Positions 1 through 64,000 of a DNA stretch of 64,000 nucleotides are shown one piece after another (position 1 is the first letter of the stretch; each line of letters begins with the position of its first letter). Source of the stretch: Cladosporium halotolerans (lineage: Eukaryota); NCBI RefSeq assembly GCF_011745625.1, contig NW_027191471.1, positions 372,001 to 436,000 on the forward strand, given 5' to 3'. The notes under the pieces are model-generated. The model saw only the letters and a program-made list of their open reading frames with translations. It searched no databases and was not told the DNA's origin. The position numbers and the translations under genes are program-made.

Positions 1-831
1 GCGTCACGCTGTCTTTGGGCTAGATCCGTCCCACACAGGAGGGTGTGGCGCGGCTGGCCGTGCATCCTGGCTGCACGAGCGAGAGAGGGCATTCGGGGAA
101 GTATGAATCTCTGGAGTAGCGCCAACGCTCGCGCAAGGATGACTTACTGAAGTGAGAGCGCTGAGAGCACCTATATCTCTTCGCCGACCACTGCAATCGG
201 TATCCTGCGAAGCGCTGTGCGAGTGGTGCCTTTCCGAAAGCGGCCATCTGAGACTCACAGCGGGCCTGGGCTCAAGACATCCACGGATGCGGCGAGAGTC
301 GTCCGTCTTCAGCATCAAGTTCGCTCTCGTCCAGATCGCTATGCTGGTCAGCGATGATATCTTTTGCTACAAGTACTTTTCCTCTTACCTGACACAAAGG
401 ATCTTGTGTGAACTCTCTTTCGCTTCCTTTCCTGTCTCTTGCCTCCCTGCCAGCCTCTTTCGCCATCGCGAGACAAAGCCTCGTACAGACAACGACAGCA
501 GCAAAGAAGCTCCCGCCGAACGGATCGCCAAAGCCCACTCCTTGTGTGCTGTCGTGTGATTGCAGCAAAGGTGAGTGGCCCATTCTTTGCAACAAGTAGA
601 CAAAGTACCTCGCAGCGGCAACGTGCACCACGCATGCCGGTAGCCCCTGATGCCGCATGAAGTTGCGCATACATGCGCGCGAGACAAACTGCTTCCTGAA
701 ATGTTAGCAATGAGTTCATACACTTACGAGACATGCATCAGGACGTCAACGAAGCTTTTGTGCTCCATCGACTCTTTTGAATCGGTGGAAATCCATCAAG
801 CAGCCTCAGCACCAGCAGATATCACCTCAAG

Positions 832-2353
832 ATGGCCATGGCTTCAACGGAGATCGTGACCCAGGGCCGCGGATCAGGCGACGATTACGGGCTCGGTGCC
901 ATCGTGGAGCACAACGCAGCCAGTACCGAGCAGTTTCCGCAACATACGGAAGACTCTTCCAAAGGCCTGGGAATTTATGTGAGTGCGCTGCTATTCTCAA
1001 CTCTGACCCTTGCTTACCGTTCCTTAGCATGATGGATATGCTCCAGCTTACCAGGATGGACAATACTTCGTCCAAAGCCCACCGACCCCCAGCCCGAGTG
1101 ATGGCATCCGCACCAGGAGCGGCCGGACCACGAGAAGAACTGACTCGCCCTTCAGCACCAGCAAGTCTCGCATGTCCATGTCGCCGATCGGCAAGTCCAA
1201 GAAGTCCAAGAAGACCAAGCTCGACAAGTCAAAGACGCCACATTTGACAGCACCGCTTTCCGTTCTGACCAAGGATATGGATGTCCCGCTCAAGGACATG
1301 GACGAATGGGTCCACCGTCCCGCGGAAGTTCGACGTCAAGAGGTGGAGAAGCGCAACGGATATGTCACTCGTCCGATGAACTCTTTCATGCTTTATCGCT
1401 CAGCATACGCCGAACGCACGAAGCAGTGGTGCCTCCAGAACAATCACCAGGTCGTCTCTTCCGTTTCTGGTGAGAGCTGGCCCATGGAGCCACCAGAAGT
1501 CCGAGACCAGTTCAACGAGTGGGCCAGGATCGAGCGCGCCAACCATGCTGCCGCGCATCCAGACTACAAGTTCTCGCCCAGTAAGACCTCCAGCAAGCGC
1601 CGCAAGGACGAAGACTCCGATGAGGACGAGCCCGATGGCCTAGACGACCCGGACGGAGAGTATCGCGGTGGCCGCAGCGTTCGACAGCGAAGGCAAATCA
1701 TCAAAGACGACCCTTCTCTTCTTCCGAGCAGCCACGGCTTCGAATCGACCCCGTACTTCGGTCAACAAGGCCTAAGCTACGAGCACGCCCAGTACCAGTA
1801 TGTCACTACTGGCCGTCCGCTGCCCTCCAACGTAGCTTACGACCACAATGGATTGCAATACAATCCTCAGACCGGCGCATATATCCAGTCCACCGTCCCA
1901 GCGCAGCCTCAGTACCAGTACGCCGTGCAAGAGCCCCTGCCACCGCGCGCCCCCACGCCGCAGTCGCTCGGCACGTACGGTTTACCCAGCGGCCAGACTC
2001 AGGAAGTCTTTGCGAGCTCGAGGACCTCGACGCCCATGCAGCAATACAGCCAGTATGGGCAGGCCGTCTACCCGCAGTATCAGTATCAGGCAGGCTACCA
2101 GTCCGCTGCACCGCAGCTGTACGAGCACCAGCAGTACCTCCAGGCGCAGCTTCAGCCGGCGCACGCCATCGATCCGTCGTTGGAGATTATGCTTGGCGAC
2201 GCGGCGGCGGGCGTGCACGCGAAGTCGCATTTTGAGACGGCCATGGGTGACATGACGGCCGACGAGCTGGGCGGGATGGATTACTATGACCAGCAAACCA
2301 GTCCGGATGCAACTTTGGCGCCGACCTGGTCGCCGACGGACGGACTGAAGTAG
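832..2353 (+). CDS. Sequence-specific HMG-box transcription factor (Ste11/Fmf-1/PaHMG5-like by inference); join(832..978,1028..2353)
   Basis: HMG box RPMNSFMLYRSAY...NHQVVS...W...ERANHAAAHPDYKFSP and a Q/Y/P-rich C-terminus. A GT-AG intron at 979..1027 joins ORF 832 in frame to ORF 1172..2353. Confidence 0.85.
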
Positions 2354-3492
2354 AGTTTGACGAGCCAGCGCTGGTGTATGTGGGTTTAGATATGATAGAA
2401 GGCGTGCCGCACTGTGTCGTTTTTCTTTTTGTAGATGCCTTCCGCATAATAACTCATTAACTCTTTCGTAGTCAAATCGAACAAAGTCAGTACCTCGCCG
2501 ATCTCACCTCCAAAATCTCATCTACATCTCAATCAGCGAACCCACCGCATTCTATACCTTTCAATCCCACCGACAAGGTCTTTGTCCGCCGAGTTACACA
2601 CACGGCAACGCGCATGCTCACGTGATCCCGTGCTCCATTTTGACGTCTCACAGATTGCTTGAAAGGTCAAGCGATGCGCAGGGACCCTTGCAAGTGGCAG
2701 CAGCCCGAAACTGGCGGCGGACGAGTTGACGTTGGAGTTAAGTTTAGCAGCTGAAAAGGGCGGCCTCGCGCAGACGGCAAGGCTGGCCTAGCCGCGCATG
2801 GCATCCGGTCTATAACGGGCTCTGATATCAAGAGAGGAGCTGGGTCAAAACCATTTACTGCGACCTTTCTATCGGTCAATAACGAGTAACATGCAGCATA
2901 TGAGAACGATTCGTAAGACAGTTTCTGTGGATTAGAGTGACGAGAGCATGCCTTGACTGCCCTCGCAATTTCTTCTACATTCGAACACAGGCATTCGAAG
3001 GATGCATTGAAACATCTGATTACGTCTCAGTGCATGTGCACGCTTCGGCAGACGTACGAATTAAACTAACAAGGTTTCAATGTCTATGCCGCCAGGACTG
3101 AACCACATCTTCGGCTGCAACTCGTTAGACGTATTGGCATTCCACGGCATTCACGTCGTCGAAGATAACGGACATGAGTGGCCTCCTAGACGACATGTTC
3201 TCGGTCAAAACAGACTCGCGGCTACATTATGCATAGGGCGCTTCGACATGGCTCCGCATTTCGTAGTCTTTTTCTTGCGTCCTGCGCTGAGTCTTCGACT
3301 GTATGTCCAGCTCTTTGAGCCGGAGAGTATCTGACCTTGGCTAAAACTCTGTTGGTGGCGCTAAGTTTCCGCACGCGAGCATACGTACCTTGCTAGGTTC
3401 TCAGCTGCTTTGCCGAATTACTCTCGATGCGTCCGCGATGGCCCATAAGAGTCCACTCCTCACCGAAAATAGCAGCCATCTCCCCGGAGCAG

Positions 3493-4380
3493 TCAACCCC
3501 CAGCGCCCTCCGCCCCCCGCCTTTCCTCCCTGACCCTCCTGTTCTCCGCCCTCCTCTCCGCTCTCTCCCTCTCAAAAGCCTCCCTCTCCCGATCGACAGT
3601 TCCCTGCATTTTCTCCGCCATCGCAGCATTGTTCGCTCCTTCCATATTGATGTACGCCTGCGTTTGACGAATCGAATCCTCAATTGCCTGTGCCCAGCTC
3701 GGCTCATTGTCATTCTTCTTCTCTCCAAGCTGGTCAGCAGTGATGCTGTCCCAGAGCTCCTCATACCGCGCGAACTCGGCCTCCTGGCCGAGCGTGATGC
3801 GGCGGTCGTGCCGACGCTGGCGCTGCTCGATGCGGTTTTTGATAAAAGCAGAGAGATTCTCGGGCTGGGGCTTCTTGAAGCGCAGCACGGGGACGCGGTT
3901 CGCGGAGAAGAGCACGGGGACATGGCGTCTGCCAGAGAGCTGGGATAGGGGATGAGGGCGCGAGAAGAGCTCTGATTCGGGCTTGGGCGCTGCACTATTG
4001 TGCTCGTCTGACTGAGGCGGCTTCGTTTCCTTGCTCTTCCGTTTGCCTTTTGGCAGAGGGTTTGGAGGAGGAGTAGATTTGACCTTCGCAGGAGCCCGGT
4101 CCAGCAGCGAGGTAAGGTATTCGGCGCTGCTTTCGTCGCCGGCTGCAGCGGCGTCTAGGTGGTCGATAGCTTCATAGCCGGCTTGGAAGGCCAACCTCAG
4201 CCGGCGGTAGCTATGCAGGTGGATCGTCTGCTTGAAGCGATTGCGGATGATGTTTTGCAGCTCATATTGGGATTTGGTAGGCAGGAGCGCAGCGCGAGAT
4301 TGCTGAAGCAGAGCTCGATACAACGCGATCGCGCTGATGCGGTGGGCGCTCACATGGCGAGGGACGAGAAAGGTCGGCAT
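3493..4380 (-). CDS. LYR-motif (Complex1_LYR) mitochondrial protein
   Basis: N-terminal AIALYRALLQQ...IRNRF LYR signature; coiled-coil C-terminus; single 295-aa ORF. Confidence 0.75.
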   Translation of the reverse strand: MPTFLVPRHVSAHRISAIALYRALLQQSRAALLPTKSQYELQNIIRNRFKQTIHLHSYRRLRLAFQAGYEAIDHLDAAAAGDESSAEYLTSLLDRAPAKVKSTPPPNPLPKGKRKSKETKPPQSDEHNSAAPKPESELFSRPHPLSQLSGRRHVPVLFSANRVPVLRFKKPQPENLSAFIKNRIEQRQRRHDRRITLGQEAEFARYEELWDSITADQLGEKKNDNEPSWAQAIEDSIRQTQAYINMEGANNAAMAEKMQGTVDREREAFERERAERRAENRRVREERRGAEGAGG

Positions 4381-4669
4381 AGACTGCTACTTAGCCATAT
4401 GGAATCGTGTTGAAGTAGGCGGGGCTGGAGAAGAGAGAGAATAGAGAGGACGGGCGAAGCTCTAATGGGAGGTAGCAACAGCCTTGGCACGCCGTCACGT
4501 GCAGGTACCTCGAGTATTGCAGATTATACAGAAACATTTCTACAAGATATAGGAAGGGCGCAGTGACGCGCTAATTGACGTGGTCGCATCCAGTGCGAAA
4601 AAGAAAGGAATGCCTGGAGCTCTGTTCGCTCCTCTGGCCGCGCATCCTCATCATCGAAGCCCATACCCA

Positions 4670-5556
4670 CTATGCGTCGAACACAAACGCGCTCACCACA
4701 TCGCCTTCTTTATAGCCAAGCTCCTCCAACGTCTTGTTCTCCGACCAGACTTTACCCAAATACATGAGCCTCACTTTCCTAGGCCCGATCTTCTCCTGCA
4801 CCTCCCTATAAATTACCGCAGCAGTCTGCCCCATGCCAACCCTCACACTGACGTCCATCCCGCGATCACTCAACCTCGCCCTCACAGTCACCTTCTCGCC
4901 CAAATCCTCCTCTTTCCCCTTCCCCTTCTCTCCCATCACCGCATCCTCCTGACCACTCTTCTCCTCCTCTCCCTCCTCCTCAACAACATCCCCAGGATCA
5001 GCAACCACCCAAGCCGGAATCTCATACTTCACGCCCCTCTCATCAAACACCCCGCCGGCCTTCTTCTCCCGCCCATTGCTCCTCAACTGCTTCCCGACTG
5101 CCACCCTCCCATCAGGCACATTCAGCCCGACGGCGTCGACGATCCCCTGCGCCTGCGCGACGTCGCCGCGCCGCAGGCACTCGCAGGCCAGCTTCAGCGC
5201 GCTCCACACTTCCGCACTGCCGGTCACGCGGGTGTCGAAGAAGGCCTCGCGCTCGGACTCGAGGAATCGCCGGGTCCAGGGCGGGGTGGAAGGGCTGTTG
5301 GGGAGTGGAGAAGGGGGCCGCAGGGGCTGGTTCGGGCGCGTGGAAGAGGCGGTGCGGGAGGGAGGGTCGGAGGGCGAGGATGCGGGTTGGTTTATCGCGG
5401 CGCGGGAGGAGTTGTGAGGGAGCGAGGTGGCGTTGGGGGGTTCATTGTTGCTGGTTGATGTGCTGGGGCGGGAGGCAAAGCAACCCTGGAGGGGAGGAGG
5501 TTAGGTCGGAAAGTTCGTGAGAGGGAGCGGGTAATGAGAGGGGAGTCAGGTACCAT
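4670..5556 (-). CDS. UBTD/DC-UbP-like ubiquitin-domain protein; complement(join(4670..5485,5554..5556))
   Basis: FFDTRVTGSAEVWSALK...AQGIVDAVG domain plus a C-terminal ubiquitin-like domain (VRLMYLGKV). An ATG-only exon is spliced (GTACCT..CTAAC..CAG) to give MGCFAS. Confidence 0.8.
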
Positions 5557-6149
5557 AGGCTATGAGATCGAAGTCGCGAATGCGCCTCGCGATCGCGTTC
5601 GCAGCAGCGACGTTTCTTGGGTGGGGATGCGGCGAAGCGAGCGAGTGGGCGTGTTTCAAGCGATGTCGTCGATTGGCTCAGCAGAAGCCAGGCGCGTTGA
5701 TTATGATTATGATATATGGTGTTGCAGGAAAGACAGACGGTTCGAGTGACGGATAGGCTAGGCGAAAAGCGCTCCTCTCGCTCGCCAACTCGCGCATGCG
5801 TTCTAGCCCTTCACTGCACAGAGCGGCGCAGCAGCGAGATGACATCGACGCCTGGACGCCTCAGGGCACCGATCCGCAGGGTCCCTCGGCAACGTCCCCG
5901 AGGTCGTCCGCGGGCTCCATGCTTCACCCATCATTCGTCCGCCCTAGACGGTTCACTTTAGCACTACATACTGTGTACATTGTGAGGATCGTCGCAGGCA
6001 TGTGAACACGACGTGAAATTACAGATCGATTGCTCCAAAAGCAGTACTGTTCGTCGTTCGTCGAACAGAGTCTGGTTGCATCACGAGGATTTGCTCATTG
6101 ATCATTCGTGCCAACGCGGTCAATATTTGCTAACCCTCGGCCTTCCGCA

Positions 6150-6523
6150 AGAGAGGGGATTATTCTCCAATCCATTTGAACGACTCTTGAATCGGTTTGA
6201 TAAACACTAGTCGAAAAGCAAGCCGACGCGTGGTGTAATGAAACATTATTCATGGCTTTCTACCACGACGAGACGCATTATACCAGCGGCAACTAAACCA
6301 ATCAAGAGGAAAAGTTGAGGCAGGCAGAGAGAGAGAGGGGATTATTCTCCAATCCATTTGAACGACTCTTGAATCGGTTTGATAAACACTAGTCGAAAAG
6401 CAAGCCGACGCGTGGTGTAATGAAACATTATTCATGGCTTTCTACCACGACGAGACGCATTATACCAGCGGCAACTAAACCAATCAAGAGGAAAAGTTGA
6501 GGCAGGCAGAGAGAGAGAGGGGA
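6150..6523. repeat. Perfect direct tandem duplication, 182-bp unit
   Basis: 6159..6340 is identical to 6341..6522; AGAGAGGGGA occurs at all three junctions (6150, 6332, 6514). Confidence 0.95.
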
Positions 6524-6547
6524 GTGCGAAGGCCGCAACCCGAACAA

Positions 6548-7741
6548 TCACGCGACTCCTCTTACACTCCGACCACAATTCCCATTAGACGCGTACAGCG
6601 TCTCAGTGCCCCCGGCGAAAAGTTCGTAAGCAATGTTGTTGATCTGGCTGCAACTGCCAAAGACCACATTGGAGAGCGTGCATGTGCTGCCGACCAGAAG
6701 CGAGCCCTCGCAGCCGACGCGCGTGATGCATGAGACACAACAGTCGTACGGAGTGGAGTTGGGGATGGTGAGGAGGGCGCGCGGCGCCACGGCCGTGCCG
6801 CTGCCGATGTTGGCGCCGTTGATTGTTGACACGATGTTTTGGGGGCCGCACGCGGCGTAGAAAGTCGCCGTTGGGGCGGTGACTGTGAAGGTCTCCGTTA
6901 CTGTATCGGTGACGGTTGCAGTTTCGAAAATCCGGGCGGTGATCGTAGTAATAGAGGTTGCTGGATGAGATGTTAGGCTGATTGACACAGGGTTTCCGCG
7001 AGGCGCTTTGGGGACTCACTTGTTGTAGTGCTCGAGGCCGGTTCGGGGACGACCGTGCTGGTCACTGTGTTCGTAATGGTTGTGGTGCCAGTGGACGTCG
7101 GGGTAGCCGCTTCGACGGTCTTGGTCGTTTTTGCGATCCGCGTGATGGTGGACGTCGACCAGACCTGTACGATGCCGCGACAACTGACATCGTCGGATAC
7201 AACGCCGGCGAAAAGACGGGCTTGCCATTTTTGGCTGTGATTTGATACTTCACCGCAGCCTGCCTCTCCTCCAAAGCCGCGTCTGAACCCTCTGCATCTC
7301 GCTTCTTCGCTGAGTTGGGTACAGTAGATCTGATAGGCAAGAAGTTTGCAAAAAGAGGGGTGACTGTCGAAGTTGGAGTCGTGGTTGTTGCTTCAGCGAC
7401 AGTGATCGTCTCGAACTCGGTCACGCTACTGGTCTGGAACTCTGTGGTATCCTGCAGGACAGTCTCCGTAATCACGTCGGTCTCCTGGGCCAAAGTCGTG
7501 GTATCTGTCTCTGTGGCAAAATCTGTTATGGTCTCAGTGACAGCAGCCGGCGTGACAATGGTTTCTGGCGTCTTCGTCACAACTTTAAACCAAGGGAAAG
7601 GAATGGTCAAAACCTGCGACGCTGTCTTCACCGAGACACAGCCTTAGTGCCATACCCTGTCGTGCATTTGACAAAAGACACGGTAGAAGCAGCAGCGGCA
7701 TCCAATGATAAAAGCAGAGCGGTAACGTGATTGGCACGCAT
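6548..7741 (-). pseudogene. Secreted Thr-rich protein with Cys-rich C-terminal domain, interrupted by two apparent 1-nt frameshifts
   Basis: ATG 7741 gives signal-like MRANHVTALLLSL..., and the frame breaks near 7635 and 7192. Also present: Thr-rich segments, a KKR Kex2-like site, an intron at about 6962..7019, and C-terminal YAACG..N..YDCCVSC...SNGNCG. Confidence 0.65.
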
Positions 7742-8229
7742 TGTGAAAAGCAAGTTGGACAACGCTGGCGTCGCTGGACGTGCGATGAGCTGAGACCAAA
7801 AACAACCCGGCGCAACCAGCAGTATTCGAGCTCTTTCTATCTACACTTGAGGCATTGACAAGATGCTCAACTTGCCGTGACCTTGGTCTCGATCAAGCCC
7901 ACGTGCTGACACAGCCAAGCAGATTGAAACAAGGCGTCGTCGAACGCCAGCCAATTTGCGAGCAGAATGAGTTTTTTCTCGATACGATGGAGCTTAGAGT
8001 GGGAGAGCATTCGAGACCGATGCAGTTGAGCTCGCCCTGGAGAGCGGCGCAGTCGGCTATCAAGCCACATGGCTTGGAGAGCCCGTCGCTAGATTCTTGG
8101 GCCACGTGGGAACCAAGAATCATTCGTGTGGCTTTGTTGATGTAGAGCCGCTAAAATCAAGCCTCTGAGTATAAAGATCAATTCTTATAGGGCAAAGCCT
8201 ACTTGACTCTCTACCTTACCAAGCTGGCT

Positions 8230-8724
8230 TCGCCGGTTTGGGTGCAGCATGTTGTGAGGCCGAAGAAGCTGGCGATCGAGCGACCACCATTTGCGCCATG
8301 CTAGTGCCCATTTGTGACCATGGCGATGGTAGTCAGCTCTGCGTCCAGGCATTCGAGCATTGTTGATGTGTTTCAGAGGTAGCATTCGAGGCTCCGCGGA
8401 GCTCGAAGGCATGAAGTCGGCCTGCAGGCGGCCCGCGTGCGACGCCCGCTCTGGATCTCGGGGCGATCGCCGCTTGGGCGTTCTGCCTTTGGTGGCGGCG
8501 TCGATTGCAGCAGGATAGGCCAGAACCGCAGAGGACGAACGGGGCAACGTACCAGATGTTCGAGCCACATTCGCGGCGCGCTCTGCGATACTCAGTCTGC
8601 CGCAACGCTACGAGAGTATGGTGAGCGAACTCGCATCTATCACGCTCTCCTTGAGGCCTTGACCGACACTGCTGCAATAAACGGAGTTGCGCCAATGGAG
8701 CTTCCAAGTCGACTCCCTCAATAA
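8230..8724 (+). pseudogene. Possible relic of a single-pass (Mid2-like topology) membrane protein gene
   Basis: Fragments in different frames: Cys-rich GAACCE...ICAMLVPICDH, TM-like LGAIAAWAFCLWW followed by RRR, and C-terminal APMELP. There is no intact ORF. Confidence 0.3.
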
Positions 8725-9822
8725 GCGGCTTGCCGTATCCCCAAGGGGGAGTGTGAACGAAGAACTCTGATCAGAAGCTTTGCGCCGGCGGCAAAGCAAA
8801 CGCTGTTCGATACCTTACCTTATTACACTGGCACCATCCAGCCACGTCTCACGGAGCGTCCGTCGGCAACAATAGCAGCATTGAGGCCAAGCAGTCTCGG
8901 CGGCACGCTCTCCTACACAAACAATCCCCTCGAGCCCCAAACCTTGCCTTCGCACAGCAAAACGTCCCGCATCAGCGGAGTCGAAGCCGAAGGCTAGTAT
9001 AAGACGTAAGACCGGTTCATTGAGGGTTGACTGGCTCGACTGGTCGCCGAACGTAGCCCCAAGCCCTGAGGATCTCCGCCAGCCACTACGATGTCCAGCG
9101 TGAAATGGCCCGTCCTGAGCGCCAAAGCTTGAATCGAGCTCAAAGTCGTTACGGTAAAAAAAGAACGTCTCGTGTGGCCTCCACCGTGCGCTGAGTCGTC
9201 AGAGTCCAAACCTTGCCTCCGCAAGCCAGCGTCCACCGTCCACACCAGAGATACTTCGAGCTTAAGTCATTTGAGGCAATTGCAGACTTGGCTGTTTGCT
9301 TAAGCTTACCTTTACCGTCCGGACGAAATCCAGAGACGGACAGGCAGTATGCTGTGTAGCACGCGGCGCACAAAAGCGCCTCACACACGAAATGTAGACT
9401 CATCAGCTCCCACGGCAGGCGAAAAAGTTCGTACGAAGATTTGGAGAAAAAGTAGCCGAGATGACCGAAAGAGAGACACGGACACAAGACGCAACAGAAC
9501 CCTTTTGTATTACCACATTAACCATCTCTACCGTTATCAAAGGAGTCCAAAGAAAGACCTAATTAAAGAAAAGAGCATAGCATAAAAAGGAATGCTGCAA
9601 GCAGGAAAAGAAAAAGCAGTCAGGGTATCTTGTGCGTAAGGGTTAGCCTGCCTTTTTTGCAGTAAAGCACAAAAAAAGGAGAGGCGGGTTCCCAAAGGCA
9701 ATCGGTCCAAAAAACAAACAAACACAAACACATGAACGCGGCAGACGCATTAAACATCAGGGGGCGAGAAGGGAGGGTGTGGCGACGAGGTCGTCGGCGC
9801 GCCGGGCGGTCGGTCAGGCATA

Positions 9823-11967
9823 CTAAGCGCTGGCGGCGACGGCCGGGGTGGGCTGGTTGACGACGGCCTCGGGCTTGTTCTCCTCAGTGCTGGCAACGGC
9901 CGGAGTGGCGGTGGCACGCTCGGCGACGGTCTCGGGAGCGGTGGCGACGGCGGGCTCGGTCTCGTCGGCCTTCTTGTCGGCGACGACGGGAGCGGCGGTG
10001 GTGGTCTCCTCCTCGACCTTCTTCTCGGTGGAAGCGGGAGCAGCGTTCTCCTTCTTGGGCTGCATGCGGTTCAGGGCCTTGCTGGCGCGGCGGCCGAGGT
10101 TGCCGAGCATGGAGGAGCGCTTGTTGCCGTTGGGAGAGGTGGCGTCGGCGACCTTGGGCTCCTCGACCTTCTCGACGGGCTTCTCAGCCTCGGTGGTGGT
10201 GGCAGGAGCGACAGTCTCAGCGACGGGCTCCTCGGCCTTGACGGGCTCAGCAGCGACGGTCTCGTCCTTGGCGGGGACGACCGGAGCGACAACAGCAGCC
10301 TCGGTCTTGGGCTGGTCCTTAACGGCAGCGGACGGGCTCACACTACGGTCCCGCTTGTTCATGAAGGACAGACCAGAGAGGAAGTTCTTCTTCTCCTTGT
10401 TGGGGGTGAGGACCTCGTTGGTCTTGGCAGCCTCAGGGGTGGGCTCGGTGACCTCGGTCTTGGGAGCGTCACCGACGACGGTGGTCTCGATGGGCTCGGC
10501 GGTAGCGGTCTCAGGGAGCTGAGGGGGAGCGTCAGAGACAGCAGCGTCCTTGGCCGGAACCTCGGGCTTGAGCTCGGCCTCCTTCTCGCCCTTCTCCTTG
10601 CTGGGAGACTTGAGGCTGCCCCAGGCACCAGGGATCTTGCCGAAGATGCTGCCACGCTTGGAAACCTTGGGCTTCTCCTCAGTCTTGGTCTCAGCAGCAA
10701 CGGGGAGGGCCTCAATGGGCTTCTCCTCAGCAGCGGGAGAGACGACGGCGGGCTCGGCTAATGTATGTTAGTGTTGATCAGGACTATGAAGAATCGAGGT
10801 ATGCTTACCAGTGGCGGTCTCGACAGGGGCGTCGGTGGCGACAGGAGCAGCAGCGGCGACGACAGGAGTGCTCTCCTCAGCCTTCTTCTCCTCCTTCTCG
10901 GCGGCCTTCTCCTCCTTGACGGCCTCCTTCTCTTCCTTCTTCTCCTCCTTCTTGACCTCGGCCTCCTCCTTCTTGCCCTTCAGGCGGTTGAGCATGCCGC
11001 GGGAGGTGGAGCGGCTCTTGTTCTTCTTCTTGGCCTCTTCATCCTCACCGTCAGAAGAGCCGGTCCGCTTGGGCTCAGCAGAGTCGACCTCGGTGCTCTT
11101 CTTGGGCTGAGACTGGCTCCTGGTCTTGGCCGCAGCGACGGCGCCACCAACAACGGGGGTGTCTAAGAAAATGTTAGTGCTGATATCAGGAACCTCACAG
11201 ATGTGATCAACATACTGAGCTTCTCGATCTCGGCCTTGTAGCCCTCGCTGTCACGGACAGACTCCTTGGAGGCCTTTCCGAGCTCGATGGCCTTCTCAAT
11301 CGACTGGTACCAGCCGTCACGCTCGGCGTCGTTGTTGGCCTTGAAGCTGTGCTTGTGGCCGTGGATGTCGAAGGTGAACTCGTGGGGGTGAGCCTTCTTG
11401 AGGTCAGTGGCCTCGTAGAGAGGGATGACACCAGCCGGCTGGGTGCGGTCGCTCTCGCCCTTCTTGTTGAAGAAGAGAAGGCCCTTGCCGGTCTGGCTGG
11501 CCCAGGCGGTCACGGGGTGGGAGACCTCGGACTTCTCGCCACGGAGGTAGAGACCGAGGTTCTGGGGAGTGACAGCGGCATCGTTCAGCCAGAACTCCTT
11601 CTTGGAGAAAGTGAACTGCCTGGAGGTGATGTTAGAAATTGATTCCCCTGTTTGCGAAGCTATCAGAAAAGGGGAAAAAAACTCACTTGAGCAGACCAGG
11701 AGCCTTGTAGCCAAGCTGGCCCTCGAGGAGAGGCTCAGCGACCTTGGCCTCAGTTGCGGCAGCCTCCTCAGCCTTCTCCTCAGTGGTAGCAGGCGCGGCG
11801 ACGGTCTCCTCAGGCTTGGTGGCGTCGGTGGCGGCGGGAGTGGTCTCGCTGACAGCGGGAACAGTCTCGCCCTCGACTGCTGTAGGAGCAGGAGTCGGGT
11901 TGGTCATGACCTTCTCAACGGTGGCCTCGGTGGCCGGGGCGGCGGTGGTGTTCTGGACGTCGGACAT
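9823..11967 (-). CDS. Meu6-like PH-domain protein with long E/K/A/T low-complexity tail; complement(join(9823..10757,10809..11162,11216..11619,11687..11967))
   Basis: EGQLGYKAPGLLK...AWASQTGKGLLFF...FKANNDAERDGW PH-like core; three canonical introns keep the frame; strong codon bias. Confidence 0.8.
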
Positions 11968-12720
11968 GGTGGCGGATGAGGCCGTTCGTAAAGACGTGTA
12001 GAGGTGTGTGAGCGGGAGGGGTTATTAGGAGGGGTGACCGCGCTCGCAGAACGTGGCCGGGTATCAAAGGCGAAAACAAACGGCCTGGGCCGAGGGGTAT
12101 CACAACGCAAGAAGGAAGCTGGTCTGGTGGGATCTGGCGGAGAGGAGGGCGAGGGCAGCGCTGGGGAGCAGTTTCAGTTTTGAAGGAGAGAAGGGTGGTG
12201 GCGCGCGGACCTGGTGGTGCGCAGGGCCAGCAGGAGCAAGCGAGATTATTGAGGACGCGCGCGCCGGGGCCAGCAGCAACGGCGCGTGATTGATTGACGA
12301 GCTGGCGGCGGCGACGAGCGCGGCCGGGCGTGTGGGCGGGCGTGCGTGCGGCCGGGTGCTTGGAGGCTGGCGGCGGGAGGCGCGCGGAGCCAACGGCGGC
12401 GGCGGCGGCGGTATTGTGTGTGTGTCTAAGGGCAGGTATTATTGCCCTGTTCTGCCCGCGCCCACGCCTTACTTCGTCAGTCACCGCGATGGCCGCGCGC
12501 GCGCAGGGATGCACGACGTGGCCTGCCCGCCGCGGCAGACCGGATGGCGCATCGCGTGTGCGCCCGCAAAGTAAGGCACATGCCGGCCTGAGGTAGCCAC
12601 AGCCTACCGGGCAGGCCACCGCACGCAGCGCGCAGCAGGTGAGGTGCGGCGTGGTACGATGGAGCGGTACGACGAGCGAGCGGTGTTTGGCGCGCGCGAC
12701 GCAGGGCAGGCGGTAGCGCG

Positions 12721-12748
12721 GCAGCAGCACCAGCAGCAGCAGCAGCAG
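12721..12748. repeat. (CAG)n microsatellite
   Basis: gcagcagcaccagcagcagcagcagcag in a GC-rich intergenic region. Confidence 0.8.
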
Positions 12749-13693
12749 CCCACACCCTTGACACCGCCGATCCGCGAGCTTATGCCCCGGTCCGCCTTCC
12801 TCCCATCCACCGCAGTCCACTCCATCAACCCACTGCCGCCCTCCTCCTCCTCCAGCCCGGCCTCCAGCGCGCGTGCCGGCCGTGCTAGTGCCAGCGCCGT
12901 GGCCCACGCCCTGCGGCCACACACATCCCCATCCCCATCACATGCCACGCTGCAGTCCCGCCGCCCTGCACGTCCACATCATCCACCACCACCGCGTACA
13001 CGCGCACACCCTCCTATCCCTCTCCCCATCCCCTCCCTGCCCTGCCTACCCATCACCGATGATAAATGCCACGCCTCTCGCCCCATGCGTGCGTGCTTCC
13101 GCAGTAGTGCCTAGTGCCTCGCTCGCGCGCACCCCTTCAACGGCCAAATCTCCTCTTGGCTGCCCGTCGTGCCCTGAAACACCCTCCCCGGCTGCCGGCA
13201 GATCTTCAGGATGGCCGACTTGAGAGCGTCGCGCCCGGTGGAGCCAATCAAAGCTCCGAGTGCATCCCATACCGCCCGTCGTACGGTCTGGTCCCGCCTC
13301 GTCTTGCCGTCTGCCACGGCTGAAACCTGTCTACGAGCAGACGAAGGGCAGGGGTGTGTCTGGCCCTCGGGGCCTCCATGCGCAGAAATCAACCAAGCCC
13401 AATAATAATATACCGCTACTCGTCACCTGCGCTGCGTGCGAATCTCGATGCAGTGGCCATCGGTATCGGCCGCGCGTGATTGGCGCCAAAGCATCCCCGA
13501 GCGACTCGCGGCGGTCGTTGAGCATCAGCGGCAGCAGTACCACGCCCGCCTCGTCGCACAGCGAGCCGCTTCGAGCAACCCGAAAAGGACCAGACTCGAC
13601 GAGTCGCCCGCATCTGCTTCCCATTCCCAGCCACGAGAAAAAATTCTCGTGCCCTCCTGAATCATCAAACGGCCGCCGCGCTGACACCTACAG

Positions 13694-14600
13694 AGCCCAG
13701 ATCTTCCCCTCAACATCCCGCACAAACCACCCAGGGACCACCGCGCGCCTTCATGTAAGTCAGCCCGTTTCCCCTGACCCTTTCCCGCGCGCCGCATCGG
13801 TCTTGCGTCGCACAACCAGAATAGCAGTGGCTGGTCGTAGGCGCGATTCAGCATCTACCAAAAAATATCATGAAACCCGGTGTGTCGGCTAGTGGTTGAG
13901 ACGCGCCACGCTCTCGCCAGAGACATGTGTAGTGAGGGCTTGCCCAAAGTTGATTTTAGCTCGGCGCCTCGTCCAAACTTTACCGCACTGCTTCTTCGCC
14001 GCGGTACGAGTCGCGTGCTCAACCTTAAACTTTCGCTCGCGTTTCTCCCCGAGCGTCCCTCGACTTTTGGCGCCCGGGCCCGACCTCACCTCATCTCCTC
14101 CCCTCCCCCAGCTCTTCGATCATCTCAGGTGCCAAAATCAGTGTTCGCACCCTTGCAATGCACTCATGACTCGCGCTTGGGAGATGTCGGGCTGATAATC
14201 CCAACTCCATCTGATCATACTCCAGCAGTATACAAGGAACCCAAACCCACCCCAAACACAGCACAAAAGTCACCCACCATAGCTTCCCATCCGTCACCTT
14301 CCACTCCCCAAGCTCGATAAAACCCTTCGCGGCCACGTGAACGAACAGCGCGAGCACCCCACTCCACTCGCGCACACCACTCACGTCGCTCCCTCGAATG
14401 CCCCGATGACATGCCAGCAACCCAAGGCCAGGGACCCTGTCAGCGCCGCCGCCGCCGCCGAAGCTCCCAGAGCAGAGCTCTTCTGACTGACCGCTGCGCT
14501 GGTCGTGCCCCGCCCCACCCACACCTCCCATCTCACCTCACCTCACCTTCACCTCACCTCATCACGGTTGGCTGGGTACCCTTGTAAGCTTGTTGGGCGG
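13694..14600 (+). ncRNA. Candidate spliced non-coding transcript with a structured intronic RNA (about 13800-14080)
   Basis: Donor GTAAGT at 13755; acceptors at 14111, 14225 and 14417; no ATG-initiated ORF across the predicted exons; several nested helices with plus-strand G-U pairs. Confidence 0.4.
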
Positions 14601-15450
14601 GGACGTCATGGCTCGCGGTGACTCCGTCATCTTGCGTTGTGGGTTGTTTGTTTGTTGTTTGTCTTTTCTGCGCCTTGGGTGTTGTTGATAAGGAAGTTGG
14701 TCGTGTGTTCGAGCTATCACATGGCTTCTGCATGTCTTTTCTTGGCTGAGGCTAGTGCTACTTGACAGTGACAGTGAGGCAGCTCACGAGCACCATTACG
14801 AGTGCAGACCTCTCTTGCATCCGCACGGTATCTACGTCTCCTGCGTCCTGCTCACGTCTGCGGAATGGAATTACAGTAGCCATGTTGACGAGTGTAATCG
14901 ACTTTGGTACAGACGTGCCGCTTGAGAACTTCTACCTAGCAGGGTCACGGACTACGATCCGATCGTCCTAGCTCTCGAGCTTTCACAGACGGCGGGCAAA
15001 GCAGGCCTATCGATGCATTGATGGCGAGAGTAGATGAGGACATGTCCGTCTTTACAGAATATCCGCTTTGATAGTAAGGCCGAACGAGTCTATCGCTCGT
15101 ACTTGTTGGTGTCGCTCGCGCCTCTCCATTGCTTGCCTTTTCGGCTGCACTTCTCGCCAAAAGGATACATGCCATGAAGCGCGATTCTCAGTCGTAGCAT
15201 TGAGTAGATGAAGCTTTCTTCCTCGCGCGGACCCGTTATCGTGGGCACTTGTAATGATCCGATCGACTCTCCACCTTCTGATCCAACTATAAACACAAAC
15301 GCGCCGCCGCTATCCAAATGCCAGCAACGCTTTTCGAATCCCGAGTCCCTCAGTCCAAATCACAACCAATCCACACGCGCACAAAACCCTCCCAACCTCC
15401 CAACCTCACCCCCTTGTATCCTTCCCCGCCACCCCGCCAAGAAAAAAAGA

Positions 15451-18400
15451 TCAACTAGCAGTAATAAGCACATAGCTAGTGATAGCATCCATGCGCTCCG
15501 CGCTCAGCTTCATGACGACCTTCAGCAGCTCCCGCGCGACCTCGCCGTCCCGCTCCTGCAAGCGCTCCCACGCCTCGCGCGTCAGCAGCCACGCGACGCA
15601 GTCCATCTCCGCGACGACGCTGCTCGTCCGCAGCGTGCCGCTGAAGAACGGCAGCTCGCCGCACGTGGTGCCGGCCACGATGCTCTCGTGGTACGCGCCT
15701 TGCTCGAGGAAGTACTCGGCGCGCAGGATGCCGGACTGCAGCAGGTAGAAGGCGTCGGGCGCGTCGCCGCGGCCGTAGAGTTTCTGGCCGCGCGAGAAGG
15801 AGCGCTGCGTGAGGAAGGGCGACAGGCGGTGCCAGAAGTCTTCCGTGCGGGGCGTGAGGTCTTGGAAGGCTTGGAGGATGAGCGGGAGCGGTTGCTTGAG
15901 GGAGCGGTATTTGGCGGCCGAGGGGGTGGGGGTTTCGGTTATGGTTGTTGTTGCGGCGCGGTGGAGGAGGGCGCGGCGCGGGGAGCCGATGAGGGTGTCG
16001 AGGGCAGAGGCGGAGGGGGCGGCGGGCGCCGCCGGGGCGTTGGAGGAGGGGATTTGCATGGGTGGGGAGTCGGGGGTTTTGGGGTGGGGGGCGGTGTTGG
16101 AGCGCTGCTTTTCGGTGAGGATGACGAGGAGCTCGTTTTCGCAGGACTCGAGGGCGCCGTTCAGGTCTTCGAAGACTTTGGGTACGGGGATGCTGGGGTC
16201 TTCGCTGTTGGGGACGAAGAGGCCGACCATGCGGAGGGACTTGCCGACTTCGGCTTCGAGTGTGACGCCGGCGAGGGCGAGCTTGACGTCGCGCTTGTGG
16301 AGGATGCGGTTCATGCGGCTGAAGGCTTCTGCTGCGGAGAAGTCGATGCCGGTGACGTGGGTGAAGTCCAGGACGAGGTAGCGGATGGGCGCTGTGGCGA
16401 ACGCCTCTGCGTCCACCAGTGCGCGGACCTTCTTCTCGACTTTGACGATACTGCCGAAGAAGAGGTAGCCCCCGAGCTTGACCACGCGGATCTGCGGGCC
16501 AACCCTGTGGAGGTAGTTTCGTTGCCTCGGGTGTCTGCGGACCGTAGATTCGGCCACGGCACCTGAGAACTCGGCCCTGATGACCGTTTTCCTCGATGTT
16601 TGAACGACGTAGACGAGACAAGCAAGGCCAATGCCAATAGCAATACCCACAACGAAATCGTAGAGACCCATGACGAGAGCAATCACGACAATCGTGAAGT
16701 ACTCAAGGCGGTTCAACCTACCGTACGTCGCGACAAGAGCTTCCTGCGCAAGGTCAATTCCCAGCATGTAGATGAGAGTGCCGACGACCATGACAGGAAC
16801 ATAGCCGATGACAATCGGGCCAGCAACCCAAAGACCAGCAGTAGCCGCCGCAAGCATGTATCCAGCGAGGCGGCTGTCGCCACCAGTGTTGACGAAGAGA
16901 ACCGAGTTGACGAAGACAAGGTAGTTCTGGATACTGCCAACACATCCAGAGAGGGTGTTCGAAACACCGTGCATGATCAACTCGCGATTGATACTCACGT
17001 TGTCCTCTTGAACAACCATGGCCAAGTTAGGCACGTTGATAGGGACGTGCAGGATTCCGAAGAACGTCAGCGCGAACTGCGAGGGAATCGTCATCCAGAT
17101 CGCCTCCCAGTCAACGAGGCTGAACTTGTAGTAGCTGTAGAAATTGTAAAAGGGAACGCCAGCGGCTGGTGCTTCGAACACCCACCCGCCAGCGCGCAGG
17201 TCCTCCATGTTGATCGATGGGACTGCCGTTGTGACGATGTAGAAAATGGCCGTGATGGCGATGTAGTAAGCCGGCACCAGCCAGGGTCGATCGTAGAAGT
17301 GCTTGATCACGAGAAGCAAAATGGCCAAAACCAGAGGAGGAATCCAAAGCGGAACAGTGTCCGCAGAAAACAGCTTGTGCAAAACCTCCGAGGTGAACTC
17401 CAGATTACCATCCAGCCTGGCAGAAACCTCAATACCTGTGATGAAAAGGAACACACCAACGCCTCCAATACAGCCGGTGAGGATAGAGTGCGGGAAGAAA
17501 TTCACCAGAGTTCCGAGCTTCGCGCTTCCAAGGGCAAAAAAGACAATACCAGTCAACATCGAGCTCATGGCATATGAGGTGATGACCGTAGCGCGGAGCG
17601 CGTCGGGGTTTCCAGTGCCCATCTGACCCATAATCATGTAAGTCATCTTGTGAAAGAACGGGACCACTTCGATCATCTCCGATCCAACGCCGCCGCGGAA
17701 AATACTTCCAGTCGAGTAGACGACCTGAGCGATGATGCAGCTGACGTAGAACATCGAGACGCCGTCCGCTCCCATGTCCTTGAAGACTTCCTCGCCGAGA
17801 GGAAAGAGAATGATGCCGTAACTCAGCGCGTCCAGCAGATTGAGCAGCAGTCCGAGGAAGACGGCTGGCACCATCGTCACCGGGCGATAGACCACATCGT
17901 GGAAGATAGCAGCAGTGTCCCAGGTCTTGGGGTTAGCAGCTTTCCTCACTCTATTCCCAATTTGCCGCAGCGACGGATACTGGTGGCCCGTCCCATTCCA
18001 GATTCCAGCTTTCCGGTCAATAGTCTGGTCCTCGACATCGGCCTCTGCAACGCTGTTACGCTTGCGGTCCCCAGAAATTCGCCCCCTAGGCAGAAGACCC
18101 GTCCGCTCCGTAGGCTCCTCTCCACCCTCACTACTGATGACAACGTCCGGCACACTCTCGCTCGGTCGCCTAAACCCTTGATGCCTAGGAAAAGGCGAAG
18201 GCAGCAAGCTCGGGTTTTCATTCTCGGGCGTCCTGGCCAGCATCTCCGCGACGTCCGAAGCGACAGGCGGCGGCTCGCCCGAGCCGTCCGGCGTGACGGG
18301 CTCCGAGCGCTCGGCGATCGGGTCGTGGCGGCGGACGGTCTCGACGGACTGCAGCGAGCTGTCCTCGTCCGAGGGCTCGAACTGCTTGGCCATCTCGGAG

Positions 18401-18756
18401 TCGCTCAGGAAAGACGACGACAGCTCCGCGGTCTGCGCTCGCACGCCCGAGGACGAGTACTGCAGGGGCTCCTCGGTGCCGTGGCCGCCGGCGTGGTGGA
18501 TGTAGGATCTGGCGGGCAGGCCGTGGGAGGAGGACAGGATGCCGGAAGACATGGAGCCCGAGCGATTTCGGCCGCGAGACGAGGGCGGGTTGCGGCCTTG
18601 GCCGATGGCTAGGTTGTTGCTTGTGCTGGCGCTTGTGCTGGCGCCGGTGCCATTGTTGTTGTTCTGACCCGGGGAATCCGCGGGGTTCATGTCGTCTCCG
18701 GCATTGTTGAAGGGCAGCTGCTGCGCGGATGACTGCCGTCCCCACCGGAAGGACAT
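15451..18756 (-). CDS. SulP/SLC26-family transporter with STAS and cNMP-binding-like domains (Vsb1/YGR125W-like)
   Basis: 1101 aa, multi-TM core (GLLLNLLDALSYG, GSEMIEVVPFFH), STAS domain (LGGYLFFG, LVLDFTHVTGIDFSAAEAF) and C-terminal cNMP-like domain (GTTCGELPFF). Confidence 0.88.
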   Translation of the reverse strand: MSFRWGRQSSAQQLPFNNAGDDMNPADSPGQNNNNGTGASTSASTSNNLAIGQGRNPPSSRGRNRSGSMSSGILSSSHGLPARSYIHHAGGHGTEEPLQYSSSGVRAQTAELSSSFLSDSEMAKQFEPSDEDSSLQSVETVRRHDPIAERSEPVTPDGSGEPPPVASDVAEMLARTPENENPSLLPSPFPRHQGFRRPSESVPDVVISSEGGEEPTERTGLLPRGRISGDRKRNSVAEADVEDQTIDRKAGIWNGTGHQYPSLRQIGNRVRKAANPKTWDTAAIFHDVVYRPVTMVPAVFLGLLLNLLDALSYGIILFPLGEEVFKDMGADGVSMFYVSCIIAQVVYSTGSIFRGGVGSEMIEVVPFFHKMTYMIMGQMGTGNPDALRATVITSYAMSSMLTGIVFFALGSAKLGTLVNFFPHSILTGCIGGVGVFLFITGIEVSARLDGNLEFTSEVLHKLFSADTVPLWIPPLVLAILLLVIKHFYDRPWLVPAYYIAITAIFYIVTTAVPSINMEDLRAGGWVFEAPAAGVPFYNFYSYYKFSLVDWEAIWMTIPSQFALTFFGILHVPINVPNLAMVVQEDNVSINRELIMHGVSNTLSGCVGSIQNYLVFVNSVLFVNTGGDSRLAGYMLAAATAGLWVAGPIVIGYVPVMVVGTLIYMLGIDLAQEALVATYGRLNRLEYFTIVVIALVMGLYDFVVGIAIGIGLACLVYVVQTSRKTVIRAEFSGAVAESTVRRHPRQRNYLHRVGPQIRVVKLGGYLFFGSIVKVEKKVRALVDAEAFATAPIRYLVLDFTHVTGIDFSAAEAFSRMNRILHKRDVKLALAGVTLEAEVGKSLRMVGLFVPNSEDPSIPVPKVFEDLNGALESCENELLVILTEKQRSNTAPHPKTPDSPPMQIPSSNAPAAPAAPSASALDTLIGSPRRALLHRAATTTITETPTPSAAKYRSLKQPLPLILQAFQDLTPRTEDFWHRLSPFLTQRSFSRGQKLYGRGDAPDAFYLLQSGILRAEYFLEQGAYHESIVAGTTCGELPFFSGTLRTSSVVAEMDCVAWLLTREAWERLQERDGEVARELLKVVMKLSAERMDAITSYVLITAS

Positions 18757-19834
18757 GACGGTCGGGGCGATATTAAGTGTTTAGTAGAAATGATTGGCTG
18801 ACGATGTTGCGTGAGATGAGAGAATATTCGCGCAATAATGATGGCCGCGGCTGCTCCCTTCGCCCGCAGCCAGGGAGGTGTAGAGAGCGGCGCGTGAATG
18901 CGTGCAAGTGAAAGCCAAAGGTGCCGGTCCCGTGGAGAAACAAGGGCAAACGCTACCAGGTTACCAGCGGTACATGTCGACGTGCGCAATGCCGCGTCCG
19001 GAAAAGCAAAATACAATTGGAGACAAATGAAGAAAAAAAGGTGGTGCACGCTGCAGGAAGCCGGTCGCTCCCAAGCGCGTGCAGAAAGTGACGCCGAAGT
19101 GCTGGGGAGGGGAGGCGCGGCGGCGTGTGGCTGCAGCTGGTAGGGTTGGTTCGAGGCCTGGCAGGCGTTGCGCGCTCTCAAGAAAACTTTCCCCAATGCG
19201 CGCCTTAGGTTGGACCCGGCGGCCGTGCAAGCCCTCAACCTGGTCGCGCCGCCCGGCCCGCGCATAGCAGTCTCCACGCCGTGCGCGACGGCACTGGAAA
19301 GTCTGATACTAGCAGTACTGATACCGGCCCGTTTTCTCGTTTATCAATTTGCCCATGCCTTTATCTGTCTGACGTAGCCCTGGGCGTTACTAAGGCAGTG
19401 TGTTTCCAACGTCCAACGCCCCTTCACATGCGCCATCAACCGCCGTTCGCAATGCTGACGTTAGGGAAAGCTCATGCAGCATGCAGCACCGCCGGTCGCA
19501 CGGGGATGTAGATTGACACCTGCAGGCGCAAACCTGCAGCCCGCCTGCAGTGTCCAAAGCCAGGGCTGGACGTCGCCACAGTAGCTCCAATCCTTGCTGT
19601 CTTCTCCGCTTGTCAGGCCATGAGCTACCGCCGACTTCGCGGTTTCGTGCTTTACCCGGGCGTGCTGGAAGTCGGAACTGACTTTCGGCTGAAGACCCAG
19701 GGCGGCTTGTACGTACGAGGTACTTAGTCGGCGGCATGCGAGAGTGGAGAGGGGTAAAGGTTGAAGGAATCACAAAGCTTGTCTGGTCTGTGAAGCGTGC
19801 ATGTGCTCCAGCCGGATTGCTCTGTGAATGTTTA

Positions 19835-19861
19835 CCCTAACCCTGACCCTAACAGCCCTAA
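19835..19861. repeat. Short interstitial telomere-like repeat
   Basis: CCCTAA CCCTGA CCCTAA cag CCCTAA. Confidence 0.7.
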
Positions 19862-20352
19862 ACTTCAACTCCATTGTCCACTTCTCAGGTGCGATGAATC
19901 TTTGGTTTGGCCAGGTCAATCGTACAAGATTATGCTCCAATGACCGATGCCCGAAGTCATAATTCGATTAAACTTAGAAGCACATACTCCGTTGCGGCAG
20001 CGTGCAGGCATTTCTTGAACGTGGACGGCAAAAGACCAGCAGCACAGCCGATGGTCGGCCGCGACCTTGATGGTCATCCACCAATTCTGACCGAAAATTA
20101 TTGAACGATCAATGGAAATCAAAGTCAGCTGACAGTGATACAGCTTTCATTTCACGACGGTCGCAACCATCGAGACTCATCAGGAGGAAATACATAACAA
20201 ATCTAAATCCGCTCTGCGCATCGGGTGTGGGTAATGCATCCAGAACGCCTTTGTCCGACAAGCAAGCAAACTCCCCATTTCCACCATCCATGCCATATTG
20301 TAACAACGCTCAAATAAACATCATGATAGCCTAGCTCTTCACCTCACCACTT

Positions 20353-22141
<1,789 letters not shown>

Positions 22142-22979
22142 TGCGAAGATCGTCTAAGCGGTAAGATCACAATCCTCCAGATGACACGAAGACAGGCGAT
22201 TGCAGGAAGAGCAAGAGCGCAGAGCTCTATATCTTTTGCGAGCTCCAGCCAATGCGTCCACGCGCGGCTGGCCGCGGCTTTGAAGCTGCGTCAAAGCACC
22301 AGAGCAGTTTTGTGGGGGTTCGGCAGGGCTGCCGGGTTGCGCGCCATCGGTGGAACGCCGGCCATTTGCATCTGCTGGCGATCTCGCCCTGACACGGCGG
22401 TAATCGTCGGCTCCCTGCCCGTTCGTTATCGCCTTTTTCTCTGCAATGTTCCATATTCAGCTAATTGCACGCGGTGCTAGCTTTTCACTGTTGATATCAC
22501 CGTCCGGGGAGCGCTCGCAATGAGCACAAGCGCCGAAGATCGGAGCGCTGCAGAATGTGGGGGATCTGGGGCGTGGAAAGTTCTTCGCGGCATGAGTGTG
22601 ACATGAGCCGAATGCTGCGGAATAATGAGTTGCTCGTCGCCCACGCGCTCGCCCGTGACTTACTCGAGCGCCTCGGTGCGCTTTCCAGAACACAAGATAT
22701 GTGAGTACGCCCGTGGAGCATTGGCAACGACGAGCATGATTCGAATGAGCATTTCTTTCGTCACAGCAGGCAAGTCTCTCTTGCAAGCCATGCGTGCGCA
22801 CAACACCGCCAACAATGTCCTTCATCCTCACATACTGCGAAACAAGCTCGATTGAACAGACAGCAGGAACGTAAATGCCATTGATTCTTGTTCTCATTGC
22901 CCTCCTCTGCAATCCAGTGCTATGCTTTTATGTTGTACCTCTATAAATGTGCCAAATAAATCGCAGATCTGCGACCGCT

Positions 22980-23756
22980 CTACTTGAGCAGACCCTCCTT
23001 CTGAAGGTAGTCCGTGATGATCTTGACGGCCTCCTCGACGCTGGTCTTCTCGCTGTGGATGTGGATCTCAGGCTTCTCCGGGGCCTCGTAGGGCGCGCTG
23101 ATGCCGGTGAACTCTTTGATCTCGCCGGCGCGAGCCTTCTTGTAGAGGCCCTTGGGGTCGCGCTTCTCAGCCTCCTCGACGGGGATGTCGACGAAAACCT
23201 CGATGAAGGGGAGAGGGGCGTCGTTGGTCTTGGTCTCGGCGTGGAGGTCACGGGCGAGCTGGCGGTCGGCCTTGTAGGGGGAGATGAAGGAGGTGAGAGC
23301 GAGGGTGGTGCTGTCGGCGAAGAGCTTGGCAACCTGTCGCGCTGTGTCAATAGGAGAAGGCTGGGTGCGAGATGGCATGTTTCATACCTCAGCGATACGC
23401 CTGATGTTCTCCTCGCGGTCCTTGGGAGAGAAACCGAGGTCCTTGTTCAGGCCGAAGCGGACATTGTCGCCGTCCAGTCTGTAGGTCTGGAGACCGAGGT
23501 GAAGAAGGTGCTGCTCGAGAGCGATGGCGATGGTGGACTTGCCGGAAGCAGAGAGACCGGTGAACCAGACAGTGGCACCCTTCTGCTTGCGGAGATCAGT
23601 GCGCTCGGCGCGGGTAAGGCCAGCGTGCCAGGTGATGTTGCTATCGTGCGGATTAGGCGGTGTTGATATTTTGTTGGGCTTGCGAAAGGGCGATCGCGGG
23701 GTCATGGAGGGGCATGGGAGCACCTATGCCGCAGAATGGAAGACTCACGTGGCCAT
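22980..23756 (-). CDS. MET14: Adenylyl-sulfate (APS) kinase; complement(join(22980..23333,23388..23640,23749..23756))
   Basis: NITWH, P-loop [29 protein letters not shown] and [11 protein letters not shown]; two canonical introns. Confidence 0.95.
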
Positions 23757-25080
23757 TGTGTTGGTGAATGTGGAAGATTTGGGATATTGAAAGTAGAAAA
23801 GTCGATGGTATGTGACTGCGACCGGAGTTGTGTCCTGCGCGCTGAAACTGCTGAGATAGTAATTATTCTGGCGTGTCGGGATTGCGACATTCGTCATGCA
23901 GCGTGAGTGGCTCGTGTGGGTCAGGGACATGGGACCTGGCATGGCACAGCGCCGAGTTCGGGGCGTCTCGGGACGCGCGTAGACCTCACGTCTTCTGGCC
24001 GCTAGTGAACGTATCGAGATACCTCACGATCGTTCTGCGAACGAACGTATTGCGAACGTATACCACGATGTAACCGATGGCGGGCGAGATGAAAAAGCCC
24101 TCCATCATCCCGGCCGCCTGGTTGACCGCCATTTTCGAAGTTGGCATCGCTCACGCGAGGAAAGCGCGAGGGCATGCGATGTGACCGTACCAGTAGACAA
24201 AGAATCGCGTTGACATTGTTAGGCAGGAACGTGTGTGGGATCTCATCTTGATGCAAGACTATATCGCTATAATGCTCGGACGCAAGTCGCAATGCCTGAA
24301 GCGCGCGCTGAGCGCTGGCCTGTTGCACGGCGACGGGCACGACGGGGATGATCCGAAAGGACATACCCAGGCATTGATGAGGCAGGTGGGATAGCGAACG
24401 CAATGGAAGGAGCTGACCATGTGGCGGTCAGACCATTGCGCACGATTTCCAATCCTGCGATGCCACACCTGGACCTCAGCCCTTGTCGCATGGGCCTTTT
24501 TGGCAACCCCCTGCGCGTCTGCCGTTAGCAATTACGCTTTCATGTCGCTTCAAGATCCTCATCGTCCAAGACCAAGAATGATTATCGCTCGCTCGTTACC
24601 TTGCCCACACCATTGCTGGCGGACGCGCGCTGCGACTCGACCCGCTTGGGCTTAGTCGCGCGAGCGCGAGGCTTGCAGGTCGAATTAACCTCACTTCACC
24701 GACCTCCCAAAGCGGCCGTGCCCCGCTTGCGTGCGCAGTGTCGAAAAGGTGCTCGCACTCCGCCAGCGACAACTCATGCGTCCTCCACCTTCACCCAACT
24801 TCCTCACCCACCTCATCTCTCACAAGCAAACACTCCAACCACACTCTTAATCCGTCTTCACCGTTCGGACTCAAACGATCATCGCATTAACAGCACGCAT
24901 ACATTCACTCGTCGCGCTGGCTCGCGGCGCTTGAGTGCGCTCTAATTGCTCACTTTCACGCACAATTCTCGATTTACCACCCGCAGCAACGACTCTACTC
25001 CATCAACGTCAGCTTCAACAAGTTCTTACTACTTGCATCAAACAGCAACATCACCAGTTTCCATCAACGAACATTTAGCA

Positions 25081-26741
25081 ATGCCCAGCGACGGCCAGCC
25101 ATCGGCTTACGAGAGCCTTCACGCCATCGCGCGCAAGGCGGACGCCTCTGCCCCTAATCATCACGCTCAGAAGAGCAACTGGACTCCCTCAATGCTTAGC
25201 ATGCTTCCTTCTGTCGGTGCCGTCAAGGCTGTCGCTTGGTCCTTCACTAAGCCGGCGAGATGGCTCTGGACTCAAGGTGAGCTCACCAATTCTTCATCGG
25301 CCAGAACGTACGAAGCTAACTCTCAATGCCAGGCACGACCGGTCGCGGCCGCAGCGACCAGAACGAATGGCAGGAGTCTGTGAAGAATGCGGACATTCTG
25401 CATGCCTGCAACGAGCGCTATGTATGTCGCATCGCATCGCCGTCGCACAGCGCAGACTTACTGACGTTCTTCCAGGAAGCTATTAGGCGTGCGCGCATGG
25501 AGTATGAAGAGGCAACCAACACCGTGGTCACTAGCGCGCTCGGCCACCGCATTCCCGCCAGAGTCACGCCAGCACAGGATGGCGTAGACACTTCGCCCTC
25601 GGGTCCTGCAGGCTCGTTCTGGTCCAATGACCGCATCACGCCTCCTCCACCGTCCAACCATCAATCAATCCTTGACAGCAACGCAACTGGATTCGTCTCA
25701 CGTGAGCCTACTCCAGCCCGCCCGCAGGGTCTCTATCAACCTCATTCAGCTTTGCGTGATCCCGACTTCTTCAAGTTTGCCGACGCAGACGACAGACTTC
25801 CGCGCGGGAACATGAAAGACAACACCGACACCGAGTCTTCTAGCTCGAGTGATTCCAAGAAATCCAAGTCCAAGTCCAGTCCTCGTGTGGATCCGCTTGT
25901 TCAGCTCATGCGATGCGACAATGACGGCATGGTTCTGTTTGGACGCTGGAAGCATCACAAGGATGCGCCTCTCTCCTCTGTCAGGGACTTGATCGAGAAG
26001 GAGTTCCGTGAGCCTGGCTGCTGCTCTTTGTACGGGTCCGGCATCCTCCCTATCAAGGACCACCCACTGGTACTAATCTATAACGCACGTCTAAATGCTC
26101 TTTCGAAGGATAAGGCGTTCGATCCTGCAACCGAGCCTCCGCTCTCACCGATTATGATGCTGGGACATGACGAAAGCCAGCGCGCTTCGATGCGCCTCAA
26201 GACTTTAGAACAAGATGGTGGCAAGCCCAACAAAGACGGCATTTGGCAGGACCCTCCATTCAAGCCGCGCTCAGCATCGACCAGCTCCACCATCATCAGC
26301 CTTGATAACGACGATGCTTCACGCCCGTCAAAGAAGACCTTGTCGAAGAGTATTCCGCCGAAGACTATGAAGAAGAGCAACTTGTGCGCCTCGGGAGTCC
26401 AAGGGGAGCGTCCGCAGATTGCAACTCCAGTCCAGCCCAGGGATACTAGCCTACCCATCTACGCCGACTTCGAGAAGCCAGCAGCAATGCACGATTCCAA
26501 GCTGAACTGGGATTGGCTCGTGTTCAATGCTCCTGAGCTTCCCCTGCCGAAGCCAGTGGCTTACGTCTCCGCTCGTTACGTCGTAGAGGTCTGTGACAAG
26601 CCCGCTCAGGCCAAGAAGCATAATAGGTCTCCGCCAGGCATCCCCATGGCCCGTACGACTACAGTCAGGTCCAGGACTTTCCAGCCGCCGCTTGGCGAGC
26701 AGAGACGCGTTCGCATGGCTCGCACGACCAAAGTAATGTAG
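25081..26741 (+). CDS. Hypothetical protein, three exons (introns at about 25278..25332 and 25422..25475)
   Basis: Consistent splice signals (GTGAGC/CTAAC/CAG and GTATGT/CTGAC/CAG) join the ORFs in frame; S/P/K-rich; no recognisable domain. Confidence 0.6.
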
Positions 26742-26889
26742 GAGGCACGTGATGGTACTTTTGTTATAGCGCAGTGATCATGTGACTCGTTTTTGCTTAC
26801 AACCAAGTACTGCTTCAATCAATGCTCTCCAATGGAAAAATGAGTTTTGTGCTGCTACCCTCTCCTATCGACTATCAAGAGTGAATTCT

Positions 26890-27465
26890 CTCTGGGAGAG
26901 CCTGATATGTTCACTCTTTCAGAACGCGTCGTAGTGATTGCGTCTGGATGAGCCTTCTCTCCGTGGAGATAGAATCTGTGAGGTACTACCTTTTATCTCA
27001 AAGTTTCGAGACCGCATGACTACCTGGAGAGCGTTCTACAATCACTGAAATTGAACACGTCGTACGTACGACCTTTCACGTCAAAGTTTCGAGACAGACT
27101 TACTTCCTGGAGAGCCTTCTGTATTAACTGGACTCGAATATGTCGCGAGTACTACCTGTGACTTCAACGTATCGAGACCGCGTTACTGCCCGGAGAGCCT
27201 TTCATTGACCAAATTTGGACATGTCGCATCGTATTACCTTTCACTTCAACTTTTCGAGACCGCATTACTACCCGGAGAGCCTTCTACATTGACTGGACTG
27301 AAACACGTCGTGATCTTCCAATTGATGATCTATGAATACATCTTGTCTCCGGAGCAATAAGAAGCTGTAACGTACTACCATCTCTACCAGACAATCGACC
27401 CCGAGCTACCCCCCAGAGAGTCTTCTATATCGACTGGACTTGAACATGTTCGTGATCTTCCAGTG
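26890..27465. repeat. Degenerate tandem array with 82-83-bp period
   Basis: TCGAGAC at 27006, 27089, 27172 and 27254; GGAGAG at 27026, 27109, 27191 and 27274; partial copies on both flanks. Confidence 0.85.
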
Positions 27466-28226
27466 CCTACAAACTTGCGAATGAGAAGTGGGCCACGGGA
27501 TGCCAGAGCGGGTCGCGCAAGTAATAGCAGGGGTTTGATTTGCACGTGAATATCGCCGGAAGCCGGCGGCGGCGCGCTAAGAGCCTTAGCCGCCCTGGCA
27601 TCTCGATCAATGAGCTCATCGTGCATGTGAGCGTAATCCATCTCCCAATTGCGCGCTGCTCATTCGCGCGCGTGCAAACACTGCCGTCTGACATCTTACT
27701 CTGGACTGTGGTGAGATAAAACTATCGTGTTCCGCGGATGGCAGGAGAACGCCGCAATGGCACGTCGCAGGATATTGCAGCAGGCGGGGGTGTGGAACAG
27801 CGCCCAGCCCCGTGGTGCAACGCGCGCGGGTTGCCAGAGCGCCTGTAAACAGCGCAGAGTGGCAGAGTGCAGCCAAGCCGGTTAGCTGGGCGGGCAATCC
27901 TGTTCCTCACGACCCTCCCAGCCTTGCGACCCAAACCTTACCGCGAGGATCTCCTGTAGCTTGCCTGAACGGGAGCTGCTCAGCTCGGATATATCTGCAC
28001 CCTTCGTTCCTTTGCCTCGTGCCACCAAGCGTCTCCCCACTACTACCGCCAGGCCACTTTCCTTGACCTCGACGCGCGCCTCTACCTAATCCCTGTCGAG
28101 TCCGTCGCTGACATTCCTTCTCCTCGCCCGTCCACTCGACCTTTACAACACCCATACACATCCGTTCGCACATAACACTTCCCTTCGCAATTGACACCCC
28201 ACGCGCCCGTCGCGTCTAATCATACA

Positions 28227-30443
28227 ATGGCGACTGTTGCGCCGCAAGCCGTGGACCAGGGCGCCGTCCCCTACACCAATGGCACCTCTGCCCCTACCCT
28301 GCCCGCGACAAACGGCACATCCGCTCCCGTCATGCCCACCGAGCCGACCAACGCCGCCAACACCACCGGCACTGGCGTTGGCAATGGTCCCGAGGTCGTC
28401 AGCACCTCCAATGGACTCGAAGTCATCTGTGGACCGCTGCTGAACTACAGGCGTATGAGCGCGGAGAACACGGACAACCCGATCTGGCATGGTAGTGTGC
28501 TTCTCGTGTGCACCCCAGGCAACGCCCCCGGCAAGCTTACGCTGCAGTCGGGCGAGTCCTCGATCGCGAGTCAGCCTCAGCAGTACCAGGGCACGAAGCT
28601 GTACGAGGACGAGAAGAGTGCTTTCTGGCAGTTCTCCATCGAGGTGCCGTTCTTGGAGCAAGAGTCCGTCTGGCAGTACAGCATACCGAGCATGAGGACA
28701 AAGGCCGGCCAGCCCGTCGACAAGCCGCTCAGGTTTTTCCTTCCCTCCAAGTACGAGAGCATGCGCATCATGTTCCACTCCTGCAACGGTTTCTCCGTGG
28801 GAACTGACGAGGATGCTTGGTCGGGTCCGGCGCTGTGGAACGATGTGCTGCGTGTGCACGCCGAGCGTCCGTTCCATGTCATGATTGGAGGTGGCGACCA
28901 GATCTACAACGACAGCGTTCGTGTCGACGGTCCATTGAAGCCCTGGACGGCCATCAGCAACCCTGAGAAGCGCCGTCACTTCCCCTTCCCGGAGGAGATG
29001 CGTGCGCAGTGCGACCAGTACTATTTTGACAACTACGTGAAGTGGTACGGCATGGCGCCCTTCTCTAACGCCAACGGCCAGATCGCGCAGTTGAACATCT
29101 GGGACGACCACGACATCATTGACGGTTTCGGCTCGTACACCGACCACTTCATGAAGTGCCCTGTCTTCCGCGGCATTGGCGGTGTCGCACACAAGTACTA
29201 CATGCTCTTCCAGCACCACCTGCCCCCGCCCGTGAGCACTTACACCACGGACGCACCGCAGACCACGGGAGGCCACAACAAGTCCACACCTGGCGACCCT
29301 GCCCAGCTGCAGAAGTCCTACGTCGCGAAGCTCGATGTTGAGGATCCCAGCTACATCATCGGCAAGAAGCCCGGTCCGTACGTCGAAGAGCGTAGCAGAC
29401 ACATCTTCTGCCAGCTTGGCAAGCGCATGGCTTTCCTGGGTATCGATGCTCGTACTGAGCGCACGCGCCACCAGATCAACTATCCCGAGACTTACGAGCA
29501 GATCTGGAACCACGTTGACCAGCAGGTCACCAAGTCCAACGGCGGTATTCGCCACCTGATCTTGTTGCTCGGTGTCCCCATCGCTTACCCGCGTCTGCAA
29601 TGGCTCGAGAACATCCTCCGCTCTCCCGTCATCGCTCCTCTCCGTCTGCTCAACAAGCGCTTCGGTGTGGCCGGCAGCTTCTTCAACCAGTTCGACGGTG
29701 GCGTCGATCTCCTCGATGACCTAGACGACCACTACACGGCCGGCCAGCACAAGAAGGAGCGCAAGGAGATCGTCCACCGCCTCCAGGGCCTCGCCAAGAA
29801 GCATTCGATGCGCATCAGCATCCTCGGCGGCGACGTCCACCTCGCCGCCCTCGGCCGCTTCTACTCCAAGCCCGAGCTCAACATCCCCGCCGAAGCCGAC
29901 TGGCGCTACATGCCCAACATCGTCAGCAGCGCCATCACCAACAAGCCGCCGCCGACCGCCGTCGCCAACCTGCTCGCGAGGCGCAACAAAATCCACCACC
30001 TCGACCACGAGACCCACGAGACCCTCCTCGAGCTCTTCAACAAGAACCCCGGCGCCGGCGAGCCGGGCGTCAAGCCCAAGTCCGCCGACAACAACCACGC
30101 CACCATGCCCAGCAGGAACTACGCCATCATCACCGAGTCCAACCCGCACTCCGCGCCCGGCGTCAACGGCGCCACGGTCCACGCCCCCAACGGCGACAGC
30201 ACCACTTTCACCGCCCCCAAGAACCCCCGCGAGCCCCTGCACGCCGGCGAGCAGGGCGCCGGCACCGAGCACGCTGCTGCTTCCGGTGTCAAGCGCACGG
30301 GTCTCATGGGCGTCGACGGCCTGGACGTCTGCATCCGCGTCGAGAAGAACCCGAGCGATCGCGAGGGCCACACGGAAGGCTATGGGTTCAGTATCCCGGC
30401 GCTGGAGGTTGCGGGATACAAGGGGCAGGGCGACAAGTGGTGA
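28227..30443 (+). CDS. PhoD-like metallophosphatase
   Basis: FHSCNG, GGGDQIYND, IWDDHDIIDGFGSY and LGGDVH metal-ligand motifs; no signal peptide. Confidence 0.88.
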   Translation: MATVAPQAVDQGAVPYTNGTSAPTLPATNGTSAPVMPTEPTNAANTTGTGVGNGPEVVSTSNGLEVICGPLLNYRRMSAENTDNPIWHGSVLLVCTPGNAPGKLTLQSGESSIASQPQQYQGTKLYEDEKSAFWQFSIEVPFLEQESVWQYSIPSMRTKAGQPVDKPLRFFLPSKYESMRIMFHSCNGFSVGTDEDAWSGPALWNDVLRVHAERPFHVMIGGGDQIYNDSVRVDGPLKPWTAISNPEKRRHFPFPEEMRAQCDQYYFDNYVKWYGMAPFSNANGQIAQLNIWDDHDIIDGFGSYTDHFMKCPVFRGIGGVAHKYYMLFQHHLPPPVSTYTTDAPQTTGGHNKSTPGDPAQLQKSYVAKLDVEDPSYIIGKKPGPYVEERSRHIFCQLGKRMAFLGIDARTERTRHQINYPETYEQIWNHVDQQVTKSNGGIRHLILLLGVPIAYPRLQWLENILRSPVIAPLRLLNKRFGVAGSFFNQFDGGVDLLDDLDDHYTAGQHKKERKEIVHRLQGLAKKHSMRISILGGDVHLAALGRFYSKPELNIPAEADWRYMPNIVSSAITNKPPPTAVANLLARRNKIHHLDHETHETLLELFNKNPGAGEPGVKPKSADNNHATMPSRNYAIITESNPHSAPGVNGATVHAPNGDSTTFTAPKNPREPLHAGEQGAGTEHAAASGVKRTGLMGVDGLDVCIRVEKNPSDREGHTEGYGFSIPALEVAGYKGQGDKW

Positions 30444-30779
30444 ACGTAGTTCAAGGCAGTTTTGCTTCCTTTTGTTGATTTGTTTTGTTTTTTTGTCGGA
30501 ATTGTTCGTTTTGGGATGGTTTGGTGGGATACCCAATTGTTCGTTTGTTTGTTGTTTCTCTTCGATACTCAACTACTAATATCGTCCGCTCGCTGTTGGA
30601 TCGAAAGTTTTGCAAGAGCAGAGGAGAAAATTGTACTTTTGCTTTCTGATTTGCGGTGTCGGCAGGTAGGACAGTCTGAGGTAATACTTTGTGTATAATA
30701 GTATCTTCCGAAAAGCAAGTTTCCTTTCCACTGGGTCCAATCACCACTCCACCGAACGATAACTCCCCGACACGACGGC

Positions 30780-32259
30780 CTAGTGCGGCACGTTCCCCAA
30801 AAACACAACGAGCACCGCGCAATACCTGTCCACCGATTCAGTCAGCCGTGCCCATCCAACCTCCATCCATTCCCCAGCCCTCAAATCAAGACAAAGGAAG
30901 ATAAGAAAGCCCACTCACGCAGCAGCAGCCCCCAGCACCTCATGCCTCCTCGCCCGCGTGCACGCAGCCAACACAGCACAAAACAGCAGCGTGCTGACCA
31001 GCACGATCCCCACGCACAGCCCGCCGCGCCCGCGCCCGCGCCCGTTCTCACGGCTCACGGTGCTGAAGAGCAGCCAGATGGGGATCGCGAGCAGCGCGCC
31101 GACGAGCGAGGTCAGGAGCAGGCTGGCGCAGAAGTCGATGCGCGAGGGCGTGTAGTAGCGTTCTTGGCTGTGGCTGGAGCGATATTTGAGGTGCGTTTCC
31201 TGTGAGGGGCGGGTTAGGGGTTGGGGTCGGAGGGGGGAGGGGGAGGGAGGGGAGGAAGTACGGGGGAGCAGAAGATGCGCTGTCGTTGGGTTAGTGAGCT
31301 GACGCGAGAGTAGAGGACGATGGTCGGCGTACGTTAATGAACGGAAAGGGTCTCTGGAGGATGTGGATGGATCGCTCGATGCGGCGGTCGAGCCATGCGT
31401 GGTCACGGCCGGGTCGCAGGGTGATGAGGTCTTCTTTATACTGGAGGTAATCCATCTCTTCGTCTACGAGTGGCTTATTATTGCGCAGGTACATGCGCAC
31501 AGCGTTGTACTCGGAGGCGGAGGGGCGGTTGGAGGCTTCCAGATGCTGAGCGGAAGTGAGGACGGTGGCTGAGGATAGCTTAGTGTTGGCCTCAGTGGAA
31601 AGGGAATGGTCATTTACTCTGACCATAGGAATTAAAGGCCTTTTCGATCTGCTCAAGAAGCTCTCCGCGAGTCGCTAGCTCATCGGGCAAGAGGGTCCGG
31701 GTAACGCTGTTACTGATGTTCTGGCGATCGTATTCGTCGAGCTTGCATTCCAGCACTCTCAGCACGTCTTGCTTTTCGAGCAGGAGCCGACTCTGTAGGT
31801 AGGCAAAGCGCCGGTATAGAGAAAAGCAGTCGCTGCTGCTTTGAAATGCAGCTAGGTTAGGATATCCGACACGGAAGTCGTCCACTTGGTGTCATTGAGT
31901 TACTCGATTTGCCTTTCTTCGCCCGCCGAGAGAGCAGACATAGGGCGTGGGACGTACATGATCGCACTTTCAGCTCTCCCAAAGGTCTTTTCCACTGGCT
32001 GGCCCAGTATCTGCTCAGTAGGGCGACCGGAGACTGCAGGTGGCTTGGTAGTTTGGGTGCTACTGCTCTCGATCAGCGCCTGGGTGTAAAGTCCATGCTC
32101 TCGTCGATCATGACCTTGTTCATTAGACTGATTTCCGATCTTTCCAGGCTGGCGCGCGTGGTTCCGATCGTTCGAATGCGGTGGGTCTGTGGTGTCTGCC
32201 GGAGAGATACAGTCCGAAACAGCACATTTCTCAATATCGAAATCCTCGACACTCGTCAT
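30780..32259 (-). CDS. DUF6594-like multi-TM membrane protein, multi-exon
   Basis: Spliced N-terminal ELKVRSLDDFRVGYPNLAAF...YRRFAYLQSRLLLEKQD, then YLQYKEDLITL, then C-terminal TM helices ending TRARRHEVLGAAAA|YCAVLVVFL. Canonical introns keep the frame (last intron 30826..30918). Confidence 0.8.
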
Positions 32260-32389
32260 CTCGAACCGGTCCCGCAGCAAAGCACAGATGTCGAAGAAAA
32301 GGGTACGAGTATGTAGAGATCTAATATCACCAGCACCCTTCATCACGAGCTATGTGCGCCTTGTTACACAATTCATCAAGGACAGCGCG

Positions 32390-32959
32390 TCAGTGACGCT
32401 TCTGACCAGTGCCTGCGGGACGGTGCAACAGCCGACGCCACCATCGCTCTTGGGCCCTCTCGTGCTCTTCTTGCGCCTTTTCTTGTAGAACTCTCGCCTC
32501 TTCCTCTCTAGCTCTCGCCTCTTCTTGTCGAATTCTCGCCTCCTCTTCTCGAGCTCTCGCCTCTGCCTCCCGGGTCCTCACTTCTTGCTCTTCCGCTCCC
32601 ACCGCTCCCACCTCGTCCTGTCGAGGATGAGCAAGCAAAGCGCCCTGAATGTCCGTGAACGGCCGACCATTGGCGTCTCTCAACTCATACACCATCCTGC
32701 CAGTCTGCTTATCGTAATCTCTGGCGTGTACAGTCAAAATGGGTGATTCCGTCTCGCTCATCCGGTACCTTACTTGGTCGCCTATGTTCCACACCCTCTA
32801 CTCGATATAAGTTAGCTCTGTCCGTGTCGGCATAACCGAGAACATCAACCACACACGCACAGGTGCTGGATTCTTTGCGCGTATCACGGTGTCGCGCCAT
32901 TGCGGCCATTCACGTAGCGCAGGCTGTGCGGGATCATGACCGTTGCTGTCCCCTGTCAT
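32390..32959 (-). CDS. Small protein (about 168 aa): Tudor/SH3-like beta-barrel plus heptad-repeat coiled coil; complement(join(32390..32797,32861..32959))
   Basis: ATG 32959; intron GTGCGT..GCTAAC..TAG; WNIGDQVRYR...LTVHARDY...MVYELRDANG; AREEEAR-type repeats. Confidence 0.6.
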
Positions 32960-33620
32960 CTTGACGTCGCCTTACGGAGGCTTGTTCCTCGAGGCTGAGT
33001 GGCCAGTGTGTCCTGCTGCCGCCTGATCTGTGAGGCTATGAAGTCACGCTGCTGTGAGGCGAGGCAGTTGCGACAGGACGACACGGCACGCCGCATGATA
33101 TCCGTAGACTGGCTGATTGCTGGACCAATCTGTTCGCTTTGGCTTAGAGCAGCAAACGACGAGTCACCGGCTGGTTGGGTCACAAACCTGCAGGCTGGCG
33201 GTGCTGGAGACGCAAAGCGTGGCGGTGCCTGCGAGCTGGTTCTTTCGTCTCGGCAAATGCTCTCGCTAAGGCTGCATGACTTCACTGTCGTTCATAGGGC
33301 AGATATCGGTCGGCTGACACATCTTCAGGTCTTGAATCACTGGTTTGCCCTGTCTTCTGTCTTTGAGCTGTCTTTCTTCCACGATGCCTGCCTTTAGCTA
33401 GCGAGACTTACGAAATTGCCTTCAACCAGACAAATCTGGGCCATGAACACTGAGCACAAGCAAAGCGCGCAGTCACTGTTTGACCGCGATGTTTCTCATC
33501 TCTCTTCCGCCCCATAAAATGAATGGGATCACAAGCTCTCGCGCTACACCGACCCAAACCGGCGTAACCCACCGCGCCGCAAACACCCAAAGTGGCATCG
33601 CGACAGATCTGGGAGCGGGT

Positions 33621-34902
33621 GATGGGGACTGCCTCGTCACCCAGAAAATACAAGAAGACATCCGTGCTCATCCTCGGCTGGGCGGAAGGAAGCGATGACA
33701 CAGGGACTGCTGAAGAGGTGAGATCCGCGCCCTTGACTGTGTTACTTGAGGCTCGGACCGAAGAAGCTGACTCGTGCCAGCTCATACCGTTGCAAGAAGT
33801 GCTCCACGACCTCTATCATTTCTCTGTGCGCTACGAGCGCATGCACCTGCAGACGCACCCGCAGGTCCAGGCGACGAAGCACGTGGCGGAGTTCATGCTC
33901 GACGAGGACGGGCCGGGGAACTTGCTCATCGTGTACTACGCCGGACACGGCTCGGCGGAGAGGACGAGCACCGGGCGGCTGCGGCTCAGCGGTCGCTTTC
34001 CGTGCTCGGAGGAGGAGAAAGATATGAGCGTTGACTGGACGGATGTGGAGAGCACGCTTGCGAAGGCGCGGTCGGATGTTCTTGTGATTTTCGACTGCTG
34101 TCATGCAGGGCTGCTCTGCTGTCCGGCGACTCGTGGGCATCGGCGCAAGTTTCAGTATGTCGCGGCGTGCAAGGCTGACCAAAGGACGGCGAGTGCGGGT
34201 CGCAGGTCGTTTACGTCCGCGACGATCTGGGCGCTGAAGCAGTTGACAGATAGGCCTGGGTTCACGGTAACGAAGCTGGTGCAGACGCTCTTGCGGTGTG
34301 AGCATTTTCCGCTCTATCAACAAGAGGTTGTCGTCTATCCTAGCCGCTTCGGACCTGCCGAGGAAGACATCTGGCTTGCGCCGATGACAGAGAGACGCAG
34401 TGACGGTCAAGATGCACCAGACACTAACCTTTCGAGCGACGAAAGGACCGATAACTTACCGACGGCGGATATTCTGGATTTACGCTTGCACTTCTCCGAC
34501 CATGCGACGGCTGCTCACATCGAAGACACAGCCCAGGCGCTGCGAAATTTCCTCGAGACTTCTCAAGATCTCCATTTCCATCGCGTCTCGTTCTTGGATC
34601 ACACATCGTACGTGCAATGGTGCGCAAGGCATTGGCTCGGACAGACGCGCAGGGCAAGATCAACAAGTGAGGGCATGGCGCGTGCACAAGCGGCTTCCGA
34701 CCTCATTGGTACCTCAGCCGCAGACAAGGATGGTGGCCAACAGACGGATTTTTCATCCAAAAGCGATGCGGCTGTCGCGAAGGATTCTGGCATTGCTGCA
34801 ATATTTCATCATGTCGGCATGGCGCTTGGCCTTTGCTTCGGCACCTTGCAGCCGGTGCCCGCGTGGCATTCAACGGCGTTCGTGGTGACAAGGGTGGTTT
34901 GA
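33621..34902 (+). CDS. Caspase-like (clan CD, peptidase C14-like) cysteine protease; intron 33718..33780; 5' end uncertain
   Basis: YKKTSVLILGW beta-1 strand; LLIVYYAGHG (His at 33946) and VLVIFDCCHAG (Cys at about 34096) dyad; downstream AAC and SFT motifs. Confidence 0.8.
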
Positions 34903-36123
34903 TGTGGAGTCTCGAATGATCTTTCCGTAGAGGTGGATTATTGTCTAGAGTAGAGCTGGGGTTGCGAAAAGGTGCAGATGACGTTCGCCGTCGGAGGCTA
35001 TTCCGACAAATTTGAAGGCGACGACGAGCTGATGGCCGGTATAATGAAACAGAGGGCGGTTGATCAGTATGTGAAGTGATGTGCCTAGCCTCCCGCCATT
35101 CCAGCCCTAAAGTTTCCGTGTACATAGATAGGCAGGTGGAGACTTTCAGCCCGCGGCCCGTGCGTCGGCAACCGTGGATGGACGTCGCATGTCAGACTAG
35201 CTGCATAGCTTATTGCACACCTTATGCAAGCAGCACGTTCACTCCCCTGTGTGAGAGCACGCGAGGGCAGGGCTACCGTGAGCCCCGTACTAGCATCTCG
35301 TTACTCTGGCATGCGAGCCCTATCCCCCAAACATCCTCAGAGCCTCCCTCCCACTATTCCCGACACCAACACCGGCGCCCGCCAGAGTCATATTTTTAGG
35401 GCGGCTTCAATCTCTCGCTACGCCCGCCCTAAGCCCGAAGCAGCGCGAAGGATCGCAGGGGCGAGCGCGGGTTGGCTGGGGCCTGTCCGCGCAGATGGCA
35501 GCTGAGGTTTAGGCCGGTTGGCTGCCTGCACCTCACGCCTTCGCTTCGCCCTCGACTCCACACCCTCGCACCAACACCGCCGCCCGCAGCCTGCGCTCCC
35601 AGACACCAGGCACACCTCCGGCGCCGTATGCGGTGGCGCCGCTACACTTCTGCGACGTTGTGGACGCGCGCGCCTCGCGGCCGCGGCCAGCTGACGGCGG
35701 TGGCAGATGGCGCTGGTCTCGCGACACCCCATCAGGCCACCGTCCGCGCCCTCTCCCTCTGCGCCTGCAGGGTGTGTTGCTGCTTGCAGCCTCAGCTGGC
35801 GTCTGGCCCCCACAAGACTAGCAACTAGGTAGTAGACATCAACCTTACTCACCGGTGGCGCGGCGCGCTGAAAGATGCATGTCGCCCACGCACTCCTTCC
35901 GCTGGTCGGCCGTCTTACTCACGCCCTTTTCTGCCTAGTCCTCTTGATCCTTCTCGTGCTCCAGTGACCTGTTCCTCTTTCTTCACAAACTGTCTTACGC
36001 TTTCCTGCATCCCTCCTCCAACAGTCCTAGAAGAAAGAATTACACTGAGACAGAAAACATCCACCACCCTATATCTCACCCCGTGACCTGCCTCCCACCC
36101 TGACCTGACCACAACCCACCACC

Positions 36124-37471
36124 ATGTCGTTCCTCGGCGACGAAGAATGGGCCTACCGCCCCCGCCGCCCCTCAGCCCGCCACCAGCACGCCGTCAGCGG
36201 CTACCACCTGGACCCCAACGCCCACTACCGCCGCGAACCCTCCGGCAGCCTGCAACGCACGCGCTCGACCGGCCACTCGCCAGCGCCCATCGTGAACGTC
36301 TACAACGACGTCTACCAAGACGCCAATCTGCGCGCGGACTCGCACTCGCCACCCGTCATCCCCATCCCGCCCTACAACCACACGCCCGACTTCCGCGGCC
36401 GCCGCCTCGGCGACCAGCTGGCCGACGAGCTGGCCGAGATGCGCCTGGAGCGGCGCATGCGGTCGCGCAGCCGCGGGCGCAGCGATGCGAGCTCGAGCTC
36501 CGGCCGCGGCGGCCGGAGCGACTACTACCGGCACGAGATGGACCGGCTGGAGCGCGAGAAGCGCGAGATCGAGCAGCGCGAGGCGTGGAAGAAGGAGGAG
36601 GCGCGGATCAAAGCCGACATTGAAATCAAGCGGTTGAAAGACGAGGCGAAGCGGGCCGAGAACGATGCGGCGCAGGCAGCGGAGAAGAAGCGCGTGATCG
36701 AGGAGTATGAGCGCAAGCAGCGGGAGGCGAAGGAGAAAGCGAAGGAGGAGGAGCTAAGGATCATTGAGAAGATGGAGCGCGATAAGCGCGAGGCGAAGGA
36801 GGAGGAGAAGAGGCTTATGGAGAAGATCGAGCGGGAGAAGCGCGAGGAGAAGGAGCGCGAGGAGCGCGAGTGGGCGGAGTTCGAGCGAAAGCGGAAAGAG
36901 AAGCAGGAGAAAGAGGAGCGCGAGAAGAAGGAGGCGCAGGAGAAACTCGACGAAGCGATGCGCAAACGGCTTGCCGAGAAAGGTTTCACGCATTCGCAGA
37001 TCGAAGCCATTATGGACAAGGAGAAGGCGGCCAACAAATCCACTACAAAAATCACCACAACGACGACAACGACCTCCCGTGCTCTGGCGCCACTCAACTC
37101 CCACGTCCCCGTCTACGCCAAAATCCACGTCAACTACCTCTCCACCGAAACTCTGCGCTACTACGACATCCCCTGGGAATACGACCGCGTAAGCCCATCC
37201 ACTTTCCAACTCCATCCTTTTGCCACCTCACTAATTCGCATAACAGAACGACCCCTCCTACATCATCATCCTGCGCGAGATGAGCAAGCACGAGACGAAC
37301 GTGCTCTTCGACCACACGAAAGCGCTGCGCGCCGGCCGCCTGCTGCTCGACGCGCCTAGCGAGAAGAAGCCCGAGTACGCGTGGTACCGCAAGCGCGACC
37401 GCAGCAAGAGCCGCGTGCGCGACGGCGGCGGCGAGTGGAAGAAGTTTGGCATTTTGGAGATCAAGCGGTGA
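36124..37471 (+). CDS. Conserved fungal coiled-coil protein (DUF8035-like C-terminal motif); intron at about 37189..37247
   Basis: E/K/R coiled coil, then PVYAKIHVNYLSTETLRYYDIPWEYD|...YIIILREM...LFDHTK; strong codon bias. Confidence 0.75.
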
Positions 37472-38038
37472 TTGTCGGATGCTGAGCGTTGTTGGGCATT
37501 TACTTTCTTATTTCTGACTGCTGGAAATCTGGTCTCATTTAACAAGCAGTGCAGGGAATCATGCGGCTAGATTTGGATTGCGAAGGATTCATTTTGTTCT
37601 CATAACCTTCGCAGAAGGCACATCCGATACGAGAGCTAAACCAAGCGTTGCTCAGTGTTTTTCTGATGACTTGGGATGCCGGCTGATAGCAAAACCTGAT
37701 AAGTTGCCTGATCGAACATTTGCCACTTTCGAATCAAGAACTCAACCACTCCCAAACGTTCTCGACTTTACTACGTATACAATGCTTTGGTAGCCTGCGG
37801 CGGTGGTGATCGACAATGCACAAGAGCGTGTGACTCTACTATCGTTGAAGCACTGCTGTGTCTCCGTGTGATAAAGCACGGGGCTACTTCCACCATGGTC
37901 ATCCGACTTTTTGTTTCTCGATCAGGCCAAGACTCAGCAGTTACAACGGTTAGGGTGAATGTCGGAGCTGCCGGATCTTCGAGAGGCCATGTTTTCCCTG
38001 CCTGGATCGTCTCATCTGCAGCGATGTACCGAAGGGCT

Positions 38039-40456
38039 TCATTTCCTCTGCCCCGGAGGTTGCCGTTTCTGCTCAGCATTGTCCGCTCGATGACGGTGTG
38101 TTCTCTGCGACTCCCAGAGAAGCTGAGCTACTTCGGTATCACTTCTATCGAGCGCGTACTCCAAGGGAGAAATACCATCATGAGTATCGCGATTAACGTC
38201 TGCGCCGCCATCGAGGAGTTCACGAATAGTTGCTAACATCTTTTTCCCGCGGAGTCTACCGCCAACCGCACCGTACCTGAGCGCTTCAAGCAGTGGGTTC
38301 ATGTGCGGGCCGGCGTCCGATCCATTTGGGTCGGCACCGTAATCCAGCAAAAGTCGCACGATCGAGGGCTGAAGGTGTTGGGCAGCGAACGTCACTGCAG
38401 GCGTGTAGTTCGAGTTTATACCCTGCATGTGTGGAGACGTTCCGTGCCTCAGAAGTAGCTCCACCGTTTGTAGACTGCCGACGTCGATGGCGAAAAACAT
38501 AGCTTCTCTACCACGGGTAACGGCGCTCGCACCATGTGATAACAGGGTTTCTACTGTCTTTGGTGAATTTGAATCGACAGCTCGTTCGAGGAGGCTACCA
38601 TGAAATCCTTCGAACTCAGTATTAAGATCGAGCTTGGTCTGGAGAAGGCCCAACCCCTCTTCATTCGCACCTGAAAATCCTCTGTCGCGCGGGTCTGGTG
38701 CTGAATTAGCTTCCAGGACCGCTTCTAGGAGCGTATGGCACCGATAATTGCAAAGCAAGTAAACTAGGGAAATGGGGTGATCGCGAAGAAGAGGCGGCCG
38801 TTCTAATCCGAGTACCATAATCCAGTGAAGGACCACCCAAGAAGATAGGGGAAACCCAATCAGACATTCTGTGGTCGGCAATCCGCCGTGTTGTGACTGC
38901 TCAAGATGGTGGAACATGCACACCACTGAATACATTAACAGCGGGAAGTTTCTCTCCAAATCTAGGCATATTTCATGACGGCGCGCGTTGTGAAGGTCAG
39001 GATCGGAGGACTGTGCTTCCTCGAAAGCAAGTCTCTCCGCCTCCGCTTGATATGATCGATAAGTCGCGCCGTCAAGATCCACATACGTCTGGCACCATTG
39101 AGCTAGCTGCAGGTGGCCGTGCCTTGGGTGGGCTCTGGCCGGGCACGAAGTAATGCTCGCCAGACCGCCTGCGAGAAGGAATTCTCTGACAGACTCGTGG
39201 ACCAATTGCGCTCTGAGAAATTCGTCATAGTCATTCTTCGTAATTTCGACAAGCCCGCGAGACGATGCGAGCACGAAAGATACCATGGCATCGCGACTGA
39301 GCTCATCGGAATCCCATGCACCAGAAGCCAAATGTCCAGCCCCTGTCCGAATAGCGAAATATAGCTCTTCTGGAGTCAGTGGCCGTTCAGCATACAGCAT
39401 CCATTGCATTGTCACAACAAGAGCATCGTCTGGCGCCGCAAGCACACGGGCTATCAGTTCCTGCAATTTGATCGGCACCTCGTCCAGCGTGCGTAGTATT
39501 TCGGAAGTGCATGCTCCAGTGTCACTCTTCTTCTTCAACATGCGTACAACGAGGACAACCCAGAAAAAGACTCCGGAGCACCGTTGCTGGATTTTGCCAA
39601 TGAGCTGATCTCGAAGCGAATTGTCCCGAATCGATAGCTTGTTGCGCACGTAAGTTTCTATGTCCCGCTGATGTTCAGATTGCGCCTCAAGCTCGATGTG
39701 AACGCAGTGCTGTATAGTGATCTGCGGGTAGTATCGGCTGGCGAAGCAGAGGTAAAGTTGGATGCCTGTGGACTGAGCAATGAGCGCGAGTTCCTCGAAG
39801 TGCTCAATGGCATCTCGCATGTCGTCCTCATCGCACTCATCGAGGGCGTCGACATATATTGACAACGCTTGGTCTTTTCCGAAGCAAGAGATGGCTCCGG
39901 TCAGAAAGTTCCTCAAAGCCGCAACTGGCCATTCGCCTTGCTCGGTATTTCGTGGGACCTCGAATGAGAATTTGAGGCGCATTTCCGGAAATTGCGTGAG
40001 TATCTGTACTAACAGAGATCGATACAACCCTTCTACGGACTTCTCCAAGTCATGGCCGCGTGCGTTGAAGAAGAATGAGATGATTGAGTTGTCTCTGTGT
40101 ACTTTTCTCGCATGTTCCAGGGCGCATTTCATCATCGTGGATTTGCCTGAACCAGCTTTGCCTTTAATCCATAAGAAGCCGTGATGTTGCTCAAGATGAT
40201 CGGAGTAAGCCCAGTCCAAGTACTGCTGCTTCTCGAAAAGCCAGGAGCAGGTGCTGACATGGGCAGGGTCAATGCTGTGATAGCGAGAGTCCATCTGGTC
40301 GAACTTGAGGGCCTTGATGAAGAGCTCGACCTTGTCTTCCTGCAATTGCCTGCGTCCTCCATCATCCATGCCATGAAACTGGTTCTGGATGTACGTGTGA
40401 CCATATTGCACTCTCGCGTTGTCTTGTGCGATGGAGTGATCCCAACGCGTTGACAT
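38039..40456 (-). CDS. NLR-like STAND protein: short amyloid-like leader, NACHT NTPase, winged helix, ankyrin repeats
   Basis: Walker A GKAGSGKST, Walker B YVDALDEC, LKFDQMDSR..I..AH..TC.W pre-NACHT motif, G.FFWV.LV, and about five ankyrin repeats (LLDYGADPN, LLDGGADVN). Confidence 0.92.
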   Translation of the reverse strand: MSTRWDHSIAQDNARVQYGHTYIQNQFHGMDDGGRRQLQEDKVELFIKALKFDQMDSRYHSIDPAHVSTCSWLFEKQQYLDWAYSDHLEQHHGFLWIKGKAGSGKSTMMKCALEHARKVHRDNSIISFFFNARGHDLEKSVEGLYRSLLVQILTQFPEMRLKFSFEVPRNTEQGEWPVAALRNFLTGAISCFGKDQALSIYVDALDECDEDDMRDAIEHFEELALIAQSTGIQLYLCFASRYYPQITIQHCVHIELEAQSEHQRDIETYVRNKLSIRDNSLRDQLIGKIQQRCSGVFFWVVLVVRMLKKKSDTGACTSEILRTLDEVPIKLQELIARVLAAPDDALVVTMQWMLYAERPLTPEELYFAIRTGAGHLASGAWDSDELSRDAMVSFVLASSRGLVEITKNDYDEFLRAQLVHESVREFLLAGGLASITSCPARAHPRHGHLQLAQWCQTYVDLDGATYRSYQAEAERLAFEEAQSSDPDLHNARRHEICLDLERNFPLLMYSVVCMFHHLEQSQHGGLPTTECLIGFPLSSWVVLHWIMVLGLERPPLLRDHPISLVYLLCNYRCHTLLEAVLEANSAPDPRDRGFSGANEEGLGLLQTKLDLNTEFEGFHGSLLERAVDSNSPKTVETLLSHGASAVTRGREAMFFAIDVGSLQTVELLLRHGTSPHMQGINSNYTPAVTFAAQHLQPSIVRLLLDYGADPNGSDAGPHMNPLLEALRYGAVGGRLRGKKMLATIRELLDGGADVNRDTHDGISPLEYALDRSDTEVAQLLWESQRTHRHRADNAEQKRQPPGQRK

Positions 40457-40911
40457 GGTGTTTTGCCTATGCGAGATCTGAGCCGTCCGTCCGCGTATGA
40501 TCTGACTGAGCCTAATCAGCGTAACCCCTCACCTTTCTGTGTGTTAGCGAGTTCGAAACGTTGTGCTGCTCAATTCGCGCTTGCAACACTCGCAGCCCAG
40601 GACAATGCGGCCTTCAAGGTCATCCGCGATGCATTTGAAAAGTTGTGATGAAGATCAGGCTGAAGTGCGAATCTAACAACCCGATCTCAGGGTGCCGCTA
40701 ATGCACAGTCGCTTGCCGCCAGCTCACGCTGAAACTCCTCATGCGAGGCTGAGCTATATATAAACCGAATCCACTGGGCAATGCTGACATGCTATAGCAA
40801 CAAAAACCGCTACTGGAGTTTCTTCGTCACTAATCTTCCAAGTTTCACATATCCGTCTTATAATCCCCTGTATCACAGCGCAAATTTAGTGTCCCTTTAT
40901 CTATTACCGTC

Positions 40912-43125
40912 ATGGCAGCAAGCGTGGTGCAAAACGGGAGCACTCACGAAGTACTGGAGCTTTCATCGTCTGATTTGATGGAACACATCGATACGAGTGC
41001 GCAACATATAGAGCAGCAGTCCGACAAAGAGATCCCAAGCTCTGTATTTGAGACCAAAAATGCGAATGCTGGACACCGCTACCACAGTAACGTTGTCGAA
41101 GGCAATGGCAGAGCTCATTTCGGCAACGTCTATACGCAAACTGTCAACTACTACGTGACCCCGTCAGGCAATCGGTCATTCCAAACATGTGCGGTCGCAA
41201 CTACACTTCTGCTTGACCAGGCCGAGCTCACCGGCCAGAAGCGAAAGCATATCGAAGACGCAAACGCATTTGAGCCGCGGAAACTACCAAAAGAGTCTCT
41301 CGATACGGCGTTGAGCAAACTGCAGAAGCTGTCTCTCTACATGGAGACTCCCATGCAAGATTTACCGGCCCGCAAGATCACTCGTCGAATTGCCACAGTC
41401 ATTGACGCGTTGAAGTCATCCGGTTTCGCGCGATCAGCGAGACAACACACTGATTACCAGTGGAGTGATTTGAGAGAACGTCTTCTCCTCGGCAGAAGGC
41501 TGAGGATCAACTCCCCACCTCCGGTTGTTAATTGTGGGAACTTCGCTGTCGTCCAGCGCAGACGCGATGTCCTGAGATATGCTCGGTGGGAAATCACCCT
41601 GACAACTACGGAAACGAGCGTTCCCGACGAGGAAGGCCATGAGACAACGCAGTCTATGTCGGTCTTGCGTCTTGAACCATGTTGCAACCATACAGGCTCT
41701 CCTTTAGTGGCCTTCTTCGGGTGTCAGACGGATCTCTTGCGCACAAATATGATACACCCGGTGGTCCTTGCTTACCGGACAGTTCCAGGGGACTCGGAGG
41801 TGTTCAGTGTGATTGAGGAAGATGACCTTGAAGGCCTATTGAAGCTAATGGCTACGCAAAAAGTTACGGTCAGAGACTGTGACGAGAAAGGCCGGTCTCT
41901 GCTCTCGGTACGTACAAAACAACGGTGGATTTCTTGATGCTGACTCTTGTAGTATGCGTCCTACTATGGAAGCCCAACATGCTGCAAATATCTTTCCGAA
42001 AGTGGCGTCGATGTCGATAGGCTTGAGGCCTCTTTCTTCTTCCGGTACGTACAGCTTACAATGTGTGATAAGACCTTCCCCGGAGAGAGTCACACAGTCT
42101 AATGGTCATGAAGTGGGACGGAGCCAGCGTTGGGAGTAGCAAGTTCAGATGAAGCAGACGTGACCAGAGAGCAGTATACAAGAATGATGCAATGCAAGAT
42201 AAGCTTGCTGGAAGCTGGCGCGGATCCAACAATTGACTACGTAAAGGACGACGGCTCATTATACTCGGCCCAGGGCATCAGGGACGCATTATCCTGCAGT
42301 GACATCGATCGGAGTTCTACAGTCAGTTTACACTGTCCAACCATCGCGTGAGGAACTAACTCCGTTTAGGAAGCATTGAACATGCTGTTCAAGCATGGCA
42401 GATCCTTTATCGATCTAAGCAGTTTACGCATTGACGGCTTGAGCATCTGGCTTCGTTCATGCAACGATGCAATGTTCTTGAAAACCCCACGAGTCCTGGA
42501 ATACTTGATCAAAGCAGGCTGCGACATAGAGGAGGTCGACAACAATGGCTGGAATTGTTTGTTCCACTGCGTGCTTAATGCACACGGACCTAACACGTCG
42601 AAGTCCTTCGAAGCACTTCTGTACCTGCTTAGCGTATTTTCAAAGATCGACGCGCAGGATCGATACAAGAAATCCATCTATGACAGGGTGAGCCGTGCAG
42701 ATGATGAACATGGAAGCTATCAACGGGATCTATGGTATCATGGTCTTGAACGGTCAGGAATATGCACTCACGGAAGCTTGCACTCTCGACTTAGCGCTTC
42801 TCGGTACACCCTGGATTACACGCCACAGCACCATCGTGCAATGCGCTACCTGGATACTTGGACTTTCTCCGAGTACTTCGGCAACACAGACACGACAGAA
42901 ATAGACGCCATGTATCCAATGACTGAGTACGAGGCTGCCGAGACTGCTCGTCTTGCCCGGTTGCGAGAACAGATTGAGAGCGAAGAACAACTTCGAGAAG
43001 ACGAGACTGAGGAAAGCGAAGATGATATGTTTGAAGGCAGCGAAGATGAATGGAATGATAGCGGCTGTGACGACGACGGTGACGACGACTACGATGACGA
43101 CGAAGCTGCTGATGATCATTTGTAG
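40912..43125 (+). CDS. Ankyrin-repeat protein with N-terminal HET-s-like motif; join(40912..41907,41953..42044,42114..42320,42370..43125)
   Basis: Ankyrin units (DEKGRSLLS|YA, LLEAGADP, LIKAGCDIEEVDNNGWNCLF); three canonical introns preserve the frame; acidic tail. Confidence 0.8.
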
Positions 43126-43227
43126 TCGGACAAATGGCACTCTGAAGACCTGATCAGACGAAACAAACAAATGAGCATGACCAAGCGAGAAACGACGGAA
43201 TGTCTATCAAACATCTTTACGCACGAA

Positions 43228-44798
43228 TCAAACCTTCTTCCAATCCCAACATCTTCTAACCATCGCCCTCCTCCCAGCCCTCCGACTCTTCAAGCTCACC
43301 GTCTCTTCGACAACACCACCATCACCCTCTCCCTCTCCCTCCGCCTTCATCCGCTCGCCCTCCCTCACTTCCCCAATCTTCCATCCCCTCAGAAAAAGCA
43401 GGCACACCGCCGCCGCGACATACATGAAGCCCGCGAACAGCTGCGCACCCAGATACTCGCCCGTCCCTCCCACGATCTCCAGCGCAATCGGCTCCGAGAA
43501 AGTACACGGCAGCACGATGACGAGCCAGATCAGATTCAACGCGCTCGGCACACCGCGCAGACCAACGACTTCAGCGGACACTGGCGCAATGGTGGCCCAG
43601 AACGTGCCCGCGACCGCGCCGCCGACGAGCGAGTAGAAAATCAGCACGCCATAGGAGCGCGAGAAGGTCCAGATGAGCAGCGCGAAGAGGCCGGAGAGGA
43701 ACGTCATGAGAGCAGCCATGTTGATTCTGCCAATCGCATCGGAGAAGTAGCCGATGGGTGGGCGGCCGAAGGCCTGGCCGAGGTTGAAGAGGGCGCTGAT
43801 GATGGCTGCTTGCGAGGCGGAGAGGCCGATGGAGTTGGCATAGTTGGCGAGGGAGAAGATCAACACCACGTAGGCCAGGATGCTAAACCAGCCGTAGCCG
43901 CATAGGAGGAGGTATTCGGGCCGGGAGAAGAGCTGGTGGTCGAAAGCGAGCTGCGAGGAGCCGATGGCTTTGTTGCGGTCGCGGAGGAGGAGGGCGCAGA
44001 TTGTATTGACGACGCATGCGAGGATTCCGAGCACGCGGAAGGCCCAGGCTAGCCCAATGGTCTGTATCATGGCGCCGGTCGCGAGGGAGTAGATGAGTCC
44101 ACCTAGACCGGAGCCAGATGTCGCGAAGCCGTTTGCGAGCGAGCGACGGGTCGTGAACCATTGTGGAACGATGCCGACGCTACCAACGAAGAGAAATCCC
44201 ATGCCGAAACCGAAGCAGATACCTTGGGAAAGAAAGAGTTGCCAGATCTCGTATGCGAATGAAGCACCGATGAGGCTTGCTGTCTCGAGAACGATACCAA
44301 TGAATAAAGTCGTGCGGGTGCCGTAGACACGAGTGGTATATGTTGCAATTGGCGAGACGAGCATAGCACAGGAGATGGAGAGAGACCCGACGAATGCGTA
44401 CTCGAGGTATGAGGCGCCAGGGAAGGTCTCTGTGGCAAGGTAGTGTGCGAGAAAGACACCATAACTGCTGTTCATACCCCAAGTATGAGCGTTTATCGTC
44501 GCACAGCAGGCGGTACACACCCACCCGTAACCACTGTACATGATGATTAGAAAGTCCCACAAGACGATTTTCTCTCAATCAGCACTTACCCATTTGGAGG
44601 TGGAGGCGGTCCAGTCGGCGCAGCTGGTGTCTCTGGGTCCTTCTCGTTTAATAACCTTGGAGGGTCTCCAGATTCTCCATTGGCTTTCAAACCAGATTTC
44701 TTTTCCAGACCATCTTTGGCATCCGGTGTTCCTGCGCTGGTAGACGCTTGCTCTACCTCCCCATCGTCGTCCTCCTTCCACGCCTTTTTCTCACTCAT
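43228..44798 (-). CDS. MFS monocarboxylate-permease-like (Mch family) transporter; one intron at about 44535..44589
   Basis: PPPNG|GYGWVC, WGMNSSYGVF, QWFTTRRSLANG and SDAIGRIN; 12-TM hydrophobicity pattern. Confidence 0.88.
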
Positions 44799-45481
44799 AA
44801 CTTCCCCGTCTCGCCTTCAGGTATCAGATGTCGATCAGTTTTGACCGCTAAGAGACTCCCTTGGGCCTCCCAGTCACCACAATCAAGAGCGCTCGCCACA
44901 AGCAACGGCTCCAGCCAAACTATCAGACGACGAGTAGCAAACACACACTCAGAGTCAACATGTGGAGCTCATGATCAAATTCAGGTGACTGCCGCGTCGA
45001 GGGGCGCGGACAGGGAATATCGCGATGGTATATCTTGCCCCCATCTTCGGATAGATGACTCCTTACCTAATAACCGCAAACTGCAAGCGTAACGCATTCA
45101 GGGCTTCAAGCGATCAGCGACGCGGGCAGACCAAGGACGAAGCGAGAGAAACGTGCCGAGAGCCGCGCTGCGATCTCGGCAAGTGCGGGGCAAACTACAC
45201 AGCTGCAGCTGAAGTAAACAAACGGGAGCTGGAGGCGGGATTAAATCGATACTTCTGAATATCATCGTTTAGAAAAGACTGCTGAGGGTCGTAATAAGGG
45301 TGCTAACAGTAGGTCGTGAAGCGAGGAGAGTAATTTGACAATACTACCGCTGGGTTACTCCTCGCTTTTCTGCTAGAAAAAGAAACACACAATTGAAAAC
45401 AGTCGCTTTGCTTTACCCATCCGATGGCTATTACCCATTGCCCATGTGGGCGACACACCTGGTCCCTGCTTGACCAGTGGT

Positions 45482-47113
45482 TTACTCGTCAGCCTCGAGA
45501 GGAGCCTCCTCATCGTACTCCTCCTCACCCTCGGAGATGGAGGCGTCCTGGTACTGCTGGTACTCGGAGACAAGGTCGTTCATGTTGGACTCAGCCTCAG
45601 TGAACTCCATCTCGTCCATGCCCTCACCGGTGTACCAGTGGAGGAAAGCCTTGCGCCTGAACATGGCAGTGAACTGGTCACCGACACGCTTGAACAGCTC
45701 CTGGATGGAGGTGCTGTTACCGACGAAGGTGGAAGACATCTTCAGGCCACGGGGCGGGATGTCACAGAGGGCGGTCATGACGTTGTTGGGAATCCACTCG
45801 ACGAAGTAGGCGGTGTTCTTGTTCTGAACGTTGCGGATCTGGTCCTCAACCTCCTTCATGGAGACCTTACCGCGGTAGATGGCGGAGCAGGTGAGGTAGC
45901 GGCCGTTACGGAAGTCGGCGGCGGCCATCATGTTCTTCGGGTCGAAGATCTGCTGGGTGAGCTCCGGAACGGAGACGGCGCGGAAGCTGTGGGCACCGCG
46001 AGAGGTGAGGGGAGCGAAACCAATCATGAAGAAGTGGAGACGCGGGAAGGGAACCATGTTGACGGCGAGCTTGCGGAGATCGCTGTTGAGCTGACCAGGG
46101 AAACGCAGGCAGGTGGTGACACCGGACATGACGGCGGAGACGAGGTGGTTGAGGTCACCGTAGCTGGGGTTGGAGAGCTTGAGGGTACGCATGCAGATGT
46201 CGTACAGGGCCTCGTTGTCGATACAGAAGGTCTCGTCGGAGTTCTCGACGAGCTGGTGGACGGAGAGGGTGGCGTTGTAGGGCTCGACAACGGTGTCGGA
46301 GACCTTGGGAGAGGGCATGACGGAGAAGGTGGCCATCATACGGTCGGGGAACTCCTCGCGGATCTTGCTGATGAGGAGGGTACCCATACCGGCACCAGTA
46401 CCACCACCGAGAGAGTGGGTGATCTGGAAACCCTGGAGGCAGTCGCAGCCCTCGGCCTCACGACGGACGACGTCGAGGACCTGGTCGACAAGCTCGGCAC
46501 CCTCAGTGTAGTGACCCTTGGCCCAGTTGTTGCCGGCGCCAGACTGGCCGAAGACGAAGTTGTCGGGACGGAAGAGCTGGCCGAAGGGACCGGCACGGAC
46601 AGCGTCCATGGTGCCGGGCTCCAAGTCGACGAGGACGGCGCGCGGGACGTACTTGTTGCCAGAGGCCTGTGGTGGCATGTGGTCAGTGCATGCTCTCGGG
46701 TCGTGCGTATGCGGCTGCCTGAGTGGCTCGTACCTCGTTGAAGTAGACGTTCATGCGCTCGAGCTGGAGGTCAGACGTGCCATTGTACCTGATACGCGTC
46801 AGATGAGTCTTTCTTGCGTTCGATGGGTGTAAACATACACGCCGGAACCGTCGAGGCCATGCTCGCCGGAGATGGTCTGCCAGAATGCAGCACCAATTTG
46901 ATTGCCCTTGATGGATGTTAATCACGCGCTCTTGAGTCTCATCATCGGATCTGAAGCGCTGTACGTACGCACTGGCCGGTTTGGAGGTGAACCTGCGAGC
47001 GAAGAGCCGGTTAGCACTGTGTTGTCCTCAGGGAAGCCCACAGACGCGGGGCACGCGTGTTTGTTTCAGGGGCCTGGTCGGCGGCGGCGGGCGGTACGTA
47101 CGATCTCGCGCAT
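45482..47113 (-). CDS. TUB2: Beta-tubulin, five exons
   Basis: [17 protein letters not shown]..., the GGGTGAG tubulin signature and an acidic C-terminal tail. Confidence 0.98.
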
Positions 47114-47456
47114 GTTGGGAATCTTGGGCGACTGTTTTGGGGGTGTGGGTTTGAGAGGGAGGGTGACTCGGCGTCGGGCGGCGTGTCGAGGGAGGACGGG
47201 GTGGTGGTGAGGCGGAGAGGTGTTTGTTGGCGGTGTGCGTGGGCGAGGCAGGCAGGCAGGCGGCTCGAATGTTTTGGGGGAAGCAGCCAACCGCAGCTTT
47301 TGCCCTGGCCGGCGCGTGGGCCAGCGCGACCGTGCGCCACGCTAGCCGCCTTGGCGGGAAAGTCGCCGCCGCCGACTTTCACTTCGATGTGCCGAAAGCT
47401 GCAGGCTGCTTTGGGAAGGAGCGCGAGTGCGAGAGATCTTGCCGTACCACCACACA

Positions 47457-48324
47457 ATGGCCGCCCTCAGACCCTCGCTGGCGCCGTCTGCGTTCGCCCT
47501 GCACTCGCGGCAACTGCAGCGCATGCTCGCGCGCCCCGTGGGCCTCCGCTATGCCTCCTCGAAACCCCCGCCGCCGAAGCCTCGACTGCTCGAGAAGCCT
47601 GAACGCTTCAATCCGCCCTCACACCCGTCTCGTCTTCGCTCCAAGCCTAGATCTTATGGCGCGCCTCTGTCCGATCGCGAGCGCCAGGCGCAAAAGACCA
47701 GGACGTATCCCCACATGATGCCGGCGGAAGGAACGTTCACGTATTGGTTCCTTACAAACAAGACAATACACCTTTGGATTTCTATAGTATGTACGTTGAG
47801 CATACATAAAAGATCAGTTGCTGACTCGGAACCAGGGAATCCTCGTCACGCTCACTGTCGGCGTATGGCTTGGAGACTTCCTCCACTCGACACCCTACAT
47901 GGATTTGCTCCCGCCCAACAATATGTTCTTCGCGCATCCTTTCACATTCCTCGGACGCTACATCGAGGTGTACCAAATGCACTCTGAATACGTTACCGCT
48001 CAGACTGCCGAGATGCGACGACAGAAAGTGGAGGATGTTAAGAGGCGTTCAGAGTTCCGCAAGGCGCATGGGCTGGAGGATGAAGACGAAGGCAAGTTTG
48101 GCGGTTGGACTGCGAAGAAAGACGATGAAGTGCTTGGCCCGACACCGGCAATGAGGGAAGGCGGTCAGGCAGCGCCGGAGACCCAATCATCTATCGCCAT
48201 GGATTTGGCGACGGCGGCTCCAGCAACGGGAAGTGCACCAGTCAAAAATGCTGGCCCTGCGACTTATGTCGATTTCGACGGAAAGACTCAACCAGTTCAG
48301 AAGAAGTGGTTTGGCATTTGGTGA
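47457..48324 (+). CDS. Conserved fungal hypothetical single-TM, probably mitochondrial, protein; one intron at about 47787..47835
   Basis: Arg-rich presequence; LEKPERFNPPSHPSR; YPHMMP..GTF..WFLT; TM segment; ends KKWFGIW. Confidence 0.7.
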
Positions 48325-49152
48325 TTTCGGTCAATGATCTATTTCAAATCGATGCTCTTAGCGACGAATTGGCCATGCTCCCACACTGCGCATACAAGGA
48401 CATGCTCAATGCCAGAGCTACAGGATTCAGAAAGCACTAGGCTTTCATGCTCATGATATACGGACGACGCTGTTTTCGGGGACACACCTCTCTCTGTGCC
48501 GGAATCACTTTGATGGATCCCAATGATGCGCGCCTAGTCGCGGCCCTCGTGTGAGCGATGCCTTATGGAGGCGATGTATAAACCATGTATGATAACAAAG
48601 AAGACGTTTGTCTATTCAATCTCTCTGCTATGCGTCTCGTTCCAATATGAAGTATCCATGATCGAGGGAGTTCATGAGAATTTCGTAGTTCATGAGCCGT
48701 AAGGACGAGCACGAGCGTGTGCGCAGTAAGCCTACGATTTGCAATAACCACATGCCCACGCGACCATGCAATAACGTTATCGATTGCACATGAAAATTAC
48801 GATCTCATGAAAGTCGGATCACAGGCTTGTCTCACCAAAATACCGCGCCCTTCTCTCATTGGGCGTCGCCGTCCATTTGACTCGACTTGAGCTCTCCCCC
48901 CATTCCGCGCGGGCGTTGCCGCAAGAGCATCGCGACCCTGCAGCAGCACACTTGCAGCCAGCCCAGTGCTCTGTACATCACCGTACCAACACCACCTCGG
49001 CCTACCATCCCCCCACACTCCATCCGACGACATCCTCGCACACATCATCGCCTGCGCACAGCGATCGCGACACCATCTCTACACCCATTCCTTTTCCTCG
49101 CGGTGTGTGAGGCGGCCTGCATGCGTGTCAAGTGAAAAGGACATCCGAGACC

Positions 49153-50451
49153 ATGCAGCACGTCTTCACTCACCAGAACCCGTATCACCAACCGGACTGG
49201 CAGCACCACGCTCACGGTCCGTCGCAGCACCATTACGCTCAGAGTCAAGCTGCAGCTGCGGCCACCGCGGCCGCCGCGGCCCAACAGCAGCAACAGCAGC
49301 AGCATTATGGACGCATGAATCAGAACGGAGGCGCAGGCGCGAACGGAGGTATGGGTCAGGGACTCGGTCCTGCACGTGAGCTGCAGGATGGCAGTATATT
49401 TGGCGCTGGCGACTCCATCAGTGAAGAGAACAGGAGGGTGTTGGAGTGGATTGCTCAGGTCCTCAATGCGAACACCAGGGAGAGCGCGCTCCTGGAGCTG
49501 AGCAAGAAAAGAGAGCAGGTTCCGGAGCTGGCACTTATCTTGTGGCATTCGTTCGGTGCGTACATCTTGTCCATTGCGATCGCAAGGCCAACATTGACAT
49601 TCAGACAGGCGTCATGACGTCCCTGCTGCAAGAGATCATCTCAGTATACCCTCTGCTCAACCCCTCGCAGCTCACTGCAGCGGCTAGCAACCGTGTCTGC
49701 AACGCGCTGGCTCTACTACAATGTGTTGCCTCTCACAGCGATACGCGTGGCCTCTTCTTGGGTGGTATGTCCATTACTTTTCGGTTTGGCGCATCCATCG
49801 ACTGACACATCTGCGTAGCTCACATTCCTCTCTTCCTGTATCCTTTCCTCAACACCACCTCCAAATCCCGACCCTTTGAGTACCTCCGCCTGACTTCCCT
49901 CGGCGTCATTGGCGCCCTCGTCAAGAACGATTCCTCAGAAGTCATCAACTTCCTCCTTACCACCGAGATCATTCCTCTCTGCCTGCGCATCATGGAAACT
50001 GGCTCAGAGCTCAGCAAGACCGTCGCTATCTTTATTGTTCAGAAGATCCTGCTTGACGACATGGGACTGCAGTACATATGCCAGACCTACGAGCGATTCT
50101 ATGCCGTTGGAACCGTCCTAAGTAACATGGTTACCCAACTGGTCGATCAGCAGACTGTGAGGCTGCTGAAGCATGTTGTCAGGTGTTTCCTCAGGTATGT
50201 GAAGCGTCAATACTGCAACCTCACCAACTACTGCTAACAAATTTTCAAGACTTTCCGACAACGCTCGTGCTCGCGAGGCGCTCCGCCAGTGCCTCCCTGA
50301 GCCTCTGCGCGACGCCACCTTCTCCCCAGTCTTGAGAGACGACGCTGCCACTAAGCGTTGCCTGGCTCAGCTTCTCCTGGCCCTTTCCGACCAAGCAGAA
50401 CCTACAATGACCTCTTCTTATGGCCCACACCAGCAGAGTCTGTTGCCCTGA
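49153..50451 (+). CDS. RCD1: CCR4-NOT subunit Rcd1/Caf40 (CNOT9), four exons
   Basis: [50 protein letters not shown] and [11 protein letters not shown]. Confidence 0.95.
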
Positions 50452-51888
50452 TTGACAAGATCGCCATATTACTCAACATGGTCTATCTTGCTTGCCAGAC
50501 AGCCAAACGGAATAATCTCTCGATCTCAACGAGACCTGTACAAACCTAATGGGCACTGCACGCTTCTGCTACGAGAAACCGCAAATACTCATCGGGTTAG
50601 TAGCGATACGCGGCACTAGTACTGTGTGGTCCATGGTCTTCACAGAAGTCCGCAAATACCCGACCTTTCTAACGACAGATATAACGACATCTCCCAACAA
50701 CGATCAGTCCTGCGGGGAGCACTGGAAAGCAGCACTGAAAACCTGATCCCTTCACATCACTATCAGCAACATCATCACCGATCGACGGGAGGCTTATATA
50801 CCCCCCTCTCCTCCCTCGATTCAAAACACATTTGTGCATTTTGCGGTCAAGGAAGTACGAAAAATCCGGGGTTTCTATGCATGGCATGCAGGAAGCGTGC
50901 TTGACAAAAAGGTACGATTTTGTGGATGCGAATTCTTCCCTATCCCCATTCCCCCCTTCCCTGCGAGGCGTTTTTTGCGATCGGGTCCGCAGCTTTACCG
51001 CCGCGCCCGCAAACGTTCATGAGGAGGTCTTGTTTTCTTTTTGCGGTCCTTGACGATGGGGAAACGAAGATGTCTTCATGCTCTTGTTTTGGGTGGGAAG
51101 AGCTCGCGCGGCGTGGGGATTGATTTTTGGGTCAGAGGTCACTTTTTTCGGTCTTTTGTTGTACGACTACATTCGGTGCTCGAAGGAAATGTCAATACCT
51201 AGCGGTAGTGCGAGCGTGTGTGAATAGTAGGAATCGATTCTTTGTCTTCATCCTTCGCCCTTCAATGGTCACGTGCTTGAAGGAGGGTGAGCAGTACCAT
51301 CAAGAAAGCTTCCGGCGCGCTGGACTCCAAAGCCCATCGGCAGCCACGCCGGCACTTCGGGCCCGCGGACGCCGAGTCGCATTCGAAGATTCATATCGCC
51401 GCCCTGCCAAGGCTATAGCTGCCGGTTTGATGTCTTGACATTGTCGTGATTTCTCTCCCTAGTCCTCTCTAGACACTCTTCTCAATTTGCCTCTCCGATC
51501 TGTTGTCTTCGGATTTGACAAACTGCGCTGTTTCTTCCAGCCGCTGTGCGTTGAGTTGGCCGGGTCGTCACTCCAAGCCTCGAAGCCGAAGTTCCCATTG
51601 GCCCGTTCTTGGCCGGGTCGTCATTTGGCATTTGGGAGGGCGTCATTTTGCTTTAGGACCACGACTTCGAGACGGTTGCTTATGAATCCGTGTTGCTGAA
51701 GGGAGAAGGAGAGTATAGGTGGAAGAGGGTATATCTATCTGGTCTGCGTCCATTTTTTGGAAATATCGGGGCTCATCAAGTCGTCGACCACAGCGTCGGA
51801 TCATACCTTACATTGGAGCTTACATTGGAGACTACCTCTCTATTTCGCCTGAGCGATCTAATACAAGTACTTTGGAGGTTTCGATACC

Positions 51889-53522
51889 ATGTCTCAATCA
51901 TCTGAGGTTGTGGCAAACAACGCGGTCATGGACCGCAACCAAGACATCGACCCGGCGACGATCGAAGGCGAATCAGAAAAGGCACGCATCGAGCGCCTAG
52001 GCCGCTCGCGACCAGAGAAGCTGGGCTCCGCATGGAAGGAATTCGGTTTTATCTTCTCAGTCACAATGGCCCAGCTTCTGACCGAGTACTTCGTCTCCGG
52101 TTTCGTAGTTCTTGTCCCGACGGTCACAAGAGCACTTGACATCCCAGCCGCATCCGCGACCTGGCCCGCCAGTGCCTTCTCGCTCGTCGTTTCGTCCTTC
52201 CTGATTCCTTTCGGCCGTCTGGCAGACATCTATGGTGGATTCCCTGTCTATCTGGCAGGGTGCCTGTGGACAGCCATCTGGTCACTCATCGGCGGCTTCT
52301 CCCAGAACGAGCTCATGCTGGATTTCTGCCGTGCTATCCAGGGATTGGGCCCGGCGGCGTACCTACCTGCGAGCCTTACCTTGCTGGGCAGCATGTACAG
52401 ACCTGGGCCGAGGAAGAACCTCGTCTTTAGCGTCTATGGTTCTATGGCGCCGCTGGGCTTCTTCGTTGGCATCTTCTTCGCCGGCGTCGCTGGAGAGTAT
52501 GCCGGCTGGCAGTGGTATTTCTACATCGGCGCCATCCTGACGTTCTTGACCGCCGTCGTGGCGTATTTCACCATACCGTCGGATCACCAAGAGCGCAAGA
52601 ACAACGGAGTCAAGATGGACTGGTACGGCACCGCAGCGGTGGTCTCCGGCCTAATTCTGGTCGTCTTTGCAATCACGCAGTCCAGCCATGCTTCCGACGG
52701 ATGGGCAACGCCATACATCCCAGTCACGCTCGTTTTGGGTATTCTGATGTTAGGCGTGGCATTCTACGTCGAGGGCTGGATCGCAGAGCAGCCACTTCTG
52801 CCGTTCGAGGTCTTCAGGATCAAGTATATGCGTCCGTTCATCCTCGCACTGCTCTTCGCTTACGGCACACTGGGCATCTACTTGCTCTACGCCACATACT
52901 AGTAAGTTCAACACACACGGCATGACAGCGAGAACGATCATTGACTTAGCTCCTTAATAGCATCACAAACATCATGGGCGCCAGCCCAATGCAAGTGGTC
53001 GCGTGGTACGTTCCCATGGCCGTCGGCGGCTGCATACTGGCGGGCGTCGGCGCCTTGATCCTGCACCGCATCCCCGGCACGTTTCTCGCCGTTCTCACAT
53101 GCCTGGCGATCATCGTCGACAGCTTGCTGTTCGCGATCGCACCAGAGGACGCCGGCTACTGGGCCTGGGTGTTCCCGGCGATGATCTGCGCGACTTTGGC
53201 AATCGACCTGATTTTCAGCGTGGCGAACATCTTCCTCAGCAGTACGCTGCCTGCGCGGCAGCAGGGCCTTGCGGGCGGGCTGGCGAATGCGCTGCTGCAG
53301 CTGAGCATTGCCATTTTGCTGGGGTTTTCGGACATCATTGCCGCGTTCACCAGCTATCAGGGCGAAAAGCAGAGTTACAAGAATGTCTTCTGGTTTGAGC
53401 TGGCGTGTGGCGCCGCAGCTTTGGTGATATTTGTTGGATTCGTGAGAATTGATAGCGCGAAGAGCGATTTGACTGCGGATGAAAAGGAGGCGTTGGCTAG
53501 AGAGGCTGAGCCCTCTGCGTGA
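51889..53522 (+). CDS. MFS drug:H+ antiporter (DHA2, 14-TM type); join(51889..52901,52961..53522)
   Basis: FGRLADIYGG motif A; YRPGPRKN; MDWYG; EQPLLP; one intron. Confidence 0.88.
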
Positions 53523-54202
53523 TTGTGTCGGAGCATAGCATAGCGGCTGTTCGTATCGCGATTATTGATATTATCATGTGTTTCGTTTCCGCGGTGGTCG
53601 AGACCCGGAAAGTTGTACACTTGTCGGCTTGCGCGTCGGCCGCGTCCGGGGTACATGTGCCTTGTACCGGGTCATGCGCTCATTGTTATTTCGCAGGAGG
53701 AAATGAAGTGAAGCCGGAGTCATTTGCAAGTATATAGGACTCGTCGTTAATGCAATTACTGTGCGCATGTCATGTCGCTCAGCAAAAAGACCAAACAATA
53801 AATGCGCCCTCCCACGCGATCGGCGTGTTGTGGCCGCTCAGCAAATCAGGAGACGCCAAGCGGGGCCCTGAGGGAGGCACGGCCGCTTGAATCCAACGTT
53901 GCCCTTGTGCGTGCGCCTTCACCGATAGCAGCCGGTGCCTCGACCACCCAACTGCCAACTCCATCCCATCCCAACACCACCGCCGCACCACTCATACCGA
54001 GGATCAGCAGTGTCACACTTGGTGAGTCCGCTCCGCTCCCCCGAACCTGATGCCTGCCGGCCACTGCGCACCGCCGCCCGCCGTCGACGTTCTGGCTACC
54101 TGTCAGCGCGCATGGAAAGGGACACATATGCGACATGCCTCCAGGCAGGCGTATTCACCTCGCTCCGCATATGAAAAGCACATGCCAGACAATGGGCGCT
54201 GA

Positions 54203-55059
<857 letters not shown>

Positions 55060-55784
55060 AGTCGCAGCGGCGCCGCGATCCCGCCCACGCACAAACCGCG
55101 CGAAAACCATCACGTTCGATCACGAGAAGCGCGCGAGCCGAGAATACGTGCGCACGCGAAACCCTTTTAGAACAAACACGTTACGATGAAAGCATTCTTC
55201 TTGCGATTCGCGGAGGAAAGGGGAGGTGAAGGAGGTCTGAGACCTCTCTTTTCGAGGGGACAGTAGCGGAAGGCGGAAGATGGGAGAAGTCATTGTTTGC
55301 CGAGAGAATGGGAAAGGGCGGTCTGGGAATCGGGTTGTGTATGCTAGGGCGTCTCGATGCGATTATCCTTGCGAAATACGGCTGCGATTTTCACGTTTTT
55401 TTCGATAAAATGCAATACCATTCTCGTCTTCTTTTGAACAGGCACTCCTCCCAGGCGACCTAGTGTGACAGCACACCACACTTGACAGAGCGGACTGAGT
55501 CGTTGGGGGTTCGAGGGACGCACGAGGCTTTTCGCTGGGTTGGGGCGCGCTCGTCCTCGCTCTCAGCACTGGATCTGGTCTATCACCACATGCCAACGCC
55601 GACCGTCACTCGATTGCAGGATCACAGGACCTTGAATAGTCCATTCCTTGGACATGCGACTGGACTTGCTCAGGAGTTCTAATCCCCTTCGTACGATCAC
55701 ACAAATGGCAGTCTGCGATCAAGGCAGACATCGATCTCTCGCTGAAGGCTGACCCGGCCCAGCTTAACCAGCAACAGATCTCAC

Positions 55785-57509
55785 TCACACCCGCGCCATC
55801 CACTTCACCAATCCTTTCCCACATTTCACAGTGGACCTCCATAGCCATCCTGTCTGCAAGCTTCCGCTCACGAACCCGAACGTCATCAGCGCCGCCCAAC
55901 TCAGGACCAAGACCAAACTGAAGGCGACCCAGAACTGGCCGACGGTGTATTCCATGTTTCCCAGCGGGACGCTGAAGTATGCCATGACGAGGCTCGCCGG
56001 CAAGAACAGGATCGTGAACTTCGTCAGCAGGAGCGTGATGCGGGTCAGATGCTCGACATCGAGAGACTCTTTAAGTGTCAGGAGGGAGAAGTTCTGTAGG
56101 TTTTCGTCAGCGAACCGGTATTCTGGGCCCCTAATCCGCTCGCGGTGGCTTACCAATGACACGAGCGACTCCTTCTGCTTCAGATACTCCTCAATCTCAT
56201 TGAGCGCGTACAAATCCATCAGGTCCCGCAACCGTGCGAACCTCACCCTCGCCGGCGAACTCAGCGACACGCCCAACATACTCCGCTTCTCCATCACAAT
56301 TCCAATACCTCTCACCGTATCCACACTCCCAGAATCGCTACTATTACTCACAACCCTGGAGTTCTCCAGACTGGCAGTCGTAGGCGCCAACGGCTCCAGC
56401 ATTCGATCGATAAGGCGATTGTAGGCCTCATAATGACGGCGCAGCACGCCGAGCTCCTTGCCTATCCGATCCAGACGGTCGATATGCGCCAGCTTCGGCG
56501 CAGCGAGCATGTCTCTACGCAGCGAAGAGAGCTCCGTGCCGTACCGGCTTTCCTTGCGGGTGATTAGCGTATAGCTATTGTGCCAATTCTCGAACAAGTA
56601 GTAGAGCAGCAAGCCTGGGGTGTCAGAGGCGCGGTGCGCGGATTCCTCGCGCGTGTCGCCGAGGCGGGAGCGGAGGGGCAGCAGAGTCATTGGGTTGCGG
56701 GCGTTGATGGGGTCCGAGTCGATGAGGGAGAGCGAGCGGAAGACGTTCGTCTGGTTGCGCCGGGTTTCGTGGAAGATGCGGAGCTGCATGGGCGAGAGGA
56801 GATTGGTGGAGGCGTAGGGGAAGGGGTCTTCGTTGATGCCGATGACGGTCTTGTCTGTTGTCAGAAGAAGCCAGGTCCAGACGCGGTGGCAGTGGGGGAG
56901 GTGGCCTTCGTCGAAGACGTCGCAGTCGTCGTCGGCGGAGGTGGTGAGCTTCGTCCCGTAGAGGGAGTTGTAGCCTAGGCAGACGTAGTTGCGGCCAAAG
57001 TCGATGCTGGAGTAGTGCCAGAGGTCGTTGGCGATGCGGTAGATGTTGCCGCCTCTGCTCGACTCGTGGCTGATCATTGATACATGGTCGGATAGCTCGT
57101 CTGAGCCTCTGCTGCTCTCTGTGTCGGTTGAGGAGGAATGAGGGCTGTTCTTCCATAGCTTGCGTGCTTTACGCTGTGGTCTGTGACTCGACGCAGAAAC
57201 TTGCGGTTGCATCGGATCAGAGCACATCAGCCCAAGCAGCCGTGGTGAGAAATCGTACAGTCTTGCGAGCGTCTCGATCAACTGCTTCTGTCGCTGCGGA
57301 TACCAAATGTTGATCCATCTCGCGTTGACGTTCGCCGGACGTTCATGGTCCAACACCTCTTCAAAGCTGGAGTGACTCAAATTGAACGCTACATGGGCAC
57401 TCTCTTCTCCAAAGTCGAGAATGAAGTTCTTCGTGGCAGCGTCCCGGGTTTGGTCGATGAGTTCATCGGCGATCTCGTCGTCGTCGAGGTTTTCGAAAAC
57501 GATACTCAT
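55785..57509 (-). CDS. CorA-like fungal protein with two C-terminal TM helices; in-frame intron at about 56096..56152
   Basis: Long soluble region and helical stalk (ELGVLRRHYEAY), then LTRITLLLTKFTILFLPASLVMAYFS TM1 and a second TM helix. Confidence 0.7.
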   Translation of the reverse strand: MSIVFENLDDDEIADELIDQTRDAATKNFILDFGEESAHVAFNLSHSSFEEVLDHERPANVNARWINIWYPQRQKQLIETLARLYDFSPRLLGLMCSDPMQPQVSASSHRPQRKARKLWKNSPHSSSTDTESSRGSDELSDHVSMISHESSRGGNIYRIANDLWHYSSIDFGRNYVCLGYNSLYGTKLTTSADDDCDVFDEGHLPHCHRVWTWLLLTTDKTVIGINEDPFPYASTNLLSPMQLRIFHETRRNQTNVFRSLSLIDSDPINARNPMTLLPLRSRLGDTREESAHRASDTPGLLLYYLFENWHNSYTLITRKESRYGTELSSLRRDMLAAPKLAHIDRLDRIGKELGVLRRHYEAYNRLIDRMLEPLAPTTASLENSRVVSNSSDSGSVDTVRGIGIVMEKRSMLGVSLSSPARVRFARLRDLMDLYALNEIEEYLKQKESLVSLVSHRERIRGPEYRFADENLQNFSLLTLKESLDVEHLTRITLLLTKFTILFLPASLVMAYFSVPLGNMEYTVGQFWVAFSLVLVLSWAALMTFGFVSGSLQTGWLWRSTVKCGKGLVKWMARV

Positions 57510-58174
57510 TCTATCTCACTTTGTTAACAGGGTTGCGATATTCTCAGAGTGACTTTTTGATGTAGCGAGCAGAAGACCGTGGACAATATTTAGAAAATAG
57601 AACATTTTGGTAGAGAAGAAAGATCTATTTGCAAGGTTGAAGCCAGGTGCATAGAGTACAAAAAAGGTCTCACCGCGACAGCAGGTGTGATCATAACGTG
57701 TGTTTCGAGATCAATAGATGTCGCCTGCCATAGACCACGTTACTCTTGCTTGACATCGCGTGCTGATCATGTGCTTTGCTCGCATGAGGCTTTGCAAGCC
57801 GGAGCCGAGACACAAGCTTCAGCTACAGCACCGTTAAGCAACAGCTCTGTGACTCAGGATCCCATTACTCGTTCTCCATGTCTGTGCCATGAAACGGAAA
57901 CTCATGAAAGATGTTCGACTTCTTCTCGCTATCTGGTCTCTTTTTATAGTATGCCAGCGATCCTTTAGGTGGTACTTATTCTTCCATTAATTTCACTGCC
58001 CCTCCCCCCTCACAGCGTCAACGAAATACAAAGGTTGTCCTACTTTAAGTCCCAACCTCTGTGAAGATCTTGGTTGTTCCGGCTTGTGGGCCACGTAATT
58101 GATCACACCGACTCAAGCTACTTTGTTTCTGCTGTGCACGCGCGAGTGCTTTACATCCGACGGAGGCACCCAAG

Positions 58175-58903
58175 ATGCTCGATACCTTCTACCAAGTTGT
58201 CACGATTCCCAAGCTCCTCGACATTTCGGCGGAACACAGCCATTTGGTAGCTTTAGCAATCAAAAGCCGGGAGTTCAGACTGTTCGCCTTGAAGGAATCA
58301 CCTGGTGCCTTCGCCTCTAGCTACGAGGATGAGGCCCAGCGTGGTCTTGATCACACGATTGAGCGATTGACAAACGACAAGGCCACAGCATTTGTTGCGA
58401 TCTCAACAGATCATGGGATGGAATGCGATGCAGTCCATGAGGCAGACGTTGATACTTTTGTGGAGAGCGAATGGCTCGGCTTCATCGTCCTGTTGGGTCC
58501 TCAAACCTCAAGCAACACCTCTGCAAAGGCCGATCCGTTCAACTCGTTGACCGCTGCTGGCGTAACGAGGGAGAATAATAGGGAGATGGGATATGTGCAT
58601 TTTCATCTCAATGGGATGTTCGTTCACCCGTCTGCTAGGCGACTTGGGTTAGGTATGCGTCTGATCAAGGCAGCGCTGGAGAAAGCCAGAATCATAGCCG
58701 CTCGTTCTGAAAACGGCATACATTGCACCATCATCGTCGATGAATGGAACCAAAGCGCAAAAAAGTTGTATGAGCGTTGCGGATTTCATGTCGCGTGTAA
58801 GGAAACGTATGGCAAAGATCGTATTGCCTTGAGGATGGAGTTGAGACAGCCAGCTCAGGGAGAGAAAGGCGGATGCGAGGGAGCTAAGATCATCGGTGCC
58901 TGA
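58175..58903 (+). CDS. GNAT-family acetyltransferase
   Basis: RLFALKESPGAFASSYEDE; motif A MFVHPSARRLGLG; N..A.KLYERCGF. Confidence 0.88.
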   Translation: MLDTFYQVVTIPKLLDISAEHSHLVALAIKSREFRLFALKESPGAFASSYEDEAQRGLDHTIERLTNDKATAFVAISTDHGMECDAVHEADVDTFVESEWLGFIVLLGPQTSSNTSAKADPFNSLTAAGVTRENNREMGYVHFHLNGMFVHPSARRLGLGMRLIKAALEKARIIAARSENGIHCTIIVDEWNQSAKKLYERCGFHVACKETYGKDRIALRMELRQPAQGEKGGCEGAKIIGA

Positions 58904-59234
58904 CACAGCGGTTCACGAGGCGAGGAATCGTTATGTGCATCATTTTCGGCATGGCAGTTCACTAAGATCATGCGTCCAGGTCTCATGGCGGCTGGTAGTC
59001 GCCTCCCAAACTTGATGCCTGAAATCTGGCTGCCCCGGGTTTCAGGCAAACTTCCGCCACCGCCATCCATAACCGGAATAGCGTATCCGAACACTTGGCG
59101 CCCCACGCCGCCTCAGAAATCTCTCTTTGCTGGTATACCGACGACGAGGCCTCTCTCTTCCGCCACCACCAACTAACGCCAAGCCGTACCAATAACTACC
59201 CGCAGGGAATTATTGGAAGACCAACACCGCCATC

Positions 59235-59956
59235 ATGTCGAAGATCACGGTCGCTGGCGTGCGTCAGAACGTGCAGGAGCTGCTCAAGTACAGCAATGAG
59301 GAGAAGAAGCGCAACTTCCTCGAGACCGTCGAGCTCCAGATCGGCCTCAAGAACTACGACCCGCAGCGTGACAAGCGTTTCTCCGGCACCGTCAAGCTCC
59401 CCAAGGTCCCCCGCCCGAACATGGCCATCTGCATTCTCGGAGACCAGCACGACATCGACCGTGCGAAGCACGGTGGTGTTGACGCCATGTCCGCTGAGGA
59501 CCTGAAGAAGCTCAACAAGAACAAGAAGCTCATCAAGAAGCTGGCGCGCAAGTACGACGCTTTCGTCGCCTCCGACTCCCTCATCAAGCAGATCCCCCGT
59601 CTCTTGGGTCCGGGTCTCTCCAAGGGTAAGCGCACACCGCCAGAATGGAAAGACAAACACTCAGCAGAACAAACCCACTGACACTCCCTCTAGCCGGCAA
59701 GTTCCCCACCCCGGTCTCCCACAACGAGGATCTGTCCGCCAAGATCACCGAGGTCAAGTCCACCATCAAGTTCCAGCTCAAGAAGGTTCTGTGCATGGGT
59801 GTCGCCGTCGGCAACGTCGACATGACCGACGAGGAGCTCGTCGGCAACGTCATGCTGTCCATCAACTACCTCGTCTCCCTGCTCAAGAAGGGCTGGCAGA
59901 ACGTCGGCTCCCTCACCCTCAAGGCCTCCATGAGCCCGCCCCGCCGTCTGTACTAG
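59235..59956 (+). CDS. RPL1: 60S ribosomal protein uL1 (L1/L10a); join(59235..59625,59694..59956)
   Basis: [46 protein letters not shown]. Confidence 0.97.
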
Positions 59957-60266
59957 ACGCTTCGACGGTTTATGAGTGAGGAAGCCACGCGCGGATACCC
60001 CCGAATTTTTTTGGGCTTGGGATGGGTCTAGCTAGAGTACTGCACTTTCTCGCCTTGATTGGCTGAGGAAGGAGGAAATTGAGCTGCACGTTCTTCTCCC
60101 AATCTCTTGCATTCATTGTGAGGTGTGAAAATGCCGTGTGATGATGCGTGACATGTCACGTTTCTCATATGTGACTGGACATGCGACTCGCTGAGAACCA
60201 TGTAAAGATGACGTGAACTACAATTGCGTATATCGATATGCTACATGAAGTAGAATCATGTCATCA

Positions 60267-62420
60267 TCACTCCCCAAACACACTCCTAAACGTCCCCTCA
60301 TCCGCCCTCTGCCCCTCCAACGCCTCATTCTTCTCCGCATCAACCTGCTGTCGCTCTTCCCTCGGCTCAACAACCTGCTCACCACCATCGCCATCCCCTC
60401 CCTCCGTGCCCCCGCTCGCAAACTTCGGCAGACTGAAATTCGCATGCATCATCATGCGATCCAACGCAGCCTTACTGACCAAATCCCCACTGCCGCCCGC
60501 CGCCTCGCCTCCCCCGGCAGACTCATTCGCAGGATCCACGCCCGTGCTCGCAGGCGGCTTGACGCCGAAGCGCTTGCAGAGCAGCCGCGTCGGGTAGAAG
60601 AGGTGCCTCGAGCGCGTCAGCGGGCCGTACATGCCTGCTTTGGCAGCCTCTTCGGCGGGCTCGAGAGTCTTTGCCTGCGGCTCCGCGGGCGCGTCGGGGG
60701 CGTCGGTCGCGAGCTTTGGTTTTGCTGACGAGGAGGTGAAGCGCGTGGCCATGAGGCCGGAGATGGGCTTGAAGACTTGCGCGGCCTGCGCGAACTCGCG
60801 CAGCTCTTTGGCCCAGTCTTCTGCGGACCAGGAGGCGGGGCGCGGGGACAGGCTGGAGGAGAGGCCCGCGCGGAGGGTCAGGAAGGCGGTGTAGCGGGTG
60901 CGTTTGTCGGGATCTTCGCCGTACGGCATCCAGCCGCTGTGGCCGCGGTGGAGGGCTGCGGAGGCGGTTGCCGGGTCGAGGGCGGGGATGAGGTCCCAGA
61001 GGCTGCGGGTGGTGGCTGTGGTGTTGCTGGATTCGAAGCCGGCTGGGGCGCCTTCGCCGCGCGCTTGGGGTAGGTCTGAGCGGCCGCTGGCGGAGGCGAG
61101 TTTGTCTCGTGCTGCTGGTTTGATGAAGTCGAAGATGGATTTTCCGGGGAGAGGGGCTTCGCCTAGGAGGGCGGAGCGAGCTTTGGGGTCGAGAGAGGAC
61201 GCTTTCGCGGCGTCTGAGGTGGACTGGAAAGTACTGGGTTGTACATCGAACTTGGTGACTCGCTTCGGCTTCCAGCCTGGTGGGACTGTCGGTGGTGGAA
61301 AACGATTTTCGACGTGGATGAGCAGCGGCTTAGTAGACAGGATGAATCCGTCTAAGGGCAGGCGACCGTCGTGACATCTTCGGAAGCCTTCTAATGTACT
61401 TCCTGGTCGCTGAGCTGTCAGGCGAGATGATGTGAAGGTTGGTCGCTGAGTAGAAGTGCTTGCGACGAGACCGCCCCTGCGCTTCTTCTTGTCCCCTCCG
61501 ATGATCTTGCTGTAATTGATTGCCGGGCCAATCGCATACGGGTCTTCGTCGTCAGAGCCAGTGTCGTTCAGAACACCCACACCGAAAGAAGACTTCTTCG
61601 GCTTCTTTGGTTTGGCCAGTAGTTTGGAGCGGTTCGCAGAAAGTATTCGCGCATCGGCATCACTGTCATCGTCGTCGCTCGCTTGTCGGCCTCCAAGACC
61701 GTCAAGGCTCCCTTCTCCAGCGAAACCAAGGCCTTTCTTGTCCGTCTTCTTCCTAAACGCAATCATGCGCGTATTCTCAGGCGCGAAGAGATGTGTTTCG
61801 CCTGTCTTGTCGCCTTGCGCCCTCCTTCTCACTCGCGCTCCCACGCCTTGTCCCTGTCGCCAGCCCATACGCTGCAGCAGCTTGATGCCCATAGTGTCGC
61901 CCGTTGTCTTGAACAAGTCAGAGAACATGCCTTTTGCGCCTCCATCTCCTGACTTCGAGCCTAGACCGGCGAAGCTGCCTTGCGTCTCCAATTGCTGAGC
62001 CTCTGCTCTTTCAGCAAGATCTTCCTCATCCATGAAATCTTCTGGACGGGCTTGCTGGCGCTGCTTTCCATCCTGCTGGCTTTGGTTGCGATCTTTCCTT
62101 GAAGAGACGAATGTCGACGGTGTCCAACCTTCCTTGGATCCTACCGAATTGAAATAGCTGGAATGAAAGTCAGCAATGGCCGAGTGAAAGATGTGCAGGA
62201 CATTGGGTGCTTACCCTGCGCTAAAACCTCCCGTGAATGCGCCATGCAACCTCTTCCTCCCGCGCTCGTCGGTCACTTCTTGCTTCCATACTGGCACATA
62301 GCTGCCATCGTCTCTTGCCTCGGGATCGTAGGCCGGCAAGGGCGTTCCATACAACGCGAACGGGGCGTGTTTAGGCGGACCGTCGGATTCGAATGCGGCT
62401 CTGGAGCGCTTGGAGGACAT
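60267..62420 (-). CDS. GPATCH1/Gpl1-like G-patch protein; complement(join(60267..62157,62215..62420))
   Basis: [35 protein letters not shown]-patch [25 protein letters not shown]. Confidence 0.9.
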
Positions 62421-63588
62421 GTCTTAGTGTCTGCGGCGGACTGACAGCGTTTTGCTTGAGATGGCCTGCTTGGGGGAGGAAGGGAAAGGGCAGGGCGAGC
62501 TTACCTAGCTCCAGAGTATTGGGGGTATTCACATAGCAGAGATCACGTGTAACTTAGCAGAAATCAATCATTCCCATGCGAATCATGCACTTGTTGGTGC
62601 AGTGTGTGGTCGTCGCGACGGGACGTGGAAAGTGAGCTTGTGGTGATCGCAGGCCTACTGTAAGGTTTCTGCGACTCCACGCGGGTCCAGCGAGGCGTGA
62701 CGAACGGGCAGCCTCAGGCGCGGCTTGAAGCGAGCGTTTCGACGCGGGCCGCGCAACCGCGCCAGCGCCAGCGCCAACGGCCCTTTAACGACCCCTGTGG
62801 CCAGTGCGCACGAGATCGGGGGGCGGGATGATGGAGCGGGCGAGCCCAGGAGTCGGCGGCGTCGTGGCCTGCGTGCGACTGACTGCTGCGTGTGTGTGCG
62901 TGTGTGTTGTGCCGTTTGGCTGCGTCGTCCGTCTCCCTGCTGCGAAACACCGCGTCCATCCTCCGCAGGCACGATAGCCAGCTGCTTTATCTGCCTCACA
63001 GCACCTCACTAGCGCTCGCCCACCCCGCCGGCCACCGCCAGTCCAGCGCCCAGCAGCCTCGCAGCCTCCCGCAGCACAGCCATACGCGTGCAACGGGCCC
63101 CCGTGCCCTCCTCCACCGCGACCCACGAGCCACCGCCGCGCCCTCTCCACCCACCTGCCGACTGCTGCACCGCCGCCCGTCTGCTTATACACACACACCA
63201 CCGGCCACCACCGCCCGCACGAGCCTCCGCCGCATCACTTGCCGACCCCACCGTCTGCCCATGCTTGTCGACGCGACGCCGTGCCTTTAGCCAGAGAGGA
63301 GGCGGAGCGCCTGCGCCGTCACGCCGAACCTCGACACGCCATCCTCAATCTCCCTTCCACGCCAACTATCGGCGAGCGTGCCCGCCCGCGCTACGCCATC
63401 CTGTCGACATTTGAGCTCGTCCCCTCCGCGCAATGTCCGCTGCTGCGCAGCCATCAGCGCTCCCTCGCGCACCCTCCACCCGCCGCCAGCAGCCTACTGC
63501 TTACGCAGCCCCGACCGACCGAGACCGTCCGCACCGCACCCAGAGCACGTCCTCGCGCTCGGCCGCGCCTAGCTCGCCGCGCCGCACC

Positions 63589-64000
63589 ATGTCGACCTCA
63601 CAGGCGCAGAATGCGTCTTCTCAAAGCCACTCTCGCAGTGCTTCCAACCATCTCCAGGCAGTCGCTCGTCACGATGTAGAGCAGACAAACGTGGCCCGCC
63701 CGCCCAGCTCACGACACAGCGAATCGAGGGACAGACCAATTGCAGCACAGTCAGTTGCTTCAAATGAACCTTCAAGAGCTCAGGCGAGCCAGAGCCGAGG
63801 GCACTCACGGTATAACACGGAGCAGCCGCAACCTGCCCCTTCGACTACCAACGGCAGTTCGACCCACGATAGCAGATCTGCGAACACCCAGAATATGAGG
63901 AGGAGAACGACAATAGACACCCAGACGGGCCACTGGGAGCTTGGCAAGACGATTGGAGCTGGCAGCATGGGAAAGGTGAAACTTGCTAGGAACAAGGAGA
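63589..64000 (+). CDS. KIN1: Kin1/MARK-family Ser/Thr kinase, 5' partial (runs off the window)
   Basis: Open frame from ATG 63589 to RRRTTIDTQTGHWELGKTIGAGSMGKVKLARNKE (Gly-rich loop). Confidence 0.8.
   Translation, partial: MSTSQAQNASSQSHSRSASNHLQAVARHDVEQTNVARPPSSRHSESRDRPIAAQSVASNEPSRAQASQSRGHSRYNTEQPQPAPSTTNGSSTHDSRSANTQNMRRRTTIDTQTGHWELGKTIGAGSMGKVKLARNKE

Follow-up and report, generated by a model that had tools for sequence, protein, structure and literature searches.

A C14-like protease, a predicted small barrel protein and a DUF6594 membrane protein are encoded by a conserved three-gene cluster in Pezizomycotina

Regulated cell death and immunity in fungi are currently explained by few effector types, namely HeLo/HELL, gasdermin, patatin and HET, which have often been discovered via small gene clusters. 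In the 64-kb stretch of DNA analysed here (the window), a preliminary description had pointed to a compact module of a caspase-like protease gene transcribed divergently from two tandem genes, one for a small protein with a Tudor/SH3-like fold and one for a DUF6594-like membrane protein. It further suggested, as an inference, that the protease activates the membrane effector and that the small protein serves as sensor, inhibitor or adaptor, possibly in an undescribed fungal defence system. This raises the question of whether the three genes belong together and, if so, what their products do.

All three genes were found at the places noted, with motifs, sizes and spacing as first described (Table 1). 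The YYAGHG and FDCCHAG motifs of the protease are intact and lie within its ORF on the plus strand (33622-34902), and the two-exon model of the small gene gives the 168 aa that had been estimated. The gaps, given as about 0.6 kb and about 130 bp, measure 662 bp between the divergent starts at 32959 and 33622 and 130 bp from the stop of the small gene at 32390 to the ATG of the DUF6594 gene at 32259.

Table 1. Coordinates of the three genes and of selected features in the window.
Feature	Position	Strand	Remarks
DUF6594 membrane protein gene, 377 aa	30780..32259	-	PF20237 match; six-exon model
DUF6594 exons	32259-31968, 31884-31624, 31568-31333, 31279-31262, 31199-30919, 30825-30780	-	six-exon model
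Conserved motif LITLRPGRDHAWLD in DUF6594	31387..31428	-	nearly invariant in family; low model confidence
Two predicted transmembrane helices of DUF6594, hairpin	30957..31133	-	P0158 model mapped via alignment
Third hydrophobic C-terminal segment of DUF6594	30824-30792	-	C-terminal hydrophobic stretch
Small gene, 168 aa	32390..32959	-	exon 1 32959-32861, intron 32860-32798, exon 2 32797-32390
Divergent intergenic region, small gene/protease gene	32960..33621	.	662 bp; presumed shared promoter
C14 (caspase/metacaspase-like) cysteine protease gene	33622..34902	+	exons 33622-33717, 33781-34902; 405 aa
Catalytic His motif YYAGHG	33934..33951	+	Y-Y-x-G-H-G invariant in alignment A1
Catalytic Cys motif FDCCHAG	34090..34110	+	D-C-C-x-A-G invariant in alignments A1 and A5

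The protease gene is interrupted by an in-frame intron of 63 nt (GTGAGA..CAG), the placement of which is predicted by the family alignment. Its product comprises the C14 core and an alpha/beta region (ADILDLRLHF, 34465-34494), after which a disordered linker leads to a hydrophobic C-terminal helix that is conserved (34792-34848); His109 and Cys159-Cys160 were found to be invariant in 25 and in 52 sequences of the protease family. At the sequence level, the C14 assignment is marginal, with Pfam Peptidase_C14 (PF00656) scoring 22.4 bits versus a cut-off of 21.4, Raptor_N matching more weakly, and the best PDB profile match, Arabidopsis metacaspase-4 (6w8s, E = 0.22), lying around the His motif only. 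The PADLOC 'caspase' model matched the protease with E = 4e-6, and many of its homologues are annotated with PF00656. The His and Cys motifs are shared with metacaspases and bacterial caspase-like proteases (C14, clan CD); the family differs from them in having a C-terminal alpha/beta region and a hydrophobic tail of its own. The Pfam scan of the ORF, which matched C14 and Raptor_N only, revealed no sensor repeats. Over core residues 100-163, the protease shares 30-40% identity with Streptomyces and cyanobacterial proteins; the match is to the generic caspase core only, and no DUF6594 or small-barrel neighbours were present at 79 bacterial loci (755 kb). A literature search outside subscription journals and supplements yielded no work on 'metacaspase-like' proteins in Pezizomycotina, and a broader search gave general reviews only.

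The gene at the far end of the tandem encodes a clear member of Pfam DUF6594 (PF20237), three exon pieces matching at 57, 40.3 and 63 bits (cut-off 30) and spanning positions 1-232 of the 238-position profile. Over its full length, the gene model can be aligned with the annotated members P0172, P0158, P0149 and P0142, and its start, MTSVEDFDIEKC, agrees with the conserved family N-terminus, including E10 of the start motif, which is present in at least 90% of 77 DUF6594 proteins. Within the 64-kb window, the profile of alignment A2 matched DUF6594 at the trio site only. The one subfamily studied is marked by an N-terminal ..EKG.. start, an LRPGR(E/D)HAWLD loop and a KAKRHEILAAAAAYCAVLVVF ending. 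Contigs of four runs were compared with the window; the RNA status of these runs is a guess, so that most of the contig cover says nothing on expression. In run X21, one contig precisely lacks DUF6594 intron 2 (31623-31569), and run X20 has a loose end compatible with this splice. Joints in run X10 (30827/30831 to 30910/30911) mismatch the predicted last intron (30918-30826) and were left unused.

The structural model of its relative P0158 supports the description of this protein as one in which C-terminal membrane helices follow a helical domain. The model is all-helical and predicts, after a disordered N-terminus, a long hairpin of helices and then, at the C-terminus, a membrane hairpin of two helices (residues 259-291 and 296-321). 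The motif LITLRPGRDHAWLD is proposed as a candidate cleavage or docking loop; T208, L209, G212, R213, L218 and D219 each show at least 90% conservation across the 77 DUF6594 sequences, and the P0158 model has a pLDDT below 50 at residues 205-212. Foldseek returned no match for the model at E <= 0.001, and the VIA-align matches (Z up to 7.8) were rejected as generic helical hairpins, an example being the ESCRT-III Vps24 hairpin, whose Z of 7.8 lies within the noise for helical models. Neither search matched a known pore-forming or death fold. ESM Atlas gave DUF6594 clusters only, a pattern scan revealed no prokaryotic relative, and literature outside subscription journals and supplements contained nothing on DUF6594/PF20237.

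In the small gene, exon 1 codes for 33 aa with a ..R..KNP.. tail motif at the end, a basic linear motif conserved in the family, and is followed by a 63-nt intron (GTGCGT..TAG). Exon 2 encodes the barrel (32797-32612) and then a lineage-specific E/A/R-rich coiled-coil tail. A word-index search with the small protein gave a single match, an unspliced ORF of 98% identity. A phmmer search against 1.8 billion representatives gave 14 matches only, all to giant repetitive proteins and rejected as compositional; the seven that were scanned against Pfam proved to be adhesin-like, Big_1, FG-GAP and similar. The notion of an orphan was dropped once the merged gene models P0177 and P0185 had exposed a family, to which a local HMM assigned the window protein with E = 5e-17.

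The model of another family member (L072, alignment A3) predicts a five-stranded SH3-like barrel with a pLDDT of 80.1, and its top matches among solved structures were Tudor and chromo-barrel domains, in support of the fold that had been suggested. The predicted fold resembles the 'royal family' barrels of ERCC6L2 (Tudor, 6hq9), LBR (Tudor, 2dig) and MRG15 (chromo-barrel, 2f5k), with target TM-scores of 0.62-0.78 and an rmsd of 2.3-2.9 Å over about 60 residues against domains of this type; the Foldseek probability was 1.00, with E-values of only about 1e-2. Unlike royal-family barrels, the small protein has no Pfam Tudor, chromo or SH3 match. Across the 24 barrel members scanned, curated Pfam families (Tudor, chromo, Agenet, SH3) gave no match above cut-off, the best sub-threshold values being 0.029 for Agenet and 0.024 for Myosin_VII_N, and the window protein itself matched no Pfam family. 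The W, W.Y and W positions, which bear on a possible aromatic cage for reading methylated Lys or Arg, are conserved in most barrel members but replaced in the window's own subgroup, and the neighbouring genes encode a protease and a membrane protein rather than chromatin proteins. ESM Atlas returned unnamed clusters, with DHFR_2 and DUF3104 leads below 0.9. The family of the small protein, in which the window member is placed by HMM, is unannotated, and its predicted fold is a Tudor/chromo-barrel.

Conservation of the arrangement was assessed at 80 metagenome loci encoding protease relatives (26-64% identity), which fell into 62 non-redundant groups; 18 of these, having at least 3 kb on each side of the protease gene, were informative. 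Both a DUF6594 gene and a small barrel gene were located within about 2.5 kb of the protease in 16 of the 18. Across the 62 non-redundant loci, the 258 kb lying up to 4.5 kb from the protease contained 26 DUF6594 genes and 29 small-barrel genes, versus one and none, respectively, in the remaining 170 kb, corresponding to an approximately 17-fold enrichment of DUF6594. This adjacency is far beyond chance. In related loci carrying both genes, the small gene invariably preceded DUF6594 immediately and shared its strand; at one locus (L056), it lies directly upstream of the protease gene instead. The position of the protease gene varied among the 26 groups bearing DUF6594, the arrangement being divergent in 11, DUF6594 followed by protease in nine, protease followed by DUF6594 in five and convergent in one. 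Flanking genes were unrelated between loci (e.g., RPN6, PEX6, GCN1, SHMT, Brr2 or a PKS). Since orientations vary and flanks are unrelated, the trio has been kept together amid changing surroundings, and simple inherited synteny is ruled out.

Named genomes gave a concordant picture, with linkage indicated in nine of the 12 species present in both the protease and the DUF6594 hit lists. Locus tags are consecutive or nearly so in four of them (Zasmidium, Cladophialophora chaetospira, Pseudocyphellaria and Phialophora macrospora), and in five further species the protease and DUF6594 hits are on contigs of equal size. Three annotated proteins merge the parts, P0109 combining C14 with DUF6594, and P0177 and P0185 combining C14, barrel and DUF6594; these merged models may be annotation errors. 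Taken together, locus clustering, positional enrichment and locus tags strongly support the claim of a compact three-gene module, which spans at least four ascomycete classes and is widely distributed among stress-tolerant rock, lichen and endophytic ascomycetes. Several genomes carry more than one copy, and two well-flanked protease loci (L005 and L079) lack the partners; this patchy distribution fits accessory or conflict genes. Over 22 loci, the pairwise distances of the three proteins are correlated (r = 0.74, 0.53 and 0.53, reached in 0 of 2000 permutations), partly reflecting shared species history, and the small protein evolves fastest of the three, its mean p-distance being 0.74 as compared with 0.61 (protease) and 0.50 (DUF6594).

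A Pfam scan of 76 flanking ORFs revealed no recurrent family as a fourth partner. The window's NACHT-ankyrin gene and coiled-coil gene lie outside the conserved unit, synteny of the latter being limited to L002, L003, L005 and L008.

That the trio has been kept together across many ascomycetes points to a shared, so far undescribed function. The analysis shows that the trio and its gene order are conserved and that the catalytic residues are intact, and it predicts folds and membrane topology. We regard the chances as evenly balanced that the protease, small barrel and DUF6594 genes form one functional unit of Pezizomycotina working as a membrane-associated proteolytic switch. In such a switch, the stand-alone, metacaspase-like protease would probably be recruited to the membrane via its conserved hydrophobic C-terminal helix. 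The DUF6594 protein would be held in the membrane by its C-terminal helical hairpin, with the long helical hairpin in front of it being cytosolic. One of the two partners would then be cut by the protease at a conserved basic site that is exposed. Candidate sites are the LRPGR(D/E)HAWLD loop in DUF6594 and, in the small protein, the ..RS.Y.GSKNP tail; cleavage would change how the DUF6594 protein acts in the membrane. Metacaspases prefer basic P1 residues, a preference that may be extended to the window protease by analogy only. The small barrel protein, fast-evolving and encoded directly upstream of DUF6594, may act as a regulator, be it inhibitor, adaptor or bait. Which protein cuts which, and with what outcome, is inferred here.

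Gene clusters of comparable scale are known from filamentous ascomycetes, where, in fungal gasdermin clusters of the HET-Q1/HET-Q2 type, a protease gene lies beside a gene for a membrane-targeting protein (PMC12881547, PMC10197012). The trio is alike in being a two- or three-gene ascomycete cluster of protease gene and membrane-protein gene. The only clusters mentioned in the caspase and protease passages of these reviews are those of gasdermins with S8 or CHAT proteases (PMC12881547, PMC10197012). The proteases of gasdermin clusters usually carry sensor repeats or a NOD module; unlike them, the trio protease is a stand-alone C14-like enzyme without WD40, TPR, ANK or NOD modules. The trio further differs from gasdermin clusters in its third, Tudor-like gene and in its membrane protein, which is predicted to be all-helical with a transmembrane hairpin and found no gasdermin among its fold matches. 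The comparison with HET-Q1/HET-Q2 is an analogy only. A role of the trio in regulated cell death or defence is possible, although we regard it as less likely than not. No more likely is the specific version, in which an undescribed cell-death or immune module of Pezizomycotina would use the protease, checked or guided by the fast-evolving Tudor-like bait or inhibitor, to cleave DUF6594 as a new type of helical, membrane-anchored executioner. If true, this would be a fungal counterpart of caspase-to-membrane-effector pathways without a gasdermin or a HeLo/MLKL-type domain.

The trio could also be functional in a housekeeping or signalling capacity, as a protease complex tethered to a membrane and serving in processing, quality control or stress signalling without cell death or defence, with DUF6594 as membrane anchor or regulator and the barrel protein as adaptor. 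Clustering speaks for it just as it does for the proteolytic switch, and the conserved hydrophobic C-terminal helix of the protease, the apparently constitutive membrane anchoring of DUF6594 in the model and the occurrence in stress-tolerant fungi would suit such a complex. HET/NLR genes were near the trio at about four of 19 loci, roughly the chance expectation, and none of 84 DUF6594 subfamily proteins is fused to NACHT or NB-ARC. However, patchy distribution with extra copies and losses, as well as a rapidly diverging small partner, is less usual for housekeeping complexes, and no homologue has a known housekeeping role. On balance, we consider this explanation unlikely, if worth keeping in view.

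A two-gene module, in which the small barrel ORF would belong to the DUF6594 transcript, either as an upstream cistron or as an alternative 5' exon, giving one mRNA or protein, is improbable. The invariable position of the small ORF upstream of DUF6594 on the same strand, the gap of only 130 bp in the window and the joining of barrel and DUF6594 in P0177 and P0185 are in its favour, as are the contigs of runs X10 and X20, which are unbroken across the gap, their RNA status being a guess. Against it stand the in-frame stop after the small ORF in the window, the conserved N-terminal start motif of the DUF6594 family's own and the location of the small gene upstream of the protease gene in L056. 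Chance or merely inherited adjacency of expanded families without a functional link is very improbable, since the large size of the C14-like and DUF6594 families in these fungi and the two protease loci lacking partners are set against counts that nearly refute it, together with variable orientation and flanks and the independent support from named-genome locus tags.

Of these readings, we consider a conserved, membrane-associated proteolytic switch the most likely. The trio gives a testable context to DUF6594, a large family of unknown function, to an extensive fungal branch of caspase-like proteases that has gone unstudied and to a small barrel family mostly missed by annotation pipelines. 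Should the protease act on the membrane protein, the trio would constitute a new fungal caspase-to-membrane pathway; if it does not, the trio would still define a new membrane-associated protease complex.

The window DNA is fungal; it has introns and its relatives are of Pezizomycotina type. The three-gene observation of the preliminary description held in every detail (motifs, the 168-aa product and the 130-bp spacing among them). Gene models were based on alignment and on one splice joint taken from contigs. The small-gene stop and the DUF6594 start are separated by 130 bp (32260–32389).

Gene models of the protease, small barrel and DUF6594 trio in the window
Feature	Position	Strand	Remark
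Protease gene	33622–34902	+	open frame of 426 codons with YYAGHG and FDCCHAG
Protease intron, in frame, 63 nt	33718–33780	+	alignment with relatives; protein of 405 aa
Small gene exon 1, 33 codons	32959–32861	-	followed by a 63-nt GT..AG intron
Small gene exon 2, 135 codons	32797–32390	-	spliced protein of 168 aa
DUF6594 gene, six exons, 377 aa	32259–30780	-	PF20237 matches and family alignment

In a Pfam scan, three DUF6594 exon pieces matched PF20237 with 57, 40 and 63 bits, and the six-exon model aligned over its full length with annotated members, from the conserved start through the conserved C-terminal ending. A contig of X21, a run guessed to be RNA, joins 31568 to 31624 and thereby removes exactly the predicted DUF6594 intron 2 (GT..AG, minus strand); in X20, likewise guessed to be RNA, a 9-letter loose end at 31569 fits the same splice with 8 of 9 letters. 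Another X20 contig signal, weak at depth 4 and side 28, skips 56 bases within 33730–33787, bounded by GT..AG when read on the minus strand. The skip lies antisense to the protease gene at its 5' end and overlaps the predicted plus-strand protease intron; an antisense RNA could account for it, or else a long 5' leader that is spliced onto the small gene.

Eighty loci encoding relatives of the window protease (26–64% identical) were obtained by scanning metagenome contigs for a pattern taken from the protease alignment; their genes were called by tblastn and local HMMs and are not curated models. Searching with tblastn (window exons and the DUF6594 half of the annotated merged protein P0109) and with a profile built from the DUF6594 alignment A2 revealed DUF6594 in the same 36 of the 80 loci. 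Merging of loci at ≥95% DNA identity of the protease genes gave 62 groups, and DUF6594 was present in 16 of the 18 having at least 3 kb on either side of the protease gene. The two well-flanked groups without it were L005, where genes for an FMN-dependent dehydrogenase and a kinase occupy the upstream side of the protease in its place, and L079, which has two tandem protease genes (8053–8929 and 9977–11155, +) and no DUF6594 or small gene less than 10 kb from them. The L079 surroundings include genes for a HET-domain and a TPR protein and an ORF resembling a retroelement integrase. Within the 64-kb window, the A2 profile placed DUF6594 solely at the trio site. In our estimate, the three genes are very probably functionally coupled. 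A second DUF6594 paralogue, unaccompanied by its own small barrel gene, was seen beside the trio in L021/L022 (3654–4620, +), 5.4 kb upstream of the protease.

Relative to the small gene–DUF6594 pair, the protease gene is divergent in 11 of 26 groups, the class to which the window belongs, downstream in tandem in 9, upstream in tandem in 5 and convergent in 1. When 76 flanking ORFs, drawn from 19 loci, were scanned against Pfam, the neighbours varied by locus and were mostly housekeeping genes (RPN6, Sof1, PEX6, GCN1, SHMT, Brr2, PGK, TAF6, PKS and Pol epsilon were seen), with no recurring family as a fourth partner. Because flanking genes and protease position differ between loci, the clustering goes beyond simple inherited synteny; the trio moves as a unit. 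HET or NB-ARC genes occurred in 3 of the 19 scanned loci and the window has a NACHT-ankyrin gene 3 kb from the trio, a frequency of about chance expectation. This NACHT(NPHP3_N)-ankyrin NLR gene (38039–40528, -) and its divergent neighbour ORF (40864–41937, +) lie outside the conserved trio and have in common a short N-terminal-region motif, N.R..[YF]G..Y.Q (NARVQYGHTYIQ vs NGRAHFGNVYTQ), reminiscent of the amyloid-signalling motifs that match between the partners of fungal NLR/effector gene pairs. Directly downstream of DUF6594 and convergent with it lies a PhoD_2-type phosphatase gene (28227–30443, +; E = 1.6e-54), not conserved beside other trios. Downstream of the protease, 36124–37359 (+) encodes a 411-aa K/E/R-rich coiled-coil protein without Pfam match, syntenic only in the close relatives L002, L003, L005 and L008, of which L005 is without DUF6594 and the small gene.

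Among the matches listed, 12 named species were common to the protease and DUF6594 lists. Locus tags of the two genes were consecutive or nearly so in 4 of these 12: Zasmidium cellare (27112/27113), Cladophialophora chaetospira (011413/011412), Pseudocyphellaria aurata (000967/000968) and Phialophora macrospora (04785/04787, one gene between). Both proteins were on equal-length contigs in five (Zopfia, Massarina, Lindgomyces, Aplosporella, Viridothelium) and on different contigs in three (Toensbergia, Acephala and a Mollisiaceae species), again among the matches listed, from which paralogues may be absent. The matches span Dothideomycetes, Eurotiomycetes, Lecanoromycetes and Leotiomycetes, and several genomes have two or three DUF6594 subfamily members. 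Two or three parts of the trio are merged in the annotated proteins P0109, P0177 and P0185, which are either genuine fusions or tandem genes joined in prediction. Together with P0181, these models from lichen-forming or rock fungi measure 591–893 aa; P0181 (893 aa) has PF20237 alone in precomputed annotation. Across 22 loci, pairwise distances correlated with r = 0.74 between protease and DUF6594 and with r = 0.53 between the small protein and each of them, values attained in 0 of 2000 permutations; the small protein diverged fastest (mean p-distance 0.74 vs 0.61 for the protease and 0.50 for DUF6594). These correlations fit co-inheritance of the trio, with shared species history contributing.

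Database searches with the barrel part of the small protein returned only one near-identical unspliced ORF and compositional matches to giant repetitive proteins. In the lichen-fungus models P0177 and P0185, PF00656 and PF20237 occur together with a 60–70-residue segment between them that resembles the window small protein. A local HMM seeded from this segment and the window protein (one iteration) exposed a family, and the notion of an orphan was rejected. The small ORF was found in 29 of the 62 groups and in 22 of the 26 having DUF6594; in the other four, DUF6594 lies at the contig edge (three) or is a fragment only (L035). Seven further groups have the small ORF on a contig that stops before DUF6594 could appear, and more than 4.5 kb from the protease no small-ORF match was obtained in the 62 groups. 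Wherever both are visible, the small ORF immediately precedes DUF6594 in the same orientation. The sole departure from this order is L056, where the small barrel gene (74–268, +) lies directly upstream of the protease (837–1755, +) on a contig too short to show DUF6594.

Family members conserve the intron position directly before the barrel and an exon 1 linear motif, roughly (D/E)RS.Y.GSKNP (..WRDTVIRAKNP in the window). The model of a member from locus L072 (24-sequence alignment, pLDDT 80) best matched the solved Tudor and chromo-barrel domains 6hq9, 2dig and 2f5k (target TM-scores 0.62–0.78, rmsd 2.3–2.9 Å); this supports the earlier Tudor/SH3-like call as to fold and not as to family. No Pfam model was matched by the family. 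The window protein ends in a repetitive, E/A/R-rich coiled coil of about 70 residues (32390–32611, -), and its closest relatives, from L001, L004 and L043, stop directly after the barrel; the tail is a recent, lineage-specific low-complexity extension.

The protease matched Peptidase_C14 just above the cut-off (22.4 vs 21.4 bits), Raptor_N more weakly and the PADLOC caspase model with E = 4e-6; solved metacaspases were only weakly similar in sequence (6w8s, E = 0.22, at the His motif). All of 52 sequences retain the catalytic His and Cys-Cys, and the enzyme is apparently active. The core is followed by an alpha/beta region and a hydrophobic C-terminal helix, both of them conserved. Bacterial relatives have the core alone in common with the window protease, and no DUF6594 or small-barrel partners were detected in their 79 loci; a pattern scan likewise gave no prokaryotic DUF6594 relatives. 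The model of the DUF6594 homologue P0158 (77 sequences, pLDDT 70.8) comprises about 60 disordered N-terminal residues, a long helical hairpin (89–122, 142–170), short helices and a predicted transmembrane hairpin (259–291 and 296–321); two nearly invariant motifs, LDSDE.FM.YRRF and LITLRPGRE(H)AWLD, fall in low-confidence segments. Searching solved folds with it gave nothing beyond generic hairpins. DUF6594 is predicted to be a membrane-anchored helical protein.

A proteolytic switch among the three proteins is, in our estimate, an even prospect. The protease would work at the membrane upon one partner, possibly cleaving it at a basic motif that is conserved and exposed. Its action would be regulated by the small protein, and the outcome would be an altered state of DUF6594 in the membrane. 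Regulated cell death or defence is a possible, if doubtful, consequence; the main rival, a non-lethal membrane protease complex, is rather unlikely. It is quite improbable that the small ORF and DUF6594 share one transcript or one protein; in other loci, the small gene precedes DUF6594 as closely as across the 130 bp of the window, and bicistronic or read-through transcription is possible. DUF6594 genes numbered 26 in the 258 kb within 4.5 kb of a protease gene vs one in 170 kb beyond, and chance adjacency of the three genes is nearly excluded.

In full-text literature outside subscription journals and supplements, nothing was found on DUF6594/PF20237 or on metacaspase-like proteins together with Pezizomycotina. 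The closest described system is the fungal gasdermin-protease cluster (reviews PMC12881547 and PMC10197012), which has in common with the trio that a protease gene adjoins a gene for a membrane-targeting protein. Two features that define such clusters are absent: the trio membrane protein is no gasdermin, and its enzyme belongs to neither the S8 nor the CHAT sensor proteases. The trio therefore at most functions like such a cluster and is not a member. More broadly, it falls among small clusters of a protease and a membrane protein, a known kind; on a bolder reading, DUF6594 would constitute a new executioner class.

Follow-up and report, generated by a model that had tools for sequence, protein, structure and literature searches.

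Two genes lie head to head in the 64-kb window of Cladosporium halotolerans DNA analysed here, i.e. the whole stretch of 64,000 nucleotides. They form a real, expressed, divergent gene pair: an NLR gene on the minus strand and, on the plus strand, a gene that we call the partner. Their start codons are 455 bp apart, as originally predicted, and this interval (40457..40911) is the divergent promoter region common to both genes. Spliced RNA contigs from run X16 establish that both are transcribed, and remove exactly the three predicted introns of the partner together with one intron in the 5'UTR of the NLR gene. The contigs extend to 40623 on the NLR side and begin at 40815 on the partner side, leaving at most 191 bp (40624-40814) of the shared promoter beyond them. 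No HeLo, HET, PNP_UDP or SesB gene is present within the 64-kb window.

The minus-strand gene (38039..40456) is an ordinary fungal NLR. Its single coding exon, covered by X16 contig record 1, encodes 805 residues comprising an N-terminal motif, a NACHT domain of the NPHP3_N type and ankyrin repeats. According to Pfam, it is a STAND NTPase in which a P-loop NACHT precedes superstructure-forming repeats. The NPHP3_N match covers residues 69-241 (39734..40252, minus strand) with 101 bits versus a cut-off of 24.8. This nucleotide-binding domain contains the Walker A sequence GKAGSGKS, and in the Walker A region G99, G102, G104, K105 and S106 are invariant in an alignment of 26 NLR homologues. The top-scoring ankyrin stretch corresponds to residues 624-713 (38318..38587, minus strand), with Ank_2 matching residues 624-712 (E 4e-14) and Ank_4 and Ank also giving matches. 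The intron in the 5'UTR (40467..40532, minus strand, 66 nt, GT..AG) has the ends GTGAGG..GCATAG and is documented by the joint 40465->40532 (cut +1) in contig record 1. The spliced mRNA contains no in-frame ATG upstream of the start codon. The protein begins with MSTRWDHSIAQDNARVQYGHTY, which places the amyloid-like motif TRWDHSIAQDNARVQYGHTY at residues 3-22 (40391..40450, minus strand). Within this motif, all 26 homologues share G19, and conservation reaches at least 90% at A14 and R15. The motif had been predicted to lie in the leader, and it is found at its very start; however, the leader is about 68 residues long and not about 35, since the NPHP3_N domain begins at residue 69.

The partner starts at the ATG at 40912 and its spliced CDS of 683 codons, without internal stop, encodes a protein of 683 residues. 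Exon 1 (40912..41907, plus strand, residues 1-332), delimited by the open reading frame and the splice joint 41906->41952 (cut +1), encodes a leader, a motif, a basic cluster, an alpha/beta domain and the first ankyrin cap. Ankyrin sequence continues through exon 2 (41953..42044), for which the reading frame agrees with the contig joints 41906->41952 and 42043->42113, and exon 3 (42114..42321, from contig joints), whose preceding intron ends with AAG. The last exon (42370..43125) comprises a degenerate ankyrin solenoid, a long helix (exon residues 186-220), an acidic tail and the stop codon. It is modelled by AF2 with a mean pLDDT of 79.4, its top Foldseek matches are all ankyrin/DARPin chains (best E 2.4e-3, probability 1.00), and the region is conserved in 12 relatives. 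The amyloid-like motif of the partner, HRYHSNVVEGNGRAHFGNVY, is present as a single copy at residues 55-74 (41074..41133); both 20-mers therefore sit exactly where the original prediction had located them. It is followed by the basic cluster KRKH (41239..41250), which resembles a nuclear localization signal and reads KRKR in the family consensus. R111 of this cluster is at least 90% conserved in a 30-sequence alignment; in a 10-sequence alignment every sequence has R111 and K112, and conservation is at least 90% at K110 and R113. A basic cluster is found 21-42 residues past the motif in 27 of 33 motif-bearing family members.

The central domain of the partner (approximately residues 125-292, about 170 residues, 41284..41787) has no known fold. 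The AF2 model, with block-mean pLDDT values mostly of 81-93, presents three helices and a five-stranded antiparallel sheet. It matches no Pfam family and, with Foldseek, no PDB entry at E<=1e-3; the best structural alignment in a wide VIA-align search reaches Z 5.6. Nucleation would need oligomerisation, a property that is only putative for this domain. The predicted lack of HeLo, SesB and PNP_UDP domains in the partner is borne out by both Pfam and fold comparison, which do not detect HeLL or SesA either. There is no nucleotide-binding oligomerisation domain (no P-loop family in Pfam, no Walker A), and no catalytic or pore-forming signature in the body of the protein: the central domain is without PDB match and the remainder is ankyrin.

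The two motifs can be compared with the HRAM pattern described in PMC4518210, i.e. a 21-residue motif with Gly at position 19, a positive charge at position 15 and hydrophobic residues at positions 5, 8, 10, 16 and 18. Both have Gly at 19 and Arg at 15, and both have four hydrophobic residues at the five core positions, position 8 being polar (W5, S8, A10, V16 and Y18 in the NLR; Y5, N8, V10, A16 and F18 in the partner). BLASTP of the NLR against the partner aligns a sole region, NLR 4-39 with partner 56-91, at E 0.004 with 9 of 36 residues identical, and without gaps, as had been predicted for the two motifs. A motif HMM was built from 29 partner-family motifs, the window's own sequence being left out. 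It scores the partner motif at 25.0 bits and recognizes the NLR leader with 19.2 bits (E 6.1e-5 over 1511 six-frame segments of the window); beyond the two genes it finds no match reaching E 1 in the 64 kb, and a third motif copy is thus absent from the window. In contrast, the Pfam HRAM models PF11558 (HET-s_218-289) and PF17108 (HET-S, NLR-side), scoring with HRAM models having been proposed as a check, match neither motif at E<=10 and none of 20 motif-bearing NLRs. Within the family, PF17108 gives sub-threshold matches to 6 of 30 sequences (best E 0.005) and PF11558 to one of 30 (E 0.17). The discussion of PMC9815663 reports that profile HMMs lack sensitivity towards motifs as short as these.

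Compared with whole proteins, the family motifs are poor in Glu (1.0% versus 5.9%) and Lys (0.9% versus 4.2%) and richer in His (7.7% versus 3.8%) and Ser (11.2% versus 9.5%). This is the composition published for the NLR-side r0 repeats, unlike that of the effector-side r1/r2 repeats (PMC4518210, section 7), and the r0 rows of the supplementary spreadsheet resemble the partner-family motifs. Motifs of this class commonly open NACHT-ANK NLRs, bona fide ones included; the leader of one of these (P0188) is identical to the partner motif at 14 of 24 positions. As judged from sequence, both window motifs fit the published HRAM pattern (PMC4518210) at G19, R15 and four of the five core positions, as well as the NLR-side repeat composition, and probably represent one HRAM-like, HET-s-related motif class of the NLR-side r0 type. 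The HET-s-like character originally assigned to them would hold in this respect (G19, R15, four of five core positions, a single class), but not in respect of the Pfam models.

Sequence searches with exon 1 retrieve 93 representatives at E<=1e-3, including 16 at E<=1e-30, which indicates that the partner belongs to a real, conserved ascomycete family, so far unnamed and undescribed. Its members consist of an N-terminal motif, the basic cluster, the alpha/beta domain of about 170 residues and an ankyrin solenoid, and end in an acidic tail. In the family alignment only two columns are invariant, and the glycine of the motif (G71 in the partner; 30 of 30 sequences) occupies one of them. Thirty-six of the 93 representatives carry the motif (29 used to train the HMM and 7 not), another 51 have an N-terminus too short for a judgement, and six have room for a motif and lack it. 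Two of the latter, P0086 and P0090, are CUB and Ki-67 proteins without relation to the family; leaving these aside, 36 of the 40 genuine members with room for an N-terminal module bear the motif. The possibility that the partner is a 5'-truncated copy of a HeLo-ankyrin gene is ruled out by this motif-first rule and by the RNA contig, which begins inside the 455-bp spacer. Of the other members, P0055 has no recognisable N-terminus, and three carry a different module where the motif sits in the rest of the family: a HET domain in P0003 (43.2 bits), a SesA domain in P0082 (30.2 bits) and a PigL_N/HeLo-like domain in P0092 (21.2 bits, under its Pfam cut-off of 27.2). That the body remains the same was verified with hhalign for P0092 (probability 99.0, E 3e-18, 350 columns) and P0082 (probability 98.8, E 5e-17, 219 columns). 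HET, SesA and HeLo-like domains and prion-forming motifs are also the N-terminal modules described for fungal NLRs (PMC4518210, PMC9815663). With three of 40 members, one of them matched below the Pfam cut-off, death domains are infrequent in the family, which weighs against a receptor-like reading.

Distant relatives do not conserve the adjacency of the two genes; the synteny check suggested in the original prediction came out negative for them. No NACHT homologue was detected (tblastn, E<=1e-5) in ten metagenome loci of relatives that show no more than 22-35% identity over exon 1; three of the loci have about 10 kb of upstream sequence. Nor do these loci contain a second motif copy (best motif-HMM match apart from each gene's own motif, E 0.039), and none of the 22 long ORFs from seven of them is an NLR. 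Co-variation of the motifs, likewise suggested as a check, does not appear: when 34 family motifs are ranked against the NLR motif, that of the partner comes 17th, with five identities, and against the partner motif its own NLR ranks 23rd of 39. The two motifs show neither pair-specific matching nor co-adaptation (concerted evolution). The proposal of a non-canonical signalling pair is thus sustained as far as the divergent arrangement, the expression and the common motif class are concerned, but not by conserved adjacency or matched motifs.

The reading that we favour, at slightly less than even odds, sees in the partner an NLR-like sensor without NOD, with the motif as its output handle and any executioner encoded at an unlinked locus. 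Among the roles initially listed (adaptor, decoy, second receptor, new effector class), the family evidence favours a second receptor, because HET, SesA or HeLo-like domains replace the motif on the same body and because the repeat composition is that of the NLR side; a new effector is less favoured. The locus would produce two co-expressed proteins, each headed by one copy of an HRAM-like motif of the r0 type. The partner family would consist of NLR-like sensors or switches devoid of a nucleotide-binding domain, in which the central domain and the ankyrin body form the regulated part and the N-terminus is an output slot, occupied by the motif in most members and by a HET, SesA or HeLo-like death domain in a few. 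Upon activation, the partner, which would not itself be the executioner, could expose or cluster its motif and in this way seed or join an amyloid signalosome of the kind used by motif-bearing NLRs; an executioner bearing a corresponding motif would be encoded elsewhere. Gene structures, expression, motif class, family architecture and the swapping of N-terminal modules are documented here, and we infer that the motifs form amyloid, which way the signal runs and whether NLR and partner communicate; the receptor-like function is suggested by analogy of architecture. More generally, and more tentatively, ascomycetes might possess a second class of NLR-like sensors without nucleotide-binding domain, in which an alpha/beta domain and an ankyrin solenoid act as the switch, with HRAM-type, HET, SesA or HeLo-like outputs shared with true NLRs, and of which one member is paired here, head to head, with a classical NLR whose motif is of its own class. 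If true, this would mean a two-sensor amyloid signalosome acting on an unlinked executioner or, via the basic cluster and the acidic tail, a nuclear response.

A possible though rather unlikely alternative is a linear pathway like NWD2/HET-S with a target of a new type. Once active, the NLR would template the N-terminal motif of the partner, and the polymerised partner would act as effector or adaptor, recruiting clients via its ankyrin solenoid or functioning in the nucleus via its basic cluster and acidic tail. Head-to-head genes with a common motif are the classical signature of an NLR and its target; here both are expressed, only 455 bp apart, and hold the sole two motif copies in 64 kb, which speaks for a downstream partner. 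In the published HeLo set a motif-bearing NLR adjoins 98 of 155 effector genes (PMC4518210, section 7), and single-repeat effectors exist, namely HRAM3/NLR12 with PNP_UDP (PMC9815663, section 24). The survey described in PMC9815663 searched only the C-terminal 100 residues of neighbours and would thus have overlooked an N-terminal target. However, HET, SesA and HeLo-like domains at the motif position of the same body are hard to square with an effector body, and the r0-like composition, the lack of co-adaptation and the loci of relatives without NACHT homologue, second motif or NLR-encoding ORF are all at odds with such a pathway. It is doubtful that the genes are mere chance neighbours that carry a widespread N-terminal motif independently of one another, each with its own unlinked partner, and whose head-to-head position has no function. 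The missing adjacency in the relatives examined and motifs no more similar than random family/NLR combinations are what this would produce. In Cladosporium fusiforme, four named family paralogues (Q7P37_000645, _001749, _007278 and _007503) lie apart from the NLR homologue Q7P37_005967, as does the family member g03061 from the NLR homologue g07405 in Cladosporium sp. NU13, though this comparison of locus tags considers one named NLR homologue per genome. Yet two carriers of a rare motif class around a common promoter of 455 bp or less would be an improbable coincidence. Least probable is a conserved linear peptide of another role (binding site, degron) that fits the loose HRAM pattern by accident, which would accord with the failure of the Pfam models, the polar position 8 and the unstructured AF2 model of the partner motif region (pLDDT 57-68), but not with an invariant Gly, a conserved Arg15, an alternating pattern, an r0-like composition, a motif that NLRs carry once at the N-terminus, the close similarity to published r0 rows or the reported insensitivity of profile HMMs to short motifs (PMC9815663).

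Returning to the NOD-less sensor that we favour, the arrangement resembles NWD2/HET-S of Podospora anserina and the HRAM pairs of Daskalov et al. (2015, PMC4518210) in that the NLR bears a single N-terminal motif of 21 residues that includes G19, R15 and hydrophobic residues in alternation (here at four of the five core positions), and in that a motif-bearing gene adjoins it. It differs in that the neighbour has one repeat instead of two, located at the N-terminus (residues 55-74 of 683) and not at the C-terminus, that the motifs are not co-adapted, and that the Pfam HRAM models are blind to them. Pfam and fold comparison reveal in the partner none of the domains of an effector of this type (HeLo, HeLL, SesA, SesB or PNP_UDP with a C-terminal motif). 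With the HRAM3/NLR12 PNP_UDP effectors of Wojciechowski et al. (2022, PMC9815663) it shares a non-NLR protein with one motif copy and a His at position 3, which is present in the partner as well as in the consensus of its family (GHxY...); there too, carriers are often unlinked, and N-terminal, receptor-side copies are described as outnumbering effector-side ones. Here, however, the carrier is no PNP_UDP enzyme and its motif is N-terminal. As in the fungal NLRs surveyed by Dyrka et al. (2014, PMC4986451) and in PMC9815663, N-terminal modules interchange on a constant body ending in ankyrin repeats, but the partner family has no NACHT, NB-ARC or Walker A and holds at the NOD position its alpha/beta domain of no known fold. 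In RHIM-type amyloid adaptors of animals, too, a short amyloid motif, though of a different family, is carried by proteins that belong neither to the NLRs nor to the executioners (PMC7889193); according to the same review, fungal motifs had been seen solely at the N-termini of NLRs or the C-termini of execution proteins.

In plants, sensor/helper NLR pairs are encoded by head-to-head receptor-type genes that diverge from a short common promoter. The present locus may be likened to them, as an analogy only, by its two receptor-type genes and short shared promoter; it would differ in that one member is NOD-less and that the proposed link is a common amyloid motif instead of heterodimerisation through NLR domains. 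Finally, the conserved basic cluster and the acidic tail of the partner could reflect a nuclear role unrelated to NLR-like sensing.

The NLR is encoded by an 805-aa ORF on the minus strand (40456..38039), whose product opens with MSTRWDHSIAQDNARVQYGHTY and continues with a NACHT-type NTPase recognized in Pfam as NPHP3_N (residues 69-241, 101 bits) and with C-terminal ankyrin repeats (Ank_2, residues 624-712, E 4e-14). The divergent partner ORF opens at plus-strand position 40912, with 455 bp separating it from the NLR start codon, and carries its HET-s-like motif, HRYHSNVVEGNGRAHFGNVY, at residues 55-74 (41074-41133). Both motif strings of the original prediction were found exactly where it had placed them. 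From splice signals and reading frames, four plus-strand exons can be assigned to the partner (40912-41907, 41953-42044, 42114-42321 and 42370-43125), and the spliced CDS has 683 codons with zero internal stops. The leader preceding the partner motif (40912-41073) is 53 aa in the window and roughly 5–35 aa in most relatives. Codon 23 is a second in-frame ATG, and translation from it would bring the leader into the usual size range; both start codons are compatible with the RNA contig.

Transcription was checked by mapping contigs from four public sequencing runs to window positions 36000-45000. None of the runs examined is recorded as RNA, and run X16 is RNA only by a guess in its record. The X16 contigs lack precisely the three predicted partner introns, including the one with an unusual AAG acceptor at 42113; likewise missing from them are a 5'UTR intron of the NLR (40467-40532) and introns in both flanking genes (37189-37246 and 44534-44589). 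Lacking these six introns, they are therefore derived from spliced RNA, of a source strain 95–99% identical to the window. On the NLR side they extend to 40623 and on the partner side they begin at 40815, leaving a gap of at most 191 bp between the two transcription units. An upstream coding exon of the NLR was rejected because the spliced mRNA has a stop 7 codons 5' of the ATG and no in-frame ATG; the start at 40456 stands. A DNA contig from run X2, which bears another organism label, covers 36872-45000 with 38 differences. In runs X8 and X18 the contigs matching the NLR end at the same place in both directions, with loose ends at 40050/40052 and 40083, and the gene is covered by many pieces of 88–99% identity (76 in X8 and 54 in X18). 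These breaks could point to multiple alleles or paralogues, with recombination having a boundary in the N-terminal part of the NACHT domain.

When the NLR and the partner were compared by BLASTP, the alignment was restricted to the motif region (NLR 4-39 and partner 56-91, ungapped, E 0.004). A motif profile trained on 29 partner relatives, with the window's own sequence excluded, gave 19.2 bits (E 6.1e-5) for the NLR leader among 1511 six-frame window segments, and no other of these segments reached E 1. The match is thus significant, and only two motif copies are present in the 64 kb. A second, degenerate repeat in the partner was ruled out, as the HMM detects a single full copy. The idea of a decoy, with partner ankyrins copied from the NLR, was likewise dismissed, the ankyrin parts being unrelated (best BLASTP E 2.1).

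In the HRAM pattern, as set out in the available sections of Daskalov et al. 2015 (PMC4518210), position 19 is Gly, position 15 is Arg or Lys, positions 5, 8, 10, 16 and 18 are hydrophobic, and position 3 is polar, being His in the HRAM3 subfamily. In this numbering the partner motif has H3, Y5, N8, V10, R15, A16, F18 and G19, and the NLR motif has T3, W5, S8, A10, R15, V16, Y18 and G19; four of the five hydrophobic core positions fit in each, position 8 being polar in both. Scoring with HRAM models, which the original prediction had proposed, did not recover them: neither of Pfam's two HRAM models matched either window motif at E<=10. Matches in the family were sub-threshold only (PF17108 in 6 of 30, best E 0.005), and none of 20 motif-bearing NLRs was matched. 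Profile HMMs are described as insensitive for motifs this short in the available text of Wojciechowski et al. 2022 (PMC9815663). The repeats on the NLR side (r0) are reported in PMC4518210 to be low in D, E and K and high in S and H, a bias expected from homotypic stacking. Family motifs show this published composition, with 1.0% E, 0.9% K, 7.7% H and 11.2% S versus 5.9%, 4.2%, 3.8% and 9.5%, respectively, in whole proteins. In the first of the five parts of the PMC4518210 supplementary table, which comes without HRAM subfamily labels, there are r0 repeats that closely resemble family motifs; a Fusarium r0 row with ASGSSRVHVGN, for example, is like the family protein P0030, with ASGSSRVHNGN. 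The anchoring pattern matches 38 of the 120 listed NLR homologues as well as the window's own NLR, and the leader of the NLR P0188 is identical to the partner motif at 14 of 24 positions. All 20 motif-bearing NLRs that were scanned have NPHP3_N and ankyrin repeats. The motif class is common at the N-termini of bona fide NACHT-ANK NLRs.

Scanning 1.84 billion representative sequences with partner exon 1 (HMMER) gave 93 relatives at E<=1e-3, 57 at E<=1e-10 and 16 at E<=1e-30, with alignments mostly beginning at query residue 50-53, i.e. at the motif. Only the motif glycine G71 and P283 are invariant in a 30-member alignment, whose consensus reads GHxYSxIxxxDNxRVHxGD, then a variable linker, KRKR and a conserved domain ending in ATxRDCDExGRSLL. 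Many family entries of about 300 aa are gene models that read into intron 1; in the full-length members P0005, P0006, P0009 and P0017 the conserved domain is followed by ankyrin repeats and a conserved C-terminal region. Full-length architecture was surveyed on the 93 representatives; no longer relatives of exon 1 were found among proteins of 582–2000 aa, nor by the family alignment within the range searched, 1275–3640 aa. Named members occur in Cladosporium fusiforme (four paralogues), Cladosporium sp. NU13, Cryphonectria parasitica and Lineolata rhizophorae. For the NLR, too, the nearest named relatives belong to Cladosporium, and the cluster of a 96%-identical protein includes a C. halotolerans entry.

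The 93 representatives were classified by two features of the N-terminus, sufficient length to hold the motif and detection of the motif by the HMM. The motif is carried by 36 (29 in the training set and 7 outside), 51 have an N-terminus too short for judging, and 6 have room but no motif. Two of these last, P0086 and P0090, are CUB and Ki-67-type proteins without relation to the family, and the N-terminus of P0055 is uninformative. The relative P0003 begins with a HET domain (43.2 bits versus a cut-off of 22.5), P0082 with a SesA domain (30.2 bits versus 26.3) and P0092 with a HeLo-like PigL_N match that stays below the cut-off (21.2 bits versus 27.2, E 2e-4). In profile comparisons with the family, the body of P0092 aligned over 350 columns, starting with helix 1 of the central domain and reaching into the C-terminal region (probability 99.0, E 3e-18), and that of P0082 over 219 columns (probability 98.8, E 5e-17), which shows the predicted body of both proteins to be the same as the family body. 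HET, SesA and HeLo-like domains and prion-forming motifs are the N-terminal modules of fungal NLRs in the available sections of PMC4518210 and PMC9815663. With a HET, SesA or HeLo-like domain or the motif at the N-terminus, the family thus follows the modular logic of NLRs without a nucleotide-binding oligomerisation domain (NOD).

For partner exon 1 with the family alignment, AlphaFold2 gave a mean pLDDT of 72.8 and a pTM of 0.60. Residues 1-116 are mostly below pLDDT 50, except for the motif stretch, which reaches 57–68 and has no secondary structure. A confident central domain follows, with helices at 130-145, 153-169 and 181-193 and five long antiparallel strands over 213-287, and the first ankyrin helices come after it. 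This domain has no Pfam family; a Foldseek search of the PDB had no hit at E<=1e-3 (best E 0.057), the highest Z in a VIA-align comparison with 48,161 chains was 5.6, under the stated background of 7–8, and the ESM Atlas returned unnamed ascomycete clusters only. A likeness to porins, gasdermins or complement pores was rejected, the weak rows reflecting only long beta-hairpins. Exon 4 is modelled as helix pairs (mean pLDDT 79.4), for which the top Foldseek matches are all ankyrin or DARPin chains (best E 2.4e-3, probability 1.00); a long helix and an acidic tail come after these ankyrin-like pairs. The partner had been predicted to have no visible death domain, and this is confirmed: neither Pfam nor the structure comparisons with Foldseek and VIA-align revealed a death domain, an enzyme or a pore-forming fold in it.

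Of 33 family members, 27 have a basic cluster 21–42 aa past the motif, with the consensus KRKR in the family and KRKH in the window (41239-41250). A similar cluster, often RKRKHSD, precedes the motif in 14 of 38 NLR homologues. Together, the basic cluster and the acidic tail hint at a nuclear aspect. The SesA-fused P0082 retains an NLS-like basic cluster.

Taken together, the family fits best with NOD-less, NLR-like sensors that use their N-terminus as an output slot, and the window with one such sensor co-expressed from a shared promoter with a true NLR whose motif is of the same class. The two may cross-seed, signal to a common unlinked executioner or each act on its own. The main rival explanation is that the partner is the target of the NLR, as a new effector or adaptor; the common motif class and the head-to-head arrangement favour this, and the interchange of N-terminal modules on the family body and the following comparisons bear against it. 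By identity to the NLR motif, the partner ranks 17th of 34 family motifs (5 identities), and the window NLR ranks 23rd of 39 NLR leaders relative to the partner motif. The concerted evolution typical of NWD2/HET-S-type pairs (PMC4518210), which bears on the motif co-variation that the original prediction proposed to test, is therefore not seen. A complex prediction with two copies of NLR residues 1-45 and two of partner residues 45-90 scored 0.00; controls were absent, and it is evidence neither way.

Conservation of the pairing was examined at 10 family loci on JGI metagenome contigs, using 10 closer sequences as query, the 30-sequence alignment being too diverse. The family gene has the motif at its own N-terminus in all eight loci that include the 5' part (E 1.6e-10 to 2.4e-3). 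Conserved adjacency, expected originally, was not observed, as no homologue of the window NLR was detected in any of the 10 loci (tblastn, E<=1e-5), whose family members are only 22–35% identical to the partner over exon 1; about 10 kb upstream is covered in loci L002, L004 and L006. No second motif was found in the 10 loci (best match E 0.039), and no NLR, HeLo, HET or PNP_UDP protein among 22 long ORFs from seven of them, which encode permeases, kinases, a copper monooxygenase, a tRNA ligase, topoisomerase II and similar proteins. The named family members of two Cladosporium genomes have locus tags that do not adjoin that of the one named NLR homologue. Distant family members occupy two conserved housekeeping contexts in stable synteny, unlike the birth-and-death pattern that is usual for NLR genes. 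In L001, L006 and L009 a cytosine/purine permease gene precedes the family gene, which is followed by a convergent protein kinase gene; in L002, L003 and L004 a DOMON/copper monooxygenase gene precedes it, and an FSH1 hydrolase (L003, L004) or tRNA ligase (L002) gene follows.

Fungal amyloid signalling is known as a two-part scheme, in which the motif heads an NLR and also stands at the C-terminal end of a killer protein. According to a 2021 review (PMC7889193), fungal motifs occur only at NLR N-termini and execution-protein C-termini; a 2022 survey (PMC9815663) considers only the C-termini of neighbours and reports an excess of ‘orphan’ N-terminal motifs. A prior description of the family was not found in the available portions of open-access papers and bioRxiv, including PMC9815663, PMC4518210, PMC7889193, PMC12881547, PMC12261475 and PMC4986451. 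A conserved family with the motif or a HET, SesA or HeLo-like domain ahead of a body that lacks a NOD would broaden the receptor side of the pathway, and would also be a candidate explanation for the orphan excess. If the partner were instead a target, it would represent the first case of an N-terminal motif in an effector or adaptor; both outcomes are informative. As an experimental system the locus is compact and testable, with a pair of short leaders, a single promoter and a new domain that can be assayed for oligomerisation.

None of 21 long ORFs in the window encodes a HeLo, HET, PNP_UDP, SesB or patatin protein. About 3 kb past the NLR 3' end, with one gene between, a 426-aa plus-strand ORF (33622-34902) has a weak caspase-type match (Peptidase_C14, 22.4 bits versus a cut-off of 21.4) and a Raptor_N match below the cut-off (23.5 bits), and carries no motif copy according to the motif HMM. 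Convergent with the NLR is the plus-strand gene at 36124-37359, whose product is coiled-coil-like, very rich in K and E and without a Pfam family. An X16 contig confirms the intron of this gene (37189-37246) and continues into the NLR gene, so that the 3' ends of the two genes overlap or abut.
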